NCBI GenBank assembly: GCA_045658325.1
Contig: JAZOUX010000015.1
Coordinates: 1,194 to 65,193, forward strand
Reading direction: 5' to 3'
Length of the DNA stretch: 64,000 nt
Source: Christensenellaceae bacterium
GTDB taxonomy: Bacteria > Bacillota > Clostridia > Christensenellales > Borkfalkiaceae
Under the pieces are notes generated by a model. It ran no database searches. It was not told the origin of the DNA and saw only the letters and a program-made list of their open reading frames with translations. Both the position numbers and the translations under genes were made by a program. This document shows, in pieces, positions 1 through 64,000 of this stretch; the stretch's first letter is position 1, and each line of letters opens with the position of its first letter.

Positions 1-53
1 TTTTTTGCATTTACTCTTGACATTTTCAAAAAAATTTTACTGTATGCTAAAAT

Positions 54-82
54 TTGACTTTTTTGTCTTTTTTGTGTATAAT
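54..82 (+). promoter_or_regulatory. sigma-A-type promoter for the NhaC-family gene
   Basis: TTGACT at 54-59, a 17-nt spacer, then TATAAT at 77-82. AAGGAG Shine-Dalgarno at 93-98 and ATG at 105. Confidence 0.55.
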
Positions 83-104
83 TTAAAGCATTAAGGAGAT
101 TTTT

Positions 105-1400
105 ATGCAAGAACAGTCAACAAAAAAAGGTAATTGGTTTGCTCTATTACCTATCGCAGTTTTTTTAGTAGTATATATAGGAATAAGTTTGGCGTTTGAT
201 AACTTTTACGCAATGAGCGTTGTCGTAGCGTTTTTAATAGCAATTTTAGTTGCTTGTTTACAAAATAAAAACCTTAAATTTGACGATAAACTTGCCGTTA
301 TGGCTCAAGGCGTTGCCGATAAAAACATTATCACCATGATTCTTATTTTCTTAGCGGCTGGTATTTTTGCGGGAACGCTTGGCAGAGAAGGTGCAAAAGC
401 CGTTGCCGATTTATTTTTAAGTTTTATTCCCGCTAACTATTCGGCACTCGTTTTATTTATTGTTTCGTGCTTTATTTCAACGGCTATGGGTACTTCGTGT
501 GGAACGATTTCGGTAATAGCCCCTATCGCCCTTGAACTTGCCGTTATCACGGGTGGCTCGTTACCTCTTTACGTTGGTTCGGTTATAGGTGGTGCTATGT
601 TTGGGGATAATTTGTCGTTTATTTCTGACACGACTATTGCTGCAACTTCAACTCAAGGCTGTAAAATGAAAGACAAGTTTAAAGAGAACTTTTTTATTGC
701 CCTACCCGCTGCAATAATTACCCTTATTATTTTAACGGTATTTGCTCTTACTAATCAAACTGCTAACGGTTATACTCCCGACAATATTAACTTATGGCTT
801 CTTATTCCGTACGTTTTAGTTTTGGTTGGTGGTATTGCAGGTGTAAACGTATTCGTAGTATTGCTTGTTGGCATAGTAACGGCTATTATAATTAAACTTT
901 CGCTTGGCTCTTTACTTTTAACGGTAATTACTTCTATGGGAAGCGGGGCTAACAGTATGTTTGAAGTAATACTCGTAACGATGCTAGTTTCAATGCTTTC
1001 GGCACTTATAAAAGAACACGGTGGTTTTGATGCTCTTTTAAGTGGCATTAAAAAGGTATTTAAAGGTAAAGTTGGCGGTCAACTTGGTATTTCTTTACTT
1101 GTATCGGTAATGGACGTTGCTACGGCTAACAACACGGTTGCCATAGTAATTTCAGCCCCTATTGCTAAAAATATTAGCCAAGAATACGGAATAACTAACA
1201 CTAAAACGGCTTCTCTTTTAGATATATTTGGTAGCGTAGTTCAAGGAGTTTTACCTTATAGTGCGCAAATGATAACGGCAGTCAGTTTGACGGGTGTGGC
1301 TACGGGCGCAATATTTCCTTACTTGTTCTACCCTTATTTACTTGGTATAAGCACTTTAGCGTTTATAATTATACCTGCTTTATTTAAAAAGAAAGCGTAA
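105..1400 (+). CDS. NhaC-family Na+/H+ antiporter-like membrane transporter
   Basis: 431-aa polytopic membrane ORF. The overall sequence pattern resembles NhaC-family antiporters. Good SD and a terminator downstream. Confidence 0.65.
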   Translation: MQEQSTKKGNWFALLPIAVFLVVYIGISLAFDNFYAMSVVVAFLIAILVACLQNKNLKFDDKLAVMAQGVADKNIITMILIFLAAGIFAGTLGREGAKAVADLFLSFIPANYSALVLFIVSCFISTAMGTSCGTISVIAPIALELAVITGGSLPLYVGSVIGGAMFGDNLSFISDTTIAATSTQGCKMKDKFKENFFIALPAAIITLIILTVFALTNQTANGYTPDNINLWLLIPYVLVLVGGIAGVNVFVVLLVGIVTAIIIKLSLGSLLLTVITSMGSGANSMFEVILVTMLVSMLSALIKEHGGFDALLSGIKKVFKGKVGGQLGISLLVSVMDVATANNTVAIVISAPIAKNISQEYGITNTKTASLLDIFGSVVQGVLPYSAQMITAVSLTGVATGAIFPYLFYPYLLGISTLAFIIIPALFKKKA

Positions 1401-1410
1401 TATTGAAAAA

Positions 1411-1440
1411 AGTTCAACCCCCGTTGGACTTTTTCTTTTT
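1411..1440 (+). terminator. Rho-independent terminator
   Basis: AGTTCAAC/GTTGGACT stem (one G-U pair), CCCC loop, then a T-tract at 1431-1440. Confidence 0.6.
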
Positions 1441-1459
1441 TATTTGTTATAATTTAGTT

Positions 1460-2176
1460 ATGAATAAGAATTTTATTAATTACGCTCACCGTGGGGCAAG
1501 CGAATACTGTCCTGAAAATACTTTACTTTCATTTTATACCGGTCTTTATATGGGCGCTAACGGTATTTAAACAGACGTTCAACTTACTAAAGACGGCATT
1601 GCCGAGCTTTTTCACGACGATACGTTACTTAGGGTAACGGGTGAACAAGGTTCTATTAGTGATTATACTCTTAGCGAACTTAAAAAGTTTTGGGTTAGTA
1701 AGAACGGGTTAAAAGATAAAATTATTACTCTTGACGAGTTTTTTGAAAGATTTAAACATTTTTCAATTACCTTAGCTATTGAACTTAAAGGTGATAAAAC
1801 GGCTTTACCTACGGCTTCTCTTATTAAAAAACACAACCTTGAAAACAAAGTAATAGCAACGTCGTTTAAATATAGCGAACTTTTAGATATTCACAAAGTT
1901 ATGCCAACTTTACGCTTAGGGTATTTAAACATAGGCGAAGTAACGGTTAAACTTTTAGATAAAATGAAAAAAGACGGAATTTGCGAAATTTGCCCCGACG
2001 CTAAAATAGTAACCAAAGAAAACTGTGAAAAATGGCATAGTTTAGGCTTTAACGTACGGGCTTGGGGCGTAACAAATACGACTTTTATGAAAAATCTTTT
2101 ACTTGCTGGCGTTGACGGTATGACGGTAAACTTTCCCGATAAACTTACGAACGAATTATTAAAACTTGATAATTAA
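1460..2176 (+). pseudogene. glycerophosphodiester phosphodiesterase (GDPD family) interrupted by an in-frame TAA
   Basis: A single frame from ATG 1460 to the stop at 2176 reads HRGASEYCPENT...GANGI*TDVQLTKDG...FHDDTL. TAA at 1568-1570 occupies the position of the conserved Glu of the GDPD G-x-x-x-I-E-x-D-V motif. I found no other stop in this frame. Confidence 0.75.
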
Positions 2177-2190
2177 AAAGTTTAAATATT

Positions 2191-2265
2191 AAAAGTCCAA
2201 CTTTTTGAAATACACTTCTTAAAATATCTATCTTTTGGAGTGTTCTTCAAAGAGTTGGACTTTTT
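2191..2265. terminator. long bidirectional hairpin between convergent genes
   Basis: The 19-nt arm AAAAGTCCAACTTTTTGAA (2191-2209) pairs with TTCAAAGAGTTGGACTTTT (2247-2265) with one mismatch. T-runs lie on both sides. Confidence 0.5.
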
Positions 2266-2316
2266 GTTTTAGTTTTTTAATTTGTTTAATTTTAAGTTCT
2301 TGCTTAGATTAAAATT

Positions 2317-2664
2317 TTAATCGTTTTTTTCTTCTTTTTCAACTTGCGCTGGTTTTTCGTCAATACCAACAACTTCGTCTACCGGCATTGCAAAGGCAAT
2401 TCCTTGCGCTTCGTTTGTAGAACCTACCGAATTGTATAAACCCTTTAAAATTCCGTCGACTAAATCACTTTTAGCAAGTATCATAACAATTTCCTTTTCG
2501 GGAGTAATTGAAATATTAAAAATCTTTTCGGCTTCTTTTGAAATCGTTCCCCTACCGTTAATTACCGTGCCACCTTTTGCGCCACATGCCTTAGCAGTTT
2601 CCATAACCATATCTGAATAGCCGTCGTTTACGATTGCAAAAACGCATTTATAACCCTTTTTCAT
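2317..2664 (-). CDS. P-II (GlnB)-like small regulatory protein
   Basis: 115 aa with a P-II-like sequence. Overlaps the upstream paralog by 1 nt. Last gene of a DUF1538 + two P-II-like gene cluster. Confidence 0.55.
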   Translation of the reverse strand: MKKGYKCVFAIVNDGYSDMVMETAKACGAKGGTVINGRGTISKEAEKIFNISITPEKEIVMILAKSDLVDGILKGLYNSVGSTNEAQGIAFAMPVDEVVGIDEKPAQVEKEEKND

Positions 2665-3071
2665 TATTTTTTACCCCCTTCTTTTACCGTTCTATCGTTG
2701 CTCAATAATTGATATATAGACACGCCGATTATACTGTCTAATGAAATAGTGTACGCAATACCTTTACCGTTTTTAACCGTTTTAAACTTTTCAGCGAGCG
2801 TTTCCATAGCATCTTTAATTTTATCTTCCCTAATAAACGAAAGTAAAATTGCCTTATCGCTTTCTGAAATTCCAAGTAAAGAAAGCATTTGCGAGTTCGC
2901 CGTTCCTTTGCCGTATAAAATCATTTGAACGTTTACTTCAAACTGCTCTAATAAATCGACGTAAAATATCGCCTTGCTTCTATCTACAACGGTAATTAAA
3001 ATTTTTATTTTATGAACGTTAGACGTTTGTTTTTCAACTTTTTTACTGTCTTTAATTGCCTTTCTAGCCAT
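2664..3071 (-). CDS. P-II-like protein with a basic N-terminal extension
   Basis: 135 aa, second P-II-like paralog, immediately downstream of the DUF1538 membrane gene. Confidence 0.5.
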   Translation of the reverse strand: MARKAIKDSKKVEKQTSNVHKIKILITVVDRSKAIFYVDLLEQFEVNVQMILYGKGTANSQMLSLLGISESDKAILLSFIREDKIKDAMETLAEKFKTVKNGKGIAYTISLDSIIGVSIYQLLSNDRTVKEGGKK

Positions 3072-3079
3072 ATTAACTC

Positions 3080-4597
3080 CTATAAAAAACGAATAATTTG
3101 GTCGTCTTTATCGTCCAAAATCTTTCTCATTGCAAGTTTTTCGCTAAATTTCTTTCTAAAAATAGACGTAAACCCTAATAATTGAATAGTGATAAGCGGT
3201 GTCATTGCAACCATTGCTACTATACCGAAAGCGTCTGACAAAATATTACCACCGAAAGCAACGCAAGCGCCGATAGCAAAAGGCAATATGAACGTTGACG
3301 TAAGTGGACCAGACGCTACACCACCAGAGTCGAAAGCGATTGCCGTATAAATTTTAGGCACGAAAAAAGAAAGCCCTAGCGATATTAAATAACCCGGAAT
3401 TAAATAGTACAAAATTGAAAAGCCGAAGATTATTCTTATAACCGATAAGCAAATAGATAAACCAACACCCACGCTTAACGCTATCATCATAGCCTTTTTT
3501 GAAATAGTACCGTGAGTAATTTCTTCAACTTGTTTGTTTAAAACGTGAACTGCCGGTTCTGCTAAAACGACTACTAAACCTAACACGAAGCCGACAATAG
3601 ATACGGCAATAGGCGAAGTTTTTGCAAGTTCTTGCCCCATTTTAAAACCTATTGGCATAAAGCCAACGTGTACTGCCGTTAAGAATACGATTAAGCCAAC
3701 GTATGTAAACGCCGTGCCAATTAAAATTTGAATTATCTTCTTTTTAGACAATTTTAAAAAGATAAAGTTAATTATAAAAAAGAAAGTTACTACTAAGCCA
3801 AGAGCAATACTAACGTCTTTAGCAGTTTTTAAAAGCGTACTTAAAACGTAAGGCATAATATTTTCAGCCAATGCGTAATCGCTAACGTTAGGTGTAGCAA
3901 TATCTCCACCTTTAACTAAACTTAAAATTAAAACGGCTAAAATAGGACCAACCGAACACATTGCAACTAAGCCAAAACTGTTTTCGTTTGAACTTCTTCC
4001 ACCTATAGCACTCGCTATACCAACGCCAAGCGCCATTATAAAAGGTACTGTAATAGGACCGGTGGTTACCCCACCAGAGTCAAACGAAAGTGGAATTAGT
4101 TGGAAATTATTCGAGTCGATTGAAAGAACGAATAAAGCCAAAGCAAATAACACCATATAAAAATATATAAGCATACTTGCTAGGTCTTTTTTAAAGACTA
4201 TTTTTAACGTTGCAATTAACAAAAATAAACCTACGCCGACCCCAACGAAAATTATAATTAAATTGCTTCCTACTTGGCTTGCAAGTACGGTTAAATCGGG
4301 TTCGGCAATAGTTATTAATAGTCCCATTGCAAAACATATTAATAAAAGCAATTTTAAGTTTTTAGACTTAGTTAAACCTGAACCGACGTATTCGCCCATA
4401 GGAGTCATAGCAACGTCTGCCCCAAGCGTAAAAAATCCAATACCTAAAATTAAAAATAAAGCGCACACGCTAAAAACGGCAATCTCGTTAACCGACAAAT
4501 TAACAAGTGGCGTAAAATTTAAAATTATAACTATTAGCGTTACGGGTAATACCGAGATTAAAGATTCTTTAATTTTGCCGTATAATAACTTTTTCAT
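3080..4597 (-). CDS. DUF1538-family polytopic membrane protein
   Basis: 505 aa with many TM segments and an internal duplication, seen in the motifs FDSGGVTTGP and FDSGGVASGP. Genomic pairing with P-II-like genes is typical of DUF1538. Confidence 0.6.
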   Translation of the reverse strand: MKKLLYGKIKESLISVLPVTLIVIILNFTPLVNLSVNEIAVFSVCALFLILGIGFFTLGADVAMTPMGEYVGSGLTKSKNLKLLLLICFAMGLLITIAEPDLTVLASQVGSNLIIIFVGVGVGLFLLIATLKIVFKKDLASMLIYFYMVLFALALFVLSIDSNNFQLIPLSFDSGGVTTGPITVPFIMALGVGIASAIGGRSSNENSFGLVAMCSVGPILAVLILSLVKGGDIATPNVSDYALAENIMPYVLSTLLKTAKDVSIALGLVVTFFFIINFIFLKLSKKKIIQILIGTAFTYVGLIVFLTAVHVGFMPIGFKMGQELAKTSPIAVSIVGFVLGLVVVLAEPAVHVLNKQVEEITHGTISKKAMMIALSVGVGLSICLSVIRIIFGFSILYYLIPGYLISLGLSFFVPKIYTAIAFDSGGVASGPLTSTFILPFAIGACVAFGGNILSDAFGIVAMVAMTPLITIQLLGFTSIFRKKFSEKLAMRKILDDKDDQIIRFL

Positions 4598-4844
4598 AAC
4601 TAACTCCGCAATTATTCTATCACAAAAAAATTAAAAATAAAAGCAAAAATGAATTTTTTTTGTATTTTTTCATTTGTAAATGAAATTGGCTAAAAGTGAT
4701 TTGTAAAACCTATTTCGTTATATTGCGACTTGTAGTCGCTGTTATATTAAATAAATTCATAACTTGCCGTACGAAAATATCACTAAGCCATAAAATTTTT
4801 TGCTTGGCGCTATCGCCTATGGCAAGAGCGACTAACCTACTTTA

Positions 4845-5795
4845 TTATTTTGAAAACAATCTTTTTGCGTTGTTGTAAAAAATATCTTCAACGTCTTTAA
4901 AAGTTAAGTCAAGCATAATTGAAGCCTGCCTTATTGCTAAAATATTTTCTTCATATATTTTTAAAAACGGTACTTCTTTTTGTAGATTTGGACAAGTTTC
5001 TTCTAAAACCCAACAAAATTTATCAGCGATTGAAATTGGCTTGCCTTTTAAATTTGAAATAGGATAGTCAGTACCCCACGTTACCCTACTCGTTCCACAT
5101 TTTTTAATAATTTGGAATATTGACGGGCTTTCGCATATTGCTGAAAAATCAAACCATACGTTATCTAAATGCTTAATTTTATCAACGCTTTCAACGGCAG
5201 TCCACGAAGCGAAAGAAGTAGCGCAATGCGCTAAAATTAACGTGGCGTTTGGATATTTTTTAGCCATTTTAATTATATAGTTTAAGTTATCGTTATCACT
5301 TAAAGCCTTGTCTTTTACCATATGTAAAGTTATAACCTTATTGTACTTATCGGCTATACAAAAAGCACTTTCTGGCAAATAATCTTCAATATTTAAATTA
5401 AAGGTTGATTTTTGCTTGTTAAGTGAGTGATAGCACTTAAACCCAACGATTTGTTCACTTTTTATTCTACTTAAAACGCTTTCTTCACTTTCGTAAGGCA
5501 TTACTAAAATTTCGCCAACGTTAAAAGGATTTTTATATAATTCATTATATAAAGCGTCGTCACATACTTTTAAAAAATCGTTGTTTAACGCTATTTTTCT
5601 AGACGGATACGGCAAAATATTTACTTCAATTCCTCTACCTGAAAACGAGTTTTGCATATCCAAATAATAGTTTTGTAGCGTCACGCTTTTATCTTTGCCT
5701 AGCATATACTCTTTATCGTATAAATGCATATGAACATCGAACATTTTATTTGGCAAAAAGTCGTTTATTATTTTTTTAATTTCTAAATCGTTCAT
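4845..5795 (-). CDS. amidohydrolase-family (TIM-barrel metal-dependent hydrolase) protein
   Basis: 316 aa. HMH near the N-terminus (DVHMHLYD), HCATSF and WGTDYP motifs are consistent with amidohydrolase_2-type metal ligands. Confidence 0.5.
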   Translation of the reverse strand: MNDLEIKKIINDFLPNKMFDVHMHLYDKEYMLGKDKSVTLQNYYLDMQNSFSGRGIEVNILPYPSRKIALNNDFLKVCDDALYNELYKNPFNVGEILVMPYESEESVLSRIKSEQIVGFKCYHSLNKQKSTFNLNIEDYLPESAFCIADKYNKVITLHMVKDKALSDNDNLNYIIKMAKKYPNATLILAHCATSFASWTAVESVDKIKHLDNVWFDFSAICESPSIFQIIKKCGTSRVTWGTDYPISNLKGKPISIADKFCWVLEETCPNLQKEVPFLKIYEENILAIRQASIMLDLTFKDVEDIFYNNAKRLFSK

Positions 5796-6078
5796 TATTT
5801 TAATTAAACCACGTTGATTATAATTTTGCTTGGCGTTTTTTAAAACGTAACGTCTTTATTTTGATAAAAAGAAAAGACGGTACCGATAGCAAAACAAATT
5901 TTCATCTATATTATCACCGAAAATTGAAAAGTGATATAAAGTAACAGTTACTTCAAAAATAAACGGTATTAAAACACCGATTTTTGTTTTTGACGTAAAC
6001 TAGTTAATTACCCTTAAAATTCGTCTTGTAACGTAACAAAGTTCATTTATTAATTTACCTAACTATTTTATGCGTATT

Positions 6079-7056
6079 TTAACCGAAATAATAAGTGTTT
6101 AAAATTTTGCCATCACTACTAGTAACGGTAATTCTAAAATCGTTAGGGTTTATATAGTAAGCGCAACCTTTTATATTCGGACCGTCAAAATTAGCAATTC
6201 TAAGTAAAGGATTAGATGCGAAAGTATCTATAAAAATACCGTCTCTACGCCCATCAGTGTAATGACCACGACCAATGCCACCGTCAGCATACCAAATCAT
6301 TGACGTACCGTATAAGTAATTGTTGTAAAATTTACCAAAATCTAAATCGCCGTTGTGATGATGATAACAACCCATACCGTTACGCGTACCCGCTAAAAAT
6401 TCGCCAAAATATTTATCGCCGTCAGCCCAATGCACTATACCGTAACCGTTAAGTTCACCACCTATTACTTGCACCTTGCCTTCGTACGGACAGTCGTAAT
6501 CGTAATCATATATACGCTCAACTTTTTTTGACTTGTCAAAAGGCATCATAAAAAGTCGCCAAGGAGTTAAATTATAACCACCACCCGTACTAATTTTTGT
6601 AAGATACCTTGTAACGTTACGTTTACTATCTACGTTTACAAAGTACAAGTAGCCGTCTTTATAACAAACGCCCCTATCTTTTAACGTACCGTGCTCGTAA
6701 TAACATATAACGTAACTACCGTCAATATAACTTGAAGATATATAAAAGCCGTCGTATTTACAATTTGAGTCAACCGTACTAAAATTTACATACTTTTCGT
6801 AAACGAAAGTCATATAAGGGCCGTAAATTTTGCCGTTTTTGATATAACATAAATAACTTTCTTCATCGTAGTCTTTACCCCTATGCATAAACTGACCGTC
6901 GTAGCCCCCGTTACGATGCAATTCCGTTACATTAAGCGATTTGTCTGGTTTTACATAAAAACCAGTGCCGGTAGGGGTAGAGCCGTTAATTACTTCGCCC
7001 CAATAGTAATTACCACTACTTAAATTTATACTTGCCGTATTTATTTTATTTAACAT
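6079..7056 (-). CDS. MORN-repeat-like cytoplasmic protein, function unknown
   Basis: 325 aa, rich in Y/G/D. Repeated Y-x-G-x-(5-8)-G-x-G units, for example YGIVHWADGDKYFGEFLAGTRNGMGCY. No signal peptide. Lies 47 nt downstream of sbcC on the same strand. Confidence 0.4.
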   Translation of the reverse strand: MLNKINTASINLSSGNYYWGEVINGSTPTGTGFYVKPDKSLNVTELHRNGGYDGQFMHRGKDYDEESYLCYIKNGKIYGPYMTFVYEKYVNFSTVDSNCKYDGFYISSSYIDGSYVICYYEHGTLKDRGVCYKDGYLYFVNVDSKRNVTRYLTKISTGGGYNLTPWRLFMMPFDKSKKVERIYDYDYDCPYEGKVQVIGGELNGYGIVHWADGDKYFGEFLAGTRNGMGCYHHHNGDLDFGKFYNNYLYGTSMIWYADGGIGRGHYTDGRRDGIFIDTFASNPLLRIANFDGPNIKGCAYYINPNDFRITVTSSDGKILNTYYFG

Positions 7057-7103
7057 AATTACTCCTTTTATATTTTTATTAATATAATAATTAGTTAATA
7101 CTT

Positions 7104-9881
7104 TTACAATATTTTTATCATTGCGTGGCTACCTTTGTTAGAGCCTTTTTGTTTTTCAACGATAATTTGCTTGTCTATTCTGTTTTTAAGTTCTTCAACG
7201 TGCGAAATTATGCCTACCAAACGCCTACCTTCAGTCAAATCTTGCAAAGTTGATATTGCTAAACTTAACGATTCGCCGTCAAGAGAACCAAAGCCTTCGT
7301 CTACGAACATGGTGTCAATACGAACACCACCAGCCGATGACTGAATTTCGTCGGCAAGACCTAAAGCAAGTGATAATGACGCTTTAAACTTTTCTCCACC
7401 AGAAAGTGAGTTTACGGGGCGATAAGTGCCGTTATGATAGTCGTATACGTCAATATCAAGACCAACTTGCGAACTCTTACCTAATTCGCCAACCCTACGG
7501 ACTAAATCGTACTGACCGTTTGTCATTTTTTGCAAACGAACGCTTGCACGACGAAGAATTTTATCAAAATAACTCATTTGAACGTACGTTTCAAACGATA
7601 TTTTTTCTTTATCGTTTATTCCACCGTTTGCAGTGTCGGAAAGGGTGTTCATCCATTTATAATGTTCTTCTAATTCTTTACTTTCGCCGTACGCCTTTTC
7701 TATATTAATTAAACAAGTTTTGTTAGAATTAATAAACGACACGACTAATTCTTTGTTTTGTTGTAATTGATTTTTGCTTTCAATTATCTGAATTCTACGT
7801 TGCTTTTCGCTTACTAAATCAATACTGCATACCGTTTTTAACACTTCGTTTAATAATTGTATTGATTGTTGTGTGCTTAATAATTTTTCCCATTTATCGT
7901 CTCGAATTTTTTCAGCCGTTTCGTAACCGTCTTTTAAAGTTTTAACCTTTGATTTTAACTGCTCTAAATAAATATTCGCTTGAGTTTTGCTAGCAAATTT
8001 TAACGCCTTTATAAGATTTGCTACTTGAGTTTCTTTTTCTTTTTTGCTTGCTTTATCAGTTAAAATTGCCTTTTCAATCTCGACTTGAGTTTTGCGTAAA
8101 TTTTCTAAAGCAGTTTCTTTTAAAGGACTTTGTTTGTCAATTTCAATCTTTTTATTAACGTTTAAAGTTTCAATATTAATTTTATTTTCAACGTCATCTA
8201 ACTCTTGGTGTAGGCTAAAAAGTTTATCTTTAACGCCGTTTTCGGCTTTATCTAACTCAACGTTGACTAATAAAACTTTAACGTTTTCATTTATAGATTT
8301 TTTAAGCGTTTCAATTTTACCGTTAAGCGATGCGCAATTAAAACTTTTTTCTTCAGCCAATTTAGATTGAGTTTCGGCAAGTTGTTTTGCCTTTTTAAGT
8401 TCGGCTTCGGTAACGACGGTATCACTCATACTAGCAAGAATTGGGTGAGTAGTTGAACCACATACCGGGCAAGGTTCTCCGTCTATTAAAGCGCTAGCCA
8501 TAACGCCTGCTTGACCGTCTAAAAAGCGTTTATTTAAGTCGTTATATTTATCGGCTAAATCTTTTGCGCTTTCGCTAATTTTTTTGTACTCGCTTTGCTC
8601 AGTTTCTAGTTGGCTTTCTAAGTTTTTTAATGCGTTTATACTTTCTAAAAGAGCGTTTAGTTTAGACTGTAATTCTTGTAAAAAAATTTTTTCGGCTTGA
8701 TATTTAGCCTTGTTAACTTCAGCACTAGATAAAATTTTTTGCGTTTCTTTTAAATTTTTTAACTCGGCTTCTTTTTCAAGTAACGTTTCTATGCCCGTAT
8801 CAAAATAGGTTTTATTTTTTAAAATACTATCTTCTAAAACTTTAACTTGACTTTGTAACTCGTCTAATAGGTCGTATTTAGAAAGTTCGTTTTCAATGAG
8901 AGTAATTTCTTTTTCTAAACTTATAATTTCTGGCTTTTTAGCAATTTCAACGTCTAAACGGGCTTGCGCCGTATTGTAATCTTCAGTTAGCCTTGGCAAC
9001 GTATTCTCTTTTTTATTGCGTTCTTCTACTGCTTTAGCGTATTCTTCGGCTTTGCCTATTGAAGCATTTACAATTTCTAATTCTTGCTCGATTAACGATA
9101 ATTTTTCTATAAGTTTCTTTTCTTCGTCGGTGTAAAAGGATATTATTTCACCCAACAAATCTATAATTTCTTGAGTCGTCAACTCTCCATTTTTCGCCTT
9201 ATTTAAAGAATCGTTAAAAGGACTTTCAGCGTCGCAAACTATACCTTTAACGTAAGTTAAAATATTTTCTTTTTTAGATTTAAACTTAGAATATAATTCT
9301 TTGGTTTCTTCTTTTATTTTATTTTGAATTGCTTCAAATTTATGCGTTTTAAATATTTGACGGAATATTTTTTGACGGTCATCAGTTTTTTCTACGAGAA
9401 TTTTCGTAAATTCACCTTGCGCTAGCATTGCAATTTTTGAAAACTGCTCGTAATCAACTCCGATAATATTTTTAACGGCTTTACTAACTTCCGTTTTACT
9501 TTTATCAACAATTCTTCCATCTGGATAATGAAGTTCGGCTTTTGCGCCTTGTTTAGTCGTTCCTTTGCCGTTTAACTTTTGCCTAAAGTATTCGGGGCTT
9601 CGTTTTATTTTATATAGTTTTTCATTACATAAAAATTCTAACTCAACGAACGTTTCAGTCGTATCGTCGGCGTACTTAGAACGAAGCGTTGAAACACCAC
9701 GCTCCGAACCACTAGTCGTGTCGAAAAGAGCGTAGGCAATAGCATCAAATATAGACGTTTTGCCTGCACCCGTAGTGCCTGTTACAAGAAATAAACCACT
9801 TTCGCCAAGTTTATCTAAATCAAGGGTTACGCTTTTTGCGTAAGGACCAAATGCAGACATAGTTAACTTAATAGGTCTCAT
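7104..9881 (-). CDS. sbcC: SbcC/Rad50-family nuclease ATPase subunit
   Basis: Walker A GTTGAGKTS, long coiled coil, zinc hook CPVCGS, signature LSGGEKF, Walker B MFVDEGFGSLD. TAATG overlap with sbcD. Confidence 0.85.
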   Translation of the reverse strand: MRPIKLTMSAFGPYAKSVTLDLDKLGESGLFLVTGTTGAGKTSIFDAIAYALFDTTSGSERGVSTLRSKYADDTTETFVELEFLCNEKLYKIKRSPEYFRQKLNGKGTTKQGAKAELHYPDGRIVDKSKTEVSKAVKNIIGVDYEQFSKIAMLAQGEFTKILVEKTDDRQKIFRQIFKTHKFEAIQNKIKEETKELYSKFKSKKENILTYVKGIVCDAESPFNDSLNKAKNGELTTQEIIDLLGEIISFYTDEEKKLIEKLSLIEQELEIVNASIGKAEEYAKAVEERNKKENTLPRLTEDYNTAQARLDVEIAKKPEIISLEKEITLIENELSKYDLLDELQSQVKVLEDSILKNKTYFDTGIETLLEKEAELKNLKETQKILSSAEVNKAKYQAEKIFLQELQSKLNALLESINALKNLESQLETEQSEYKKISESAKDLADKYNDLNKRFLDGQAGVMASALIDGEPCPVCGSTTHPILASMSDTVVTEAELKKAKQLAETQSKLAEEKSFNCASLNGKIETLKKSINENVKVLLVNVELDKAENGVKDKLFSLHQELDDVENKINIETLNVNKKIEIDKQSPLKETALENLRKTQVEIEKAILTDKASKKEKETQVANLIKALKFASKTQANIYLEQLKSKVKTLKDGYETAEKIRDDKWEKLLSTQQSIQLLNEVLKTVCSIDLVSEKQRRIQIIESKNQLQQNKELVVSFINSNKTCLINIEKAYGESKELEEHYKWMNTLSDTANGGINDKEKISFETYVQMSYFDKILRRASVRLQKMTNGQYDLVRRVGELGKSSQVGLDIDVYDYHNGTYRPVNSLSGGEKFKASLSLALGLADEIQSSAGGVRIDTMFVDEGFGSLDGESLSLAISTLQDLTEGRRLVGIISHVEELKNRIDKQIIVEKQKGSNKGSHAMIKIL

Positions 9882-11002
9882 TATTCTTCCTCCCCGATTT
9901 TTTTGATTAGTGATTTTATGTATTCAGTTTGATTTTCGCTCATTTTAGCGTTGTTCCTTTCAAAATAAAACTCACTAAACAATTCAAAAACAGACTTTTT
10001 ATCAACACCGTCAGCCCCTAAAATAGTAGCGTTTGCTCTCGTTCTTGCATTGTCGTATTTAAGTTCTAAAGCGTTTTTATAAACCGTTTGAAGCCTACTC
10101 ATTGCGCTAGCAATTTCATCTTCGTCAATTAAGGTTATTTGAACGTAGTCGTCAGTCCTTTTTGTTGCGTCGATTAAATCGTCAAATTTACCACGAATTT
10201 TTTTCATATCTCTAATCGGCGTTAAGTTTATCGTTTCAATTATAACGTTTGCACTCTTTTCGTTAAGCGTTACTACCGTTACCGATTTAGTATCGTCGGC
10301 TTCGGCAAACGAATATTTTAAAGGCGTTCCCGAATAGCGTATTTTGCTAGACTGACAGTATTGTGCGCCGTGTAAATGACCTAAAGCAACGTAATCAAAA
10401 TCTTCAAAAACGCTAGCGTCAACGTTATCAGTACCACCTACCGTTTCTTCCGACTCGCTACGCTTTGCGCCCGTTACGAATTGGTGAGTTATTAAAACGT
10501 TACGCTTAGTTTTGTCAATATTCATTTTATCAACTGCAACCCTTAAAGCATCGGTATAAGACTCGATTATTTCGTCTTGATAAAACCTACGCACATGCGA
10601 CGGCTTTATAAAAGGTAGCATATATACGTTTAATTCGCCATATTCGTCGTTTAAAGTTTTTGCAATAATTTCACCGTTATATACGGGTGATAAATGTATA
10701 CCGGTAGCGTCCATTATTTGTGAGGCAAATGCAATACGTTCCGCCGAATCGTGATTACCGCTAATTACAAACACTTGCAATTTGCGTTTTGCTAAGTCGA
10801 CTAAAAAACTATCAAAAAGTTGAACGGCTTCAGCACTAGGAAGGCTTTTATCGTAAACGTCGCCGGCAATGAAAATGCCGTCGGGTTTTTCTTGGTCTAC
10901 GATATTTATAATTTGATTAAGTATTGCTTGCTGGTCTTCAATAAGCGAAGTTTCGTGCAAGCGCTTGCCTAAATGCAAGTCAGATAAGTGAATAAACTTC
11001 AT
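9881..11002 (-). CDS. sbcD: SbcD/Mre11-family nuclease subunit
   Basis: Calcineurin-like phosphoesterase motifs DLHLG, GDVYD and GNHD. Translationally coupled to sbcC. Confidence 0.85.
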   Translation of the reverse strand: MKFIHLSDLHLGKRLHETSLIEDQQAILNQIINIVDQEKPDGIFIAGDVYDKSLPSAEAVQLFDSFLVDLAKRKLQVFVISGNHDSAERIAFASQIMDATGIHLSPVYNGEIIAKTLNDEYGELNVYMLPFIKPSHVRRFYQDEIIESYTDALRVAVDKMNIDKTKRNVLITHQFVTGAKRSESEETVGGTDNVDASVFEDFDYVALGHLHGAQYCQSSKIRYSGTPLKYSFAEADDTKSVTVVTLNEKSANVIIETINLTPIRDMKKIRGKFDDLIDATKRTDDYVQITLIDEDEIASAMSRLQTVYKNALELKYDNARTRANATILGADGVDKKSVFELFSEFYFERNNAKMSENQTEYIKSLIKKIGEEE

Positions 11003-11122
11003 ACAGCCCCCCTTTTTGTTATTTTTTTATTATAAATTTTAAGAAATTGATTTTTTATAAACGTAAACTATTTGTAAAAGATTAGTTTTCCCATGCCAAC
11101 TAACCATTAAACGCTATAACCG

Positions 11123-11668
11123 TTAAAGCAACTTTTCACTATATATAGCCCTTTCACCACCTATAAACTTAGCACGAGTACGCGCGCCAACGACTAACGC
11201 TTGTCCAATTTTATTATTTTCTAACCGTACGGGTACTGCCACTTTTTTTAAGTGCATACCTATTAAGGTTAAACCTATATCTAAGCCAGCGTCGGCTTTA
11301 ATTTCTTCAACAACAATCGCGTCATTTAAAAGATTATACGCTTGGGTTGCTAACGACCCCCCTGCTTTTGGCTGTGGTACGACGTTTACTTCTTCGTAAA
11401 GTTTTGCCACTTCTCTTTCAATAACTATTGCTCTATTCAAGTGTTCGCAACATTGAACGGCTATAAAAACGCCCCTTTCTTTAGCACTATCGTAAAGACC
11501 GTTAAAAACTTCTTTTGCGATTTCAGGGGCAGACTTCGTTCCTATTTTTTCGCCCAAAATTTCACTAGTAGAACAACCTACTACCACTAGGCTACGCTTT
11601 TTAAGATTAGCCTTAATTATAATTTCTTCCATTGCGTTTTTTGCTTGTTCGTATAACGTTTTACCCAT
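11123..11668 (-). CDS. UPF0340/TIGR01440-family protein (YwlG-like)
   Basis: 181 aa. VVGCSTSEI and QCCEHLNRA motifs are recognised from the UPF0340 family. Confidence 0.5.
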   Translation of the reverse strand: MGKTLYEQAKNAMEEIIIKANLKKRSLVVVGCSTSEILGEKIGTKSAPEIAKEVFNGLYDSAKERGVFIAVQCCEHLNRAIVIEREVAKLYEEVNVVPQPKAGGSLATQAYNLLNDAIVVEEIKADAGLDIGLTLIGMHLKKVAVPVRLENNKIGQALVVGARTRAKFIGGERAIYSEKLL

Positions 11669-11980
11669 AATTCACCTATTAGTTAAATTATAACAGTGCG
11701 CACTAAATAAATCAACTGTTTTTATAAATTGCTTGATATTTAACTAGGTTTACGCTGTTACATTAAAAAAGCAAAAATGGAATAATTAACGGTATAGACT
11801 TAGTAATTTTTGCCCTTAATAAAAGTATAACGCAGTCTTATAAAAAGTGTGAAATATAGTAAATAGTGGCGTAGTAAACACAATCGGCGTAAGTAATACG
11901 ACTTAAGGTTTTACTATTTTATTATAAAAAGCAACAAAAAAAGCGAAAAAAGGATGGTAAAACTATATTAAAATTAAATT

Positions 11981-12208
11981 ATGTTTGGTCTTATATATAT
12001 TTTAATTGTTTATATGGTAGTTTTTGGGGCTTGTTTTTTAATTAAGTTTTTAGTAAAAAAGTTTACAAAAAAAGAAGAAGTAGCCAATACTTCTTCTAAA
12101 ATTTATTACGTTACTAATAATCATAAACCTAAACGCAAAAAAAGGAATAAAGCCCCCGATATAGCAATCAAAGGCGCTGTTATAGATAAAGACGAATTTG
12201 AAAGTTAA
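11981..12208 (+). CDS. hypothetical small membrane-anchored basic protein
   Basis: 75 aa with one N-terminal TM helix and a Lys/Arg-rich tail. Weak RBS, no recognisable family. Confidence 0.3.
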   Translation: MFGLIYILIVYMVVFGACFLIKFLVKKFTKKEEVANTSSKIYYVTNNHKPKRKKRNKAPDIAIKGAVIDKDEFES

Positions 12209-12342
12209 CTTTACCTAAACACCTTAATTTTTGCCATAGTAAATATGGCTATGAGTTTGCTTATAACTAATAAGTTTAGCGTTTTAAACTAAAATTGATA
12301 GTTAATAGCGACGTATCACTACCCGACTATTAAAAAGTTTAA

Positions 12343-12687
12343 TTAGTTAGGGTTTTCAATTTTTTCGCCTTCGCCCCAAAGTCGTTCTAAATGGTAAAAT
12401 AACCTTGTTTCGTCGTTGAAAATGTGTAAAATAACGTCACCAAAGTCAATAATTGCCCATCTTCCGTCTTGCAACCCTTCTTTTCTTAAAATTTTTGCTC
12501 CTGCTTTTTCGGCTTCTGCTTCACAAAACTCAGCAAGTGATTTTACTTGGGTTGTCGACCTTGCACTTGCTATTACGAAGTAGTCTGCAATAGAAGTTTT
12601 TTCTTTTACGTCAATTTTTACTATGTCGTAAGCCTTTCTTTTTGTAAGACTGTCAATAATTATTTGTGCCGTTTGTAATGAATCCAT
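12343..12687 (-). CDS. rsfS: ribosome silencing factor RsfS (iojap family)
   Basis: 114 aa. DYFVIASARSTTQV and W..IDFGDV.LHIF motifs are typical of RsfS. Confidence 0.75.
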   Translation of the reverse strand: MDSLQTAQIIIDSLTKRKAYDIVKIDVKEKTSIADYFVIASARSTTQVKSLAEFCEAEAEKAGAKILRKEGLQDGRWAIIDFGDVILHIFNDETRLFYHLERLWGEGEKIENPN

Positions 12688-12688
12688 A

Positions 12689-13978
12689 TTATTCTCCTTT
12701 TATACTTGCAGTATATATAACTTTTGTATTTTTATCAATTTTTATTCTTTCGCTTATTTCAACGCCGAAAATCAGTAAAATTTGATTGTCTACGGCAATA
12801 AGTGGTATTAAATCACGCTTAAACCTAGTAATTTTTTTGTCAATGAAATAATCTTTAAGTTTTTTTGTTCCACCTGAAAATTTAGTAAAAACGTCACCGT
12901 TTTGGCGTGTACGAATTACGGCGTTTTTAGGAATTTTTTGAGCGTCAAATTTTAAATCTTTATCGTTTTTACCAATTAAATCTTCAATTTTAACGGTGCA
13001 GTTATTAAAATTAAAAGTGCCTAAATTATACTCGTAAACGGTTTGGTCTTTTTTAGGTAAATCATAATAAAACACCAACTTTTCGTACTCTTTAGTAACT
13101 TTAATTTCGTTTGCTAAAATAATATAAGTGCCGTTTTGTTGAGTTGCTAAATTAACGCAAGCATCTATATGCTTTTTAGTATAATCTTTTTTTAAACCGT
13201 ACTCTTTTAAAATTAAAATTATAGCCCTTTTTAATAAAACGGCTGGCGCATTAACCAAAACCGATAAATTTTCTTCTTTAAAATTGACTAATTCTTTCGC
13301 TTGAGCGTCTAGAAATTCGTCTTCTTCAATCGCTATTTTTGAAAAGGCGTTAATGTTATCTATCGCCATAGGGAACTTTTCATCAATTTTAGTTAAAAGT
13401 TCGTTTCTAATATAGTTGCGTGAATATTGACTATCAAAATTAGTTAAATCTTGCACGAAAGGAATATCGTTTTTTTCAATATACTCGTCAATTTGTTGAC
13501 GCTTTACGTCGATAAGTGGTCTAATAATGCGATTTTTATTGGCGTTTATGCCACTAAGACCTTTAAGCCCCGTACCCCTAAATAAGTTAAAAAGCACGCT
13601 TTCAACGTTGTCGTTTAAATGGTGTGCCGTGGCGATTTTTAAAGACTTATCTCCGTTTAAAAGGTCTTCAAAAATTTTATACCTTAAAATACGCGCGCCT
13701 TGTTCAACCGAATAGCCGTTTTCTTTTGAAAATGAAATAGCGTCAACCGTATATAATTTTATAGGAATATTAAGTTTTTTGCAATAATTTTTAACAAAAA
13801 GACTGTCTTTTTTACTGTCGTCTCCCCTAATACCGTGTTCGATATTTACGGCAAAAAGGGTAAGATTATATTCGTCTTTAATACTATATAATACGCTTAA
13901 AAGACACATACTGTCCTTGCCCCCCGAAAGAGCAACGGCAATTTTGTCGTTTTTGTTGATATGTGAAAGATTAATCAT
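12689..13978 (-). CDS. tilS: tRNA(Ile)-lysidine synthetase
   Basis: PP-loop SGGKDS near the N-terminus, 429 aa, and a conserved C-terminal TilS-type domain. Confidence 0.8.
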   Translation of the reverse strand: MINLSHINKNDKIAVALSGGKDSMCLLSVLYSIKDEYNLTLFAVNIEHGIRGDDSKKDSLFVKNYCKKLNIPIKLYTVDAISFSKENGYSVEQGARILRYKIFEDLLNGDKSLKIATAHHLNDNVESVLFNLFRGTGLKGLSGINANKNRIIRPLIDVKRQQIDEYIEKNDIPFVQDLTNFDSQYSRNYIRNELLTKIDEKFPMAIDNINAFSKIAIEEDEFLDAQAKELVNFKEENLSVLVNAPAVLLKRAIILILKEYGLKKDYTKKHIDACVNLATQQNGTYIILANEIKVTKEYEKLVFYYDLPKKDQTVYEYNLGTFNFNNCTVKIEDLIGKNDKDLKFDAQKIPKNAVIRTRQNGDVFTKFSGGTKKLKDYFIDKKITRFKRDLIPLIAVDNQILLIFGVEISERIKIDKNTKVIYTASIKGE

Positions 13979-14753
13979 TTTTTTCTTGTTTTTCGTATTT
14001 AAACATTTTATCCATCATAAGCATCATAATTTTATGCGGTAAAATTTTTGCTAAAAATCTAATGAAAGATGCGTATAAGCCTGGTACGACGTAAGAACAT
14101 TTGCTTTTATCTAACTTATTGTACGCTTTTTTAACGACGAAATCGGCTTCATACATAACGTCGAACTTTTTAATTTTTTCCTTTTCGTTGGCTTGTGAGA
14201 AAAATTCCGTTTTTACCCAATAAGGACATAAGCATAAAACTCTAATTTTTCTACTTTTAAGTTCGTGGCCAAGCGCCCTTGAATAACTTAAAACGCCCGC
14301 TTTCGTCGCAGCGTATACGGCTAAATGTGGAACCGGCTCGAAAGAAGAAAGCGAGCCTACTTGCAAAATTTTGCCACCTTCTCGAATATACGGTAAAACT
14401 ATTTGGGTTACTTTTATTAAAGCCTTAAAGTTAAGGTCGCACATATCTTGTAAAGCGTTTATATCGGCGTTTTCAACTTTACTAAATTTGCCAAAACCAC
14501 TTGCGTTTACTAAAAGTTTAACGTTTGGATTTTCATTTTGTAACTTTTGTTGTAAAATAGAAAAACTTTCGTCTTTTAAAAGGTCGATTGCGATAGGCAC
14601 GACTTTTGCTTTACACTTAGGAATAAGAGCATTTAAGCGTTCTTCACGCCTTGCAATAACCCAAATTTCGTCTAAAGCGTAACGCTTGTCCCCTTGAATA
14701 ACGAACTCGTTACCCATACCTGAAGATGCACCCGTAATAATAGCAATATTCAT
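13971..14753 (-). CDS. SDR-family oxidoreductase
   Basis: TGASSGMG cofactor motif and YAATK catalytic motif. I prefer ATG at 14753 (GGGGG SD 5 nt upstream) over the TTG at 14765 given in the ORF track. Confidence 0.75.
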   Translation of the reverse strand: MNIAIITGASSGMGNEFVIQGDKRYALDEIWVIARREERLNALIPKCKAKVVPIAIDLLKDESFSILQQKLQNENPNVKLLVNASGFGKFSKVENADINALQDMCDLNFKALIKVTQIVLPYIREGGKILQVGSLSSFEPVPHLAVYAATKAGVLSYSRALGHELKSRKIRVLCLCPYWVKTEFFSQANEKEKIKKFDVMYEADFVVKKAYNKLDKSKCSYVVPGLYASFIRFLAKILPHKIMMLMMDKMFKYEKQEKND

Positions 14754-14870
14754 AAAAACCCCCAAATAGAATAATTAATTATATATTATCATAATTTATT
14801 AATAAATACAACTAATGGCGTTTATTTTTACGTTTAGATAAATAAAAAGTTAAATTACCACTTAAAAAAG

Positions 14871-14899
14871 TTGTAAATTTACAAAAAAAAGTGTATAAT
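14871..14899 (+). promoter_or_regulatory. sigma-A-type promoter of tRNA-Leu(TAG)
   Basis: TTGTAA at 14871-14876, a 17-nt spacer, then TATAAT at 14894-14899, about 10 nt before the tRNA 5' end. Confidence 0.55.
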
Positions 14900-14909
14900 T
14901 TGACTGTAC

Positions 14910-14992
14910 GTGGATATGGCGGAACTGGCAGACGCGTTGGACTTAGAATCCAATGGGCAACCATGCAGGTTCGATTCCTGTTATCCACACCA
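14910..14992 (+). tRNA. tRNA-Leu (anticodon TAG), class II, CCA encoded
   Basis: Hand-folded. Acceptor GTGGATA/TATCCAC, anticodon stem TTGGA/TCCAA with loop CTTAGAA, long variable arm, T-loop TTCGATT, discriminator A, CCA. Confidence 0.85.
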
Positions 14993-14995
14993 AAA

Positions 14996-15024
14996 AAGAG
15001 AGTTCGTTTTGAACTCTCTTTTTT
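14996..15024 (+). terminator. Rho-independent terminator after tRNA-Leu
   Basis: AAGAGAGTTC/GAACTCTCTT 10-bp stem followed by TTTT. Confidence 0.7.
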
Positions 15025-15157
15025 GGTCTATCATTATTTTTCATTAATACTATATTTTTTGCCAATAATAGCCCTATTAATTTAATATAAAATTAGTTGA
15101 ATTAGAACATAAACTTGCTTTTTAGTCTTTTTACCTTTATTAAACTGTTATTATATT

Positions 15158-16588
15158 CTACTCTTTTAACCATTTTGGAGTAAGAGTAACATCGGAAGCA
15201 ATATCCCAAATTCCAGAGTCTACTTTTGTGTTCCCATTATACCAGCCAAGGAAAGTATATCCTGTTCTCGTAGGAGTTGGCAACGTGTGAGATGCTCCAA
15301 AGGTTACCGTTGTCGAAACCGTTGAAGAAGTATCATAAACATAACCTTTTACGGTGCTCGAACTTGCTGTTGCTGTGCTTGTGGGATAAGCTGCACCTGA
15401 TACATAGAATGTTCCAGCACTACTCGAACCACTGCTATAATTGTACAGACTTACGTAAATAACATCACCTGCATTGGCACTAAATGTAGCCGAGCGGCTT
15501 GTATTATTACCATACAAGTTGTATCGGCTCATGATGGTAGTACCTTGTGTAGCATTATATACGGTGATATAGTAATCTCCCGAAGTGAGGTTTGCATAGA
15601 AGGTGTAAGAGCCTGACTTGTAGCAAGTAAAGTAATAGTAGTTGGGGCTTGAACTATAAGAGGCTGTTACACTAAATGTTTTTTTATTCGAAGAACTGTT
15701 GTAGTTCTTGATATCAACATATTCTCTTGAAGATGCCGAGGAAGAAGATACCATAGATACCCACTTTGCATAGAGCGTAGTATCGGTGGTAATTGTTCCG
15801 CTAAAATTATATGCTGTCGTGCAAGAGCTGTTGGTGTACCAACCTGCAAATGCATATCCGCTTCTTGTAGGAACTGTAGGATAGCTCAAGGTTTGACCGT
15901 TAGTCAATGTAACCGTAGAAGACGTCGAACCACTATAATTGTAATTAAAGGTTACTTTTAATCCTTTTATAGGTGAAGTGTCAACATATGTTATATTGTA
16001 TGTCTTTGCTGTCCATTTTGCGGTTAACATTATATTTTCTGTTATCCCCCAAGGTTCAGTATTGTAATTATTACTTCCATTACACCAACCTTCAAAAGCG
16101 TATCCCTCTTTCGTAGGTACAGGAATATCTCCTGACTGTATAAAGCTGTTTTCTTCAACAGTTTGAACTTCTAAAATAGTGCCGTCAACATTTAAAAATG
16201 TAACAAGAAAAGTATAGTTACGATGTATCGTTACAACATAAGTTTGTATAAACGTTTCGTTAACATTTTCCATAATATAAAAGATATTGTCTCCTTCATT
16301 TAATTGTACAACCTTTGTCATTGGAGTTAATACGCCGTATTCATCAAGGCATACAACATAGTTAGAATTCCCATTTACTTGTATTTCATTTGAAAAATTA
16401 AAATAATGAGTGTTATTTGAAACAGTGCCGTAAACATCATTTTCGTTGACAGTTAGAGTTTTAAAAGTAATTTCATCAGTATTATTGTTTGCCTTACTAA
16501 TACAAAGTATTATTGCCACCGCTAACACACATACAGCCAATACCGCTATTAATAAAATTAAAACTTTCTTTTTCGTTATCTTTTCCAT
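15158..16588 (-). CDS. membrane-anchored surface protein with InlB B-repeat (Flg_new-type) domains
   Basis: 476 aa with an N-terminal TM/signal anchor. Three GY(A/T)F.GW...W repeats (GYAFEGWCNG, GYAFAGWYTN, GYTFLGWYNG) and Ser/Thr-rich linkers. Codon and dinucleotide usage differ visibly from the neighbouring genes. Confidence 0.65.
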   Translation of the reverse strand: MEKITKKKVLILLIAVLAVCVLAVAIILCISKANNNTDEITFKTLTVNENDVYGTVSNNTHYFNFSNEIQVNGNSNYVVCLDEYGVLTPMTKVVQLNEGDNIFYIMENVNETFIQTYVVTIHRNYTFLVTFLNVDGTILEVQTVEENSFIQSGDIPVPTKEGYAFEGWCNGSNNYNTEPWGITENIMLTAKWTAKTYNITYVDTSPIKGLKVTFNYNYSGSTSSTVTLTNGQTLSYPTVPTRSGYAFAGWYTNSSCTTAYNFSGTITTDTTLYAKWVSMVSSSSASSREYVDIKNYNSSSNKKTFSVTASYSSSPNYYYFTCYKSGSYTFYANLTSGDYYITVYNATQGTTIMSRYNLYGNNTSRSATFSANAGDVIYVSLYNYSSGSSSAGTFYVSGAAYPTSTATASSSTVKGYVYDTSSTVSTTVTFGASHTLPTPTRTGYTFLGWYNGNTKVDSGIWDIASDVTLTPKWLKE

Positions 16589-16893
16589 AGGTTCCTCCTA
16601 AAATAAAAAATGCGTCAACCGAAGTTAACGCACCGAAAAATGCAAAACTCCAAGTTGTCGCCAAACGAACTTTATCGCAAGTATAAGCATAGCCATACCA
16701 TCGAACGGGAGTTGCACTTTTACCAAATGAAATTCTGTTCGAATAGTATGAGAAAATAAGAGCATAATTATCCTATAAAAAAGAAACTACGCCTATTTGC
16801 GATAATATTAAGTTCGTTTGGCATAATCATTATAGCATATGAAAAACACTTTATCAAGTAATTTTATAAATAATAGATAAAAGAATTTGACAT

Positions 16894-16922
16894 AAAAAAG
16901 GCTTTCAAAAGAAAGCCTTTTT
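16894..16922 (-). terminator. terminator downstream of tRNA-Arg
   Basis: AAGGCTTTC/GAAAGCCTT hairpin flanked by A/T runs, directly abutting the tRNA 3' end. Confidence 0.65.
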
Positions 16923-16999
16923 TGGTCTACCCGGCTGGATTTGAACCAGCACCTATAAGAGTCGGAGTCTTATTCTCTATCCAGTTAAGATACGGGTAG
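16923..16999 (-). tRNA. tRNA-Arg (anticodon CCG), CCA encoded
   Basis: Hand-folded on the minus strand, 77 nt. Acceptor CTACCCG/CGGGTAG, anticodon stem TAAGA/TCTTA with loop CTCCGAC, T-arm GCTGG-TTCAAAT-CCAGC. Confidence 0.8.
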
Positions 17000-17055
17000 A
17001 TAAATTTACCTTACGCAAAAAACTGCGATAGACATAGAAATTTTTAATTTATAAT

Positions 17056-17378
17056 AAAAGTGTAGCCCACTATACTTCGCAAAAGCGAAATATGGTGGAC
17101 TTTTCTTATCCACGAAAGATTAAATAATTTTAGTTTAACCAAGCGTAGCGAACACCAACTGCTTTAGCAGTTTTATTTTTAGCCTTGTGGCTAAAAGTTA
17201 TATGCAAAACAAGTTTTGCGTTATATTTTAACGTGTAGTAAAAGTTATATTATATTTGCCATAACTCGCCAAAGGCGAATAAAACTTTGCTTAGCAAAAT
17301 ATCACTGCATTAGCAATATAACTTGCCATTAGGCAAATATAGTTGTGCCGTAGTGATAATCCCTTTCGCTACGGCACT
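17056..17378. repeat. dense cluster of short hairpin-forming intergenic repeats
   Basis: At least nine 5-9-bp stem-loops within ~320 nt. Examples are TTCGC-AAAA-GCGAA, AACTGC-TTTA-GCAGTT, TTAGCC-TTGT-GGCTAA, GCAAAAC-AA-GTTTTGC, TCGCC-AAA-GGCGA, TTGCC-ATTA-GGCAA and GTGCCGTAG...CTACGGCAC. Many are flanked by ATAT/ATAA words. Confidence 0.5.
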
Positions 17379-17396
17379 AAAGCGTAAGGCGTTTTT

Positions 17397-18314
17397 TTAT
17401 TTTATCGTGCTAATATCAAACGGCGTTGATTGATATACGTAGTAGTTAAGCCAGTTTGAATATAACAAGTTAGCGTGCGAACGCCACGAAACTATAGGCT
17501 CTTTCGTCGTATCGTCGTTTGGATAATAGTTTTTAGGAATTTTTATAGGTTTATTTTCATTTAAATCCCTAAAATATTCGTTTGAAAGAGTGTTGGCATC
17601 ATACTCTGGGTGTCCCGTTATAAAAATTTGTCTGCCCCCGTCGGTTGCTATGGCGTAAACGCCCGCTTCAGTTGACGTTGCTAAAATTCTTAATTCTTTA
17701 ACAGCCTTTACTTCTTCTTCTAAAATAGTAGTGTGGCGTGAGTGTGGAACTTTAAAAACGTCGTCAAAACCACGGAACAAAATTGACCTTTTATTGCAAA
17801 TGGTATGGTCGAAAACACCAAAAAGTTTTTCGTCTAAATCATACTTTTTAATTCCGTAATGATAGTAAAGTCCTGCTTGAGCCCCCCAACAAATATGCAA
17901 AGTGCTATAAACGTGGGTTTTGCTCCACTCCATAATTTCAGTTAATTCTTGCCAGTAATCAACCTCTTCAAACGGCAAGTTTTCAACGGGAGCCCCAGTA
18001 ATAATCATACCGTCGTAATTGTTTTGCTTTACGTCGTCAAAAGTCTTGTAAAAGGCAAGCAAATGTTCTTCAGGCGTGTTTTTTGATTTATGTGATTTTG
18101 AGTGTATAAGTTCAATATCTACCTGTAGCGGTGTATTTCCAAGTAATCTTGAAAGTTGCGTTTCAGTTTCAATTTTCTTAGGCATTAAGTTAAGTATAAG
18201 AATTTTTAACGGTCTTATATCTTGCGTCATTGCCCTATTTTCCGTCATAACGAATATATTTTCGTCGTGAAGTGTTTTTACCGCAGGTAAATTGTTTGGA
18301 ATTTTTATAGGCAT
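17397..18314 (-). CDS. metA: homoserine O-acyltransferase (MetA family)
   Basis: The N-terminus [23 protein letters not shown]...[11 protein letters not shown] closely parallels canonical MetA. Confidence 0.85.
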
Positions 18315-18319
18315 TTTAA

Positions 18320-19615
18320 TTATTCCTCGATTTTATCTAATGCTTGGCGAATATCGTTAATTAAATCTTCTGCGTTTTCTATACCGCAAGAAAAACGTAC
18401 CATATCTGGATATACGCCTGCTTGTATTAATTCTTGGTCACTCATTTGCCTATGCGTTGCACTTGCTGGATGTAAACAACAAGTTCTTGCGTCGGCAACG
18501 TGCGTTTCGATTGCTGCAATTTTTAAGTTTTTCATAAATTTTTCAGCACATTTTCTTCCACCTTTTACACCAAAACTTACTACGCCACAAGTTCCGTTTG
18601 GCATATACTTTTTAGCAAGTTCGTAGTACTTGTCCCCTTCAAGTCCCGGATATATTACCCAACTAATTCTATCGTCGCTTTGTAAATACTTAGCAACGCT
18701 TAATCCGTTTTCGCAATGGCGTTTCATTCTAACGTGTAAACTTTCAAGACCTAAGTTTAATATAAAAGCGTTTTGTGGTGCTTGAATTGAGCCAAAATCT
18801 CTCATAAGTTGCGCCGTTGCTTTGGTAATAAACGCACCTTCTTTACCAAATTTGGTAGCGTAAGTTATACCGTGATAACTATCGTCTGGCGTACAAAGAC
18901 CTGGGAATTTATCGGCGTTAGCCATCCAATCAAATTTTCCACTATCAACGATACAGCCACCTACTGCTGCACCGTGACCGTCCATATATTTAGTAGTTGA
19001 GTGAGTAACTATATCAGCACCCCACTCGAAAGGACGGCAATTTATCGGCGTTGCAAACGTATTATCAATAATAAGCGGAACACCGTGTTTATGCGCAACG
19101 CGTGCAAACAGTTCAATATCTAAAACGGTTAACGCTGGGTTAGCGATAGTTTCTCCAAAAACGGCTTTTGTGTTTGGTTTAAAAGCCTTTTCAATTTCTT
19201 CTTCGGTAGCGTCAGGCGAAATAAAAGTAAAGTCAATACCCATACGCTTCATTGTAACCGAAAATAAGTTAAACGTTCCACCATAAATTGATGAAGAAGA
19301 TATAATATGGTCACCGTTCGACGCTATATTGAAAATTGCGTAAAAGTTTGCCGCTTGACCAGAAGAAGTTAACATAGCCATACTTCCACCTTCAAGTTCG
19401 CATATCTTTTTAGCAACTAAGTCGTTAGTTGGGTTTTGTAAACGTGTATAAAAATAACCAGATGCTTCTAAATCGAAAAGTTTACCCATATCTTCGCTAG
19501 TTTCATATCTAAACGTAGTGCTTTGATAAATAGGAATTTCCCTAGGCTCACCGTTGCCTGGGCGATAGCCCCCTTGAACGCAAATAGTTTCAATTTTATT
19601 TTTCATTGTAATCAC
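18320..19615 (-). CDS. metY: O-acetylhomoserine sulfhydrylase (PLP-dependent Cys/Met family)
   Basis: [14 protein letters not shown]-lysine motif, 431 aa, adjacent to metA. The start may be ATG at 19606 rather than GTG at 19615. Confidence 0.8.
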
Positions 19616-19770
19616 TCTTACCCTTTTGCATACAATAATTTTATCAATTTTAACACAAATTTTATATTATTGTCAAGCATACAAAGTTTTTATTAAAAAT
19701 AATAAAATATACTTTATTTTTTATAATAAAAGTGCTACAATATTAAAAAATAAACTTTTAGGAGAAAAGT

Positions 19771-20865
19771 ATGAGTCAAAACGTTAATTTTAAAGAAATT
19801 TTAGCACAGTTTTTAATAAAAGGCGAATTCGTTAGTTGTGAGCCTTACGGGGAAGGTCATATTAACCGTACCTATTTAGCAATTTTTAACCAAGAAGGTA
19901 ACCGTAAACGTTATATTTTACAAAAAATAAACTCTACCCTTTTTAATCCTATTGAAAAACTTATGAGAAATATTGAACTTGTTACCGAGTTTAATAGGGC
20001 TAAAATTATTGAAAGGGGTGGTGACCCTGATAGAGAAAGTTTAACTGTCGTTCGTACGGTTGACGGCAAAACTTTTTTAAAATTAAGTGAAGAAGATTAT
20101 TACCGTGTTTATATTTTTATTGAAAATACCGTTGCTTACCAAACGGTTTCTAACCCACAAGACTTTTATTATAGTGCAATAGCCTTCGGTTCGTTTAACA
20201 ATCTTTTAGCCGAATTCGACGCTTCGCAACTTTATGAAATTTTACCTAATTTCCATAACACTGTAAAAAGATTTAACGACTTTAAAATTGCCGTTAAAAA
20301 CGATACTTTTAACCGTGCAAAAGACTGTCAAAAAGAAATTGACTTTATTATGGAAAGGGCTCATTACTACTCTAAAATAGTAGATATGTTAGCAAGTGGC
20401 GAAATGCCTTTAAAAGTTACGCATAACGATACAAAACTTAACAACGTTCTTTTAGACGATAAAACGGGCGAACCGGTTGCCGTTATTGACCTTGATACAA
20501 TTATGCCTGGCTCAATTTGTTACGACTTTGGCGACAGCATAAGATTTGGTTGTAACCCTTGCGCTGAAGACGAAAAAGATTTATCTAAGGTTAATTTTAG
20601 ATTTGACTTATATGAAAAATATCTTGACGGCTTTTTAACTGCTCTTGGTGATAGAATTACTAAGGTTGAAAAAGACAATTTAGCCCTTGGCTCAATTTTA
20701 ATGACTATTGAGTGTGGTATGAGATTTTTAACAGACTATTTACAAGGCGATACATACTTTAGAACTCACCGTCAAGGTCAAAACTTAGATAGATGTAGAA
20801 CTCAACTTAAACTAGTTAGCGATATGGAAAAAGTTTTAGACAAAATGAACGCTTTAGTTAAATAA
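19771..20865 (+). CDS. APH-fold sugar kinase resembling N-acetylhexosamine 1-kinase (NahK/LnpB)
   Basis: EPYGEGHINRTY, RYILQKIN, LMRNIELVT, FDASQL, VTHNDTKLNNVLLD, IDLDTIMPGS, DFGDSIRFG and ECGMRFLTDYLQGDTYF match my recollection of NahK-type kinases. Confidence 0.6.
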   Translation: MSQNVNFKEILAQFLIKGEFVSCEPYGEGHINRTYLAIFNQEGNRKRYILQKINSTLFNPIEKLMRNIELVTEFNRAKIIERGGDPDRESLTVVRTVDGKTFLKLSEEDYYRVYIFIENTVAYQTVSNPQDFYYSAIAFGSFNNLLAEFDASQLYEILPNFHNTVKRFNDFKIAVKNDTFNRAKDCQKEIDFIMERAHYYSKIVDMLASGEMPLKVTHNDTKLNNVLLDDKTGEPVAVIDLDTIMPGSICYDFGDSIRFGCNPCAEDEKDLSKVNFRFDLYEKYLDGFLTALGDRITKVEKDNLALGSILMTIECGMRFLTDYLQGDTYFRTHRQGQNLDRCRTQLKLVSDMEKVLDKMNALVK

Positions 20866-20943
20866 CCTTTAGTTGTATAAATTAAAAACAACTTTTATCG
20901 GTTGTTGTTAGTGATTTTTAAGACATTATTAAAGATTAACGTG

Positions 20944-20990
20944 TTAGTGCGTCAGTAATAAAAATTATTACTGACGCACTAATTGTTTTT
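20944..20990. terminator. bidirectional terminator
   Basis: Perfect 17-bp inverted repeat TTAGTGCGTCAGTAATA/TATTACTGACGCACTAA followed by a T-rich run. Confidence 0.7.
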
Positions 20991-21012
20991 ATTTATCGAG
21001 ATTATATCGCCT

Positions 21013-21276
21013 TTAATTAGGGCGTTTTTTTAAATTACTGTATTTGCTTTTTGTGGCTAATCCACCACGAATATGCCTTTCTTGTAAATTGATTTGTAAA
21101 ATATCTTTTACTTTGTAATATAATTCAAGGTTTATATCTTTAAGTCTAACTACCATATCTTTATGTACCGTTGATTTACCAACACCAAACACTTTTGCCG
21201 TGCTTCTTACCGTTGCCTTATGCTGTAAAATATATTCGGCTTCTAAAACAATTCTTCGTTTAAGATAATTATACAC
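21013..21276 (-). CDS. spoIIID: sporulation transcriptional regulator SpoIIID
   Basis: 87 aa. ATVRSTAKVFGVGKSTVHKD HTH and ERHIRGG motifs are characteristic of SpoIIID. Confidence 0.85.
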   Translation of the reverse strand: MYNYLKRRIVLEAEYILQHKATVRSTAKVFGVGKSTVHKDMVVRLKDINLELYYKVKDILQINLQERHIRGGLATKSKYSNLKKRPN

Positions 21277-21322
21277 TTTTATTCCCCTTTCTATATTGTA
21301 TGAAAGGGGTTTTAAATATATT

Positions 21323-22147
21323 CTAACTAAGTTTAACTAATTGATTTTTAAAAAAGGCTTTTTGTTTATTCTTTTTACGCTTACCTAAAAAATATACGTT
21401 TAAGTTCATACCACTAATTAACGCCTTCATTAAAATATATAGCCACATTAAAAATATTACTATAACTGAAATTGCTCCGTAAATTTTGCTAAAATTTGCA
21501 AAATAATTTATATAAATAAAAAAACCTACCGTCATTATAATTGAAAATACGCAAGTATATACCGAGCCGATTAAAACGTCTTTAACCCTAACTTTATAAG
21601 GACAAGCGTATACGTTTAACATAATTATAAAAACTAAAAAACTTAAAATAAACGCGCTATAATTTATCGTTTTTCCTAGTACTTGACCAAAAAAGCCATA
21701 CGAATATTTACTTATAAAAAAGTAAAGTCCGTAAAAAAGGGCAAAAGCAAACAAAAATAAAGTCATAATTCCTAGCGACGCTACCCTAACCAACATATTA
21801 TTTTTACCTAAATAGTTGTAAACTATTTCCCCCGTACGTCGTAGATGGTAAAAAAAGTTGGTTGCCGAGTAGGTTGAAATTAAAACGGCTATAATATTAC
21901 CACTAGTACCTAAATTTTTAGCAATTTCAAAAACGTAGTCTATAACTTGCTTGATATCTAGTGAAATTTCACCTAAAAACGAACTGTCTATTTTAGTGCC
22001 GAAAGCCGATAAAGTTAAGGTCGTTAAATAGGCAAGTGGGACCATTTCAAGCAAGGCAAAATATACTAGTGCTCCAGCGAGAGTTGAACTTTTTTTTGAG
22101 TTTATTATTTTATTATACGAAAAAAGACTATAAAAAAAATTGCCCAT
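21323..22147 (-). CDS. YihY/BrkB-family membrane protein
   Basis: 274 aa with ~6 TM segments. The N-terminal pattern (AGALVYFALLEMVPL) is typical of the YihY family. Confidence 0.5.
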   Translation of the reverse strand: MGNFFYSLFSYNKIINSKKSSTLAGALVYFALLEMVPLAYLTTLTLSAFGTKIDSSFLGEISLDIKQVIDYVFEIAKNLGTSGNIIAVLISTYSATNFFYHLRRTGEIVYNYLGKNNMLVRVASLGIMTLFLFAFALFYGLYFFISKYSYGFFGQVLGKTINYSAFILSFLVFIIMLNVYACPYKVRVKDVLIGSVYTCVFSIIMTVGFFIYINYFANFSKIYGAISVIVIFLMWLYILMKALISGMNLNVYFLGKRKKNKQKAFFKNQLVKLS

Positions 22148-22197
22148 ACGTTAAGTATAAGCAAATTTTTTATTTGTTAAACGGTATAAAGTAAACT

Positions 22198-22860
22198 TTA
22201 TAAAACTCTTACGCCGTTTATTAATAAACCGTATTTATAGCCTAATAATTCGGCAGCCTTTTCGCACATAAGCATTCTCGTGTGATATATTTCAAAATAG
22301 TCGGCAACCGAGCATAAAGTTAAGTCAGTTTCAATAACGGTATCAATACGCTTTTTCTTAGCGTCGACTTTAACGTACGAACTGTTTACAGCCAAATTAA
22401 CCCTATCGTGAATATTCATATCTCCGTAAATAACTTTATGAGTTACCCTTGATTTGTGAACGTCGCTTTTATCAGCAATAATAAGAGCAGAACAAATTGG
22501 GCTTACGGGTATACCGTGCTTTTCATCGTGATTACCTATTGCCATCATAACTTCGGCGGCATCAGCATAACTCATACCTCTATCAACTAAAAGCCTATAA
22601 GCAAGTAACGCCCCTGATGACGCGTGATTATGCCTTGCTAAGGCATTGCCTATATCGTGTAAATAACCTGCTATTTCACCAAGCCAAATACTTCTTTCGT
22701 CTAAACCTATTTCTTTTAAAATCATACTAGTCCAAGAAGCGACAATGCTACAATGCCTTTGCGAGTGCTCGGTAAAATTGAGCGCGTCAATTTGTTTTTC
22801 GCACGTTTCCATTATCGCTTGAATTTCTTGGTCTTTTTTTAAGTCTTTTATAGTTATCAT
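22198..22860 (-). CDS. HD-domain phosphohydrolase
   Basis: H...HD motif (GYLHDIGN) plus downstream His/Asp residues, 220 aa. Confidence 0.6.
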   Translation of the reverse strand: MITIKDLKKDQEIQAIMETCEKQIDALNFTEHSQRHCSIVASWTSMILKEIGLDERSIWLGEIAGYLHDIGNALARHNHASSGALLAYRLLVDRGMSYADAAEVMMAIGNHDEKHGIPVSPICSALIIADKSDVHKSRVTHKVIYGDMNIHDRVNLAVNSSYVKVDAKKKRIDTVIETDLTLCSVADYFEIYHTRMLMCEKAAELLGYKYGLLINGVRVL

Positions 22861-22870
22861 TTTGCCCCTA

Positions 22871-23794
22871 TTATATTTTTACAGTATATATTTTGCTATA
22901 AATTTCTTCGTACTTATCTCGATAAAAAAGGTTTGTTCCCGGCGTTGTAATTGAAGCCGTACCAGCGGCAACTGCCGAGCGAAGAATTTCTTGATATTCG
23001 GCACCCTTTTCAGTCGCAACGCTTACCGCTGCTACCATACTGTCGCCAGCACCTACCGTAGAGTTTACTGCTACGCTTGCGCTTTTGCAAAAATACGCTT
23101 GACTGCCGTTAGTTAAAATTGCACCTTCTCGACCTAACGATAAAAGAACGTTTTCAGCCCCCTTATCTATAAGATAATTACAGCCTTGCAAATATTCTTT
23201 TATAGTATCTAATTTTTTGCCTACGGTATTTTCAAGTTCAACTAAATTAGGTTTTGCTAAATACACCCCACGGCTTATTGCCGATAAAAGTTTTTGACCT
23301 TCTGTATCTACTATAATTTTAGCGTTTTTGTTTACGCTATCAACAAGTTCGCCGTAATAACCGTCGTCAACCCCTTCGGGTAACGAGCCACTAATTACTA
23401 CTACGGAAGCGTTTGTTGAAAGGTTATTAATTAAACTTAAAAGTTCTTTTTGTTTAGACCTTTCAACAGTTTCGCCTTTATCGTTAATTTCAGTTAGCAT
23501 AGACTTGTTGTCTACTATTTTATAGTTTATTCTAACACTACCCTTGCTCCATACAAAAGTATGTTTTATCCCTTCGTTATCCAAAGTTTGTTGAAAAAGA
23601 CTACCGTTACCGTCGTACATAAAACCCGTAGCAAAACTATCTAAACCCAGCCTACGAACGCCAATAGCCGTATTTAACGCCTTGCCAGAATACGTTAATA
23701 TTTTATTATTTACCCTATTTAGTCTACCAACGTTTAACTGTTCTAATTCAACGGTACAGTCAATACTTGGATTGGGACATACGCTTAATATCAT
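22871..23794 (-). CDS. PfkB-family sugar-phosphate kinase (1-phosphofructokinase / tagatose-6-P kinase type)
   Basis: N-terminal NPSIDCT and C-terminal GAGDSMVAA motifs, 307 aa. Confidence 0.7.
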   Translation of the reverse strand: MILSVCPNPSIDCTVELEQLNVGRLNRVNNKILTYSGKALNTAIGVRRLGLDSFATGFMYDGNGSLFQQTLDNEGIKHTFVWSKGSVRINYKIVDNKSMLTEINDKGETVERSKQKELLSLINNLSTNASVVVISGSLPEGVDDGYYGELVDSVNKNAKIIVDTEGQKLLSAISRGVYLAKPNLVELENTVGKKLDTIKEYLQGCNYLIDKGAENVLLSLGREGAILTNGSQAYFCKSASVAVNSTVGAGDSMVAAVSVATEKGAEYQEILRSAVAAGTASITTPGTNLFYRDKYEEIYSKIYTVKI

Positions 23795-23808
23795 TTTTAA
23801 TTATACCC

Positions 23809-25851
23809 TTAATCGTTTAATTTTGCTTGTTCAACAATTTTTGCCGTTTGGTCAAAAGGAACTTCTTCATAACGAACGAATTCCGCCGAGAAAAAGCCTT
23901 TTGCTTGAGTTAGACTTCTTAAATCTTGTGCGTATTCTAAAATTTCAATTTCTGGCACTTCACAAGTAACTATACATTTATCTTCAACTTGTTCAGTACC
24001 TAAAATTCTACCCCTACGTTTATTAATATCACCCATTATATCGCCTAAGTAACTGTCTGGAACGACTACTTTTACTAGATATATAGGCTCTAAAATAACT
24101 GGTTTAGCATTTTTAATACCTTGTTCGTACGCTAATTTAGCGGCTGAAATATACGCTACTTCTTTACTGTCAACCGGGTGTGAAGAACCGTCGTGAAGTG
24201 TTGCTTTTAAGTTAATAAGTGGATAGCCTGCTAAAACACCATGGTTAATTGCTTCCCTTAAACCTTTATCAACGGCTGGTATAAATTGTTTTGGAACTAC
24301 GCCACCGACTACGGCATCAACGAATTCATAGTAACCGTCGCTTGCGCCTGGCTCAAAAGTAATAACTGCGTGGCCGTATTGACCTGCGCCACCCGATTGT
24401 TTTTTGTGCTTGCCTTCGCCTTCGGCTTTTTGTAATATAGTTTCTTTATAAGCAATTTTTGGTGCTTTTAACACTACTTCTACACCAAATTTGTTTTTAA
24501 GTTTTTTAGAAAGAACGCTTAATTGAGTAGTGCCTAAGCCCGAAATAATCATTTCGCCCGTTTCTTTATTTTTTTCAACCGAGAAAGAAATATCTTCATC
24601 AGCAAGTTTGTTTAAACCAGCAAAAATCTTATCTTCTTCACCCTTTTTGAGAGCGTAAACAGCCCTTTTGTACATAGGCGACGGAACGTTAAACTTTTTA
24701 AATTCAGTAGGCGTTTTTTCGTATAAAGTATCGCCCGTTTTAACGTTATCAAGTTTTGAAAGCGCCCCAATATCTCCGGCAATTAAACTGTCGACTGCTT
24801 CTTGCTTTTTACCTTTTACCGTATAAATTGCCGAAATCTTTTCGTCACCGTCTTTATCGTATATTTTTAACGTTTGACCTTGTTTTAAAACGCCCGAAAT
24901 AACTTTTACATAATGAAGTTTACCCATATATGGGTCTACAACCGTTTTAAATACCCTTAAAATAGTTTCGCCGTTAATATCAGTTTCAACGGCAACCTTT
25001 TCACCGTTTTGTAATGCTTTTTGGTGACCTGCGTCAATAGGACTAGGAAGCGTTGATATAATTTTATCCATTAAATTGAATATACCGTGGTTTTTAAACG
25101 CACTACCACCTAAAACGGTAATAGTTGAACAAGTGGCGATACCCATTTTAACGCCCCTTTCAATTTCTTCTGGAGTAAGCGTGCCTTCACTAAAATATTT
25201 ATCTAACAATTCTTCGTCGTTTTCTGCAGCCGCTTCCATAACTGATAAATGAGCGTCTTCAAAAGCCGATTGAAGATAATCTGGTACCGGACTTTCGTTC
25301 CTTTCCCAATCTCTTAATACGCCAAACGCAACTTTAACAAAACCTTTCATTTTGCCATCTACCATATTAGGTATTATCATTGGCGCAATTTTATGACCGT
25401 ATTTTTCTTTAATAGCGTCAACCGTTTTAATAAAGTCAGAATTATCTTTATCTAAACCGTTTAAGAATAATATTGCTGGAATTTGATGTTCTACGCAATA
25501 ATCAATAGCCTTTTCAGTACCTACCGTTAACGAGCCGTTTGCACCCGATACGATAATAGCCGAGTCGCTTACGGCAAGCGCTTGAGCCATTTCACACTCA
25601 AAGTCGTAATAACCTGGTACGTCTATTAAGTTAAACTTGTAGCCTTTATATTCACAATTTGCGATTGCTAAGCCGATAGAAGATTTTTTTGCTATTTCTT
25701 CAGCATCAAAGTCCATACAAGTGTTTCCGTCTTCTACTTTACCTTGCCTATCAATAGCGCCACAATTAAAAAGAATCGCTTCGCAAAGAGTAGTTTTGCC
25801 TTCACCACTGTGCCCAATTATTGCTACGTTTCTAATTTTGTTTGAATCCAT
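23809..25851 (-). CDS. elongation factor G-family GTPase (EF-G paralog)
   Basis: G1 motif AIIGHSGEGKTT, DVPGYYDF, five-domain length of 680 aa. Not in a str-operon context, so probably the second EF-G-like paralog. Confidence 0.75.
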   Translation of the reverse strand: MDSNKIRNVAIIGHSGEGKTTLCEAILFNCGAIDRQGKVEDGNTCMDFDAEEIAKKSSIGLAIANCEYKGYKFNLIDVPGYYDFECEMAQALAVSDSAIIVSGANGSLTVGTEKAIDYCVEHQIPAILFLNGLDKDNSDFIKTVDAIKEKYGHKIAPMIIPNMVDGKMKGFVKVAFGVLRDWERNESPVPDYLQSAFEDAHLSVMEAAAENDEELLDKYFSEGTLTPEEIERGVKMGIATCSTITVLGGSAFKNHGIFNLMDKIISTLPSPIDAGHQKALQNGEKVAVETDINGETILRVFKTVVDPYMGKLHYVKVISGVLKQGQTLKIYDKDGDEKISAIYTVKGKKQEAVDSLIAGDIGALSKLDNVKTGDTLYEKTPTEFKKFNVPSPMYKRAVYALKKGEEDKIFAGLNKLADEDISFSVEKNKETGEMIISGLGTTQLSVLSKKLKNKFGVEVVLKAPKIAYKETILQKAEGEGKHKKQSGGAGQYGHAVITFEPGASDGYYEFVDAVVGGVVPKQFIPAVDKGLREAINHGVLAGYPLINLKATLHDGSSHPVDSKEVAYISAAKLAYEQGIKNAKPVILEPIYLVKVVVPDSYLGDIMGDINKRRGRILGTEQVEDKCIVTCEVPEIEILEYAQDLRSLTQAKGFFSAEFVRYEEVPFDQTAKIVEQAKLND

Positions 25852-26014
25852 AATCTTTTACCTTCCATATATTTTTTACAACGTTCTACTAACGTATATA
25901 TTAATTATACACCACGTCTTGGCTTTTTTCAATAGGCGCTTTATTTTTTTGTAATATTTTTATATATAAACGACAAAAACCCAAATAAAACAACCTTTTA
26001 TTTGGGTTTTACAT

Positions 26015-27493
26015 TTAAAATAAAATGCAAATAACTCTACCTTTACCGTCGTTAACTATTTTAGTAACCGTTCTTCTCATTTTATTTTTCGTTTCGTTTT
26101 TCATTGAATTTATTTTATATATTATTTCTTCGTTTACAAGTGTTGACAACTTTTTGCCAAATACGTTAGTATTCCAAACTTTTTCTGGGTTTTCTTCATA
26201 CTCGCTTTTAATAAATTCAGCAAACTCAGTACATTGCTCGCGAGTCCCAGATATTGGTGTAACTTCAGCATCTAAATTGATTTTTATAAAGTGCATACAG
26301 TCGGTTGTTGCTTTAATTTTAACGCCGTATCTATTGCCTTGTCTAACTATTTCTGGGTTTTGAAGCGTCATATCTTTATCGCTAGGAACGACTATACCAT
26401 AACCACTTTCGTAAACTTCGTTTAAAGCGTTTTTAGTCTTTTCATAACTGCGTTTTGCTTCTTGCAACTCTTTTACGAATTTCATAAGCGAAAACTCATC
26501 AACTATTTCTTCGCCCGATAAATCGGTTAAAAGTTCGTAAAACAATCTATTATCAACGTCTACTTTATACTCGATTTTACCTTCACCTAAAATACAAACG
26601 CTTTCAACGTTGTCTTTTACGCCGTCAATTTCTTTTAAAGCGTCTTCAATTAATTTATAATGCTTCATGCAAATTACGGCTGAAGAAACTTCTTTTACCT
26701 TTTCGCAAACGCTACTAATAAGTTTACTGTCGGGCGGTAAAATTTGTATCCATTTTGGAAGTGAAATATCAAAGCACTTCATAGGGAATTCTAAAAGCAA
26801 GTTTGATAAAATTTCAGTTAATTCTTCTTCGTTAGTCTCTAAAACGTTAATAGCAATAACTTTTACGCCGTACTTTAAAGTTAAACTTTCGGCTAACTCT
26901 TTCGCGCTTTTAGACGACGGCTGTTTACAGTTTAAAACTATAATAAACGGTTTACCACTTTGGCGCATTTCGTTTACTACCCTTTCTTCCGCTTTTAAAT
27001 AGTTTTCTCTAGGAATATCAACGATAGAGCCGTCAGTCGTTACGACTACGCCAATAGTAGAGTGTTCTTTTATAACCTTTTCCGTGCCGATTTCAGCGGC
27101 TTTTTCAAACGCAATAGGCTGATTATTCCACGGCGTTTTTACAAGCCTATCTTTGCCGTCTTCTTTGTCGCCGATTGCACCGTCGACTAAATATCCAACG
27201 CAGTCAATTAATCTTACTTTTGCTTGGCTTTTACCTTTTAAAGATATTTTAACGCTTTCGCCCGGCACGAATTTCGGCTCGGTAGTAGTTATAGTTTTAC
27301 CTTCACCCGATTGTGGCATTTCGTCAATAGCAATTTGCCTTTTGTTTTTAGAAGAAATATTCGGCGTTACGATATATTCCATAAATTTATTAATAAAGGT
27401 AGATTTGCCGGTTCTAACTGGGCCTACTACGCCTATATATAAATCACCGTCCGTTCTTTTAGCGATATCTCTATAAATATCAAACTTATCCAT
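26015..27493 (-). CDS. spoIVA: stage IV sporulation protein A
   Basis: MDKFDIYRDIAKRT...GVVGPVRTGKSTF Walker A. 492 aa from ATG 27493, with a GGGAGG SD 7 nt upstream. The ORF-track start at 27511 is probably too long. Confidence 0.85.
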   Translation of the reverse strand: MDKFDIYRDIAKRTDGDLYIGVVGPVRTGKSTFINKFMEYIVTPNISSKNKRQIAIDEMPQSGEGKTITTTEPKFVPGESVKISLKGKSQAKVRLIDCVGYLVDGAIGDKEDGKDRLVKTPWNNQPIAFEKAAEIGTEKVIKEHSTIGVVVTTDGSIVDIPRENYLKAEERVVNEMRQSGKPFIIVLNCKQPSSKSAKELAESLTLKYGVKVIAINVLETNEEELTEILSNLLLEFPMKCFDISLPKWIQILPPDSKLISSVCEKVKEVSSAVICMKHYKLIEDALKEIDGVKDNVESVCILGEGKIEYKVDVDNRLFYELLTDLSGEEIVDEFSLMKFVKELQEAKRSYEKTKNALNEVYESGYGIVVPSDKDMTLQNPEIVRQGNRYGVKIKATTDCMHFIKINLDAEVTPISGTREQCTEFAEFIKSEYEENPEKVWNTNVFGKKLSTLVNEEIIYKINSMKNETKNKMRRTVTKIVNDGKGRVICILF

Positions 27494-27547
27494 TAAAAAA
27501 CCTCCCAACACACTAATGTATATGAGAGGTTTAATTGTATTATGATT

Positions 27548-28297
27548 TTATTTTGACTTTTTTTTGTATTTCATTTCTTTTAACATTTGAAGCCAATTAG
27601 TTGGGTGTTCTTCACCCATAAGCATACGCTTTATATTTTGCCTGTGAGCAAACCAAGATAAAAAGATAATTCCTATTACGAATAAATTTGCTATAAACGT
27701 TAAAGTCGTTTGAAAAGACGAATTAAGACCTGCAACAAGTTGTGCTTGCGCTTGCATATATTCTTGATATATAGAATAACAAGCGAAAAACGCGCCTGGA
27801 GTAGTTGCAATAAACGAGCCCATAGCACCTATTTCTGTTATTAATATAAAGACAATTGCTAAAACGCCACTAATTAAACCGACTAACGGATTACATACGA
27901 AAAACACGCCTATCGTAGTTGCAATACCTTTACCCCCTTTAAACTTCAAAAGAACAGGGAATATATGCCCTAATACGGCAAAAAATCCACACATTACTTT
28001 GCTGAAAACAGGAACGGGAATTGCCGTACCTTCAAAAAAGTAATTTTGGTATAATATAAAGCCTAAAAAAGTTGGAATAGCACCCTTTAACATATCGAGC
28101 AATAAAGTTAAAAGTCCTATTTTTAAGCCGAAATTTCTACTCATATTTAAGGTGCCGGGGTTACCACTACCCATAGTACGAATATCTTGCTTTTTAAGTT
28201 TTGATATTATAATAGCAAAATTTATATTGCCCATAAAGTATGAAAAAATTGCAAGCAATAAAAACTGCCACCATAAAGTAGAAAACGATAATATCAT
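27548..28297 (-). CDS. plsY: glycerol-3-phosphate acyltransferase PlsY
   Basis: GSGNPGTLN, GGKGIAT and HRQNIKR motifs. Overlaps the der stop by 4 nt. Confidence 0.8.
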   Translation of the reverse strand: MILSFSTLWWQFLLLAIFSYFMGNINFAIIISKLKKQDIRTMGSGNPGTLNMSRNFGLKIGLLTLLLDMLKGAIPTFLGFILYQNYFFEGTAIPVPVFSKVMCGFFAVLGHIFPVLLKFKGGKGIATTIGVFFVCNPLVGLISGVLAIVFILITEIGAMGSFIATTPGAFFACYSIYQEYMQAQAQLVAGLNSSFQTTLTFIANLFVIGIIFLSWFAHRQNIKRMLMGEEHPTNWLQMLKEMKYKKKSK

Positions 28298-29613
28298 AAT
28301 TTATCTTCTTCCTTTTCTCTAACTATAAGTTTTATAGGCGTACCTTCAAAATCAATAGCGTTTCTTAAAGTATTTTCTAAATACCTTTTATAACTAAAAT
28401 GCATAAGGTCTGCACTGTTTACGAACATTACGAAAGTAGGCGGTAAAACGCCGTCTTGAACGGTGTAATAAATTTTAAGCCTTCTACCGTTTTTAGTAGG
28501 TGGCTCGCTAATTCTTATAGCATCGCCAAGCAAGTCGTTTAAAGTACCGGTAGAAATTCTTTTTCTAGCGTTTTCTAAAATTTGGTCAGCCATTGTGAAA
28601 AGTTTTTCAGCCCTTAATCCCGTTTTTGCAGAAATGAATATACATTTATAATAACTCATAAACGCTAAGTCGCTATCTAACTTTTTTTTGTATTTTTCAA
28701 TGGTATACGCGTCCTTTTCGACAGCATCCCACTTATTCATAATTATAAGCGACGGCTTGCCTTGTTCGTGAACGTAACCTAAAATTTTAACGTCTTGTTC
28801 AGTTAAACCTTCGGTACTGTCGATAACAACGAAGCAAATATCTGCCCTACGAATTGCACCTAAAGCCCTAACTACGCTGTAATATTCAATATCTTCGTTT
28901 ACGGCGTTTTTCTTTCTAATACCAGCCGTATCAATTATAGTATACTTTTTATCTTTATATTCTAAATGCGTGTCAATTGCGTCTCTCGTAGTACCACTTA
29001 TTGCTGAAACGATAGTTCTATCATATCCTAAAAGCCTATTAGTTAAACTTGATTTACCAGCGTTTGGTTTGCCTACTATTGCTATTTTAGTGTATTCACT
29101 TTCGTCTTCAGTTACGACTGTGTCAAAGCGTGAACAAATTTCATCTAATAAATCGCCTATGCCTTTACCTTGCTCGCAAGAAATACCAAACGGCTCGCCT
29201 AAACCAAGTTCGTAATAATCGAATAATTGCGACATATCGAAATTGTCTAACTTATTAACGGCTAAAACTACCGGTTTATTTGAACGGCGAAGCATTGTTG
29301 CTACGTCGATATCCGAAGCGGTAATTCCCGTTTTTACGTCGCATATAAACAAAATTACGTCAGCCATATCTATGGCTATTTCGGCTTGCTTTTTAATGTG
29401 TACCCACATTTCGTCAGTTGATTTTAATTCGATACCACCCGTGTCTATAAGGGTAAACGCCTTGCCACACCACTCGGCATCACAATAAATTCTATCACGC
29501 GTAACGCCTGGCTTATTTTCTACTATTGAAATCTTTTTGCCCGTTACTTTATTAAAAAAAGTGCTTTTGCCTACGTTAGGTCTACCAACTACGGCAACTA
29601 ATGGTTTACTCAT
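28294..29613 (-). CDS. der: ribosome-associated GTPase Der (EngA)
   Basis: Two tandem GTPase domains (GRPNVGKST and GKPNAGKSS) plus a KH-like C-terminus. Confidence 0.9.
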   Translation of the reverse strand: MSKPLVAVVGRPNVGKSTFFNKVTGKKISIVENKPGVTRDRIYCDAEWCGKAFTLIDTGGIELKSTDEMWVHIKKQAEIAIDMADVILFICDVKTGITASDIDVATMLRRSNKPVVLAVNKLDNFDMSQLFDYYELGLGEPFGISCEQGKGIGDLLDEICSRFDTVVTEDESEYTKIAIVGKPNAGKSSLTNRLLGYDRTIVSAISGTTRDAIDTHLEYKDKKYTIIDTAGIRKKNAVNEDIEYYSVVRALGAIRRADICFVVIDSTEGLTEQDVKILGYVHEQGKPSLIIMNKWDAVEKDAYTIEKYKKKLDSDLAFMSYYKCIFISAKTGLRAEKLFTMADQILENARKRISTGTLNDLLGDAIRISEPPTKNGRRLKIYYTVQDGVLPPTFVMFVNSADLMHFSYKRYLENTLRNAIDFEGTPIKLIVREKEEDKL

Positions 29614-30970
29614 ATTTTATTTCCTTTATTCCTTCACCACCGGTGCAAGCGTTGAAAAAACTTTCACCACTGCCGTCGGTTATAAGTATTTTTTTATTTA
29701 TTAATTTTGCAAACTCGCTTAAAGTCATATCGTCTAAAAAAACGTCTTCAAACTGTCTTAAACAAATGTTAGGAAGCACTAAAACGTCAAAATCTTTTTG
29801 AAAAGCATTAACTTGCTCAACTATATCTTTACCCGTCAAAAGCCCCGTACAGTTTACCGTTTCGCCAAAAAAGTTGTTTTTTACGCCTAAAACGTAATAG
29901 GTTGCACCCTTGCAGTATTTTTTAATTTTTTGACATTGTTTTTCAATAAACTTGCTTGCCGACTGCCCCGAAATTACTAGATAAACGTTTTCGTCGTTAC
30001 TCTCTTTTAAACACAAATCAATTTCCCTTTCAAATTTACTAGTCGTGCCAACACCGTTGCCTAGTTGCGAAAAATCGCCGTAATGCTCGTACTTTTCAAC
30101 AGAAAGCCCTGCTTTAAAATAAAACTCGTCACCAAGCGTTACAAAAATTTCATTAAACTCACTATTAAGCATTTTAACTTGCTCAATTACGCATTTTGAA
30201 TAATTTTTGTCAATATCACGAATTGGAAATAAACCTTCCCTAAACTTAGTAATTCCACAAGGAACTACCGATACCGACTTAAATTTCGGCTTTAACTCGT
30301 ACAATTTTTTAATACTGTCTTCTAAAAACAAGCCGTCGTTTACTGACGGTACTAATACTATTTGTCCTTCAATTTCAATGCCGTTACTAGTTAAATATTT
30401 AAGTTTTTCATAAATATCGCCAGCAAAACGGTTGTTTAACATTTTAATACGCACTTCTGGGTTAACTACTTGTACCGAAACGTATAAAGGGCTTAATTTA
30501 AGCCTAACGATACGCTCTAAATCTTCTTGCTTTAAGTTAGTTAAGGTTACGAAGTTGCCTACCATAAAACTTTGACGATAGTCGTCGTCTTTAACGTATA
30601 ACGACTTTCTCATACCCTTAGGCATTTGGTCAACGAAGCAAAAAATACATTTATTTTGACAAGTTTTAATATCAAGCAAGTCGCTTTCAAAAGTTAAACC
30701 AAGCGTTTCACACTCTTCTTTTTCGATATCAATATTACAAGTTTCACCGTTAATAGATTTTACGGTCAACTCGAATTTGGTTTGTGCGTCGTAATAGATA
30801 TAGTCTAAAATATCTATAACTTTATGACCGTCAAAATGGGTAATCGCATCGCCCTTTTCAAAGCCTAACTCTTCGCCTATTGAGTTTTTTTCAATACCCT
30901 TTACTACTAACATATATAATATTATATCTATAAACTTTAATTTTGTAAAGAAAAAATAATCGAAAAGCAC
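29606..30970 (-). CDS. DUF512-family protein (PDZ + radical-SAM-like fold)
   Basis: N-terminal PDZ-like segment, CQNKCIFCF motif, and the conserved position upstream of der in Firmicutes. The start is uncertain: GTG at 30970 or ATG at 30913. Confidence 0.6.
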   Translation of the reverse strand: MLFDYFFFTKLKFIDIILYMLVVKGIEKNSIGEELGFEKGDAITHFDGHKVIDILDYIYYDAQTKFELTVKSINGETCNIDIEKEECETLGLTFESDLLDIKTCQNKCIFCFVDQMPKGMRKSLYVKDDDYRQSFMVGNFVTLTNLKQEDLERIVRLKLSPLYVSVQVVNPEVRIKMLNNRFAGDIYEKLKYLTSNGIEIEGQIVLVPSVNDGLFLEDSIKKLYELKPKFKSVSVVPCGITKFREGLFPIRDIDKNYSKCVIEQVKMLNSEFNEIFVTLGDEFYFKAGLSVEKYEHYGDFSQLGNGVGTTSKFEREIDLCLKESNDENVYLVISGQSASKFIEKQCQKIKKYCKGATYYVLGVKNNFFGETVNCTGLLTGKDIVEQVNAFQKDFDVLVLPNICLRQFEDVFLDDMTLSEFAKLINKKILITDGSGESFFNACTGGEGIKEIKYE

Positions 30971-31004
30971 GCTTACCTTATTAAAAGTATAGCGTGCTTT
31001 AGTT

Positions 31005-32120
31005 TTAGTCTTTATTTGCCGTACCCTTTTTCTTTAAATCTTCTAAAATTGGGTTAAGCGTTTGAAGAATTCTATTTGCTATAAAATAATGCCCGATATC
31101 GTTAGGGTGAGTATTTACGAAAGCCAACTCTCTAATTTCCCTTGGGATTAATTCTTTACCCTTAATTAAGTAAACGTTTTTGTCCCCGTTTTCAACGGCG
31201 TATTTGTACGTCTCGAAAATTGCTTCATCTCTTTTTACCCTTAACCCACCGTTATAACTGTCCATAAAATAAGACGACTTGGTTAAGAAAATAATAGGTG
31301 TTTCTGGGTGAGTTTCCCTAAATTGTTTATAAAGTGGTAAATGGGTTTTTCTTAAATGCTCGGCATCTGGCGCATTGGCATCGTAATCGCAAATGAATAC
31401 CGAGCAGTCTACCGTCTTTAAATAATTAACTACGGCTTGTTCTCCCCTTGCGCCACCACTCATACTAAAGTTTATAATATCAGTTTTAGTTTTATTACAA
31501 ATTATGCAAGCAAAGTTATTGTCTGGTCTGGTTGCACAAGCACCTTGAGTAATCGAGTTGCCGTAAAAAAGTATTGGTTTTAAGTTGTTGTACGGCTCGT
31601 ATTTTTCAATTTTAGCACCTTGGTTAAACATTAAAGATAATTCGGTAACGCCACTATACGTTGGTAAATACAAAATATAGTTACGCATACCACCACGAAG
31701 CAAGCCTTCTAAGAGAAAAGTGTCACTTTCGTTAAACCCGTCTTTAGTGTAGTAAGGTGGGGCAAAACTGCGGGCAAATATTTCTTCGCCGTTAGGCATA
31801 ACTTCGCTTATATAAAAACCGTTATTAGATAAAACGTTAGAAGTTACCGTTCTTGCAACGTCGTAAAGTTTAGTTCTTATTTTAACTTTAGTTGCGTCGG
31901 TTGAAAAAGTTATTCTAACACCCGTCGTTAAACGGCTACCCCAATAAAAACCTACTTTTTTAACTACTTCTAAAGGCCATTTATGAAAACCTTCGTTTTC
32001 GTAATACGTTACGCCACCGTAAACGGTAAACGGGTCACAAGGAATTTTATATTCGTCAAAAATTTCATCGCCAATCTTTTGTTGCGCGTAATTTTTATCA
32101 ATTTTTTCAAGTATAGACAT
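31005..32120 (-). CDS. SGNH/GDSL hydrolase with N-terminal beta-sandwich domain (paralog 1)
   Basis: FYGNSITQG (block I Ser), GGARGE, and HPND..GH (block V). 371 aa. Confidence 0.6.
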   Translation of the reverse strand: MSILEKIDKNYAQQKIGDEIFDEYKIPCDPFTVYGGVTYYENEGFHKWPLEVVKKVGFYWGSRLTTGVRITFSTDATKVKIRTKLYDVARTVTSNVLSNNGFYISEVMPNGEEIFARSFAPPYYTKDGFNESDTFLLEGLLRGGMRNYILYLPTYSGVTELSLMFNQGAKIEKYEPYNNLKPILFYGNSITQGACATRPDNNFACIICNKTKTDIINFSMSGGARGEQAVVNYLKTVDCSVFICDYDANAPDAEHLRKTHLPLYKQFRETHPETPIIFLTKSSYFMDSYNGGLRVKRDEAIFETYKYAVENGDKNVYLIKGKELIPREIRELAFVNTHPNDIGHYFIANRILQTLNPILEDLKKKGTANKD

Positions 32121-32134
32121 TTTTGTTCCCCCCC

Positions 32135-33241
32135 TTATAAAATTTTATTTAAAACTTCTTCAACGGCAAATGCCATAAACATAAAGCCAAGCGTGTTAGG
32201 ATGACTTTCACCAGCCATACAAAATTCCCTAGCGTCGTATGGGAACATACTTCTTCCGTCAACGAAATAAACGTTGTTATCACCTTGATTTTTAGCGTAT
32301 TCTATCGTATCTAAAATAATTTGAGTTCTTTCGTTACCTTCACGACAAGTTACTTCAAATTCCCTAAACGCCGACGGTCTTGACATAAATATTATAGGCG
32401 TATTAGGTTGAGCGCTACGGAATTTTTTATAGAACGGTAAATGCGTTTGCCTTAAATATTCAGCCGTTGGGGCATTATGGTCGTAATCACATACGAAAAC
32501 AGAACAGTCAACGCCACATAAAAAGTCAACTATTTCAGGTTGCGCTTTTGCGCTACCCGATGCAGCAAAAGTAATATAATCAACCTTATTCCTTTTTGCT
32601 ACTACGGCTTGATAAGCATTGTCGGCTCTCGTTGCCGAACCCCCTTGAGTTATTGACGAGCCGTAATAAAGTATAGGCTTAACGTCTCTATACGGGTTAA
32701 ATTTTTCAACTTCACAATCTGCGTCAAGATACGCCGTTAAACTTATAACGCCACTATAAGTTGGGAAATAAAGAATATAATCTCGTACTTCATTACCCTT
32801 TAAATAGCACGAAATTTCTAATTCTGGCGTGAACATTGGCTCTGTTTTCCAATTATCGAATAAGTGGTTAACTAAAACTTCTTCGCCCGTTTTAGTTACT
32901 TCAACTAAAGTAAAATACGACGTTGCTAAAATTGACATTTCAGTCGCTCTACAAAAAGCAAACATTTTAACCTTAAGTTTTAACCTTGTTGAGTCGGTAC
33001 TAAACGCAAGCCTTACGCCAGACGTACATAAGTTACCCCAATTCATACTAGGTCTGTAACTTTCGTTCATAGCGTCGATTTGTTCTTTTGGAATTTTATA
33101 AAAACCATAACCTTCTTCAAATTTTGAACCAAACAAGTTAAACTTGTCGTTAGGAATTTTGTATTCCTTAAAATTGTCGCTAGCAACCGTTTCTTTGGCA
33201 AAATTTTTATCAACTTCTTCTATCTTGAATTCTTTACCCAT
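32135..33241 (-). CDS. SGNH/GDSL hydrolase with N-terminal beta-sandwich domain (paralog 2)
   Basis: YYGSSITQG and HPNTLG motifs. Collinear with the downstream paralog along its full length. Confidence 0.6.
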   Translation of the reverse strand: MGKEFKIEEVDKNFAKETVASDNFKEYKIPNDKFNLFGSKFEEGYGFYKIPKEQIDAMNESYRPSMNWGNLCTSGVRLAFSTDSTRLKLKVKMFAFCRATEMSILATSYFTLVEVTKTGEEVLVNHLFDNWKTEPMFTPELEISCYLKGNEVRDYILYFPTYSGVISLTAYLDADCEVEKFNPYRDVKPILYYGSSITQGGSATRADNAYQAVVAKRNKVDYITFAASGSAKAQPEIVDFLCGVDCSVFVCDYDHNAPTAEYLRQTHLPFYKKFRSAQPNTPIIFMSRPSAFREFEVTCREGNERTQIILDTIEYAKNQGDNNVYFVDGRSMFPYDAREFCMAGESHPNTLGFMFMAFAVEEVLNKIL

Positions 33242-33250
33242 AATGCTCCT

Positions 33251-33847
33251 TTATTTTTTATTAGGTTTTTTTACTATCCCTAAAATTATAAAAATTATTC
33301 CTAAAACAAATAACGTAACCACTAAAGCCCAAAGGACTTGAACGTTACTTAAATATCCACCTATCATAAAGGCTACGCCCACGCTTACTAGTAATAAAGA
33401 TACTATAAGCCACCACACTGAATATTTTTGCGTGCTACTTCTATCGTAATAATACGCCCTAAAAATTTCAATGCTACCACGAAGATATAATACCAAGCCT
33501 AAAATTTTACCCGCATCGTTTATGTTGAACACGTTAAATTGCGCCAATATGCACGACAATGCTATTAAACTTAAAACGACAAACTCAATAATTACTAAAA
33601 TTTTAATTGCGCCTTTATCTTTTTTAAATACCTTTTTACTTAAATACAAGGCTAGGTACAAAACTAAAATTACGGCGATTACAAGTTTTACTATCGAATA
33701 TCCCCAGTCGGCGAAAAACAACTCGCTATTTATAGTTTTCCATATAGGCATTAATATTGTCGCTGATAAAATTAAAAGACTACCAAGTACGATATAAAGC
33801 CAAAAGTTTTTAGTCTTTTCTAAATTGATAAATTTTGAAATTTTCAT
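33251..33847 (-). CDS. hypothetical membrane protein (about 6 TM)
   Basis: 198 aa and hydrophobic, with no recognisable family. Separated by 9 nt from the SGNH paralog downstream. Confidence 0.4.
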   Translation of the reverse strand: MKISKFINLEKTKNFWLYIVLGSLLILSATILMPIWKTINSELFFADWGYSIVKLVIAVILVLYLALYLSKKVFKKDKGAIKILVIIEFVVLSLIALSCILAQFNVFNINDAGKILGLVLYLRGSIEIFRAYYYDRSSTQKYSVWWLIVSLLLVSVGVAFMIGGYLSNVQVLWALVVTLFVLGIIFIILGIVKKPNKK

Positions 33848-34114
33848 TTAAATTACTCCTTAATTTATTATAGTTGATAATAAAATTGATGTCAACTTTA
33901 AAATAAAAATTAATTAAAAATTTTAGATTTTATATATTGTTTCAATCTTATACAAAATTTGCAAAAAAACATATTTTTAATATAATATCAAAATCATTTT
34001 AAAAAATTGACGGTTGCTACTTAACTATATTTAATAATCTATAATTTTACAAACAAAAAGCACGCTTTCCTTTGGCTTTTAGCAAAGTCTAGCGCGCTTT
34101 AATATTGTTTAATT

Positions 34115-35527
34115 TTATTCGCTTCTTATTATATCGGTTGTTTTAATAGTGTAGTCGTTAGTCGTATAAGTAGTATCGTTTCTCTTATACGTTATAGCGA
34201 CAACGTTGCCTGCCCTTAAAGTTAATATTTTATTTGTTAAGTCAAAATCTCTATTTATTTCAAAAGTTGTGCCGTTTACGTTTATAGCCGTTAAAATATC
34301 ACCTTTTTGTAAACCCAAACCTTGTGCGATAGAATTTTCAACTACCGAGTCAACTTTAAGTTCTTCTACGATTTTACCGTAACCCGACACTTTGTCGTAC
34401 ACATATTTACTGTCGTTTACAACTATCACCACGCCAAAAACCAACTTGTTAATATAACCGTTATTATAACTTATTATGTTTTCAATAGAATTTTTAACCG
34501 TTTCAAGAGGAACGGCAAAATTTACGTTTTGGTCAACCGAGTCGCCTGCGTTGGTTATTCCTATAAGTTTACCTTCAACGTTAAAAAGTCCACCACCCGA
34601 ATTACCAGCGTAAAGCGGTGTGTCCATTCTAAGAAGGTTATACACCCTAACCGTATTGTCTAATTTTAGTTTTACCCTTTCGTTATCAACGCTTACTATA
34701 CCTTTAGTAACGCTAATACCGTCGTCGTGTGGGTTACCTATTGCAATAGCCGTTTCTCCTACATGATAACTGCTTGCAAACTCAACAGCCGATATATTTT
34801 CGTTCACGCTTTTTAACGCTTGTGTTGAAACTTTTAAAAGGGCTATATCGTAAGCAATCGACCCCCCTACGAAATAACATGCCACACCGTTTGAGCCGTA
34901 ATCGTAAATAGCGTAACCGTCGTCGTCTACACCAATTTGAAGTGGAGTTAATTCGCTACCGTATAAATAGCACGTTACCCTTCTTGCTAATTTATTAGTT
35001 CTGTTTTGCTTATGCTCGTAAATAACGTGAAAGTTGGTAATTACATAAGTAAAATCGCTGTCAATTCTATAAATTACCCCCGAACCTGCTCCTATACTTA
35101 ACGAATTAGTTCCATCTTCATTAGTCATAGTATATTCAGAATAAATTTTAACGGTTGAAGACAGTAATTTGTTTACTGTTACCGAGTTTATATCAGTGCT
35201 TACACTTAAATATTGCCTTAAAAATTCTTCAAAAGTTGCACCCGAGTGGTCTTGTTTATATCTTTCGTATAAATCGTCAATAGAAATTTGAGGCGAATCG
35301 TCGCCGTCAGCACCGTTAATACCGTCACGACCGTTAGTTATAGTAAAAGTAGAAGTTCTACCGTCAGCGTAAGTTATAGTGTATGTGTCAACGTATCCGT
35401 CTGTACCCGTTTTTTCTATCGACATAACTTCAGTTGGTAAAATTATTTGTATACAACCCGTAAAAACAGTCGTCGTCAAAACGAGCGTCAACAATAAAAC
35501 GAATATCTTTTTTAAAGTTTTTAACAT
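34115..35527 (-). CDS. trypsin-like serine protease (S1C/HtrA-like) with C-terminal PDZ
   Basis: Signal/TM anchor. Catalytic triad context NFHV, DIALLKV and GNSGGGLF. PDZ-like GLQKGDILTAING. Confidence 0.75.
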   Translation of the reverse strand: MLKTLKKIFVLLLTLVLTTTVFTGCIQIILPTEVMSIEKTGTDGYVDTYTITYADGRTSTFTITNGRDGINGADGDDSPQISIDDLYERYKQDHSGATFEEFLRQYLSVSTDINSVTVNKLLSSTVKIYSEYTMTNEDGTNSLSIGAGSGVIYRIDSDFTYVITNFHVIYEHKQNRTNKLARRVTCYLYGSELTPLQIGVDDDGYAIYDYGSNGVACYFVGGSIAYDIALLKVSTQALKSVNENISAVEFASSYHVGETAIAIGNPHDDGISVTKGIVSVDNERVKLKLDNTVRVYNLLRMDTPLYAGNSGGGLFNVEGKLIGITNAGDSVDQNVNFAVPLETVKNSIENIISYNNGYINKLVFGVVIVVNDSKYVYDKVSGYGKIVEELKVDSVVENSIAQGLGLQKGDILTAINVNGTTFEINRDFDLTNKILTLRAGNVVAITYKRNDTTYTTNDYTIKTTDIIRSE

Positions 35528-35623
35528 TTTAACTCCTTAATTTTGACTTAAGTTATTATATTTTTGCCATTAAAAATTGGTTTTAAGCATAAACGACTTG
35601 AATATTCAAGTCGTTTGTCCATA

Positions 35624-37786
35624 TTAAAAGCCTAGCCTTGACTTTTTATCAAATATAGTTTTAAATTCTTTATCTAAAGTAGACCTAATAAAGTCGTCTT
35701 TCGTTAATACTACTTTATCGCATTTAGCAAGTTGACATCTAGTCGCGCTCTTTGCCCAAGTTCTTTCAAATAAATTCCTTACGAAACGCGCATTACTAAA
35801 TTGTTTTGAGTTAATTACGCTATCTGGTAATCCTTCAAAATACTCTTTACTTGCTTGTATAATATCTTGTTCGTACTCAAATTTGCCGTTTAACATACTT
35901 ACGAATATTTCGTGAAGTTGCGCTCTTGTAAAGTTAGGGAATTCTAAAAGGTACGGCATCCTACCTGCTAAACCTGCGTTACCTTTCATAAGTTTTTCCA
36001 TATCGTCGGTGTAACCAGCCATTATAACAACGAAGTCTTGCCTATGGTTTTCCATTTCAGCAATTAACGTGTCTAACGCTTCAACACCGTAATCTTTACT
36101 GTTGTCGTCACCCCTATAAAGCGAGTAGGCTTCGTCGATAAATAATACCGAACCGTACGCATCACGGCATATACTTGAAGTCTTTGGAGCAGTTTCACCT
36201 ATATACCTACCACAAAAATCTCTACCGGCATATTCGTAGAAATTACCTACGCTTAACACTCCCCTTTCTTTAAGTATTTTGCCTACTATTCTCGCAACGG
36301 TCGTTTTACCCGTACCTGGGTTACCCACGAAACGCATATTGATACAAGGGGCGTTTACACCACTTTCTTTACGCGCGTATTCTATTTGAGATACTATTTC
36401 GTTAATTCTATTTCTAACACTTTCAGTTCCAACTAATTTATCAAGCATTTCGTAGCCTGAAAGTTCGTCGGCAACGTAGTGATAGCATAATAAATTAGCG
36501 TCAGTTTCGTCAATATCGAAAGACGGAGTTTCTAAATCGCAATTTTTAAGTTGCTTTTTATAAACAAGTTCCATTACAAGTTTTTCACAAGTCCTAAAAC
36601 CGTAAAATCTTCCGTCGCTTTTTTCTTCGTTTAAGCGTTGTTTAAAGAAACCGAAAGCACTTTCAGTTAAATTAAAGCCGAATTTTTTACACTTTTTAAC
36701 GGCATATTCGCAAAGTTCGTTTTCAGTAAATGGTGGAACTTGAACAACTTTAATAAATAAAGTATCGTTAAGTGCTTGTCTAACCGTTTCAACTATTTCC
36801 CTATCAACGAAAGGAATTCTAAAAAATACTATCGTGTTTTGTTTGTTTTTATGTACGATTTTTAAAATTTCTTTAAATTCGTTGCTCTTTAATAAACTTA
36901 AATATGCGCTAATATCAAAACAAACGATTTTTAAAGTGTCGCTAGTATCATAACTAAAAAAGTTTTCAACGACTGAGATGCCTTCGCTAACGTCTTTTTT
37001 ATAGTCAACTACTTTTTCAACGTACGCTTCGCTACTAAATTCGCCAACCTTTAACGCTTTTAATAATTTTGCAAATAAATTTAAATAAACTGTAAGACCA
37101 CAGCCGTTATTTAAAGCAAGCAAGTAACTTTGGTAAAAAAGTGTGTTAAGCGTGCCGTTTTTAATTAAAGTTGGGGCAACCTTAGCCGTTTCACTGCAAA
37201 AGGCTTTAAATTCTTCAGCACCCGTTAAGTGCATTATTTCTTCTAAAACTTGTTCAACCGTTTCTTTGCTTTCAGTTGACTTGCGTTCATGTTTTTTATC
37301 AAAGCCCATATCTTTTAAAATTGACTTAACGGCATCAGTCGAATCTTCTTGGCTTTCAGTTTCGTCTTCATCAATTATAGGCTCTTCGTCTTTTTGCACC
37401 TTAGGATTTTTAACGCTATCTATAAATGATGCCATAGAAGAAAATACTGCATTTTTATCTTCGTTAAAAGACGTTTCAGTTGCCGTATCTCTTGGAATAT
37501 CGTTATATTTTTGGTCAATTTCAACGTCGACCCTAAACAATGAATTGTCGATATCGTCGTACAAAGATAAACACATACCATATATTGATTGACGCAAATC
37601 GTCAACGGTAATTTCTTGTTCAAACAAAACGGCTAACTCTAAAAAGGTTAAAGTTTGTTCAATAACTTTTACGTCTTTACTAATACGCCTAAATTCGTCT
37701 ATAATTCTATCGTTAGGATAATCTTCACCGTTATAATGATTTTTTGCTAACTTTTCTTCTAAAAGTATTTTAATTCTGTAATACAT
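35624..37786 (-). CDS. SpoVK/CbxX-type AAA+ ATPase with long N-terminal region
   Basis: Walker A GNPGTGKTT, Walker B LFIDEAY, and the MAGY...M..L....N.GL..R pattern typical of SpoVK. Confidence 0.7.
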   Translation of the reverse strand: MYYRIKILLEEKLAKNHYNGEDYPNDRIIDEFRRISKDVKVIEQTLTFLELAVLFEQEITVDDLRQSIYGMCLSLYDDIDNSLFRVDVEIDQKYNDIPRDTATETSFNEDKNAVFSSMASFIDSVKNPKVQKDEEPIIDEDETESQEDSTDAVKSILKDMGFDKKHERKSTESKETVEQVLEEIMHLTGAEEFKAFCSETAKVAPTLIKNGTLNTLFYQSYLLALNNGCGLTVYLNLFAKLLKALKVGEFSSEAYVEKVVDYKKDVSEGISVVENFFSYDTSDTLKIVCFDISAYLSLLKSNEFKEILKIVHKNKQNTIVFFRIPFVDREIVETVRQALNDTLFIKVVQVPPFTENELCEYAVKKCKKFGFNLTESAFGFFKQRLNEEKSDGRFYGFRTCEKLVMELVYKKQLKNCDLETPSFDIDETDANLLCYHYVADELSGYEMLDKLVGTESVRNRINEIVSQIEYARKESGVNAPCINMRFVGNPGTGKTTVARIVGKILKERGVLSVGNFYEYAGRDFCGRYIGETAPKTSSICRDAYGSVLFIDEAYSLYRGDDNSKDYGVEALDTLIAEMENHRQDFVVIMAGYTDDMEKLMKGNAGLAGRMPYLLEFPNFTRAQLHEIFVSMLNGKFEYEQDIIQASKEYFEGLPDSVINSKQFSNARFVRNLFERTWAKSATRCQLAKCDKVVLTKDDFIRSTLDKEFKTIFDKKSRLGF

Positions 37787-37807
37787 AATACTCTCCTTAA
37801 CTGGATT

Positions 37808-37836
37808 ATTATATCATATTTTTAAACGATTGACAA
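37808..37836 (-). promoter_or_regulatory. sigma-A-type promoter of the SpoVK-like gene
   Basis: On the minus strand: TTGTCA (37836-37831), a 17-nt spacer, then TATAAT (37813-37808). Confidence 0.45.
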
Positions 37837-37995
37837 CTTTTATAAAAAAATTTAACGTATAACTTGATTATTTTAGTGAGTATTTTGTCTTAACCGTACT
37901 TATATTTAAACTTTTTATAAAATTTTTACTAAAATGCTATCAAAATATTTGCGCTTTTATAAATCTTGTGTTAAAATACTTATGCTTTAATGCTT

Positions 37996-38083
37996 GCGGA
38001 CATGGCGGAATTGGCAGACGCATAAGACTAAGGATCTTATGAGGGTTCACTTCGTGCAGGTTCAAGTCCTGTTGTCCGCACCA
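37996..38083 (+). tRNA. tRNA-Leu with genomically encoded anticodon AAG, class II, CCA encoded
   Basis: Hand-folded, 88 nt. Acceptor GCGGACA/TGTCCGC, D-arm GCG-GAATTGGCAGA-CGC, anticodon stem TAAGA/TCTTA with loop C-T-A-A-G-G-A (U33, A34 A35 G36, G37). 16-nt variable arm, T-loop TTCAAGT, discriminator A. Confidence 0.8.
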
Positions 38084-38087
38084 AAAA

Positions 38088-38130
38088 AGGTGTTTTTATG
38101 CAAAAATGCGTAGAAACACCTGTTTTTTTT
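38088..38130 (+). terminator. Rho-independent terminator after tRNA-Leu(AAG)
   Basis: AGGTGTTT/AAACACCT stem followed by a T8 run at 38123-38130. Confidence 0.65.
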
Positions 38131-38206
38131 GCATAATTTTTACTTTAAATTTCCTCGTTAACCCCTTAAATTTAAATTTTTGGGGAAAATACGGGGAAAT
38201 TTTTAT

Positions 38207-39436
38207 TTAATAATTAAGAAGTAATGCTGTTTTTTGCTGATATTCCATCGAAAAATGCGTATAAACAAGCGACGTTGTGTTCCCGGCAAAAGTATGGCCA
38301 GTCCATAAACAAACTATTTCATTTTCGATACCTACTTCACGACAGCGAGTAGTAAACGTGTGACGCAGTTCGTGAAGGTGGTGTTCCGAACATAAGGACT
38401 TGAATTTACGTCCGGCTTTATTTGCCATTTTTAAAAATGGGAATTCTTCATCCTGGTTTAATGTTTTTAAAAGCGCCTTTAATTTTGGGAATATAGGCAC
38501 TACTCTATCTGCGCCGTTGACTTTATCTTTAATTTTAGTAGTATGTATCGTAATAGTGTTTGCAGTAAAATTTAAATCTTTTAATGAAAATTGAATTGCT
38601 TCAGAAACTCTTGCACCACTATATAGCAAAAACAATAGAATCGGCTCGTAGTGGTCGCCTTTGATTTTATTAATAAAATCATTTTCTTCTTTTAACGTTA
38701 ACGCTACACCCTTTTTACGATAATGCTTTGGAATCTTTACACCAGGCATAACGTCGTTTTTAATATAGCCTAAATTTTTAGCCATTCTAAAAAGCCCTAC
38801 AAGATAACTATGAACGCCTTCGGCAGTTCTGCCTTTGCCTTCAGATATCAAACTTGTTAAAACTTCTTGAATTTGTAAAGGTTGAATTTTTGATATATCA
38901 TAGTGGCCGAGTTTTGGCGTTATATGTAGTTTAACAAGTTTTTGCAAACCCTCAAACGAGTTTGCTGCTAATTCATATCTACGATATTTGTCTAAATAAA
39001 TATCGCTAACGTCTGATACCGTTTTACCCTTTACGATATTACCTTTTTTAAATTCTTTATTGAATTCCTTTAAAAAAACCCTAAATTTATCTTGCGCAAC
39101 CGAAAGTTTAGTTGCGCAAAAACTTTTTTCTACACCGAACTTGCGAAAACGTATTTCGTAACTGCCGTTCGGTTTAATTCTTACTTTTCCATCTTTAATT
39201 GAAAACATTTCTTTCTCTCCTTTTTTTATCGGAAATTTTAAAATGTCTTCCCCATCCATTCCTGCAGAACTATATTGTTCTGCTTTTTCTGTAAAAGAAA
39301 ATGCGCTATCTTGCCTAAATTGTTCAGCAAAAAGCGCACCTTTTACACGATTAAGACTGTCAATAAATTGTTGACTTGTTGTCTTGTAGTAAGTTATAAG
39401 TTGCTCAATTAAATTAATGTAATCTTGTATTTTCAT
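38207..39436 (-). CDS. int: tyrosine recombinase / phage-type integrase
   Basis: 409 aa. SGARVSEA (box I Arg), HELRHTF (box II H-x-x-R) and LVYTH (catalytic Tyr region). Perfect AAGGAGG SD. Confidence 0.85.
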   Translation of the reverse strand: MKIQDYINLIEQLITYYKTTSQQFIDSLNRVKGALFAEQFRQDSAFSFTEKAEQYSSAGMDGEDILKFPIKKGEKEMFSIKDGKVRIKPNGSYEIRFRKFGVEKSFCATKLSVAQDKFRVFLKEFNKEFKKGNIVKGKTVSDVSDIYLDKYRRYELAANSFEGLQKLVKLHITPKLGHYDISKIQPLQIQEVLTSLISEGKGRTAEGVHSYLVGLFRMAKNLGYIKNDVMPGVKIPKHYRKKGVALTLKEENDFINKIKGDHYEPILLFLLYSGARVSEAIQFSLKDLNFTANTITIHTTKIKDKVNGADRVVPIFPKLKALLKTLNQDEEFPFLKMANKAGRKFKSLCSEHHLHELRHTFTTRCREVGIENEIVCLWTGHTFAGNTTSLVYTHFSMEYQQKTALLLNY

Positions 39437-39440
39437 TTTG

Positions 39441-39463
39441 ACTACCTCCTTATTAAAGGTAGT
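39441..39463 (-). promoter_or_regulatory. hairpin overlapping the integrase Shine-Dalgarno
   Basis: The mRNA-sense sequence ACTACCT-TTAATAAGG-AGGTAGT has a 7-bp stem whose 3' arm and loop contain AAGGAGG. It ends 4 nt before the ATG. Confidence 0.35.
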
Positions 39464-39500
39464 GTAACAAAAAAATTAACTTATAACTTAATATAACTTT

Positions 39501-39527
39501 TTCTAAAAATCGGCTTGATTTTTAGAA
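39501..39527. promoter_or_regulatory. 11-bp perfect hairpin between the XRE array and int
   Basis: TTCTAAAAATC-GGCTT-GATTTTTAGAA. No clear U-tract on either strand, so this is an attenuator or a protein-binding palindrome rather than a classical terminator. Confidence 0.35.
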
Positions 39528-39547
39528 GATTAGACATTAGTTTTTAC

Positions 39548-39709
39548 AAATATTTAATAATTTAATGCTTTACAAAAACCGATAACTTGTTGCTGTTTAT
39601 CTCTATCTAACAAATTAAAAGAAAATAACAATTCTTGTTGTATAGAAGTCAAAGAATTACCGGTTTGATTAATAACGCCAAAGTCATCTTCACGACCGAC
39701 TAAATAATC
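39548..39709. repeat. 162-bp direct repeat, copy A (3' end of XRE gene A)
   Basis: Hand alignment gives 5 mismatches to copy B and 8 to copy D. An 83-nt core at 39609-39691 is identical in all three copies. Confidence 0.9.
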
Positions 39710-39877
39710 TATAGAACAGTCAAATATATCTGATAATAACATTAAAGCATTCACGCTTGGTTCGCTACGACCTTTTTCCCATTCATAAACTAAACTTTGC
39801 GAACAATTTAATTTCGATGCTATCTCTTTGGCTGTTAAATTTTGTTCCTGGCGTAAATTTCTTAATCTAAAATTCAT
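39554..39877 (-). CDS. XRE-family HTH regulator, array member A
   Basis: 107 aa. HTH_3-type head (LTAKEIASKLNCSQSLVYEWEKG) plus the shared 51-aa tail DYLVGREDDFGVINQTGNSLTSIQQELLFSFNLLDRDKQQQVIGFCKALNY. Confidence 0.8.
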   Translation of the reverse strand: MNFRLRNLRQEQNLTAKEIASKLNCSQSLVYEWEKGRSEPSVNALMLLSDIFDCSIDYLVGREDDFGVINQTGNSLTSIQQELLFSFNLLDRDKQQQVIGFCKALNY

Positions 39878-39892
39878 ATTTTTCCCCTTTTA

Positions 39893-40054
39893 AAATATTT
39901 AATAATTTAATGCTTTGCAAAAACCGATAACTTGTTGTTGTTTGTCTCTATCTAACAAATTAAAAGAAAATAACAATTCTTGTTGTATAGAAGTCAAAGA
40001 ATTACCGGTTTGATTAATAACGCCAAAGTCATCTTCACGGCCAACTAAATAATC
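39893..40054. repeat. 162-bp direct repeat, copy B
   Basis: See copy A. The identical core is at 39954-40036. Confidence 0.9.
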
Positions 40055-40228
40055 AACTGAAACGTTTAATGCTTGAGATAAACAAATTAAAGTATTTGCT
40101 GTTGGTTCATTTTTACCAACTTCAATCATTGCAATACACGATGGCGCTAAATTAGCAAGTTTTGCAAGTTCTACTTGCGTCAACCCCCTTTCAGTTCTAA
40201 TTTCTTTTAGAATTTTTGCATAATTCAT
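39899..40228 (-). CDS. XRE-family HTH regulator, array member B
   Basis: 109 aa. Different HTH head (LTQVELAKLANLAPSCIAMIEVG) with a tail identical to A and D. AGGGGGA SD. Confidence 0.8.
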   Translation of the reverse strand: MNYAKILKEIRTERGLTQVELAKLANLAPSCIAMIEVGKNEPTANTLICLSQALNVSVDYLVGREDDFGVINQTGNSLTSIQQELLFSFNLLDRDKQQQVIGFCKALNY

Positions 40229-40269
40229 TGTAAAATCCCCCTAAAAACAAATAAATTTCATAAATACTC

Positions 40270-40322
40270 CTAATAGTTTAATGCTTTACAAAAACCTATT
40301 ACCTGTTGCTGTTTATCTCTAT
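40270..40322. repeat. partial, more diverged copy of the repeat (3' end of XRE gene C)
   Basis: TTTAATGCTTTACAAAAACC.AT.AC.TGTTGCTGTTTATCTCTAT matches the 3'-terminal ~50 nt of copies A, B and D. Confidence 0.7.
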
Positions 40323-40581
40323 TTAGAGCATTAAAAGCATCCAAAAGTTCTTTTTGTTGAATAGTTAAGATATGTTCGCGAGGAGAATCTCTACCTATTA
40401 AATAATCTACAGATACAGCGTAGTAATCAGCAATATCAATTAATCCTTGAATAGAAGGCTCCGTTCTGCCTTGCTCCCAATCGCTAACTACACTTCTTGA
40501 AACAGATAATTCTTCTGCAATATCTTTTTGACTTAATGAAGTTTCTGCCCTTAAATCTTTAAAAATTTTATTAAATTTCAT
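40270..40581 (-). CDS. XRE-family HTH regulator, array member C (diverged linker)
   Basis: 103 aa. HTH head LSQKDIAEELSVSRSVVSDWEQG. The tail is diverged except for the identical last 17 aa, RDKQQQVIGFCKALNY and context. Confidence 0.8.
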   Translation of the reverse strand: MKFNKIFKDLRAETSLSQKDIAEELSVSRSVVSDWEQGRTEPSIQGLIDIADYYAVSVDYLIGRDSPREHILTIQQKELLDAFNALNRDKQQQVIGFCKALNY

Positions 40582-40598
40582 AAATTTACCCTCTTGTA

Positions 40599-40760
40599 AA
40601 ATATTTAATAATTTAGAGCTTTACAAAAACCAATAACTTGTTGTTGTTTGTCTCTATCCAACAAATTAAAAGAAAATAACAATTCTTGTTGTATAGAAGT
40701 CAAAGAATTACCGGTTTGATTAATAACGCCAAAGTCATCTTCGCGACCAACTAAATAATC
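40599..40760. repeat. 162-bp direct repeat, copy D
   Basis: See copy A. The identical core is at 40660-40742. Confidence 0.9.
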
Positions 40761-40925
40761 TATAGAGCAATTAAATAAATCTGCTAATGTTTTCAAAATA
40801 GTAATGTTAGGCTCTAAATCTTCTCTTTCATATTTACCGACAGCTGTTTGATTACATCCTAAAGCGTTAGCAATTTCTTTTTGAGTATATCCTGCGTTAA
40901 TTCTCAATTCTTTAATTCTGTTCAT
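40605..40925 (-). CDS. XRE-family HTH regulator, array member D (promoter-proximal)
   Basis: 106 aa from ATG 40925, with a GAGGGG SD upstream. The ORF-track start at 40946 is probably too long. HTH head YTQKEIANALGCNQTAVGKYE plus the shared tail. Confidence 0.8.
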   Translation of the reverse strand: MNRIKELRINAGYTQKEIANALGCNQTAVGKYEREDLEPNITILKTLADLFNCSIDYLVGREDDFGVINQTGNSLTSIQQELLFSFNLLDRDKQQQVIGFCKALNY

Positions 40926-40951
40926 TTTATAACCCCTCAATATCACTTTTT

Positions 40952-40969
40952 AGTCCATTTTAGAATATT
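40952..40969. promoter_or_regulatory. operator-like repeat O1
   Basis: AGTCCATTTTAGAATATT matches 41023-41040 at 16 of 18 positions. It lies just upstream of the -35 of the rightward promoter and just upstream of the XRE-D start. Confidence 0.45.
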
Positions 40970-40983
40970 TTTTTAAAAATTGC

Positions 40984-41012
40984 TTGACAAGTTCCAAAAT
41001 AGGCTATATAAT
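40984..41012 (+). promoter_or_regulatory. perfect consensus sigma-A promoter (rightward)
   Basis: TTGACA at 40984-40989, a 17-nt spacer, then TATAAT at 41007-41012. Confidence 0.65.
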
Positions 41013-41022
41013 CATCTCAAAC

Positions 41023-41040
41023 AGTCCATTATGGAATATT
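41023..41040. promoter_or_regulatory. operator-like repeat O2 with internal dyad
   Basis: AGTCCATTATGGAATATT contains the dyad TCCAT-T-ATGGA. It is positioned at about +10 to +30 relative to the rightward promoter. Confidence 0.45.
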
Positions 41041-41116
41041 CCCCCCTGTAAATTACAATTTTTTAGTAAAAAAGTTATTGCCTTATATTTAGAATCGGCT
41101 AAAACTTTAAATATTT

Positions 41117-41167
41117 AGACCAAAAGCAATTTATCAGGGGAACTGCTTTTGGTCTATTTTATTTTTT
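41117..41167 (+). terminator. intrinsic terminator inside the 5' leader of the rightward operon
   Basis: Perfect 12-bp stem AGACCAAAAGCA/TGCTTTTGGTCT, a 15-nt loop, then ATTTTATTTTTT. Lies 35 nt upstream of the ATG at 41202. Confidence 0.6.
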
Positions 41168-41201
41168 CCGGACGTCCGGAAAACAACAAGGAACGTACAA
41201 A

Positions 41202-41447
41202 ATGAAAAACTTAAAAAAGAAGGTTAATATTTTAACCGTTTATGAACTTTGCAAAAAACTTAAGGTCGATATTATTAAATTAAGATATTGTCCTACAGGA
41301 AAATATGCAACGTATTTTACCCCAGGAGCATTGCACGATTCAATGTCAATCATTGTGCCAGAACACTACTTTTTAGTGATTAAGGAAGGTAAAAAAACAA
41401 TTTATATAACCATTTATCTTGAGGGGGTTAATTATGAAAGTATTTAG
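41202..41447 (+). CDS. hypothetical 81-aa protein (possible excisionase-type HTH at the N-terminus)
   Basis: AAGGAA SD 9 nt upstream. LTVYELCKKLKVDIIKLRY loosely resembles Xis/AlpA-type HTH. Overlaps the next ORF by 14 nt. Confidence 0.4.
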   Translation: MKNLKKKVNILTVYELCKKLKVDIIKLRYCPTGKYATYFTPGALHDSMSIIVPEHYFLVIKEGKKTIYITIYLEGVNYESI

Positions 41448-42267
41448 CGTTAATCCACTGCACTTAAATTTGCCCAAAGATTATATTGAAATTCGTAAAT
41501 GCGACGACGGTAGCGTGCAGTTATATTTTTACGATAGCAAGAAAATTGAAATTCAATATGATTTTAGTAAATATAACCCAACGCAAGAACTAACAATAAT
41601 TCCTACAATTAAAGGACGTAACATTCAAATTGTTTGTGTTGTTATAAAGACTTCCGAAAATTGGTTTTCACTTACAACCCTTTACAAATACAAAACGGTT
41701 ACGGTTCCGGCAAAAGGTTATAAGGAAGAAAACAACCAATATTTTATTCAAGAATTGGCTAAAAATCAAACATTTCATCCTAGTTATATCCCTATGAATA
41801 ATCCACTTCTTAATTTTGAACAAATAGTTCATAATTGTGCAGATATAACTAATGAACAAAAGATTTATTTAAAAGAAGCAATTAAATGCCATATAAATGA
41901 ATGTTATTTGGGTTTTACTTCTTTATTAGGGACATATTATGAGGATTTGTTGATTCAGTTTTGTAAAAGTTATGAAAATAGAATAAGGAGTCATTTTTCA
42001 ACTCTCTTAACTATTTATCAAAACAGTGTCATAAATTGCAAAAAAGCAAAAAAACGTTTAGAAAACTTGCTTGACTTTATAAAAAATAGTTCACGCGATA
42101 TAAACTTTTTTAATTCCAATGGAATAGAATCGTTAAATGATATTTCTTTAACGTTTGACGTCATACGAAAATATAGAAATGATATAGACCACCCTATCAA
42201 AGTCAAATGCGTGCGGCTATGGCAACCGAAAAGGGTTACTTTAAGGATGAAATTATTCCTGTTATAA
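41434..42267 (+). CDS. hypothetical protein with a C-terminal HEPN/DUF4145-like helical domain (Rx4H); native 3' end apparently replaced
   Basis: ATG at 41434 with a GAGGGGG SD. The helical region from about aa 135 ends in IRKYRNDIDH (R-N-D-I-D-H at 42175-42192). The last ~19 codons run out of frame into the thiolase fragment. Confidence 0.5.
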   Translation: MKVFSVNPLHLNLPKDYIEIRKCDDGSVQLYFYDSKKIEIQYDFSKYNPTQELTIIPTIKGRNIQIVCVVIKTSENWFSLTTLYKYKTVTVPAKGYKEENNQYFIQELAKNQTFHPSYIPMNNPLLNFEQIVHNCADITNEQKIYLKEAIKCHINECYLGFTSLLGTYYEDLLIQFCKSYENRIRSHFSTLLTIYQNSVINCKKAKKRLENLLDFIKNSSRDINFFNSNGIESLNDISLTFDVIRKYRNDIDHPIKVKCVRLWQPKRVTLRMKLFLL

Positions 42268-42860
42268 TTCCAGCCACAAAGAAAACTCCGGAAATTGTTT
42301 TTGATACCGACGAGTTTTTACGTCCGACCACAACAATGGAAGGACTCTCTAAGTTAGCTAGTGTTAAGCCAAACGGTGTTACCACAGCAGGCAACGCTTC
42401 TGGAAGAAACGACGGTGCTTCAATGCTTTTATTGATGAGTGAAGAAAAAGCAAAAGAATTAGGATATACACCTTACGCAAGATTTGTTATGGCAGGTAAC
42501 AGCGCGTTAGACCCTAAACTTATGGGATTAGGTCCTGTAAAGGCAAGTCTTGATGCGCTTAACAAAGCTGGTTTGACTATTGACGATATTGATGTTTGGG
42601 AATGTAACGAAGCATTTGCATCTCAAAATCTTGGTGTAATTAGAGGTCTTGAGGAAGCCACTGGCAAAAAAATTGATAGAGAGCGCTGGAATCCTAATGG
42701 TGGAGCTATTTCCTTTGGTCACGCTAACGGCGCTTCGGGCGGTAGAATTGCTATGTTTACTATGCGCGAACTTGAACGTAGAGGCGGTCGCTACGGCTTG
42801 TTTACTTCTTGTTGTGGCGGAGGCCAAGGGGTAACAACCATTATCGAAAATCTTCGTTAA
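42207..42860 (+). pseudogene. 5'-truncated acetyl-CoA acetyltransferase (thiolase) fragment, C-terminal ~215 aa only
   Basis: Aligns by eye to thiolase from about residue 180 onward: GYFKDEIIPV, TAGNASGRNDGA, NEAFASQ, NGGAISFGHANGASG, CCGGGQG. The N-terminal domain with the nucleophilic Cys is absent. GC content and codon usage are visibly higher than the surroundings. Confidence 0.8.
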
Positions 42861-42898
42861 CATATATAAATGACTTAGTTATTAACTTAAACTGAAAA

Positions 42899-42944
42899 GC
42901 GGATGCTATATATCGAAAGGCATTCAGCATCCGCAGAGTTTTTT
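42899..42944 (+). terminator. Rho-independent terminator after the thiolase fragment
   Basis: GCGGATGCT/AGCATCCGC stem, then AGAGTTTTTT. Confidence 0.65.
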
Positions 42945-43044
42945 AAGCAGAAAATAATAACTCAGAAACATCATATTTTTTTCTTTTTAAATCTTGGTTA
43001 AAATAATTGTATAGTTAAGTACAGGAATTAAATTGAAAAATTTA

Positions 43045-43081
43045 GAAAACTCGACTTTTTCATAAGTCGAGTTTTCTTTTA
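43045..43081 (+). terminator. orphan Rho-independent terminator
   Basis: GAAAACTCGACTT/AAGTCGAGTTTTC 13-bp stem followed by TTTT. No ORF lies between it and the previous terminator. Confidence 0.6.
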
Positions 43082-43164
43082 TTCACACTAAACTGCTTGA
43101 ATTAACTTTATGTTTTTGATATAATAAAGTCATTGATAAATAAGAATTTGACGGAGATTACGAA

Positions 43165-43920
43165 ATGAGTATTACACAAAAATTTTACGATAATATGGCT
43201 TCTCATTACGATAAGTTATTCCTTGATTGGAAAGCCACAACGAAAGAACAAGCCATATTATTGCAAAGCATATTTCAAAAGTTCAATTTTGGTCAAACCG
43301 TAAGTATTCTTGATTGCGCGTGTGGAATAGGTACGCAAGCGATAGGTCTTGCATCGCTTGGATATAACGTAACCGCTTCCGATATCAGCAACGGTGAAAT
43401 AGCCGAAGCGAAAACAAGAGCTTCAAATGCCAACGTTAGCATTCGTTTTGAGAATGCTGACTTTTGTGCGTTATCGAAAGTCTTTTTTGAAAAGTTTGAT
43501 ATTGTTATTGCTATGGATAATGCTTTGCCTCATATGCTTTCAAGCGAGGAATTGAGCAGAGCCATAAAAAGTATTACAAATCAAATCAAAGAAAACGGAA
43601 TTTTTATTGGAAGTATTCGAGATTATGACGTTTTGTTTCAAGACAAACCACCATACTCTCCGCCTTATATCCACGAAACGGAAAAAGGCAAACGAGTATC
43701 ATTTCAAACTTGGGTTTGGAATAATGACTGCTATAAACTTACACAGTATATCATTGATGACGAGGAAACGTTGCAAATCAATAAATTTGAATGCGAATAT
43801 AGAGCAACTCGTCGAGAAGAACTAACAGCATTGTTTATTGCCAATAGTTGCAAAGAAGTAATTTGGTTGTTTCCCGAAGAAACAGGATTTTACCAACCAA
43901 TCGTTATCGCAAGGAAATAA
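43165..43920 (+). CDS. class I SAM-dependent methyltransferase
   Basis: Motif I ILDCACGIGTQA, an acidic residue after beta-2 (TASDIS), 251 aa. The substrate cannot be inferred. Confidence 0.7.
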   Translation: MSITQKFYDNMASHYDKLFLDWKATTKEQAILLQSIFQKFNFGQTVSILDCACGIGTQAIGLASLGYNVTASDISNGEIAEAKTRASNANVSIRFENADFCALSKVFFEKFDIVIAMDNALPHMLSSEELSRAIKSITNQIKENGIFIGSIRDYDVLFQDKPPYSPPYIHETEKGKRVSFQTWVWNNDCYKLTQYIIDDEETLQINKFECEYRATRREELTALFIANSCKEVIWLFPEETGFYQPIVIARK

Positions 43921-43965
43921 TCAAATTCCAATTTATCGAGTTGTTAATTTTTGTGCAAAAATTTT

Positions 43966-43993
43966 AAAAGTATAGCGCACTATACTTTGCAAA
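43966..43993. repeat. copy of a dispersed 28-nt intergenic repeat
   Basis: AAAAGTATAGCGCACTATACTTTGCAAA matches 17056-17083 (AAAAGTGTAGCCCACTATACTTCGCAAA) at 25 of 28 positions. Both copies fold as AGT(A/G)TAG-N3-CTATACT. Confidence 0.6.
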
Positions 43994-44105
43994 CAAAGTT
44001 GTGTATTTTACTCAGCAAAAAAGTAAAGAGTAGCAAAGTTTTGCTACTCTTTTATAATGCTCTTAAAAATCCCTATGGACTCGCCTTTAAAACGCCCGAT
44101 TTTTG

Positions 44106-44501
44106 TTATATTAAATGATAATCTAAATCGTCTATCGTGCCGGTTTTTGACATAAAGTCTATAACGAAACTATCAAGCGACAACTTTTGCCTTTTTGCAC
44201 CTTCGTCAGTTAAAATACAAGGCACTCTTTCTAAATAATATTTTAAATTGTATTTTTGTTTTAATTTTACTAATATATCTTGCTTAGATAATAGGTCTTT
44301 TAAAGTTTCTTTTACCATTTCGTTGATATCGTCTTTATAATTCTCGTTACGGCCTATTTCTACCGACCTTTCACCGTCTTCAACAATGGTCCAACTTTGC
44401 ATATAGTCGTAATCAAACCCTAAACTTTCGCAAAAATCTTTAAAATCAAAAATCTTTTCGTTTCCTATTACTAAAAAATACGTTAAACAATACTTTTTCA
44501 T
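44106..44501 (-). CDS. hypothetical protein, possibly DUF4279-like
   Basis: 131 aa. The layout (N-terminal F.V.G..F, C-terminal ...DLDYH) is reminiscent of DUF4279. Abuts the CPBP gene with a 1-nt gap. Confidence 0.35.
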   Translation of the reverse strand: MKKYCLTYFLVIGNEKIFDFKDFCESLGFDYDYMQSWTIVEDGERSVEIGRNENYKDDINEMVKETLKDLLSKQDILVKLKQKYNLKYYLERVPCILTDEGAKRQKLSLDSFVIDFMSKTGTIDDLDYHLI

Positions 44502-44502
44502 T

Positions 44503-45261
44503 TTATTCCACTCGTATCTCCTTTTTTATTGAAAGCGCTAAATATACGGCATACGCGCCGGTTACTATCGTTAAAACTACTGCCGTTATTATTTGCATAT
44601 TAAAGTCTTGTAATACACTTGTTGAAAATACGCTTAATGCGTTGAAAAGCCCGTGCGAGACAATACATACAATTAAACTTTTGCTTTTTAAATATATCGT
44701 AACAAACATAAAGCCTGCCGTCGTTGCGTAAACAACTTGCAATAAATTAGGTATTAAGTCTGCGTTAGAACCGTTAAATAAATTGATTATATGCCCTATG
44801 CCGAAAGTTACGCTCGATACGATTACAGCCCATTTTATGCTACTTGTTTTCATAGCGTTAAAAAGTAGCCCACGAAAAATTATTTCTTCTAAAAAGCCTA
44901 CTAAAAACATTGATAATACACACAAAACACTTTCTGTAACCGAATAGTTTAAAGTAACTCCACCCCATAAATTAACGCTTAACATTACTAATATAGGAAG
45001 ATAAAAAATCATACTTTTTATAGACGACTTTGGTTTACATAATCCGTACTCTTCAAAAAGTCCGTACTTTTTTAAAAATGATAAAAGTATTAACGTTATT
45101 ATCAAACCAACGTCAAACGTAAACAACTTCTGAGTACCGACAAGAGTTGAAAAATAATCGCCCAACGAAAACAATACGCAGTATAAAATAATAAATAAAA
45201 CAGCAAACCATATTTTGCTTTTATCGTATAATTTTTTTAACATAATATCGTTTAACCCCAC
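44503..45261 (-). CDS. CPBP-family intramembrane glutamic endopeptidase (CAAX protease / Abi family)
   Basis: EEIIFRG, FGIGH and HGLFN motifs in a polytopic membrane protein. Confidence 0.75.
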   Translation of the reverse strand: MGLNDIMLKKLYDKSKIWFAVLFIILYCVLFSLGDYFSTLVGTQKLFTFDVGLIITLILLSFLKKYGLFEEYGLCKPKSSIKSMIFYLPILVMLSVNLWGGVTLNYSVTESVLCVLSMFLVGFLEEIIFRGLLFNAMKTSSIKWAVIVSSVTFGIGHIINLFNGSNADLIPNLLQVVYATTAGFMFVTIYLKSKSLIVCIVSHGLFNALSVFSTSVLQDFNMQIITAVVLTIVTGAYAVYLALSIKKEIRVE

Positions 45262-45350
45262 TATAAGCCACTTTTTTAAAACTGCTTTTTAAATTCTTGT
45301 TTTAATTATAACACATTTTAACTTTCTATTCAATACTTTTAAATTTATTA

Positions 45351-45376
45351 AAAAAGACTGCGTTTGCAGTCTTTTT
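45351..45376 (-). terminator. terminator of glyA
   Basis: AAAAAGACTGC-GTTT-GCAGTCTTTTT directly after the glyA stop. Confidence 0.65.
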
Positions 45377-45377
45377 A

Positions 45378-46616
45378 TTAGTTTTCGTAAATAGGGAATT
45401 TTTCGCAAAGAGCGATAACTTCTTTAGTAACCCTTTCTTTACTTTCTTCAAAATTAAACGTTACGTCGTAAATAAAGTCGGCAATTTTAAGCATTTCTTC
45501 TTTACCAAAACCCCTTGCAGTAACGGCTGGCGTACCTATTCTTACGCCACTTGTAACGAACGGACTTTCTGGGTCGTTAGGTATTGCGTTTTTATTTAAA
45601 GTAATATGAACTTCGTCTAAACGGCGTTCAAGTTCTTTACCCGTTATACCCGTGCCAATTAAACTTACGAGCATAAGGTGATTATCCGTTCCACCCGAAA
45701 CAAGATTAAAGCCCTTTTCTATAAGTGCTTTTGAAAGCGTTTGAGCGTTATCTAATATTTTTTGTTGATATACTTTAAATTCGTCTTTCAACGCTTCACC
45801 AAGAGCAACTGCTTTTGCAGCAATTACATGCATTAAAGGTCCGCCTTGAGTTCCTGGGAATATTGCTTTATCAATTTGTTTAGCATACTTTTCCTTGCAA
45901 AGAATCATGCCACCTCGTGGACCCCTTAAAGTTTTGTGAGTTGTAGTCGTAACAACGTCGGCATAAGGAACCGGATTTGGGTGAAGACCTGCTGCAACCA
46001 AACCTGCAATGTGCGCCATATCAACCATTAAGTATGCGCCAACCTTATCAGCAATTTCCCTAAACTTTTTAAAGTCGATTACCCTTGGATAAGCACTTGC
46101 GCCTGCTAAAATAAGTTTTGGCTTATGGGTAACGGCTAACTCTTCAATTTGGTTATAATCTAAAACTTGATTTTCACCACATACTTCGTATGAAACGATA
46201 TTAAAATATTTACCACTAATGTTTACTGGTGAGCCGTGAGATAAGTGACCACCGTTTGCAAGCGATAAAGAAAGCACCGTGTCACCCGGATTTAATAAAG
46301 CAAAAAAAGTTGCTAAGTTAGCGTTTGCACCACTGTGTGGTTGAACGTTGGCGTGTTCAGCACCAAACAATTTTTTAGCCCTTTCCCTTGCTATATTTTC
46401 AACTTCGTCAACGTATACGCAACCACCGTAATAACGTTTTGATGGGTAACCTTCAGCGTACTTATTCGTTAAAACGCTACCCGTTGCTAATAAAACTGCT
46501 TCACTAACGATATTTTCAGAAGCAATAAGTTCAATATTTTGTTGTTGACGGTGTAACTCCCTTTCAACTGAAGCGTAAACGTCACTGTCGTATTCGTTTA
46601 ATTTTTTAAAAAACAT
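45378..46616 (-). CDS. glyA: serine hydroxymethyltransferase
   Basis: [17 protein letters not shown]-lysine motif, 412 aa, collinear with GlyA. Confidence 0.9.
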
Positions 46617-46645
46617 AATTTTCTCTCCATAAAAAATATGTTTTA

Positions 46646-46674
46646 ATTATATAATTTTTTAGAGTTATTGTCAA
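46646..46674 (-). promoter_or_regulatory. consensus sigma-A promoter of glyA
   Basis: On the minus strand: TTGACA (46674-46669), a 17-nt spacer, then TATAAT (46651-46646). Confidence 0.55.
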
Positions 46675-46740
46675 GATTATATATTCTTTTTTAACAAAAA
46701 ACTACTTGCGACGCTTTATCGCAAGTAGCCTTTTTTAAAA

Positions 46741-48993
46741 TTATTTCTTTTTAGGTTTTGGTTGTTTAATTTTGTTAAGTTTGGCGTTCATTTTTAACAA
46801 TTCTTCTTTAGTAAACGAAACGTCTAACATACCAACTAAACTAGTAAGTCTTAAAAGAGTAAAGCCTTCCATCATTTTCATCATACTCTTATTTACCGTA
46901 AAGCCAGCCGCCTTTTTAGTCTTGCCTTTTTTACCGCCCATAAATTTCTTTAATAATCCAAGTAAAATAAGTTTACCCCTAAAGGTTGCCATAATATCGC
47001 TCATTTTACTATTTAAAGATAATCTTCCTTCTGGGGCTGTTACGTCAAACCAGTTAAGAACGACACCCTTTTCAACTAAACGGTATTCTTCATTAAATTC
47101 TTCAACTTTTCTAATAAGGCTTTCGTCTTTTAAGTCGCCACTAACTGCGACGATTTTGCTTTCGCCTTCGTTTTTAACGTCAAAATAGAAGAAATGGTCT
47201 TGGGCTTCCTTAACACCAATGCTTTCGCCGTTTACAAAAAGTTCAACCGTTTTTTGATTTGAATATACGGTAACTTTAGTTACGTCTTCAACCCTATCAA
47301 CGTAGCGTTTTGAACATATATGAACGAAAGGTTCGTCGCTAAGCCAAGCCTTATAAGCGTAGAAACTGTCTTTTTTATACTTTCTATCGAAAGTTACTAA
47401 ACCTTTGTGGTTTTGACCGTTTTCGCCACCTTCAGCCCTAGCGTCTGCGCCAAAGTCGAACATATTCCAAACGTGAGTTGCCCAAAGATATTTTCTTGAG
47501 AATAATTGTTTAATTAATTCTTCGTGGTAATACGCTTGATATTCTTCAGTATAGTCGCCTTGCATTGGATTAGAAGTGTGCCAATTAAGTGCTTCGCAAC
47601 CGTATTCACTGCAACCGATAGGCGTATTAGGGTGCATAGCGTGGAATTCGTCAAACCAAGGTCCGTTCATTGACGTATCTCCACCGTACCAACCAAAATA
47701 GTGATTGTAAGATACCGTGTCTGGAATAGAAAGGTATGCCGTTTCGTCCATACCACACATTGAAACTACTGCCATAGTAGTTAATCTTGTTTTATCCATT
47801 TCGTGACATAAGTCGTTTAAAATATGGTGGTTTTTAATTAAGTCTGGGTCTTTTGCGCCTTGCATTGTAATTTCGTTTGAAAGCCCCCAAACTACGATTG
47901 ACGGGTGGTTATAGTTTTGAACGATAAGTTCTTTCATTTGAGAAATAGTATTTTCTCTACCCGTTGCCATATGTTGTGAAATATAAGGAATTTCAGCCCA
48001 TACTACCATACCCCTTTCGTCACATAAATCGTAAAAATATTGGTCGTGTTGATAGTGCGCTAAACGAATAGTCGTAGCACCTACTTCACAAATTAAATCC
48101 ATATCTTCTTCGTGGTGTTCTTTTTTAAGCGCGTTACCAAAGCCTAGGCGGTCTTGGTGACGAGATACACCGCGTAAAGGATATTCTTCACCATTTAAGA
48201 TAAAGCCGTTATTTGGGTCGATTTTATAACTTCTGCAACCAAAACGACTGTCTACCATATCTAAAACAACGCCGTCTCTTACAAGTGAAATTACGCCTTT
48301 ATAAAGGTAAGGATTTTTACGTCCATGCCATAAAGTAGCATTTTCAATAACTAAATTTTCTTCTAAACCTTCGCTTTCTTTTTCGCAAATTACTTTGCCT
48401 TTAGCATCTAAAATTTGATATTTAATTTTATCGCCTTCTTGAAGGTTTTTAGCGTATGCTTTAAAATTAACGTTAGCGTTTTTACCGTCAACGATTGGCG
48501 TTATTTGAATACCTTTACCACCGTAATATTCTAAATCGAAATGAGTAGAATTTACGCACACGATATTAACGTCTCTATATAAACCACCGTAAAAAGTAAA
48601 GTCAGCCACTTGTGGATAAACCCTATCATTAGCCGAGTTATCTACTGCTATTGCAATTTCGTTTTCATCTTTAAGTTCGCCTGTGATATCTACCCTATAA
48701 GTAGAATAACCACCGTCGTGATGTGCTAAAAGTTTGCCGTTTAAGTAAACGTCGCTTGACGAGTTTGCGCCGTTAATTTCTAAAAAATATTTATCGCTTT
48801 TTTCTAATTCTTTTTTGGCAATATTTTTAACGTATAAACAAGTTCCCCTAAAATAATCGTTGCCACCGTCTTGACCGTCGGTAGCGTTCCAAGAGTGTGG
48901 AAGATTTACGTTTTCAACGTTTTCTTTAACTCCGTCAAAACCTATTCCTTTGTAAAATTGCCAAGAATCGTTAATGTTTATAATTTTTCTCAT
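46741..48993 (-). CDS. glycoside hydrolase family 2, beta-glucuronidase-like
   Basis: NHPSIVVWGLSNE (acid/base Glu), CSEYG (nucleophile Glu), WNMFDF...GQNHKG (N-x-K motif used by GUS enzymes to bind the glucuronate carboxylate). Context includes uxuA, an SDR mannonate oxidoreductase and a GPH transporter. Confidence 0.7.
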   Translation of the reverse strand: MRKIININDSWQFYKGIGFDGVKENVENVNLPHSWNATDGQDGGNDYFRGTCLYVKNIAKKELEKSDKYFLEINGANSSSDVYLNGKLLAHHDGGYSTYRVDITGELKDENEIAIAVDNSANDRVYPQVADFTFYGGLYRDVNIVCVNSTHFDLEYYGGKGIQITPIVDGKNANVNFKAYAKNLQEGDKIKYQILDAKGKVICEKESEGLEENLVIENATLWHGRKNPYLYKGVISLVRDGVVLDMVDSRFGCRSYKIDPNNGFILNGEEYPLRGVSRHQDRLGFGNALKKEHHEEDMDLICEVGATTIRLAHYQHDQYFYDLCDERGMVVWAEIPYISQHMATGRENTISQMKELIVQNYNHPSIVVWGLSNEITMQGAKDPDLIKNHHILNDLCHEMDKTRLTTMAVVSMCGMDETAYLSIPDTVSYNHYFGWYGGDTSMNGPWFDEFHAMHPNTPIGCSEYGCEALNWHTSNPMQGDYTEEYQAYYHEELIKQLFSRKYLWATHVWNMFDFGADARAEGGENGQNHKGLVTFDRKYKKDSFYAYKAWLSDEPFVHICSKRYVDRVEDVTKVTVYSNQKTVELFVNGESIGVKEAQDHFFYFDVKNEGESKIVAVSGDLKDESLIRKVEEFNEEYRLVEKGVVLNWFDVTAPEGRLSLNSKMSDIMATFRGKLILLGLLKKFMGGKKGKTKKAAGFTVNKSMMKMMEGFTLLRLTSLVGMLDVSFTKEELLKMNAKLNKIKQPKPKKK

Positions 48994-49088
48994 AAAACTC
49001 CTATATAATCGCTATTGTAACCTTATCAAACGCCCGTCGTTACGGCGGGCGTTATCATTTTTACTTTAAAACCAACGTTTAGTTAATT

Positions 49089-50603
49089 TTATTCTTGTTG
49101 ACTTTCGTCAGCATCTTCAACTTGACCTTCTACAAAAACAGGTTCAGTTTGAAGTTTGCTACGTTCACTAAGTTCTGCTTGCATTTTTTCAAGCGTCTTT
49201 TTATCAAGGTTGTAAACAAGTGCTAAACCAACGAATTGGAATAACGCTGCAACAAGGAATAATACGGCAACTAAAATTCTAAGGTTGATTGCTACGCTAA
49301 AATCAAGCCAAGCAACGTTAATTGCTGAAGCAACTTGTCCAACTTCATCTGGACGGAAATATTCTCCGTTAATTAAAACGGCGTTATTAACATAGCCAAG
49401 GCTAGTCATAATTACAAGCGCAACTGCAGGACCAATACCTTGAGCAAGTTTTCTAAAGAAAGAGTGAAGTGAGTAAACAGTACCTTCTTCTCTCTTACCC
49501 GTTTTCCATTCATTATAGTCGATAGCGTCACCCATCATAGCCCAAGATACCGTTGAGTAGATACCAAGACCAAGGCTGTAGATAAGTTGACAAATAATAT
49601 ATAAAACAAGGTCTAAACCAGTGTTTGATGGAACGATAATAAATAAACCTGCAGCACCTACGATTGAACAAAGAGCGCCAATAACTGAAAGTTCTTTTTT
49701 ACCGTATTTTGTAACCATTTTACGAGCAAGTGGCGTAAACGCAACAATAGGTATCATTGCAAAAAGTTGTACTACACCCGAAATTTGAGCGTTTTGGAAA
49801 TATCTTTGGAATACGACTGATACAGCCGTAGTAGCACCTTGCATACCGATAAACATACCCATAGCGGCAAGAGTTGCACCAACTGCTGGACGGTTTTTAA
49901 CGAAATTTAACATTGCTTGAAATACGTTAAATTTAGGTTTTTCTTCACTAATACATATTTCTTGCTCTGCACGAATTTCCGTATTCTTTATCATAAATTG
50001 GAAACAGAAGAATCCAAATATACCCATAATTAAAGCGGCAACGAATACCATTGGTCCATTAAGTGATTGGTCTTTGTTATAAATAATGAAAGGAAGAATT
50101 ACCATAGGAACCATATTACCTAACATTGAACCGATTGAACGCCATGCTGAAAGTGATGCTCTATCTGCTGGGTCTTTAGATATAATTGATAAAAGTGAGC
50201 CGTAAGGAACGTTTGCTATCGTATAGAAAGCATCCCAAATTACATAACCTGCTATAAAGATAATGAATTTAGCCCAAAGTGGAGCGCCTGTAAAAGGCAA
50301 GAAACATAATGCACCACCTACGATTAAACCGATAGAACCAAACCAAATATATTGCAAGAATTTATTTCTTTTATATTTGCGTGTATCAGCGTCAATAATA
50401 CTTCCTATGAGTGGGTCGTTGATAGCATCCCATACTTGTACGATGACAAGTAAAAGAGAGTACCAAAGGTCCATACCCATAACTTGAGTCCAGAAAAGAG
50501 CCATAGTGCCTTTTAATGCAAAACTCATGTTACAACCAAGGTCGCCCGCAGCATAAGCGAGACAATCTCGAATACCAAAAGGTCTTACTTTTTTGTTTGT
50601 CAT
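49089..50603 (-). CDS. GPH-family glycoside/hexuronide:cation symporter
   Basis: 504 aa, ~12 TM, DAINDPLIGSIID motif typical of the GPH family. Confidence 0.7.
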   Translation of the reverse strand: MTNKKVRPFGIRDCLAYAAGDLGCNMSFALKGTMALFWTQVMGMDLWYSLLLVIVQVWDAINDPLIGSIIDADTRKYKRNKFLQYIWFGSIGLIVGGALCFLPFTGAPLWAKFIIFIAGYVIWDAFYTIANVPYGSLLSIISKDPADRASLSAWRSIGSMLGNMVPMVILPFIIYNKDQSLNGPMVFVAALIMGIFGFFCFQFMIKNTEIRAEQEICISEEKPKFNVFQAMLNFVKNRPAVGATLAAMGMFIGMQGATTAVSVVFQRYFQNAQISGVVQLFAMIPIVAFTPLARKMVTKYGKKELSVIGALCSIVGAAGLFIIVPSNTGLDLVLYIICQLIYSLGLGIYSTVSWAMMGDAIDYNEWKTGKREEGTVYSLHSFFRKLAQGIGPAVALVIMTSLGYVNNAVLINGEYFRPDEVGQVASAINVAWLDFSVAINLRILVAVLFLVAALFQFVGLALVYNLDKKTLEKMQAELSERSKLQTEPVFVEGQVEDADESQQE

Positions 50604-50666
50604 AATTTCCCCCTTAAAACGATTTGCGTTTTATTTTTAATATTTTTAAATATTTTTATCTTTTGA

Positions 50667-51512
50667 TTAAACCCCAGAATATGCAGCGAAACCTGCATCT
50701 ATTGGAAGAACTACGCCCGTTATTGCCGATGCCGACTTATCGTCGCATAAGAATAACGTTGCGCCTAATAATTCGTCAGCGTCAACGAATCTGTTCATTG
50801 GCGTACCTTTTAAAATCTTTTCACTTCTTGCTGTTGGCGTGCCGTCTGGGTTAAAAAGTAACGCTTTGTTTTGTGCCGAAACTAAAAAGCCCGGTGCTAT
50901 TGCGTTACAACGAATCCCCGTACCAGCAAAGTGAGTTGCAAGCCATTGAGTAAAGTTTGATATACCTGCTTTTGCTGCAGAATACGCTGGAATTTTAGTA
51001 AGTGGCGTGTAGGCGTTCATTGAAGAAATATTTAATATTACGCCCTTTTTCTTTTCAACCATATCTTTTGCAAATACTTGAGTTGGTAAAAGAGTGCCTT
51101 GAAAATTGAGTTTAAATACGAAGTCAACGCCGTTTGGCTCTAAATCAAAAAACGATTTACCACCTTCTTTTGCTTCGTGTTGATATTCGTTATCGGTAGT
51201 TGCCCTAGGATTATTACCACCAGCACCGTTAATTAAAATATCACAACCACCAAAACCGTTTAAAACTTGCTTTCTTACGCTTTCAAGATTTTCAATTTCT
51301 AAAACGTTTGCTTTATAACCGTTGCAAATAAAACCTTCGTTTCTAATTTCTTCAGCAAGTTTTTTAACGGCTTCTTCATTTAAATCAAGTGCTGCAACCT
51401 TTGCGCCACTTTGAGCAAAAGCCCTTGCCATTGCACCACAAATAAGTCCACCTGCACCCGTAACTACTACGACTTTGTCTTTAAAATCAATATTAATTGG
51501 AAGTTTTATCAT
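50667..51512 (-). CDS. SDR-type D-mannonate oxidoreductase-like (YjmF/UxuB-like)
   Basis: TGAGGLICG and YSAAK motifs, with an insertion typical of mannonate-type SDRs. Immediately downstream of uxuA. Confidence 0.6.
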   Translation of the reverse strand: MIKLPINIDFKDKVVVVTGAGGLICGAMARAFAQSGAKVAALDLNEEAVKKLAEEIRNEGFICNGYKANVLEIENLESVRKQVLNGFGGCDILINGAGGNNPRATTDNEYQHEAKEGGKSFFDLEPNGVDFVFKLNFQGTLLPTQVFAKDMVEKKKGVILNISSMNAYTPLTKIPAYSAAKAGISNFTQWLATHFAGTGIRCNAIAPGFLVSAQNKALLFNPDGTPTARSEKILKGTPMNRFVDADELLGATLFLCDDKSASAITGVVLPIDAGFAAYSGV

Positions 51513-51522
51513 TTTATCACCT

Positions 51523-52608
51523 TTAAATTTTTAATTTGTCAAGCATATCCCATACACCCAACATATACATTATACCAAGCGCTCTATCGTAAAGCCCGTA
51601 GCCTGGTCTTACCGTGCCTGGCTTTTCATCCCATAAGTGCCTACCGTGGTCGGGTCTAATATAACCGTCAAAACCACAATCGTGGTATGCTTTTAAAATT
51701 TCTAAAATTCTAGTGTCGCCGTCGCAATCACGGTGGCTTGCTTCACTAAAATCACCGTTAGGATAGTGTTTAACGTTCCTAATATGAGCAAAAGCAATTC
51801 TATCACAATGTTTTCTAACAATAGAAGCAACGTCGTTATCTGGGTTGGCGTTTAAACTGCCCGAACATAAAGTTAAACAGTTGTAAGGATTATCAACCAT
51901 TTTTAAGAACCTATCAATACTTGCTTCGTCTACTAATAACCTAGGTAAACCGAAGATATCCCAAGGTGGGTCGTCCATGTGAATTGCCATTTTTACGTCA
52001 CACTCTTCACAAGTAGGCATAATTGCTTCTAAAAGGTATTTTAAGTTAGCCCATAATACTTCGTGAGTTACGCCTTTATACGCTTTAAACAATTCGTCTA
52101 ATTTTGCCATACGCTCTGGCTCCCAACCTGGAAAACTCATATTGTACTTTTCGGTAAAATCTAATATGTATTTAGCCATTGCGTTGTAATCGTCTTGAAT
52201 CATATTCTTTTGGTAGAAAAGCGCTGTAGAACCGTCGTCTAACTTGTGGAATAAGTCGCTTCTTGTCCAGTCGAATATAGGCATAAAATTATAACAAATT
52301 ACTTTAACGCCAAATTTGCTTAAATTTTTAATGGTTTGTTTGTAATTTTCAATATACTTGTCCCTTGTAGGAAGCCCTATTTTAATATCGTCGTGAACGT
52401 TTACCGATTCAACTACGTCAATTAAAAAACCATATTCGTCTAACTGTTTTTTAACTTCACTAATTTCGTCTTCATACCAAATTTCACCAGGCATTTTGTG
52501 GTGAAGCGCCCATACTATACTTTGAACGCCGGGTATTTGCTTAATGTCGTTAAGAGTTATTCTATCGTTGCCTTCGCCGTACCAACGGAAGCCCATTTTC
52601 ATAGCCAT
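51523..52608 (-). CDS. uxuA: mannonate dehydratase
   Basis: The N-terminus MKMGFRWYG and the overall xylose-isomerase-like TIM pattern match UxuA. Confidence 0.85.
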   Translation of the reverse strand: MAMKMGFRWYGEGNDRITLNDIKQIPGVQSIVWALHHKMPGEIWYEDEISEVKKQLDEYGFLIDVVESVNVHDDIKIGLPTRDKYIENYKQTIKNLSKFGVKVICYNFMPIFDWTRSDLFHKLDDGSTALFYQKNMIQDDYNAMAKYILDFTEKYNMSFPGWEPERMAKLDELFKAYKGVTHEVLWANLKYLLEAIMPTCEECDVKMAIHMDDPPWDIFGLPRLLVDEASIDRFLKMVDNPYNCLTLCSGSLNANPDNDVASIVRKHCDRIAFAHIRNVKHYPNGDFSEASHRDCDGDTRILEILKAYHDCGFDGYIRPDHGRHLWDEKPGTVRPGYGLYDRALGIMYMLGVWDMLDKLKI

Positions 52609-52803
52609 AATGCGTCCCCCCTATCATTTTATTATCTTTAACTTTTAGTTAAAAATATATACGTTTTTACGCTTACGGTATAATTATACCAAATTAAAAA
52701 TGCAAAGTCTATTGTGTTTATTGTTTGACATATTACATTTCTTGCTGTATAATAAAAGCGTTAATTTTAGTTTAAAATTAAATTTTTATGGAGCAATAGC
52801 TTT

Positions 52804-53655
52804 ATGGCATTAACTATACAAAATTTTGATAGCCGTCAAAAAATGAGTCGTAAAGACTTTGAAATCTTTCACTATCGTGAAGCAAAGCCAAAGTCTGTTA
52901 GCATACACCACCACGATTTTTACGAAATTTACTTTTTTTTAGGCGGTAACGTCGAGTATTTCGTCGACGGTGAAAAATTTAAACTTTCAAAAGGCGATTT
53001 GTTGCTTATAAACCCAATGCAGTTACACCAGCCTATAACTAACCCTAGCAACGTTTATGAAAGAATAGTTTTATGGATTGATAGAAATTATTTATCAAAT
53101 TTATCTAAAGACGACGACTTGTCTTACTGCTTTCAAAAAAACGACGGTGAATACGTTAGTTTATTGCATAATAATGCAATAATGCACGGTAGAGTAAACG
53201 AACTTTTTGAATTATTAAATAGAGAATTTCACAGCAAAAATTATGCAAGTAAAGCGTATAGTGAAAGTTTGCTAGTTCAATTATTAATTGAAATAAATAG
53301 GCTTGTTAAAACTAAAAAAGAAAACAAAACTCCACAAAAATCGCAAAACTTAATAACAAGGGTTATTACCTATATAAACGACCATTTTAGCGAAAATATT
53401 TCACTTGACGATTTGTCTAATAAGTTTTTTATTAGCAAGTACCATTTAGCGCACGAGTTTAGCGAAAAAGTTGGCGTGAGCCTTTATAAATACTTGACCA
53501 TAAAGCGTCTTTTAATAGCAAAGGAATTGCTTTTGCAAGGACATAGCGCAAGCAGTGTTGCCGTAGAGTGTGGGTTTCATAACTACACTACTTTTTATAG
53601 AATTTTTAAATCGCATTACGGAACTAATCCTGCAACTTTAAGCGTTAAAAAATAG
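52804..53655 (+). CDS. AraC-family transcriptional regulator (cupin + HTH)
   Basis: N-terminal cupin (HHHDFYEIYFF) and a C-terminal double HTH (GFHNYTTFYRIFK). Divergent from the uxu locus. Confidence 0.8.
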   Translation: MALTIQNFDSRQKMSRKDFEIFHYREAKPKSVSIHHHDFYEIYFFLGGNVEYFVDGEKFKLSKGDLLLINPMQLHQPITNPSNVYERIVLWIDRNYLSNLSKDDDLSYCFQKNDGEYVSLLHNNAIMHGRVNELFELLNREFHSKNYASKAYSESLLVQLLIEINRLVKTKKENKTPQKSQNLITRVITYINDHFSENISLDDLSNKFFISKYHLAHEFSEKVGVSLYKYLTIKRLLIAKELLLQGHSASSVAVECGFHNYTTFYRIFKSHYGTNPATLSVKK

Positions 53656-53729
53656 ATTTACTTACACATATTGACATTGTTCAATACGTTTGTTATAATT
53701 TTATTATAAATTTTTATGGGGATATTTTT

Positions 53730-54230
53730 ATGAGTGATACAGTATTGGCTCGTTTTTTAAGTCCAGTTATGATGCCGGACGCTAACAAAAGAACAATCAA
53801 AGTTGCTGGCAAACATTTTCAATACGTCGATTTAGACGAAAAAACTGCTAAAATGGTTTTAGAACAAGCGTCTTTATATTGTTTAAAAGACTATTATTGT
53901 CATGAACTTGAATATGACGAAGACCCATATCCAAGCAAGTATACTGGCGTAAAAGAATTTGAACTTGCCCGCCTTACAAGCATTTCTTCTATGACTTATT
54001 CTACCGACGCTCCTCAAGGCGATATAGTTGTTGTAGGTGGCGTATTTATGGGCGTTATACTTGCCGTCTCTAGTCAAGGTGGTAACGGCTGGGATAATTA
54101 TAGTTCTAGTGGCTACACTTTCTTTGGCACGGACGGAACGATTTTAGGAAACAAAAAATCGGAATATTCTTATTCTGGCGAAACTTCTTCAAAATACTAC
54201 GAAGACGATTATTCACTTGTTAAAAAATAA
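53730..54230 (+). CDS. hypothetical protein
   Basis: 166 aa with a GGGGA SD. No recognisable motif. Terminator hairpin at ~54237-54265. Confidence 0.45.
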   Translation: MSDTVLARFLSPVMMPDANKRTIKVAGKHFQYVDLDEKTAKMVLEQASLYCLKDYYCHELEYDEDPYPSKYTGVKEFELARLTSISSMTYSTDAPQGDIVVVGGVFMGVILAVSSQGGNGWDNYSSSGYTFFGTDGTILGNKKSEYSYSGETSSKYYEDDYSLVKK

Positions 54231-54523
54231 AATTTTAAGGTAAAAGTTAGTCTTTTACCTTTTTTATTAAATAAAATAAGTTTTAATATAGATTATTTAA
54301 TTTATAAACGAATTTTATATAACTCTCACTTTTCTATTGAAAAAATATTTATTAGTGCTAAAATTAATCACATAAAATAAGATGGTTCAAAAAGAGTAAA
54401 AAATTAACGGTTACTGCAACGGGCGATGTGCTAGAAATACTAAAAATTCTTAACTCGTTAAGCACTACTTGTGATAAATTTAAGTTAGAAAACGGTTATA
54501 TAATTATAAAGTAAGGAGTTTTT

Positions 54524-55873
54524 ATGAAAAATTTTTTAGATAAAGTAAATGAAAAACGTCAATTAATTTTTGACGCTGAAAAATATTTATGGTCTATTCC
54601 CGAACCTGGTTACAAAGAATTTAAGACTAACGATTATATGATTAATCAATTTGAAAAAATAGGCTATAAAATTAATAAGGCTTCAAATATAACCGGGTTT
54701 TCAACTGAAATTGATACGGGCAAGAAAGGACCTACTATTGTAGTTTGTGCCGAACTTGACGCTCTTTACTCAAAAGAACACCCCGCAACAAGTGCTGAAA
54801 CGGGTTGCGCTCACGCTTGTGGGCATCATATTCAACTTGCTAATATTTTAGGTGTTGCATCAATCGTAAAAGAGCCTGAATTTTTAAAAGATTTATGTGG
54901 TAAAATTAAATTTATAATAGTTCCCGCTGAAGAAGGTATTGAAATTAGTTATAGACAACAATTAATTAAGGAAGGGAAAATTTCTTTTTCTTCAGGCAAG
55001 CCCGAATTTATTTCAAGGGGATTTTTCGACGACTCGGATATTTGTTTTATGGTGCACGCTTCAAGTTTAACTAATAACAAATCATACGCTATTAGTGGTG
55101 CTTGTAACGGCGTTATTAGAAAAACGACGGAAATTTACGGCAAGGCATCACACGCCGGTGGTAGTCCACATAAAGGTATTAACGCTTTAAACGTTGCTAC
55201 AATGGCACTTTCGGCTATTAATAACTTAAGAGAAACTTTTTTAGACGACGACCATATAAGAGTGCATTCGATTATAACGCAAGGCGGGGCTTCGGTAAAC
55301 GTAGTTCCTGATAAAATTGTTATTGAAAGTTACGTTCGCGGCGCAGATAGTTTAAAACTAAAAGAAGCAAATGAAAAGGTGAATAGGGCTATCGTTTCAA
55401 GTTGTGCAGTTTTTGGCGCTACTTGTAAAATAAGCGACGTTGCCGGTTCAGAACCTTTAAATAACGATGCTTCTTTAAAGGCTTTAGCGGGCAAAGTTAT
55501 GGAAAGTTTAGTTGGTAAAGACGGCTACGCTTTATACGATAAACACGAAGGCTCGTCAACGGATATGGGCGACGTAAGTCAACTATTCCCTTCTATACAC
55601 GCATATTCTGGTGGTACGGTTGGTGCTCTTCACTCTAAAGAGTTTGCAATAGTTAATTACGATATTGCGCTTATAAACAACGTTAACTTCCAAGTTTCGT
55701 TACTTTACGCTCTTTTAGAAAACCAAGCGCAAGAAGCATATAAAATAATATCTAACTTTAAGCCGTCGTTTGAAAGTATTAAAGAATACGTTGAATATAA
55801 AAAATCTATAAGCCAAGTTTACGACGGCGTTGAATATTTACCTAATGGAAAAATTCAATTAAATTATAAATAA
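54524..55873 (+). CDS. M20-family amidohydrolase/peptidase (AbgB-like)
   Basis: HACGHH metal-binding motif, 449 aa, dimerisation-domain insertion pattern. Confidence 0.6.
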   Translation: MKNFLDKVNEKRQLIFDAEKYLWSIPEPGYKEFKTNDYMINQFEKIGYKINKASNITGFSTEIDTGKKGPTIVVCAELDALYSKEHPATSAETGCAHACGHHIQLANILGVASIVKEPEFLKDLCGKIKFIIVPAEEGIEISYRQQLIKEGKISFSSGKPEFISRGFFDDSDICFMVHASSLTNNKSYAISGACNGVIRKTTEIYGKASHAGGSPHKGINALNVATMALSAINNLRETFLDDDHIRVHSIITQGGASVNVVPDKIVIESYVRGADSLKLKEANEKVNRAIVSSCAVFGATCKISDVAGSEPLNNDASLKALAGKVMESLVGKDGYALYDKHEGSSTDMGDVSQLFPSIHAYSGGTVGALHSKEFAIVNYDIALINNVNFQVSLLYALLENQAQEAYKIISNFKPSFESIKEYVEYKKSISQVYDGVEYLPNGKIQLNYK

Positions 55874-55890
55874 ATATAAAAAATACAAAA

Positions 55891-55916
55891 AAGGGGATAA
55901 GTTAACTTATCCCCTT
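55891..55916. terminator. bidirectional terminator
   Basis: AAGGGGATAAGT-TAAC-TTATCCCCTT palindrome between convergent genes. Confidence 0.65.
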
Positions 55917-55923
55917 AATTTGT

Positions 55924-56040
55924 TTATAAGTCGTCGGCATCTTGTACTGGTTTTTCGTTTTCATCAAAGATGCTTTGCCCCGTATAACTTCCAAACGGGT
56001 CGTACGACGATTTATAACTTGCTTTTTTTCTATTCTTCAT
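55924..56040 (-). CDS. candidate 38-aa small protein
   Basis: MKNRKKASYKSSYDPFGSYTGQSIFDENEKPVQDADDL. Its start overlaps the stop of the upstream mini-ORF (TAATG), and a terminator follows immediately. Below the ORF-track size cutoff. Confidence 0.35.
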   Translation of the reverse strand: MKNRKKASYKSSYDPFGSYTGQSIFDENEKPVQDADDL

Positions 56041-56120
56041 TACTTACAATCTTTAGTTTGTTTTGAAGACTTACTGTTTTTAGTATCTTGTTTAGTATTT
56101 TTTGTAGTATTCTTTTTCAT
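56040..56120 (-). CDS. candidate 26-aa lysine-rich small protein
   Basis: MKKNTTKNTKQDTKNSKSSKQTKDCK, with a strong AGGGGGGA SD 5-6 nt upstream of the ATG. Confidence 0.3.
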   Translation of the reverse strand: MKKNTTKNTKQDTKNSKSSKQTKDCK

Positions 56121-56241
56121 AACAATCCCCCCTAAGTAAGTTTGTGCACCTTTTTGCAACTTATACTGTTTTTATTTTTTTGTTCTAAACTCATTTTTAT
56201 TTTCATAGTTTAGAATATAACGAAACAATAAGGAGAATTTT

Positions 56242-57024
56242 ATGAGCGATACAAAATACTTAGAAATGTTAGAAATCCCCGTACAGTCTTGCGACGTAGT
56301 AATTAAACCTAAAAAGCGTAAAAAGAAAGATATTAAAGAAAAGGTTATTAATATGGTAAACTCTGGAACTGAAAAAGATGCCGTAAATACCGTAAAAGAA
56401 AATAAACCTAAACGCAAATTACCTAGTTTTACTTCGTTTTTCGTTTCTAAAAACAAAAAAAAGCAAGACGAAAAGAAAGTTAAAGTTAAAAAAGTTGAAG
56501 ACGTTACTACTCGTAGCGTAAAAGTTAAAAGTTCACGCTTTGATATAATTTCAGTGCAAGTAGTTGCTATTTTCGTGTTAATTATCGGCATAATTTTAAC
56601 TAATATTTTTTGGGAGAATAGTGGCATTAACACCTTTTTAAAAAGCGTTTTTAACGAACAAGACAGTGTAAATACTTCAACCTATTCAAGTTTTTCAGCC
56701 TACTCGCCTACTAGAAGCGGTGAAACGGTTTTAACTGACGGCGTTATGACGGTAAACGGTAGCGTTTACGCTCCTTGCGACGGTGTTGTTGAAAGCATTA
56801 CCTTACTTGAAGACGGCTCTTATACCGTAACGGTTAGACACTCTAGCAGTTTTACGTCGGTTTTTTCTAATTTAAGTTACAGTTATTTAGAAGAAAACGA
56901 AAACGTTTACGCTAATATTCCAATAGGGTATTCTCAAAACGATTCTTTCGTTTCGCTATTTTCAAACGATAGTTTGTTGACTAATTATTTAATTGACGGT
57001 GATTATATCGTATGGCAAAATTAA
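56242..57024 (+). CDS. SpoIVFA-like membrane protein with degenerate LytM/M23 domain
   Basis: Basic N-terminus, one TM, and a C-terminal M23-like beta-domain (VYAPCDGVVESI...VTVRHSSSFTSVFSNL). Overlaps the downstream M50 protease gene, as spoIVFA overlaps spoIVFB. Confidence 0.5.
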   Translation: MSDTKYLEMLEIPVQSCDVVIKPKKRKKKDIKEKVINMVNSGTEKDAVNTVKENKPKRKLPSFTSFFVSKNKKKQDEKKVKVKKVEDVTTRSVKVKSSRFDIISVQVVAIFVLIIGIILTNIFWENSGINTFLKSVFNEQDSVNTSTYSSFSAYSPTRSGETVLTDGVMTVNGSVYAPCDGVVESITLLEDGSYTVTVRHSSSFTSVFSNLSYSYLEENENVYANIPIGYSQNDSFVSLFSNDSLLTNYLIDGDYIVWQN

Positions 57025-57848
57025 AAATAACGATACATCCTTTGTTTTTTATTTTTGGACTATACTTTGCTTTTATAGGCAAAGTATTTTCTTTTATAAT
57101 TTTTACTTTAACGGCATTAATTCACGAGTTTGGACATTTTATTTTTTCAAGCAAATTGGGCTACGAATTAGACAATATTATTTTAATGCCCTACGGCGCT
57201 CTTTTATACGGCGATACGGCATCTCTTTCGTATAAAGACGAATGTAAAATTGCGCTCGGTGGTCCTTTTATAAACTTTATTATAGTAATATTTTTCGTTG
57301 CGTTATGGTGGTTTTTCCCTTCACTTTATCCGTACACCGAACTAGTTGTAACGGCTAACGTTTCTCTATGCGTTATTAATCTTTTACCTTGCTATCCCCT
57401 TGACGGTGGTAGGTTCTTGTTAGCGTCTTTACGCCTTTTTTTATCAAAAAAAGTTGCCGAAAATATCGTTAGGTGGCTGGGCGTTACACTTTCTATTTTG
57501 CTGTTTGCTTTATTTATCTACTCAATTTTTACTACCCTTAATATAACCGTTTTGTTTTTTGCTCTTTTTACTTTTATAGGCGCAATTTCAAAAAACGAAA
57601 AAAATAGTTACGTTAAAATTTTTAACGCACTTAACCCTTTAAAACTTACCGTTCCTAAACACGTTAAAAAAATTGCCGTAAATGAAAAAATTAAAATTAA
57701 AGATTTATATCGTTTTTTAGATAGCGACTTCGTTTTTGAAATTGAAATATACTCAGTTGACGGCGTTTACTTAAAAACGCTAAAAGGCAACGCATTATAC
57801 TCAATGCTTGCAAATTCTTCACCTTACGACGACCTTTATAAAAAGTAA
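57012..57848 (+). CDS. spoIVFB: M50-family site-2 protease, SpoIVFB-like
   Basis: HEFGH zinc motif within a TM segment, NLLPCYPLDGGR motif, and a C-terminal CBS-like region. Confidence 0.75.
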   Translation: MAKLKITIHPLFFIFGLYFAFIGKVFSFIIFTLTALIHEFGHFIFSSKLGYELDNIILMPYGALLYGDTASLSYKDECKIALGGPFINFIIVIFFVALWWFFPSLYPYTELVVTANVSLCVINLLPCYPLDGGRFLLASLRLFLSKKVAENIVRWLGVTLSILLFALFIYSIFTTLNITVLFFALFTFIGAISKNEKNSYVKIFNALNPLKLTVPKHVKKIAVNEKIKIKDLYRFLDSDFVFEIEIYSVDGVYLKTLKGNALYSMLANSSPYDDLYKK

Positions 57849-57898
57849 TTTTTTGTTATTGCAAAATAATTAATAGTGTGCTAAAATATTAAAGTATT

Positions 57899-59665
57899 AT
57901 GAAAACTATTGACGAAATTTTATTAACCGTTGAAAAACCTTCTCGCTATATTGGTGGCGAATTTGGTGAAAGAACGATTAAAGAAGAAAAATTTAATTAT
58001 TGTATATGCTTCCCCGACGTTTACGAAGTTGGTATGAGTAACTTAGGTATTCGTATCGTTAGCGAAGTTATAAATAGAGTTGACGGTGCTTGCTGTGATA
58101 GGTGTTTTTCGCCTTGGCACGACTTTGGCACTGCGTTAAAAGAAAATAATATTTCACTTTTTTCGTTAAACCTTAAAAAGCCTTTAAAAGATTTTGATAT
58201 GCTTGGCTTTTCTCTCCAGTACGAAATGAGTTATACTACCGTTTTGTACATGCTTGATTTAGCAGGCATACCACTTAAAAGGGAAGACAGAGGTGATGAC
58301 TACCCTATTATTCAAGGTGGTGGCCCTTGCGCATTTAATCCAGAGCCACTTGCCGACTTTTTTGATTTATTCGTTATAGGCGACGGCGAAGACAGTATGC
58401 GCGAATTGACTAAATTAAAATTAAAAACGCCGTCAAAAAAAGAATTTTTAAAACAAGCAACTAAAATTAAAGGTGTATACGTTCCGTCACTTACCTACCC
58501 CGTTTATGAAAATGGTAAAATAGTTAGGTTTGAAGGCGAAAAGGTTGAAAAGGCTTTTTGTTTAGACTTAGAAAACGCCGTTACTCCCGATATTCAAGCA
58601 GTTGCTAATACCGAAGCCGTACACGATAGGGGCGTTATTGAAATAATGCGTGGTTGCTACCGTGGTTGCCGTTTTTGTCAAGCAGGGTTTATTTACCGTC
58701 CCGTTAGGCATAGAAGCATTGAAAAGTTAACTAAAACGGCTTGCTCGATTATGACTAAATGTGGTTACGATAATTTAAGCGTAAACAGTTTATCAACGAG
58801 CGATTACCCTTATCTAAAAGAATTAATCACTTCGCTCAACGATAACTTGCCTTCATATTCAAACGTGTCGTTGCCGTCTTTAAGAATTGATAGTTTTGAA
58901 GAATTTTACGTTGGCTTGGCAAAGAAAAATTCTTTAACTTTTGCGCCCGAAGGCGGTACTCAAAGGTTACGAGACGTTATTAATAAAGATATAACAGAAC
59001 AAGATATTTTAGACGGTATTAAAAAAGCCTATAACATGGGCTATAATGCGATTAAATTGTATTTTATGATGGGGCTTCCTACTGAAACCGACCAAGATAT
59101 TCAGGGCATTAGCGACCTTGTAAACTTGATTAGAAGCGTATATAGTGAAAACCCTAAAAGGTTACGCCAATTACGTTTAACGGTAAGCGTTTCGACCTTT
59201 ATACCTAAACCGTTTACCCCTTTTGAATTTGAAAAATTTTGCACTCGTGAAGAAGTTGAGCATAAAATTGAACTTCTTAAAAAAGGCTTGTTTATTAAAG
59301 GCGTTACGTTTAATTGGAACGATTACGACCTTTCTATGATTGAAGCAATTTTAGCGCGTGGTGGCAGAGACGTTGGCAAAGTTTTACTTTCAGCCTACCA
59401 AAAAGGCTGTTATTTAGACGGTTGGAACGAACTTTTTAAATTTGATAAATATCTTGAAGCAATTAATGAAACGGGTTACAATACTGATTCTTCACTTAAC
59501 GAATTAAGCGAAACGGAACTTTTAAGTTGGGACTTTATTGATATTGGGGTTACTAAAAAATTCCTTTTAAGCGAAAGACATAAAGCGTATAACGATAAAT
59601 GCACGGGTGGTTGTCAAACCGGTTGTAAAGGCTGTGGATTACAAGGAAGGTGCGATATAAAATGA
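57899..59665 (+). CDS. radical SAM protein (TIGR03960-type, B12-binding-like N-domain)
   Basis: CYRGCRFC CxxxCxxC cluster, 588 aa, followed by its usual TIGR03936 partner. Confidence 0.75.
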   Translation: MKTIDEILLTVEKPSRYIGGEFGERTIKEEKFNYCICFPDVYEVGMSNLGIRIVSEVINRVDGACCDRCFSPWHDFGTALKENNISLFSLNLKKPLKDFDMLGFSLQYEMSYTTVLYMLDLAGIPLKREDRGDDYPIIQGGGPCAFNPEPLADFFDLFVIGDGEDSMRELTKLKLKTPSKKEFLKQATKIKGVYVPSLTYPVYENGKIVRFEGEKVEKAFCLDLENAVTPDIQAVANTEAVHDRGVIEIMRGCYRGCRFCQAGFIYRPVRHRSIEKLTKTACSIMTKCGYDNLSVNSLSTSDYPYLKELITSLNDNLPSYSNVSLPSLRIDSFEEFYVGLAKKNSLTFAPEGGTQRLRDVINKDITEQDILDGIKKAYNMGYNAIKLYFMMGLPTETDQDIQGISDLVNLIRSVYSENPKRLRQLRLTVSVSTFIPKPFTPFEFEKFCTREEVEHKIELLKKGLFIKGVTFNWNDYDLSMIEAILARGGRDVGKVLLSAYQKGCYLDGWNELFKFDKYLEAINETGYNTDSSLNELSETELLSWDFIDIGVTKKFLLSERHKAYNDKCTGGCQTGCKGCGLQGRCDIK

Positions 59666-60291
59666 TACTTATAAAATACAGTAAAATTAAAGGCGCAGAA
59701 TTTATCCCACACCTTGACACCTTGAAACACTTAGGTAGAATTATTCGTAGAACGGGCGTTGAAGTTAAATACTCACAAGGTTTTAACCCCCATATGCTTA
59801 TCTATATGAGTTCGCCTATCGCTTTAGGTCTTAAAAGTTTAAGCGAATATTGTTTAATTGCTACCGATTATAATAATAAAGATTTTGTTAATATTTTTAA
59901 CGATTGTTCTCCACTAGGTTTAAAAGCGACTGAAATTTATTTTACCGACACTAAACTTAATATAGCAAACGATATTACTAGTGCTACTTATAAAATTAGT
60001 GGTCTTAATAAATTCAACGTAAACGAAGTTTTAAACGCTAATTCGTTTACCGTACTAGACAAACACTCGGGGGAAAAAGAAGTAAAAGATAGAATAATTT
60101 CTCTTTACTTTGATGGCGACGATTTAATTGCTACGTTAAAATTTGGCAATATAACTTTACGCCCCGATACGTTTTCAAATAAACTTAAAGCCCTTTACGG
60201 TGGCGACAAAATTGATATTATTAAACTTGACGTAAAATTTTTAAATAATTTAACTTGCGAAGAATATATTAAGGGTAAAAACAATGTCTAA
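59650..60291 (+). CDS. radical-SAM-associated protein (TIGR03936/DUF2344)
   Basis: 213 aa. Overlaps both neighbours. Typical N-terminus (KGAEFIPHLDTLK..R..RR). Confidence 0.65.
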   Translation: MRYKMILIKYSKIKGAEFIPHLDTLKHLGRIIRRTGVEVKYSQGFNPHMLIYMSSPIALGLKSLSEYCLIATDYNNKDFVNIFNDCSPLGLKATEIYFTDTKLNIANDITSATYKISGLNKFNVNEVLNANSFTVLDKHSGEKEVKDRIISLYFDGDDLIATLKFGNITLRPDTFSNKLKALYGGDKIDIIKLDVKFLNNLTCEEYIKGKNNV

Positions 60292-61777
60292 AAATATTTG
60301 GATTGACTCTTTCGGTGGAAATACCATAGGCGCGCTATGTGAAAACGGGCGTTTAATTGAATACCATATTGAAAAATCTAACAAAACTCAAATTGTAGGA
60401 AGTATTTATAAGGGAGTAGTAAAAAACGTTCTTGACGGGATGCAAGCGGCTTTTGTTGATATCGGGCTTAATAAAAACGGTTATTTATTTGTTACCGATA
60501 TGCTTGTAGACACTTCTTTAATAGAAGGCAAAACCGTTTTGCCTAGCGAGTTAAATATTAAAGTTGGCGACGAAATTATGGTACAAGTAGTTAAAGACCC
60601 TTTCGGCGTAAAAGGTGCAAGGTTAACTAACAACGTTACCTTTGCCGGTAAATATTTAGTTTACGCCCCTACTTTAAACGTAAACGCCGTGTCAAGAAAA
60701 ATTTTAAACGAAAAGACAAGGCTTAAATTAACTGAGTACGCTAATAAGTTAAAACGGCCCTATGGTGGATTTATTTGTCGTACGGCTAGTGAAAAAGCTT
60801 CTTTTTTAGACTTGCAAAAAGAAAGTAAACAATTAATATCTCTTTATAAAAATATATTAACTAAGTATGAAAAGGCTAGCCCAACCGAGCAAGTATTTTG
60901 CGACGGCGACTTACCTATGAGATTAATGCGTGACGTTTTAACCGACGACGTTAACAAAATTTACGTTACCGATAAAACGATTTACGATAATTTATATTCA
61001 TTTAAAACTTTGCGCAAAGACTTTATTAAAAGACTTGTTCTTTATAATGAAAGCGTTGATATTTTTGCCAAATTCAACTTAACTAAAGAAATTGAAAGCC
61101 TTGCCCACAATAAAGTGTATTTGTCAACGGGGGCGTATTTGGTTATTGATAAAACTGAAGCCTTGACAGTAATTGACGTAAACACGGGGGCTTTCGTTGG
61201 CGACGCTAATATCGAAGAAACGGCTTTTGAAACTAATATGCTAGCAAGCGTTGAAATAGCAAGACAAGTTCGACTAAGAAATATTAGTGGTAGCATAATA
61301 GTAGACTTTATCAATATGGAAAGCGACGCTCATAAGACGGCTGTCGTAGACAAATTAAAAGAAAGTTTAAGTTCTGATAGAATTAAATGCAACGTTTTAG
61401 GTATGACGGGGCTAGGTTTAGTAGAATTTACTAGAAATAAAAAAAGACGCTCACTTTCACAATACTTTAATAAAACTTGCCCGTACTGTAAAGGGGAAGG
61501 CACGGTTTGTTCAAACGATTACGTTTTAATGAAAATAAGAACTAACCTATTAGACCTTTTTAGTAAGGACTATAATTCGGTTATAATAGACTTAAACGTA
61601 GACTTATGCGATTATATTTTACAAACGGGCACTTTAAATAAAGATATTAAAAAATTCTATCAAAATAAAAGGGTTTATTTAATACCACATAAAACGTACC
61701 ACCAAGAATTTTTTATTTGCCGAGGCGATAACGATAGCGTTTTAAACTTGCCCGACAAAGCAATTTTGCTTAGATAA
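60284..61777 (+). CDS. rng: ribonuclease G/E family endoribonuclease
   Basis: S1 domain (GSIYKGVVKNVLDGMQAAFVDIG), VIDVNTG catalytic-core motif, and Zn-link CPYCKGEG. Confidence 0.8.
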   Translation: MSKNIWIDSFGGNTIGALCENGRLIEYHIEKSNKTQIVGSIYKGVVKNVLDGMQAAFVDIGLNKNGYLFVTDMLVDTSLIEGKTVLPSELNIKVGDEIMVQVVKDPFGVKGARLTNNVTFAGKYLVYAPTLNVNAVSRKILNEKTRLKLTEYANKLKRPYGGFICRTASEKASFLDLQKESKQLISLYKNILTKYEKASPTEQVFCDGDLPMRLMRDVLTDDVNKIYVTDKTIYDNLYSFKTLRKDFIKRLVLYNESVDIFAKFNLTKEIESLAHNKVYLSTGAYLVIDKTEALTVIDVNTGAFVGDANIEETAFETNMLASVEIARQVRLRNISGSIIVDFINMESDAHKTAVVDKLKESLSSDRIKCNVLGMTGLGLVEFTRNKKRRSLSQYFNKTCPYCKGEGTVCSNDYVLMKIRTNLLDLFSKDYNSVIIDLNVDLCDYILQTGTLNKDIKKFYQNKRVYLIPHKTYHQEFFICRGDNDSVLNLPDKAILLR

Positions 61778-61829
61778 TCTATATAAACCTAACGAAATTG
61801 CTTTATCGTAAGAATTTTTAGACAATATA

Positions 61830-61865
61830 AAAGACTACCTAAAATTTTTGGGTAGTCTTTTATTG
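61830..61865 (+). terminator. Rho-independent terminator after rng
   Basis: AAAGACTACC/GGTAGTCTTT stem followed by a T-rich run. Confidence 0.6.
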
Positions 61866-61989
61866 TTACGTTGTAAAACTCAAGGTTTCCATTTACGGTA
61901 AACTTATTATAACAAAAAACTAACTAATATGAAAATAAATTGTTTAATAAGCACTATGGAAAGGACAACGAACGTTCCTTAAGTTTTAA

Positions 61990-63147
61990 TTATTTAATAA
62001 TTTTGTCGTATAAAAACGGTTTTACGTTATATAAAGCGCAAGCGTCTATGTATTGCTTTTTGTAAAGGTCTATTTCTTGGCTTGTAACTGTTTTCTTTTT
62101 AATGGCTTTTATAAGCACGTTTTTAGGCGTTTCTTCTGGGTCGATAAGTTCTACTGCTACTACGCTATATCCTGCTATTTCAAGTGCTTTGCACCTAAGC
62201 GAGTCGGTTAACGCATCGGCTAATTTTTGCTGTAAAATTGAGTGGTCTAATAAAATATCGCTCGATAAGTTTTGCTTTTTTAATTGCCCCATTATCTCGT
62301 GATGGCAACAAGGCGTACTCATAATAACCTTTGAGTTTGACGATATTCCTTTAAGTAAAACTATATCTGTTGCAATATCGCAAGCGTGAAGCGAAACTGT
62401 TAAATTAGGCGTGCGCATTACCGAAAACTTAGTTACGTCGCCGTGAATAAAGTGTAAACCTTGATAGTTTAATTTTTTACTCACGCCGTCGCAATAGTCA
62501 ATTACGTCTTTTTTCAAATCAACGCAATCCATTTCAACTTTCAAGTTTTTAATCTTGGTAAAATAATAGTAAACGGCAAAACTTAAATAACTTTTACCAC
62601 AGCAAAGGTCTAATATATAAAGTTCGTCGCCGTCAATAATCTCACTTTCAATATCTTTGATAAATTCTAAAAACTTGTTTATTTGACGGAATTTTGAAGT
62701 CTTTTTATCTAAAACTCTACCCGTTTTATCTTGTACGCCAAGTTCAATTAAAAAATCTATCGGCTCATTATTAGGTAAAATGTAATGCTTTTGTTTGTTA
62801 TGAGAAAAGTTTGCTTGCTCAAAGTTGTTACGTTTTACGTTGTCGCTTATTAAAAGTTTGCCTTTTTTAGAAAGCTTTAATTCGGCGCTACCCGACGTGG
62901 TAAATAAGTTTAACTGTTTAAACCCGTTTATAAATAAATTTTCTAAATAGTCTACGGAATTTTCAAATTCAACGTTTTTTTGCAAAACTTTATTATCGTT
63001 ATAAAACGTTTCAACTTGCATACAAAGTTTATTTTTTATTTCGACTAGCCTACATTTTGCCTTTAATACGTTTTTGTCGGTACTTTTACTTAAAACGGCG
63101 TTCACTAGTGTTTTGTTTTGTATTACAAACGATAATAATTGTCTCAT
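61990..63147 (-). CDS. SAM-dependent methyltransferase with N-terminal accessory domain
   Basis: Motif I ILDLCCGKSYLS and DVTKF motif, 385 aa. Confidence 0.55.
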   Translation of the reverse strand: MRQLLSFVIQNKTLVNAVLSKSTDKNVLKAKCRLVEIKNKLCMQVETFYNDNKVLQKNVEFENSVDYLENLFINGFKQLNLFTTSGSAELKLSKKGKLLISDNVKRNNFEQANFSHNKQKHYILPNNEPIDFLIELGVQDKTGRVLDKKTSKFRQINKFLEFIKDIESEIIDGDELYILDLCCGKSYLSFAVYYYFTKIKNLKVEMDCVDLKKDVIDYCDGVSKKLNYQGLHFIHGDVTKFSVMRTPNLTVSLHACDIATDIVLLKGISSNSKVIMSTPCCHHEIMGQLKKQNLSSDILLDHSILQQKLADALTDSLRCKALEIAGYSVVAVELIDPEETPKNVLIKAIKKKTVTSQEIDLYKKQYIDACALYNVKPFLYDKIIK

Positions 63148-63148
63148 T

Positions 63149-64000
63149 TTAATCTTCTTTGAAATATTCGATATAACCCTTTTCTTTCATTGATATAAAG
63201 TCGTTTTTCATACACCAAATATTATGGTGTTCCATATGCTCTACGCTAAACTCTTTTATTACTTCGTCACATTTGTTAATAAAATAATCGTAATCAACTT
63301 TTCTTGGTTCTTTTAATAAATTGTACAAGTTGTCGTGATATAACTTATTAAGTTCGTCTTGTTCTAAGCCTATTCCACGATATTTTTTACCTGCGTATTC
63401 GTATTCTTCAGCCGTTCCAAAAAATCTTTTTACTAAATTAGGACGATTTGTTGATGATTTTGTAAAAAGTTCTTCACTTTCATATTTAAAGTTATACATA
63501 TCCGTGCCATAAGCAAATCTATCAATGTGCTTTTTGATAAAAGGAACCCAAAATTCTTTGTCTTTTAAAATGTTAAAATAATTTTCTCCACCTGGCGTTA
63601 CGTCAAGCATAGTATTTTCAAAAGACATAAACTTTTCAACCCTTTCTTTTGGTGCGAACGTTAAAAAGCCAAAGTGAGCAAGCGTGAATTTAAGTTTAGG
63701 GTGCTTTTCAAGCATACTGATAATTTCTTCTTGCATTTGGTCAAAAGACGGAAACCTTTCGTCAAAATAACAACCCCTTCCAATCCAATACGGTGAAATT
63801 TTATTTATATCCCACATAACTGGCGAGTTTGTTAAGTGCATTATAATAGGGAATTCTTCTTTTTCACAAAAATCGTAAAAAAGGTCGAAAAGTTCGTCGT
63901 CAAGCGGACAGCCTAGCATATATCTTGTATTAGGGTGACCTTCAAACATTTTAATGCCGTCAAAACCCACTCTTTTATACTCTTTTACTTGCCTTAATAA
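63149..64000 (-). CDS. amidohydrolase-family protein (5' end outside the window)
   Basis: The frame stays open to the window edge upstream of the GTG at 63970. MHL, HFG and YGTD motifs fit amidohydrolase_2-type hydrolases. Confidence 0.5.
   Translation of the reverse strand, partial: LLRQVKEYKRVGFDGIKMFEGHPNTRYMLGCPLDDELFDLFYDFCEKEEFPIIMHLTNSPVMWDINKISPYWIGRGCYFDERFPSFDQMQEEIISMLEKHPKLKFTLAHFGFLTFAPKERVEKFMSFENTMLDVTPGGENYFNILKDKEFWVPFIKKHIDRFAYGTDMYNFKYESEELFTKSSTNRPNLVKRFFGTAEEYEYAGKKYRGIGLEQDELNKLYHDNLYNLLKEPRKVDYDYFINKCDEVIKEFSVEHMEHHNIWCMKNDFISMKEKGYIEYFKED

Follow-up and report, generated by a model that had tools for sequence, protein, structure and literature searches.

A tandem array of putative immunity repressors with a common tail in a 13.4-kb integrative element of gut Clostridia

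Four small repressor genes lying in tandem, together with the adjoining integrase gene and divergent from an early operon, are the lysogeny module of a 13.4-kb element, and comparison of sequences suggests, with a probability that we put at about 0.55, that the array is a stacked set of heteroimmune immunity repressors shuffled by recombination at their tails. The array was found in a 64,000-nucleotide stretch of DNA from a Christensenellaceae bacterium (the window), where the four co-directional XRE/HTH_3 genes occupy 39554-40925 on the minus strand. We infer that their products, A-D, are two-domain immunity repressors of the CI/ImmR/AimC kind, and D, the promoter-proximal one, is probably the resident immunity repressor. 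A tyrosine integrase is the next gene after the array and the last gene downstream. The identity of the element, its att site, the polymorphism of the array, the conversion patterns and the primary position of the heads elsewhere were determined by sequence and comparison.

40605..40925, minus strand: repressor paralog D, 106 aa; head 40761-40925, tail 40605-40760, repeat to 40599
40270..40581, minus strand: repressor paralog C, 103 aa; own tail type
39899..40228, minus strand: repressor paralog B, 109 aa; head 40055-40228, tail 39899-40054, repeat to 39893
39554..39877, minus strand: repressor paralog A, 107 aa; head 39710-39877, tail 39554-39709, direct repeat to 39548
38207..39436, minus strand: tyrosine integrase, 409 aa; Pfam Phage_integrase, Phage_int_SAM_3 and Phage_int_M; PHROG 1 at E 2e-48

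Gene calls and Pfam confirm what the sequence-only reading had described here, namely four co-directional genes of 103-109 aa with short gaps between them (21, 41 and 23 nt) beside an integrase. Pfam HTH_3 (PF01381) was found in each of A-D (E ~1e-14, 51-54 bits against a cut-off of 23), and the heads, earlier judged loosely similar and about one-third identical, share 29-43% pairwise identity. D starts at an ATG with a GAGGGG Shine-Dalgarno sequence, which gives 106 aa; a GTG at 40946 would instead give 113 aa. Paralog C had been said to keep only the terminal ~17 aa of the common tail. The identity is indeed terminal only, but it covers 16 aa (~40270-40320, array consensus RDKQQQVIGFCKALNY), and homology is recognisable further upstream.

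A, B and D end in the same 51 aa, and alignment places these, as had been proposed, on direct repeats of ~160 bp, made up of 156 nt of tail coding sequence and 6 nt past the stop codon. The three copies differ at 5, 7 and 8 positions, in keeping with the 5-8 mismatches counted previously, and all 10 variable sites (repeat positions 12, 15, 18, 102, 111, 117, 129, 138, 144 and 145) are synonymous, an outcome with a probability of 8e-8 when 19.6% of single-base tail changes are synonymous. With dN = 0 and dS = 0.19-0.33 among the window tails, the suggested selection on the tail protein sequence is borne out and is purifying. The 83-nt core at repeat positions 19-101, free of any difference among the three window copies, was also found again. 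It had been taken as a possible sign of an additional constraint at the nucleotide level. We reject such an RNA or nucleotide constraint because gene conversion explains the core, position 50 varies across strains, the fold z-score is only -2.3 and there is no Rfam match. The DNA pattern of the tail 3' end had no exact match in IMG/VR or JGI metagenomes.

Compared with L001, an independently assembled relative, the window shows 0/681 differences in the heads and 12/605 in the tails (p = 1e-4). Orthologous heads are 100% identical between strains, and variation is found in the tails only, where it is both mosaic and concerted. The substitution G17D is present in three L001 tails together, the L001 B tail (L1_B) carries A-type states, and in the window, E-type sequence makes up the 3' end of the D tail and the D-C spacer, the kind of D/E hybrid that a crossover between a D tail and an E tail would produce. 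Mosaic, concerted tails set against invariant heads argue for gene conversion, which the sequence-only reading had already suspected, and for unequal crossover. That reading had also proposed that the repeats change cassette number, and arrays of different composition do exist: D-C-B-A in the window, D-E-C-B-A in L001 and E-C-B-A in L002, L085 and L086. The comparison shows that gene conversion and purifying selection keep the tails uniform within an array and that, as direct repeats, the tails mediate unequal crossovers adding or deleting cassettes. Integrase-driven shuffling of cassettes, which was considered separately, was rejected, because the array has long, direct, protein-coding repeats whose junctions are homologous hybrids.

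As all of these sequences are short-read metagenome assemblies, the mosaic tails could partly be assembly chimeras. We also considered whether the repeats made assemblers concatenate the repressors of coexisting element variants, an explanation to which two short contigs (L088 and L089) lend some colour by starting or ending inside tails with odd orders (..B]-A-C-B-A, and C-B then the start of C). An artefact of this kind is nonetheless highly improbable. The genes and their order recur, with heads unchanged, in the independent NCBI/ENA assemblies L001, L002, L085, L086 and L088, which come from different projects. At 83 nt the identical core does not reach the length of usual reads or of the k = 141 contigs, no spacer occurs twice, and the array lies inside long contigs (64 kb for the window, 45 kb for L001).

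Ongoing crossover and conversion at the tails, and the gain and loss of cassettes between close relatives, would also be compatible with a non-adaptive scar, in which exchange of immunity regions at the linker or tail strands old repressors downstream, where they have no role and persist since they are young. The rarity of arrays, with one further case among 240 sampled related loci, fits this view too. We regard it as unlikely, given that all inner genes are intact with their own Shine-Dalgarno sequences in every assembly compared, that the tails have a dN/dS of ~0.07 (dN = 0 in the window) and that the array is unchanged even in the window copy of the element, which is decayed. In addition, four repressor genes and an integrase form an independent array with another shared tail in L006, a distant relative whose gene 3 has a distinct tail, and a tail dS of up to 0.55 indicates that this array is not young.

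The region upstream of D contains the following features, the operators being candidates only.

40952..40969, no strand assigned: candidate operator O1 (AGTCCATTTTAGAATATT), second copy of the O2 18-mer; overlaps the -10 of the array promoter
40962..40990, minus strand: promoter-like site of the D-C-B-A(-int) operon, TTGTCA-17-TATTCT (promoter scan)
40984..41012, plus strand: divergent early-operon promoter, perfect consensus TTGACA-17-TATAAT with 12/12 matches (promoter scan)
41023..41040, no strand assigned: candidate operator O2 (AGTCCATTATGGAATATT), palindrome TCCATtATGGA, just downstream of the early transcription start
41116..41183, plus strand: pair of conserved leader hairpins; a U-run comes after the first, which resembles a terminator; four compensatory pairs across heteroimmune relatives
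41202..41447, plus strand: first early gene; product of 81 aa, conserved in both L001 and L002, without a hit in Pfam or PHROG

The interval 40952-41040 holds two copies of one 18-mer, matching a single immunity type, that of D. O2 is the sole perfect copy in the window; outside it, barring chance single copies at unrelated sites (L006, L012), the 18-mer occurs only at the L001 promoter site homologous to this one. No other obvious palindromic operators were found in the full element, and palindromes of the E type lie scattered over the window and are uninformative. The -35 of the array promoter is conserved as TGTCAAG in four immunity types. For the 81-aa first early protein, the AF2 model is of low confidence (pLDDT 55).

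Heads D, E, A-like and C-like are each found elsewhere as the single or promoter-proximal repressor beside their own distinct candidate operators, and these immunity types have one common promoter and leader scaffold. E is the first gene in L002, where the adjoining candidate operators are ATATTGC-N4-GCAATAT (ATATTGCTTTTGCAATAT). An A-like protein is the single repressor in L003 and L090, with 79-84% identity to the A head and candidate operators ATCRCAG-N5-CTGYGAT (ATCGCAGTTATTCTGCGAT), and a C-like protein (P0166, 84% identical to C) is the first or only repressor in L252, beside candidate operators AATGAGT-N7-ACTCATT (AATGAGTGATTTTTACTCATT); the A and C specificities are extrapolated from heads that are 79-93% identical. 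No element was found with a B-type head as its primary repressor. The A-like and C-like operators occur in none of the other fetched loci, every array-bearing element included, nor in the window. Since relatives of the A and C heads sit beside operators that array elements lack, the operators of the relatives point to targets in trans rather than to mixed operators in cis.

This bears on a combinatorial use of the array, in which the identical tails would allow mixed dimers or tetramers to act on asymmetric or composite operators of the element itself and so give graded or combinatorial control. Such pairing would suit tails predicted to form a two-helix hairpin of the oligomerising kind, XRE paralogs of the SinR family (SinR, SlrR, SinI) are known to heteromerise through related tails (1b0n is among the Foldseek matches), and the distinct tails of C in the window lineage and of L006 gene 3 could define a second pairing group. 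The control region, however, contains a single kind of 18-mer, symmetric in its core, in two copies and shows no evident hybrid half-sites; array composition differs between the window and L001 without a change in the control region of these near-identical elements; and E, A-like and C-like heads serve elsewhere as sole or first repressors beside symmetric candidate operators. We therefore consider combinatorial control improbable.

In the stacked-immunity reading that we prefer, the repressors and the downstream integrase would form one operon whose promoter overlaps the divergent early promoter. D would be the element's own repressor, binding the two copies of the 18-mer, O2 at the start of the early transcript and O1, the weaker site, over the -10 of D itself. 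The genes stacked behind it, namely C, B and A together with E in a relative, would carry the specificities of sister elements that are heteroimmune, so that related elements of several immunity types, on entering a carrier, would be repressed and hence excluded or silenced. What we infer in this scheme is which DNA each head binds, that the inner genes are expressed, that the proteins oligomerise and that there is cross-immunity; the inner genes could be silent. It is tempting to go one step further, although only tentatively, and to view the array as an expandable library of competitors' immunity specificities, a heritable, repressor-based, multi-target defence among mobile elements. The heads of rivals would then be captured by recombination at the conserved SIDYLxGREDDFG linker and the tail and refitted with the element's own tail by gene conversion. 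Joint expression would let the element, or a host keeping a remnant of it, silence or exclude a whole family of relatives, and, the tail being uniform, mixed oligomers may form in which resident subunits poison the incoming repressors. If the tail dimerises, on the other hand, identical tails would lead to mixed dimers at the expense of every homodimer, a difficulty for a model in which the immunity functions are independent.

The setting of the array is that of a lysogeny module, with the integrase and a tRNA-Leu att core alongside, divergent overlapping promoters and a circular form of the element. The ends of the window copy are marked by two further features.

37996..38083, plus strand: tRNA-Leu(AAG) (ARAGORN, Rfam tRNA)
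41419..41722, plus strand: 5' portion of a 120-aa gene of the element; no homology to the full element beyond 41722 (BLAST of L001, L002 and L085)

The att core is the 3' 26 nt of tRNA-Leu(AAG) (38058-38083, AGGTTCAAGTCCTGTTGTCCGCACCA). L085 is a circular permutation of the element and L086 an integrated copy, and the two are identical up to this 26-mer and then diverge, which indicates that tRNA-Leu(AAG) is the integration site of the 13.4-kb element and that excision yields a circle. Of this element the window retains a 3.7-kb remnant, the integrase-repressor end only. The 26-nt core occurs once in the window, and with no second att copy there the element is truncated rather than complete; lying in a decayed element, the window copy may be heading for loss. 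The place of the array in a decayed mobile-element remnant had been overlooked by the sequence-only reading. The window integrase gene is 95.2% identical to the L001 copy at the nucleotide level (59/1230 differences), and across hosts the element as a whole keeps 95-100% identity, against 75-84% for the DNA that flanks it. Most of the element's proteins have no recognisable family, and in a plasmid database search the tRNA was the only match. The best annotated match to the lysogeny module (repressor plus integrase) is a circular genome record filed under Inoviridae, and the element belongs to a poorly known class of ~10-13-kb integrative elements in gut Clostridia.

The AF2 model of an array repressor (pLDDT 83) places an HTH at residues 5-60 and helices at 78-89 and 92-106, with residues 66-74 disordered, and so predicts a five-helix head, a flexible linker and a two-helix hairpin tail. 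Over the full length, Foldseek matched it to 3op9, DdrO, the phi106 AimC repressor and SinR, while the best PDB sequence match of the heads is ImmR of ICEBs1 (7t8i). The tails alone gave no match in Pfam, even at E = 10, or in the PDB; homology to SinI or AimC is therefore not claimed, and the likeness of the tail to AimC and SinR is one of predicted architecture only. The C-terminal two-helix domain of AimC is its dimerisation domain and the target of the antirepressor AimX (bioRxiv 10.1101/2025.11.23.689978). Judging from the model, the tail is most likely an oligomerisation module and possibly a handle for a common inducer, and heterodimerisation through identical tails is plausible.

A stronger version of the latter role would have the tail conserved mainly for one partner, an antirepressor or protease of the element or the host that releases all repressors, with oligomerisation secondary. 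The inducers in the ImmR/ImmA, DdrO/IrrE, SinR/SinI and AimC/AimX pairs attack the C-terminal part, and the tails here follow the array and not the head lineage, as seen in P0005, whose head is 79% identical to that of A but whose tail has diverged (~one-third identical by eye). Against this, the elements yielded no gene of the ImmA-like, S24 or tail-only (SinI-like) kind, a tail-profile search of six-frame element segments recovering the repressors alone. We find a role of the tail mainly as a release handle quite doubtful, although a partner could be among the element proteins, most of which have no recognisable family. Membership of the SinR/SinI family was rejected for lack of a Pfam tail match and of a tail-only antagonist; a general architectural resemblance remains.

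The immunity repressor is the textbook one-per-phage switch protein. If our preferred reading is true, an operon of 4-5 heteroimmune repressors means that mobile elements can accumulate immunity to their relatives. The array is also a clean case in which a shared, putative oligomerisation module is kept uniform by conversion and selection while the DNA-binding modules stay distinct. With four head types and as many candidate operator types known at the sequence level, the proposal is directly testable, and the heads, if their specificity is confirmed, would be ready-made orthogonal small repressors on a common scaffold for synthetic biology. The array further draws attention to the understudied ~10-13-kb integrative elements of gut Clostridia.

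The sequence-only reading did not recognise the arrangement as a described system, and likewise we found no published description of such an array in the literature searched. In predicted architecture the array proteins resemble AimC, SinR and DdrO, small XRE proteins that also combine a five-helix HTH, a flexible linker and C-terminal helices. The C-terminal helices of these three oligomerise and are attacked there by an antirepressor or protease. The array tails differ from them in having no sequence match, and the paralogs of those systems do not form a tandem array with nucleotide-level repeats; no aimR, aimP or aimX genes were seen in the window element, L001, L002 or L085. ImmR of ICEBs1 (immR-immA-int) is likewise encoded in an integrase operon near att and divergent from the excision and transfer operon. 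In contrast to ICEBs1, the array element is 13.4 kb, has no recognisable conjugation genes and carries several repressor paralogs instead of one, with no ImmA-type metalloprotease gene between repressors and integrase or elsewhere in the element. Several heads with one tail of this general type are also seen in metagenome multi-HTH XRE polyproteins (P0021 with 5 heads, P0035 with 3), where the heads are fused in one chain, whereas those of the array are separate genes. In shufflons and integron-like arrays, short recombinase target sites bound the cassettes, whereas the array repeats are ~160-bp coding direct repeats, the att core of the integrase is the tRNA 3' end and homologous crossover and conversion, with hybrid tails, account for the variants. 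The array repressors (103-109 aa) differ from lambda CI and LexA in lacking the S24 autocleavage domain (no Peptidase_S24 match). The closest parallel in layout is with the immunity regions of heteroimmune phages (lambda/434/P22 cI-operator, CTXphi rstR types), where the repressor is likewise divergent from the early operon, and head and operators form an exchangeable cassette in a conserved scaffold. Here, however, the tail differs between elements and is uniform within an array, and while known phages have one immunity repressor per genome, 4-5 putative specificities are stacked in one operon.

The array is a real feature of the window. The ORF listing and the raw sequence both give four genes (A-D) on the minus strand, separated by gaps of 21, 41 and 23 nt and each preceded by a G-rich Shine-Dalgarno sequence, with a tyrosine integrase gene behind them.

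Features of the array and its surroundings in the window
37996-38083, 3' end toward the integrase: tRNA-Leu(AAG) gene
39436..38207, minus: tyrosine integrase, 409 aa, after the array
39877..39554, minus: paralog A, 107 aa
40228..39899, minus: paralog B, 109 aa
40581..40270, minus: paralog C, 103 aa
40925..40605, minus: paralog D, 106 aa from an ATG with GAGGGG in front
40952-40969: O1, candidate operator AGTCCATTTTAGAATATT, over the array promoter's -10
40990-40962, minus: array promoter, weaker TTGTCA-17-TATTCT
40984-41012, plus: promoter of the divergent early operon, perfect TTGACA-17-TATAAT
41023-41040: O2, candidate operator AGTCCATTATGGAATATT, with the palindrome TCCATtATGGA, just past the early start site

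The sequence-only reading had described four co-directional XRE genes with their own ribosome-binding sites ahead of an integrase, and both the coordinates and the domain searches agree. All four match Pfam HTH_3 at 51-54 bits (cut-off 23 bits) and fall among transcriptional repressors in PHROGs, and the integrase combines a Pfam Phage_integrase match with an N-terminal SAM-like domain. The upper coordinate of that reading stems from an alternative GTG start of D at 40946, which would give 113 aa. Translation bears out the C-terminal 51 aa (the tail) as identical in A, B and D; C, credited with about 17 identical terminal residues, shares 16 and can be aligned further up with a 6-residue gap. 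The N-terminal HTH parts (the heads), judged about a third identical by eye, are 29-43% identical in pairwise comparison. The tail repeats (156 nt plus 6 nt beyond the stop) differ between copies at 5, 7 and 8 sites, as the earlier range of 5-8 mismatches had indicated; 10/10 variable sites are synonymous (chance P = 8e-8), and 83 nt (repeat positions 19-101) are identical in the three copies. Within the window dN = 0 and dS = 0.19-0.33, and the dN/dS of 0.065 over all tails argues that selection on the tail peptide, already proposed from the sequence, acts besides conversion.

A few further contigs of uncultured Clostridia encode proteins that match A-D exactly or almost exactly, and the arrays there vary in composition. 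The window has D-C-B-A, the related locus L001 (GCA_045645345.1) has five genes, D-E-C-B-A, and L002, L085 and L086 have E-C-B-A, without D. Between the window and L001 we counted 0/681 differences in the heads and 0 in the spacers, leader and A-integrase spacer, whereas the tails differ at 12/605 positions (Fisher p = 1e-4 versus heads) and the integrase at 59/1230 (p = 6e-12 versus heads). The unique array-region sequence (heads, spacers, leader and A-integrase spacer; 1159 nt) is identical between window 39437-41201 and L001 8303-10441 despite a difference of 4.8% between the integrases and of about 20% between the hosts, which suggests either very recent recombinational spread of the module or unusually strong constraint.

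The tail differences between the two loci form a mosaic. At codon 17 every window copy has Gly, whereas D, B and A of L001 jointly have Asp, and in the B tail of L001 positions 111 and 117 are of the A type. The window D tail carries E-type bases at 144 and 145 and is followed by the spacer found after E in L001, so the window array appears to be the product expected from a crossover between D and E tails in a five-gene array. Comparison of these loci, all of them short-read assemblies, thus supports both gene conversion and unequal crossing-over between tail repeats, consistent with the earlier suggestion that the tails convert and that the repeats serve as substrates for changes in cassette number. 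Such exchanges would also be found if the array were a set of neutral recombination scars, a rival reading to be weighed against the apparent selection on the tail peptide. Two short contigs give further orders, namely ..B]-A-C-B-A-int in L088 (1-1537) and C-B and then the beginning of C once more in L089 (1-824), whose B tail has a diverged middle, VVNQSNNVLTVSQQELLYSF. As these contigs begin or end inside repeats, we treat the orders as uncertain; they could be genuine variants or loops of the assembly.

In the control region, the -35 elements of the array and early promoters overlap, and O1 and O2 are two copies of an 18-mer flanking both promoters. This layout is as expected for one repressor, presumably D, that would repress the early operon and regulate its own synthesis negatively. 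A promoter scan found no sense-strand promoter- or terminator-like site between the four genes, so that A-D probably form one operon. The early promoter is separated from the first early gene by a leader of ~180 nt with two conserved hairpins (41116-41183, plus strand). The first (41116-41156) has a U-run behind it, as intrinsic terminators do, and the second is UUUUCCGGACGUCCGGAAAA. Both are kept, with four compensatory pairs, in the heteroimmune relatives L090 and L252, and suggest an attenuation or antitermination gate or a small RNA.

Other elements carry relatives of the array heads next to candidate operators of their own. In L002, where E is the first gene, the 130 bp upstream are wholly different from those of the window and contain TTGCAA-type palindromes, with ATATTGC-TTTT-GCAATAT in the spacer of a TTGACA/TATAAT promoter; in L001, E stands second, 42 nt behind D, without these sites. 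A-like heads, 79-84% identical to A with a conserved recognition helix CSQSL(V/I)YEWE, occur in the sole repressors of L003 and L090, which adjoin ATCRCAG-N5-CTGYGAT palindromes confined to these two among 90 loci and absent from the window. The first repressor of L252 (P0166) is C-like, 84% identical overall, and adjoins AATGAGT-N7-ACTCATT, found nowhere else among 252 loci, nor in the window. Alignment of four control regions shows a common two-hairpin leader, a common ACAGGG and a common -35, with type-specific sequence exactly at the operator positions. Type-specific candidate operators on this shared scaffold point to at least four immunity types, of which the array would hold representatives. 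Among the related loci examined, none had B as its primary repressor.

The primary repressors bear their own, different tails. A and the related protein P0005 have heads 79% identical and visibly diverged tails (about one third identical by eye), and the C tail is of the P0166 type, only its terminus matching the array consensus. From these contrasts, tails appear to track the array and heads the immunity type. It looks as if the heads are immunity specificities that were gathered from sister elements, and we consider multi-type immunity against such elements the most likely function, at a probability of roughly 0.55. Combinatorial control by mixed oligomers of the array repressors is a rival explanation that the identical tails would accommodate; the type-specific candidate operators of the sister elements fit multi-type immunity.

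The home of the array is a small integrative element that assembles as a circle, since the same 13,382-bp contig was recovered in two different permutations, L085 (JAFUJK010000061.1, GCA_017468205.1) and L002/L087 (ENA, ERZ28018778 k141_1365344), with attP after the integrase. No difference separates L085 from the integrated copy L086 as far as the final 26 nt of the tRNA, and directly beyond them the two sequences part, which defines these 26 nt as the att core. The window and L001 are 75-84% identical in their chromosomal flanks and 95-100% in the element, which argues for recent movement between diverged hosts. Homology of the window to the full element ends at 41722 and no second att copy was found in the window, which appears to retain only a stump of the element, with the lysogeny module, and to have lost ~9.7 kb; the truncation reflects either a genuine deletion or a chimeric join within the MAG contig. 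An ORF at 41419-42267 (282 aa) is a fusion in which the initial ~100 codons of a 120-aa gene of the element are joined to unrelated sequence, and the next gene, a thiolase (42207-42860), lacks its N-terminal ~180 codons.

Most proteins of the element are unrecognisable; hallmark genes of tailed phages are absent, and the full circle shows no capsid, terminase or conjugation genes that could be recognised. In repressor and integrase it resembles 'bajarodino virus 12' (PQ006185.1), a 9.8-kb circular genome from rodent faeces filed under Inoviridae, and the element could be either a temperate virus lacking a tail or a mobilisable island. The circle encodes large membrane-anchored proteins of 988 and 616 aa. 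The early operon of L001 includes a C5-type DNA methyltransferase-like gene (7064-7843; PHROG 757) that is absent from the circular L085 variant (compared stretch 4076-4414) and has an MT-A70-type counterpart at the corresponding place in locus L006; the position looks like a variable cargo slot.

A scan of 240 related loci (species-representative genomes, IMG/VR and metagenomes) with the family profile, a survey of the kind that the sequence-only reading had proposed, yielded a single additional array whose diverged heads share a long tail. This is L006 (JAFWXO010000005.1, Clostridia bacterium RGIG6162, a sheep-gut Clostridia MAG), with four repressor genes followed by a homologous integrase (5019-7954 in all), and early genes distantly homologous to those of the window element. 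Its genes 1, 2 and 4 share a 61-aa tail unlike the window's in sequence (tails 93-95%, heads 39-45% identical; dS up to 0.55), and gene 3 ends in a tail of the type seen in the window. The array is independent of that in the window. Its tail repeat runs at least 60 nt beyond the stop, and two copies of ACGCAATATTTGCGA form the putative operators of its first gene. Short tandem pairs of XRE genes whose short C-termini are identical occur more often than long shared-tail arrays among the surveyed loci, and a literature search found no description of such repressor arrays. A HMMER search of 1.8 billion representatives was dominated by polyproteins with 2-33 XRE heads (among P0017-P0164, e.g., P0021, P0023, P0035 and P0052), several ending in one tail of the array's two-helix kind, and these look like a fused counterpart of the array.

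An AlphaFold2 model from a 13-sequence alignment (mean pLDDT 83) predicts a five-helix HTH (5-60), a low-confidence linker (66-74) and a tail of two helices (78-89 and 92-106, pLDDT about 90). The tail sequence has no match in Pfam or the PDB. Full-length Foldseek matches are 3op9, DdrO, the phi106 AimC repressor with AimX, and SinR/SinI; these are small XRE repressors that oligomerise through helical C-terminal domains. By sequence, the head matches ImmR of ICEBs1 best. In AimC, two antiparallel C-terminal helices build a four-helix bundle in the dimer, and the small antirepressor AimX replaces the second subunit (bioRxiv 10.1101/2025.11.23.689978). By analogy, we infer that the tail would serve in oligomerisation and is possibly also an inducer's target. 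Conservation of the tail as a common induction handle is a further rival explanation, with which the AimX precedent agrees; no tail-only partner gene was found in the elements. The array combines a known kind of protein, the two-domain XRE immunity repressor of an integrase-linked lysogeny module, with a new arrangement: four or five apparently heteroimmune heads, probably in one operon of variable composition, share a tail that conversion and selection keep uniform.
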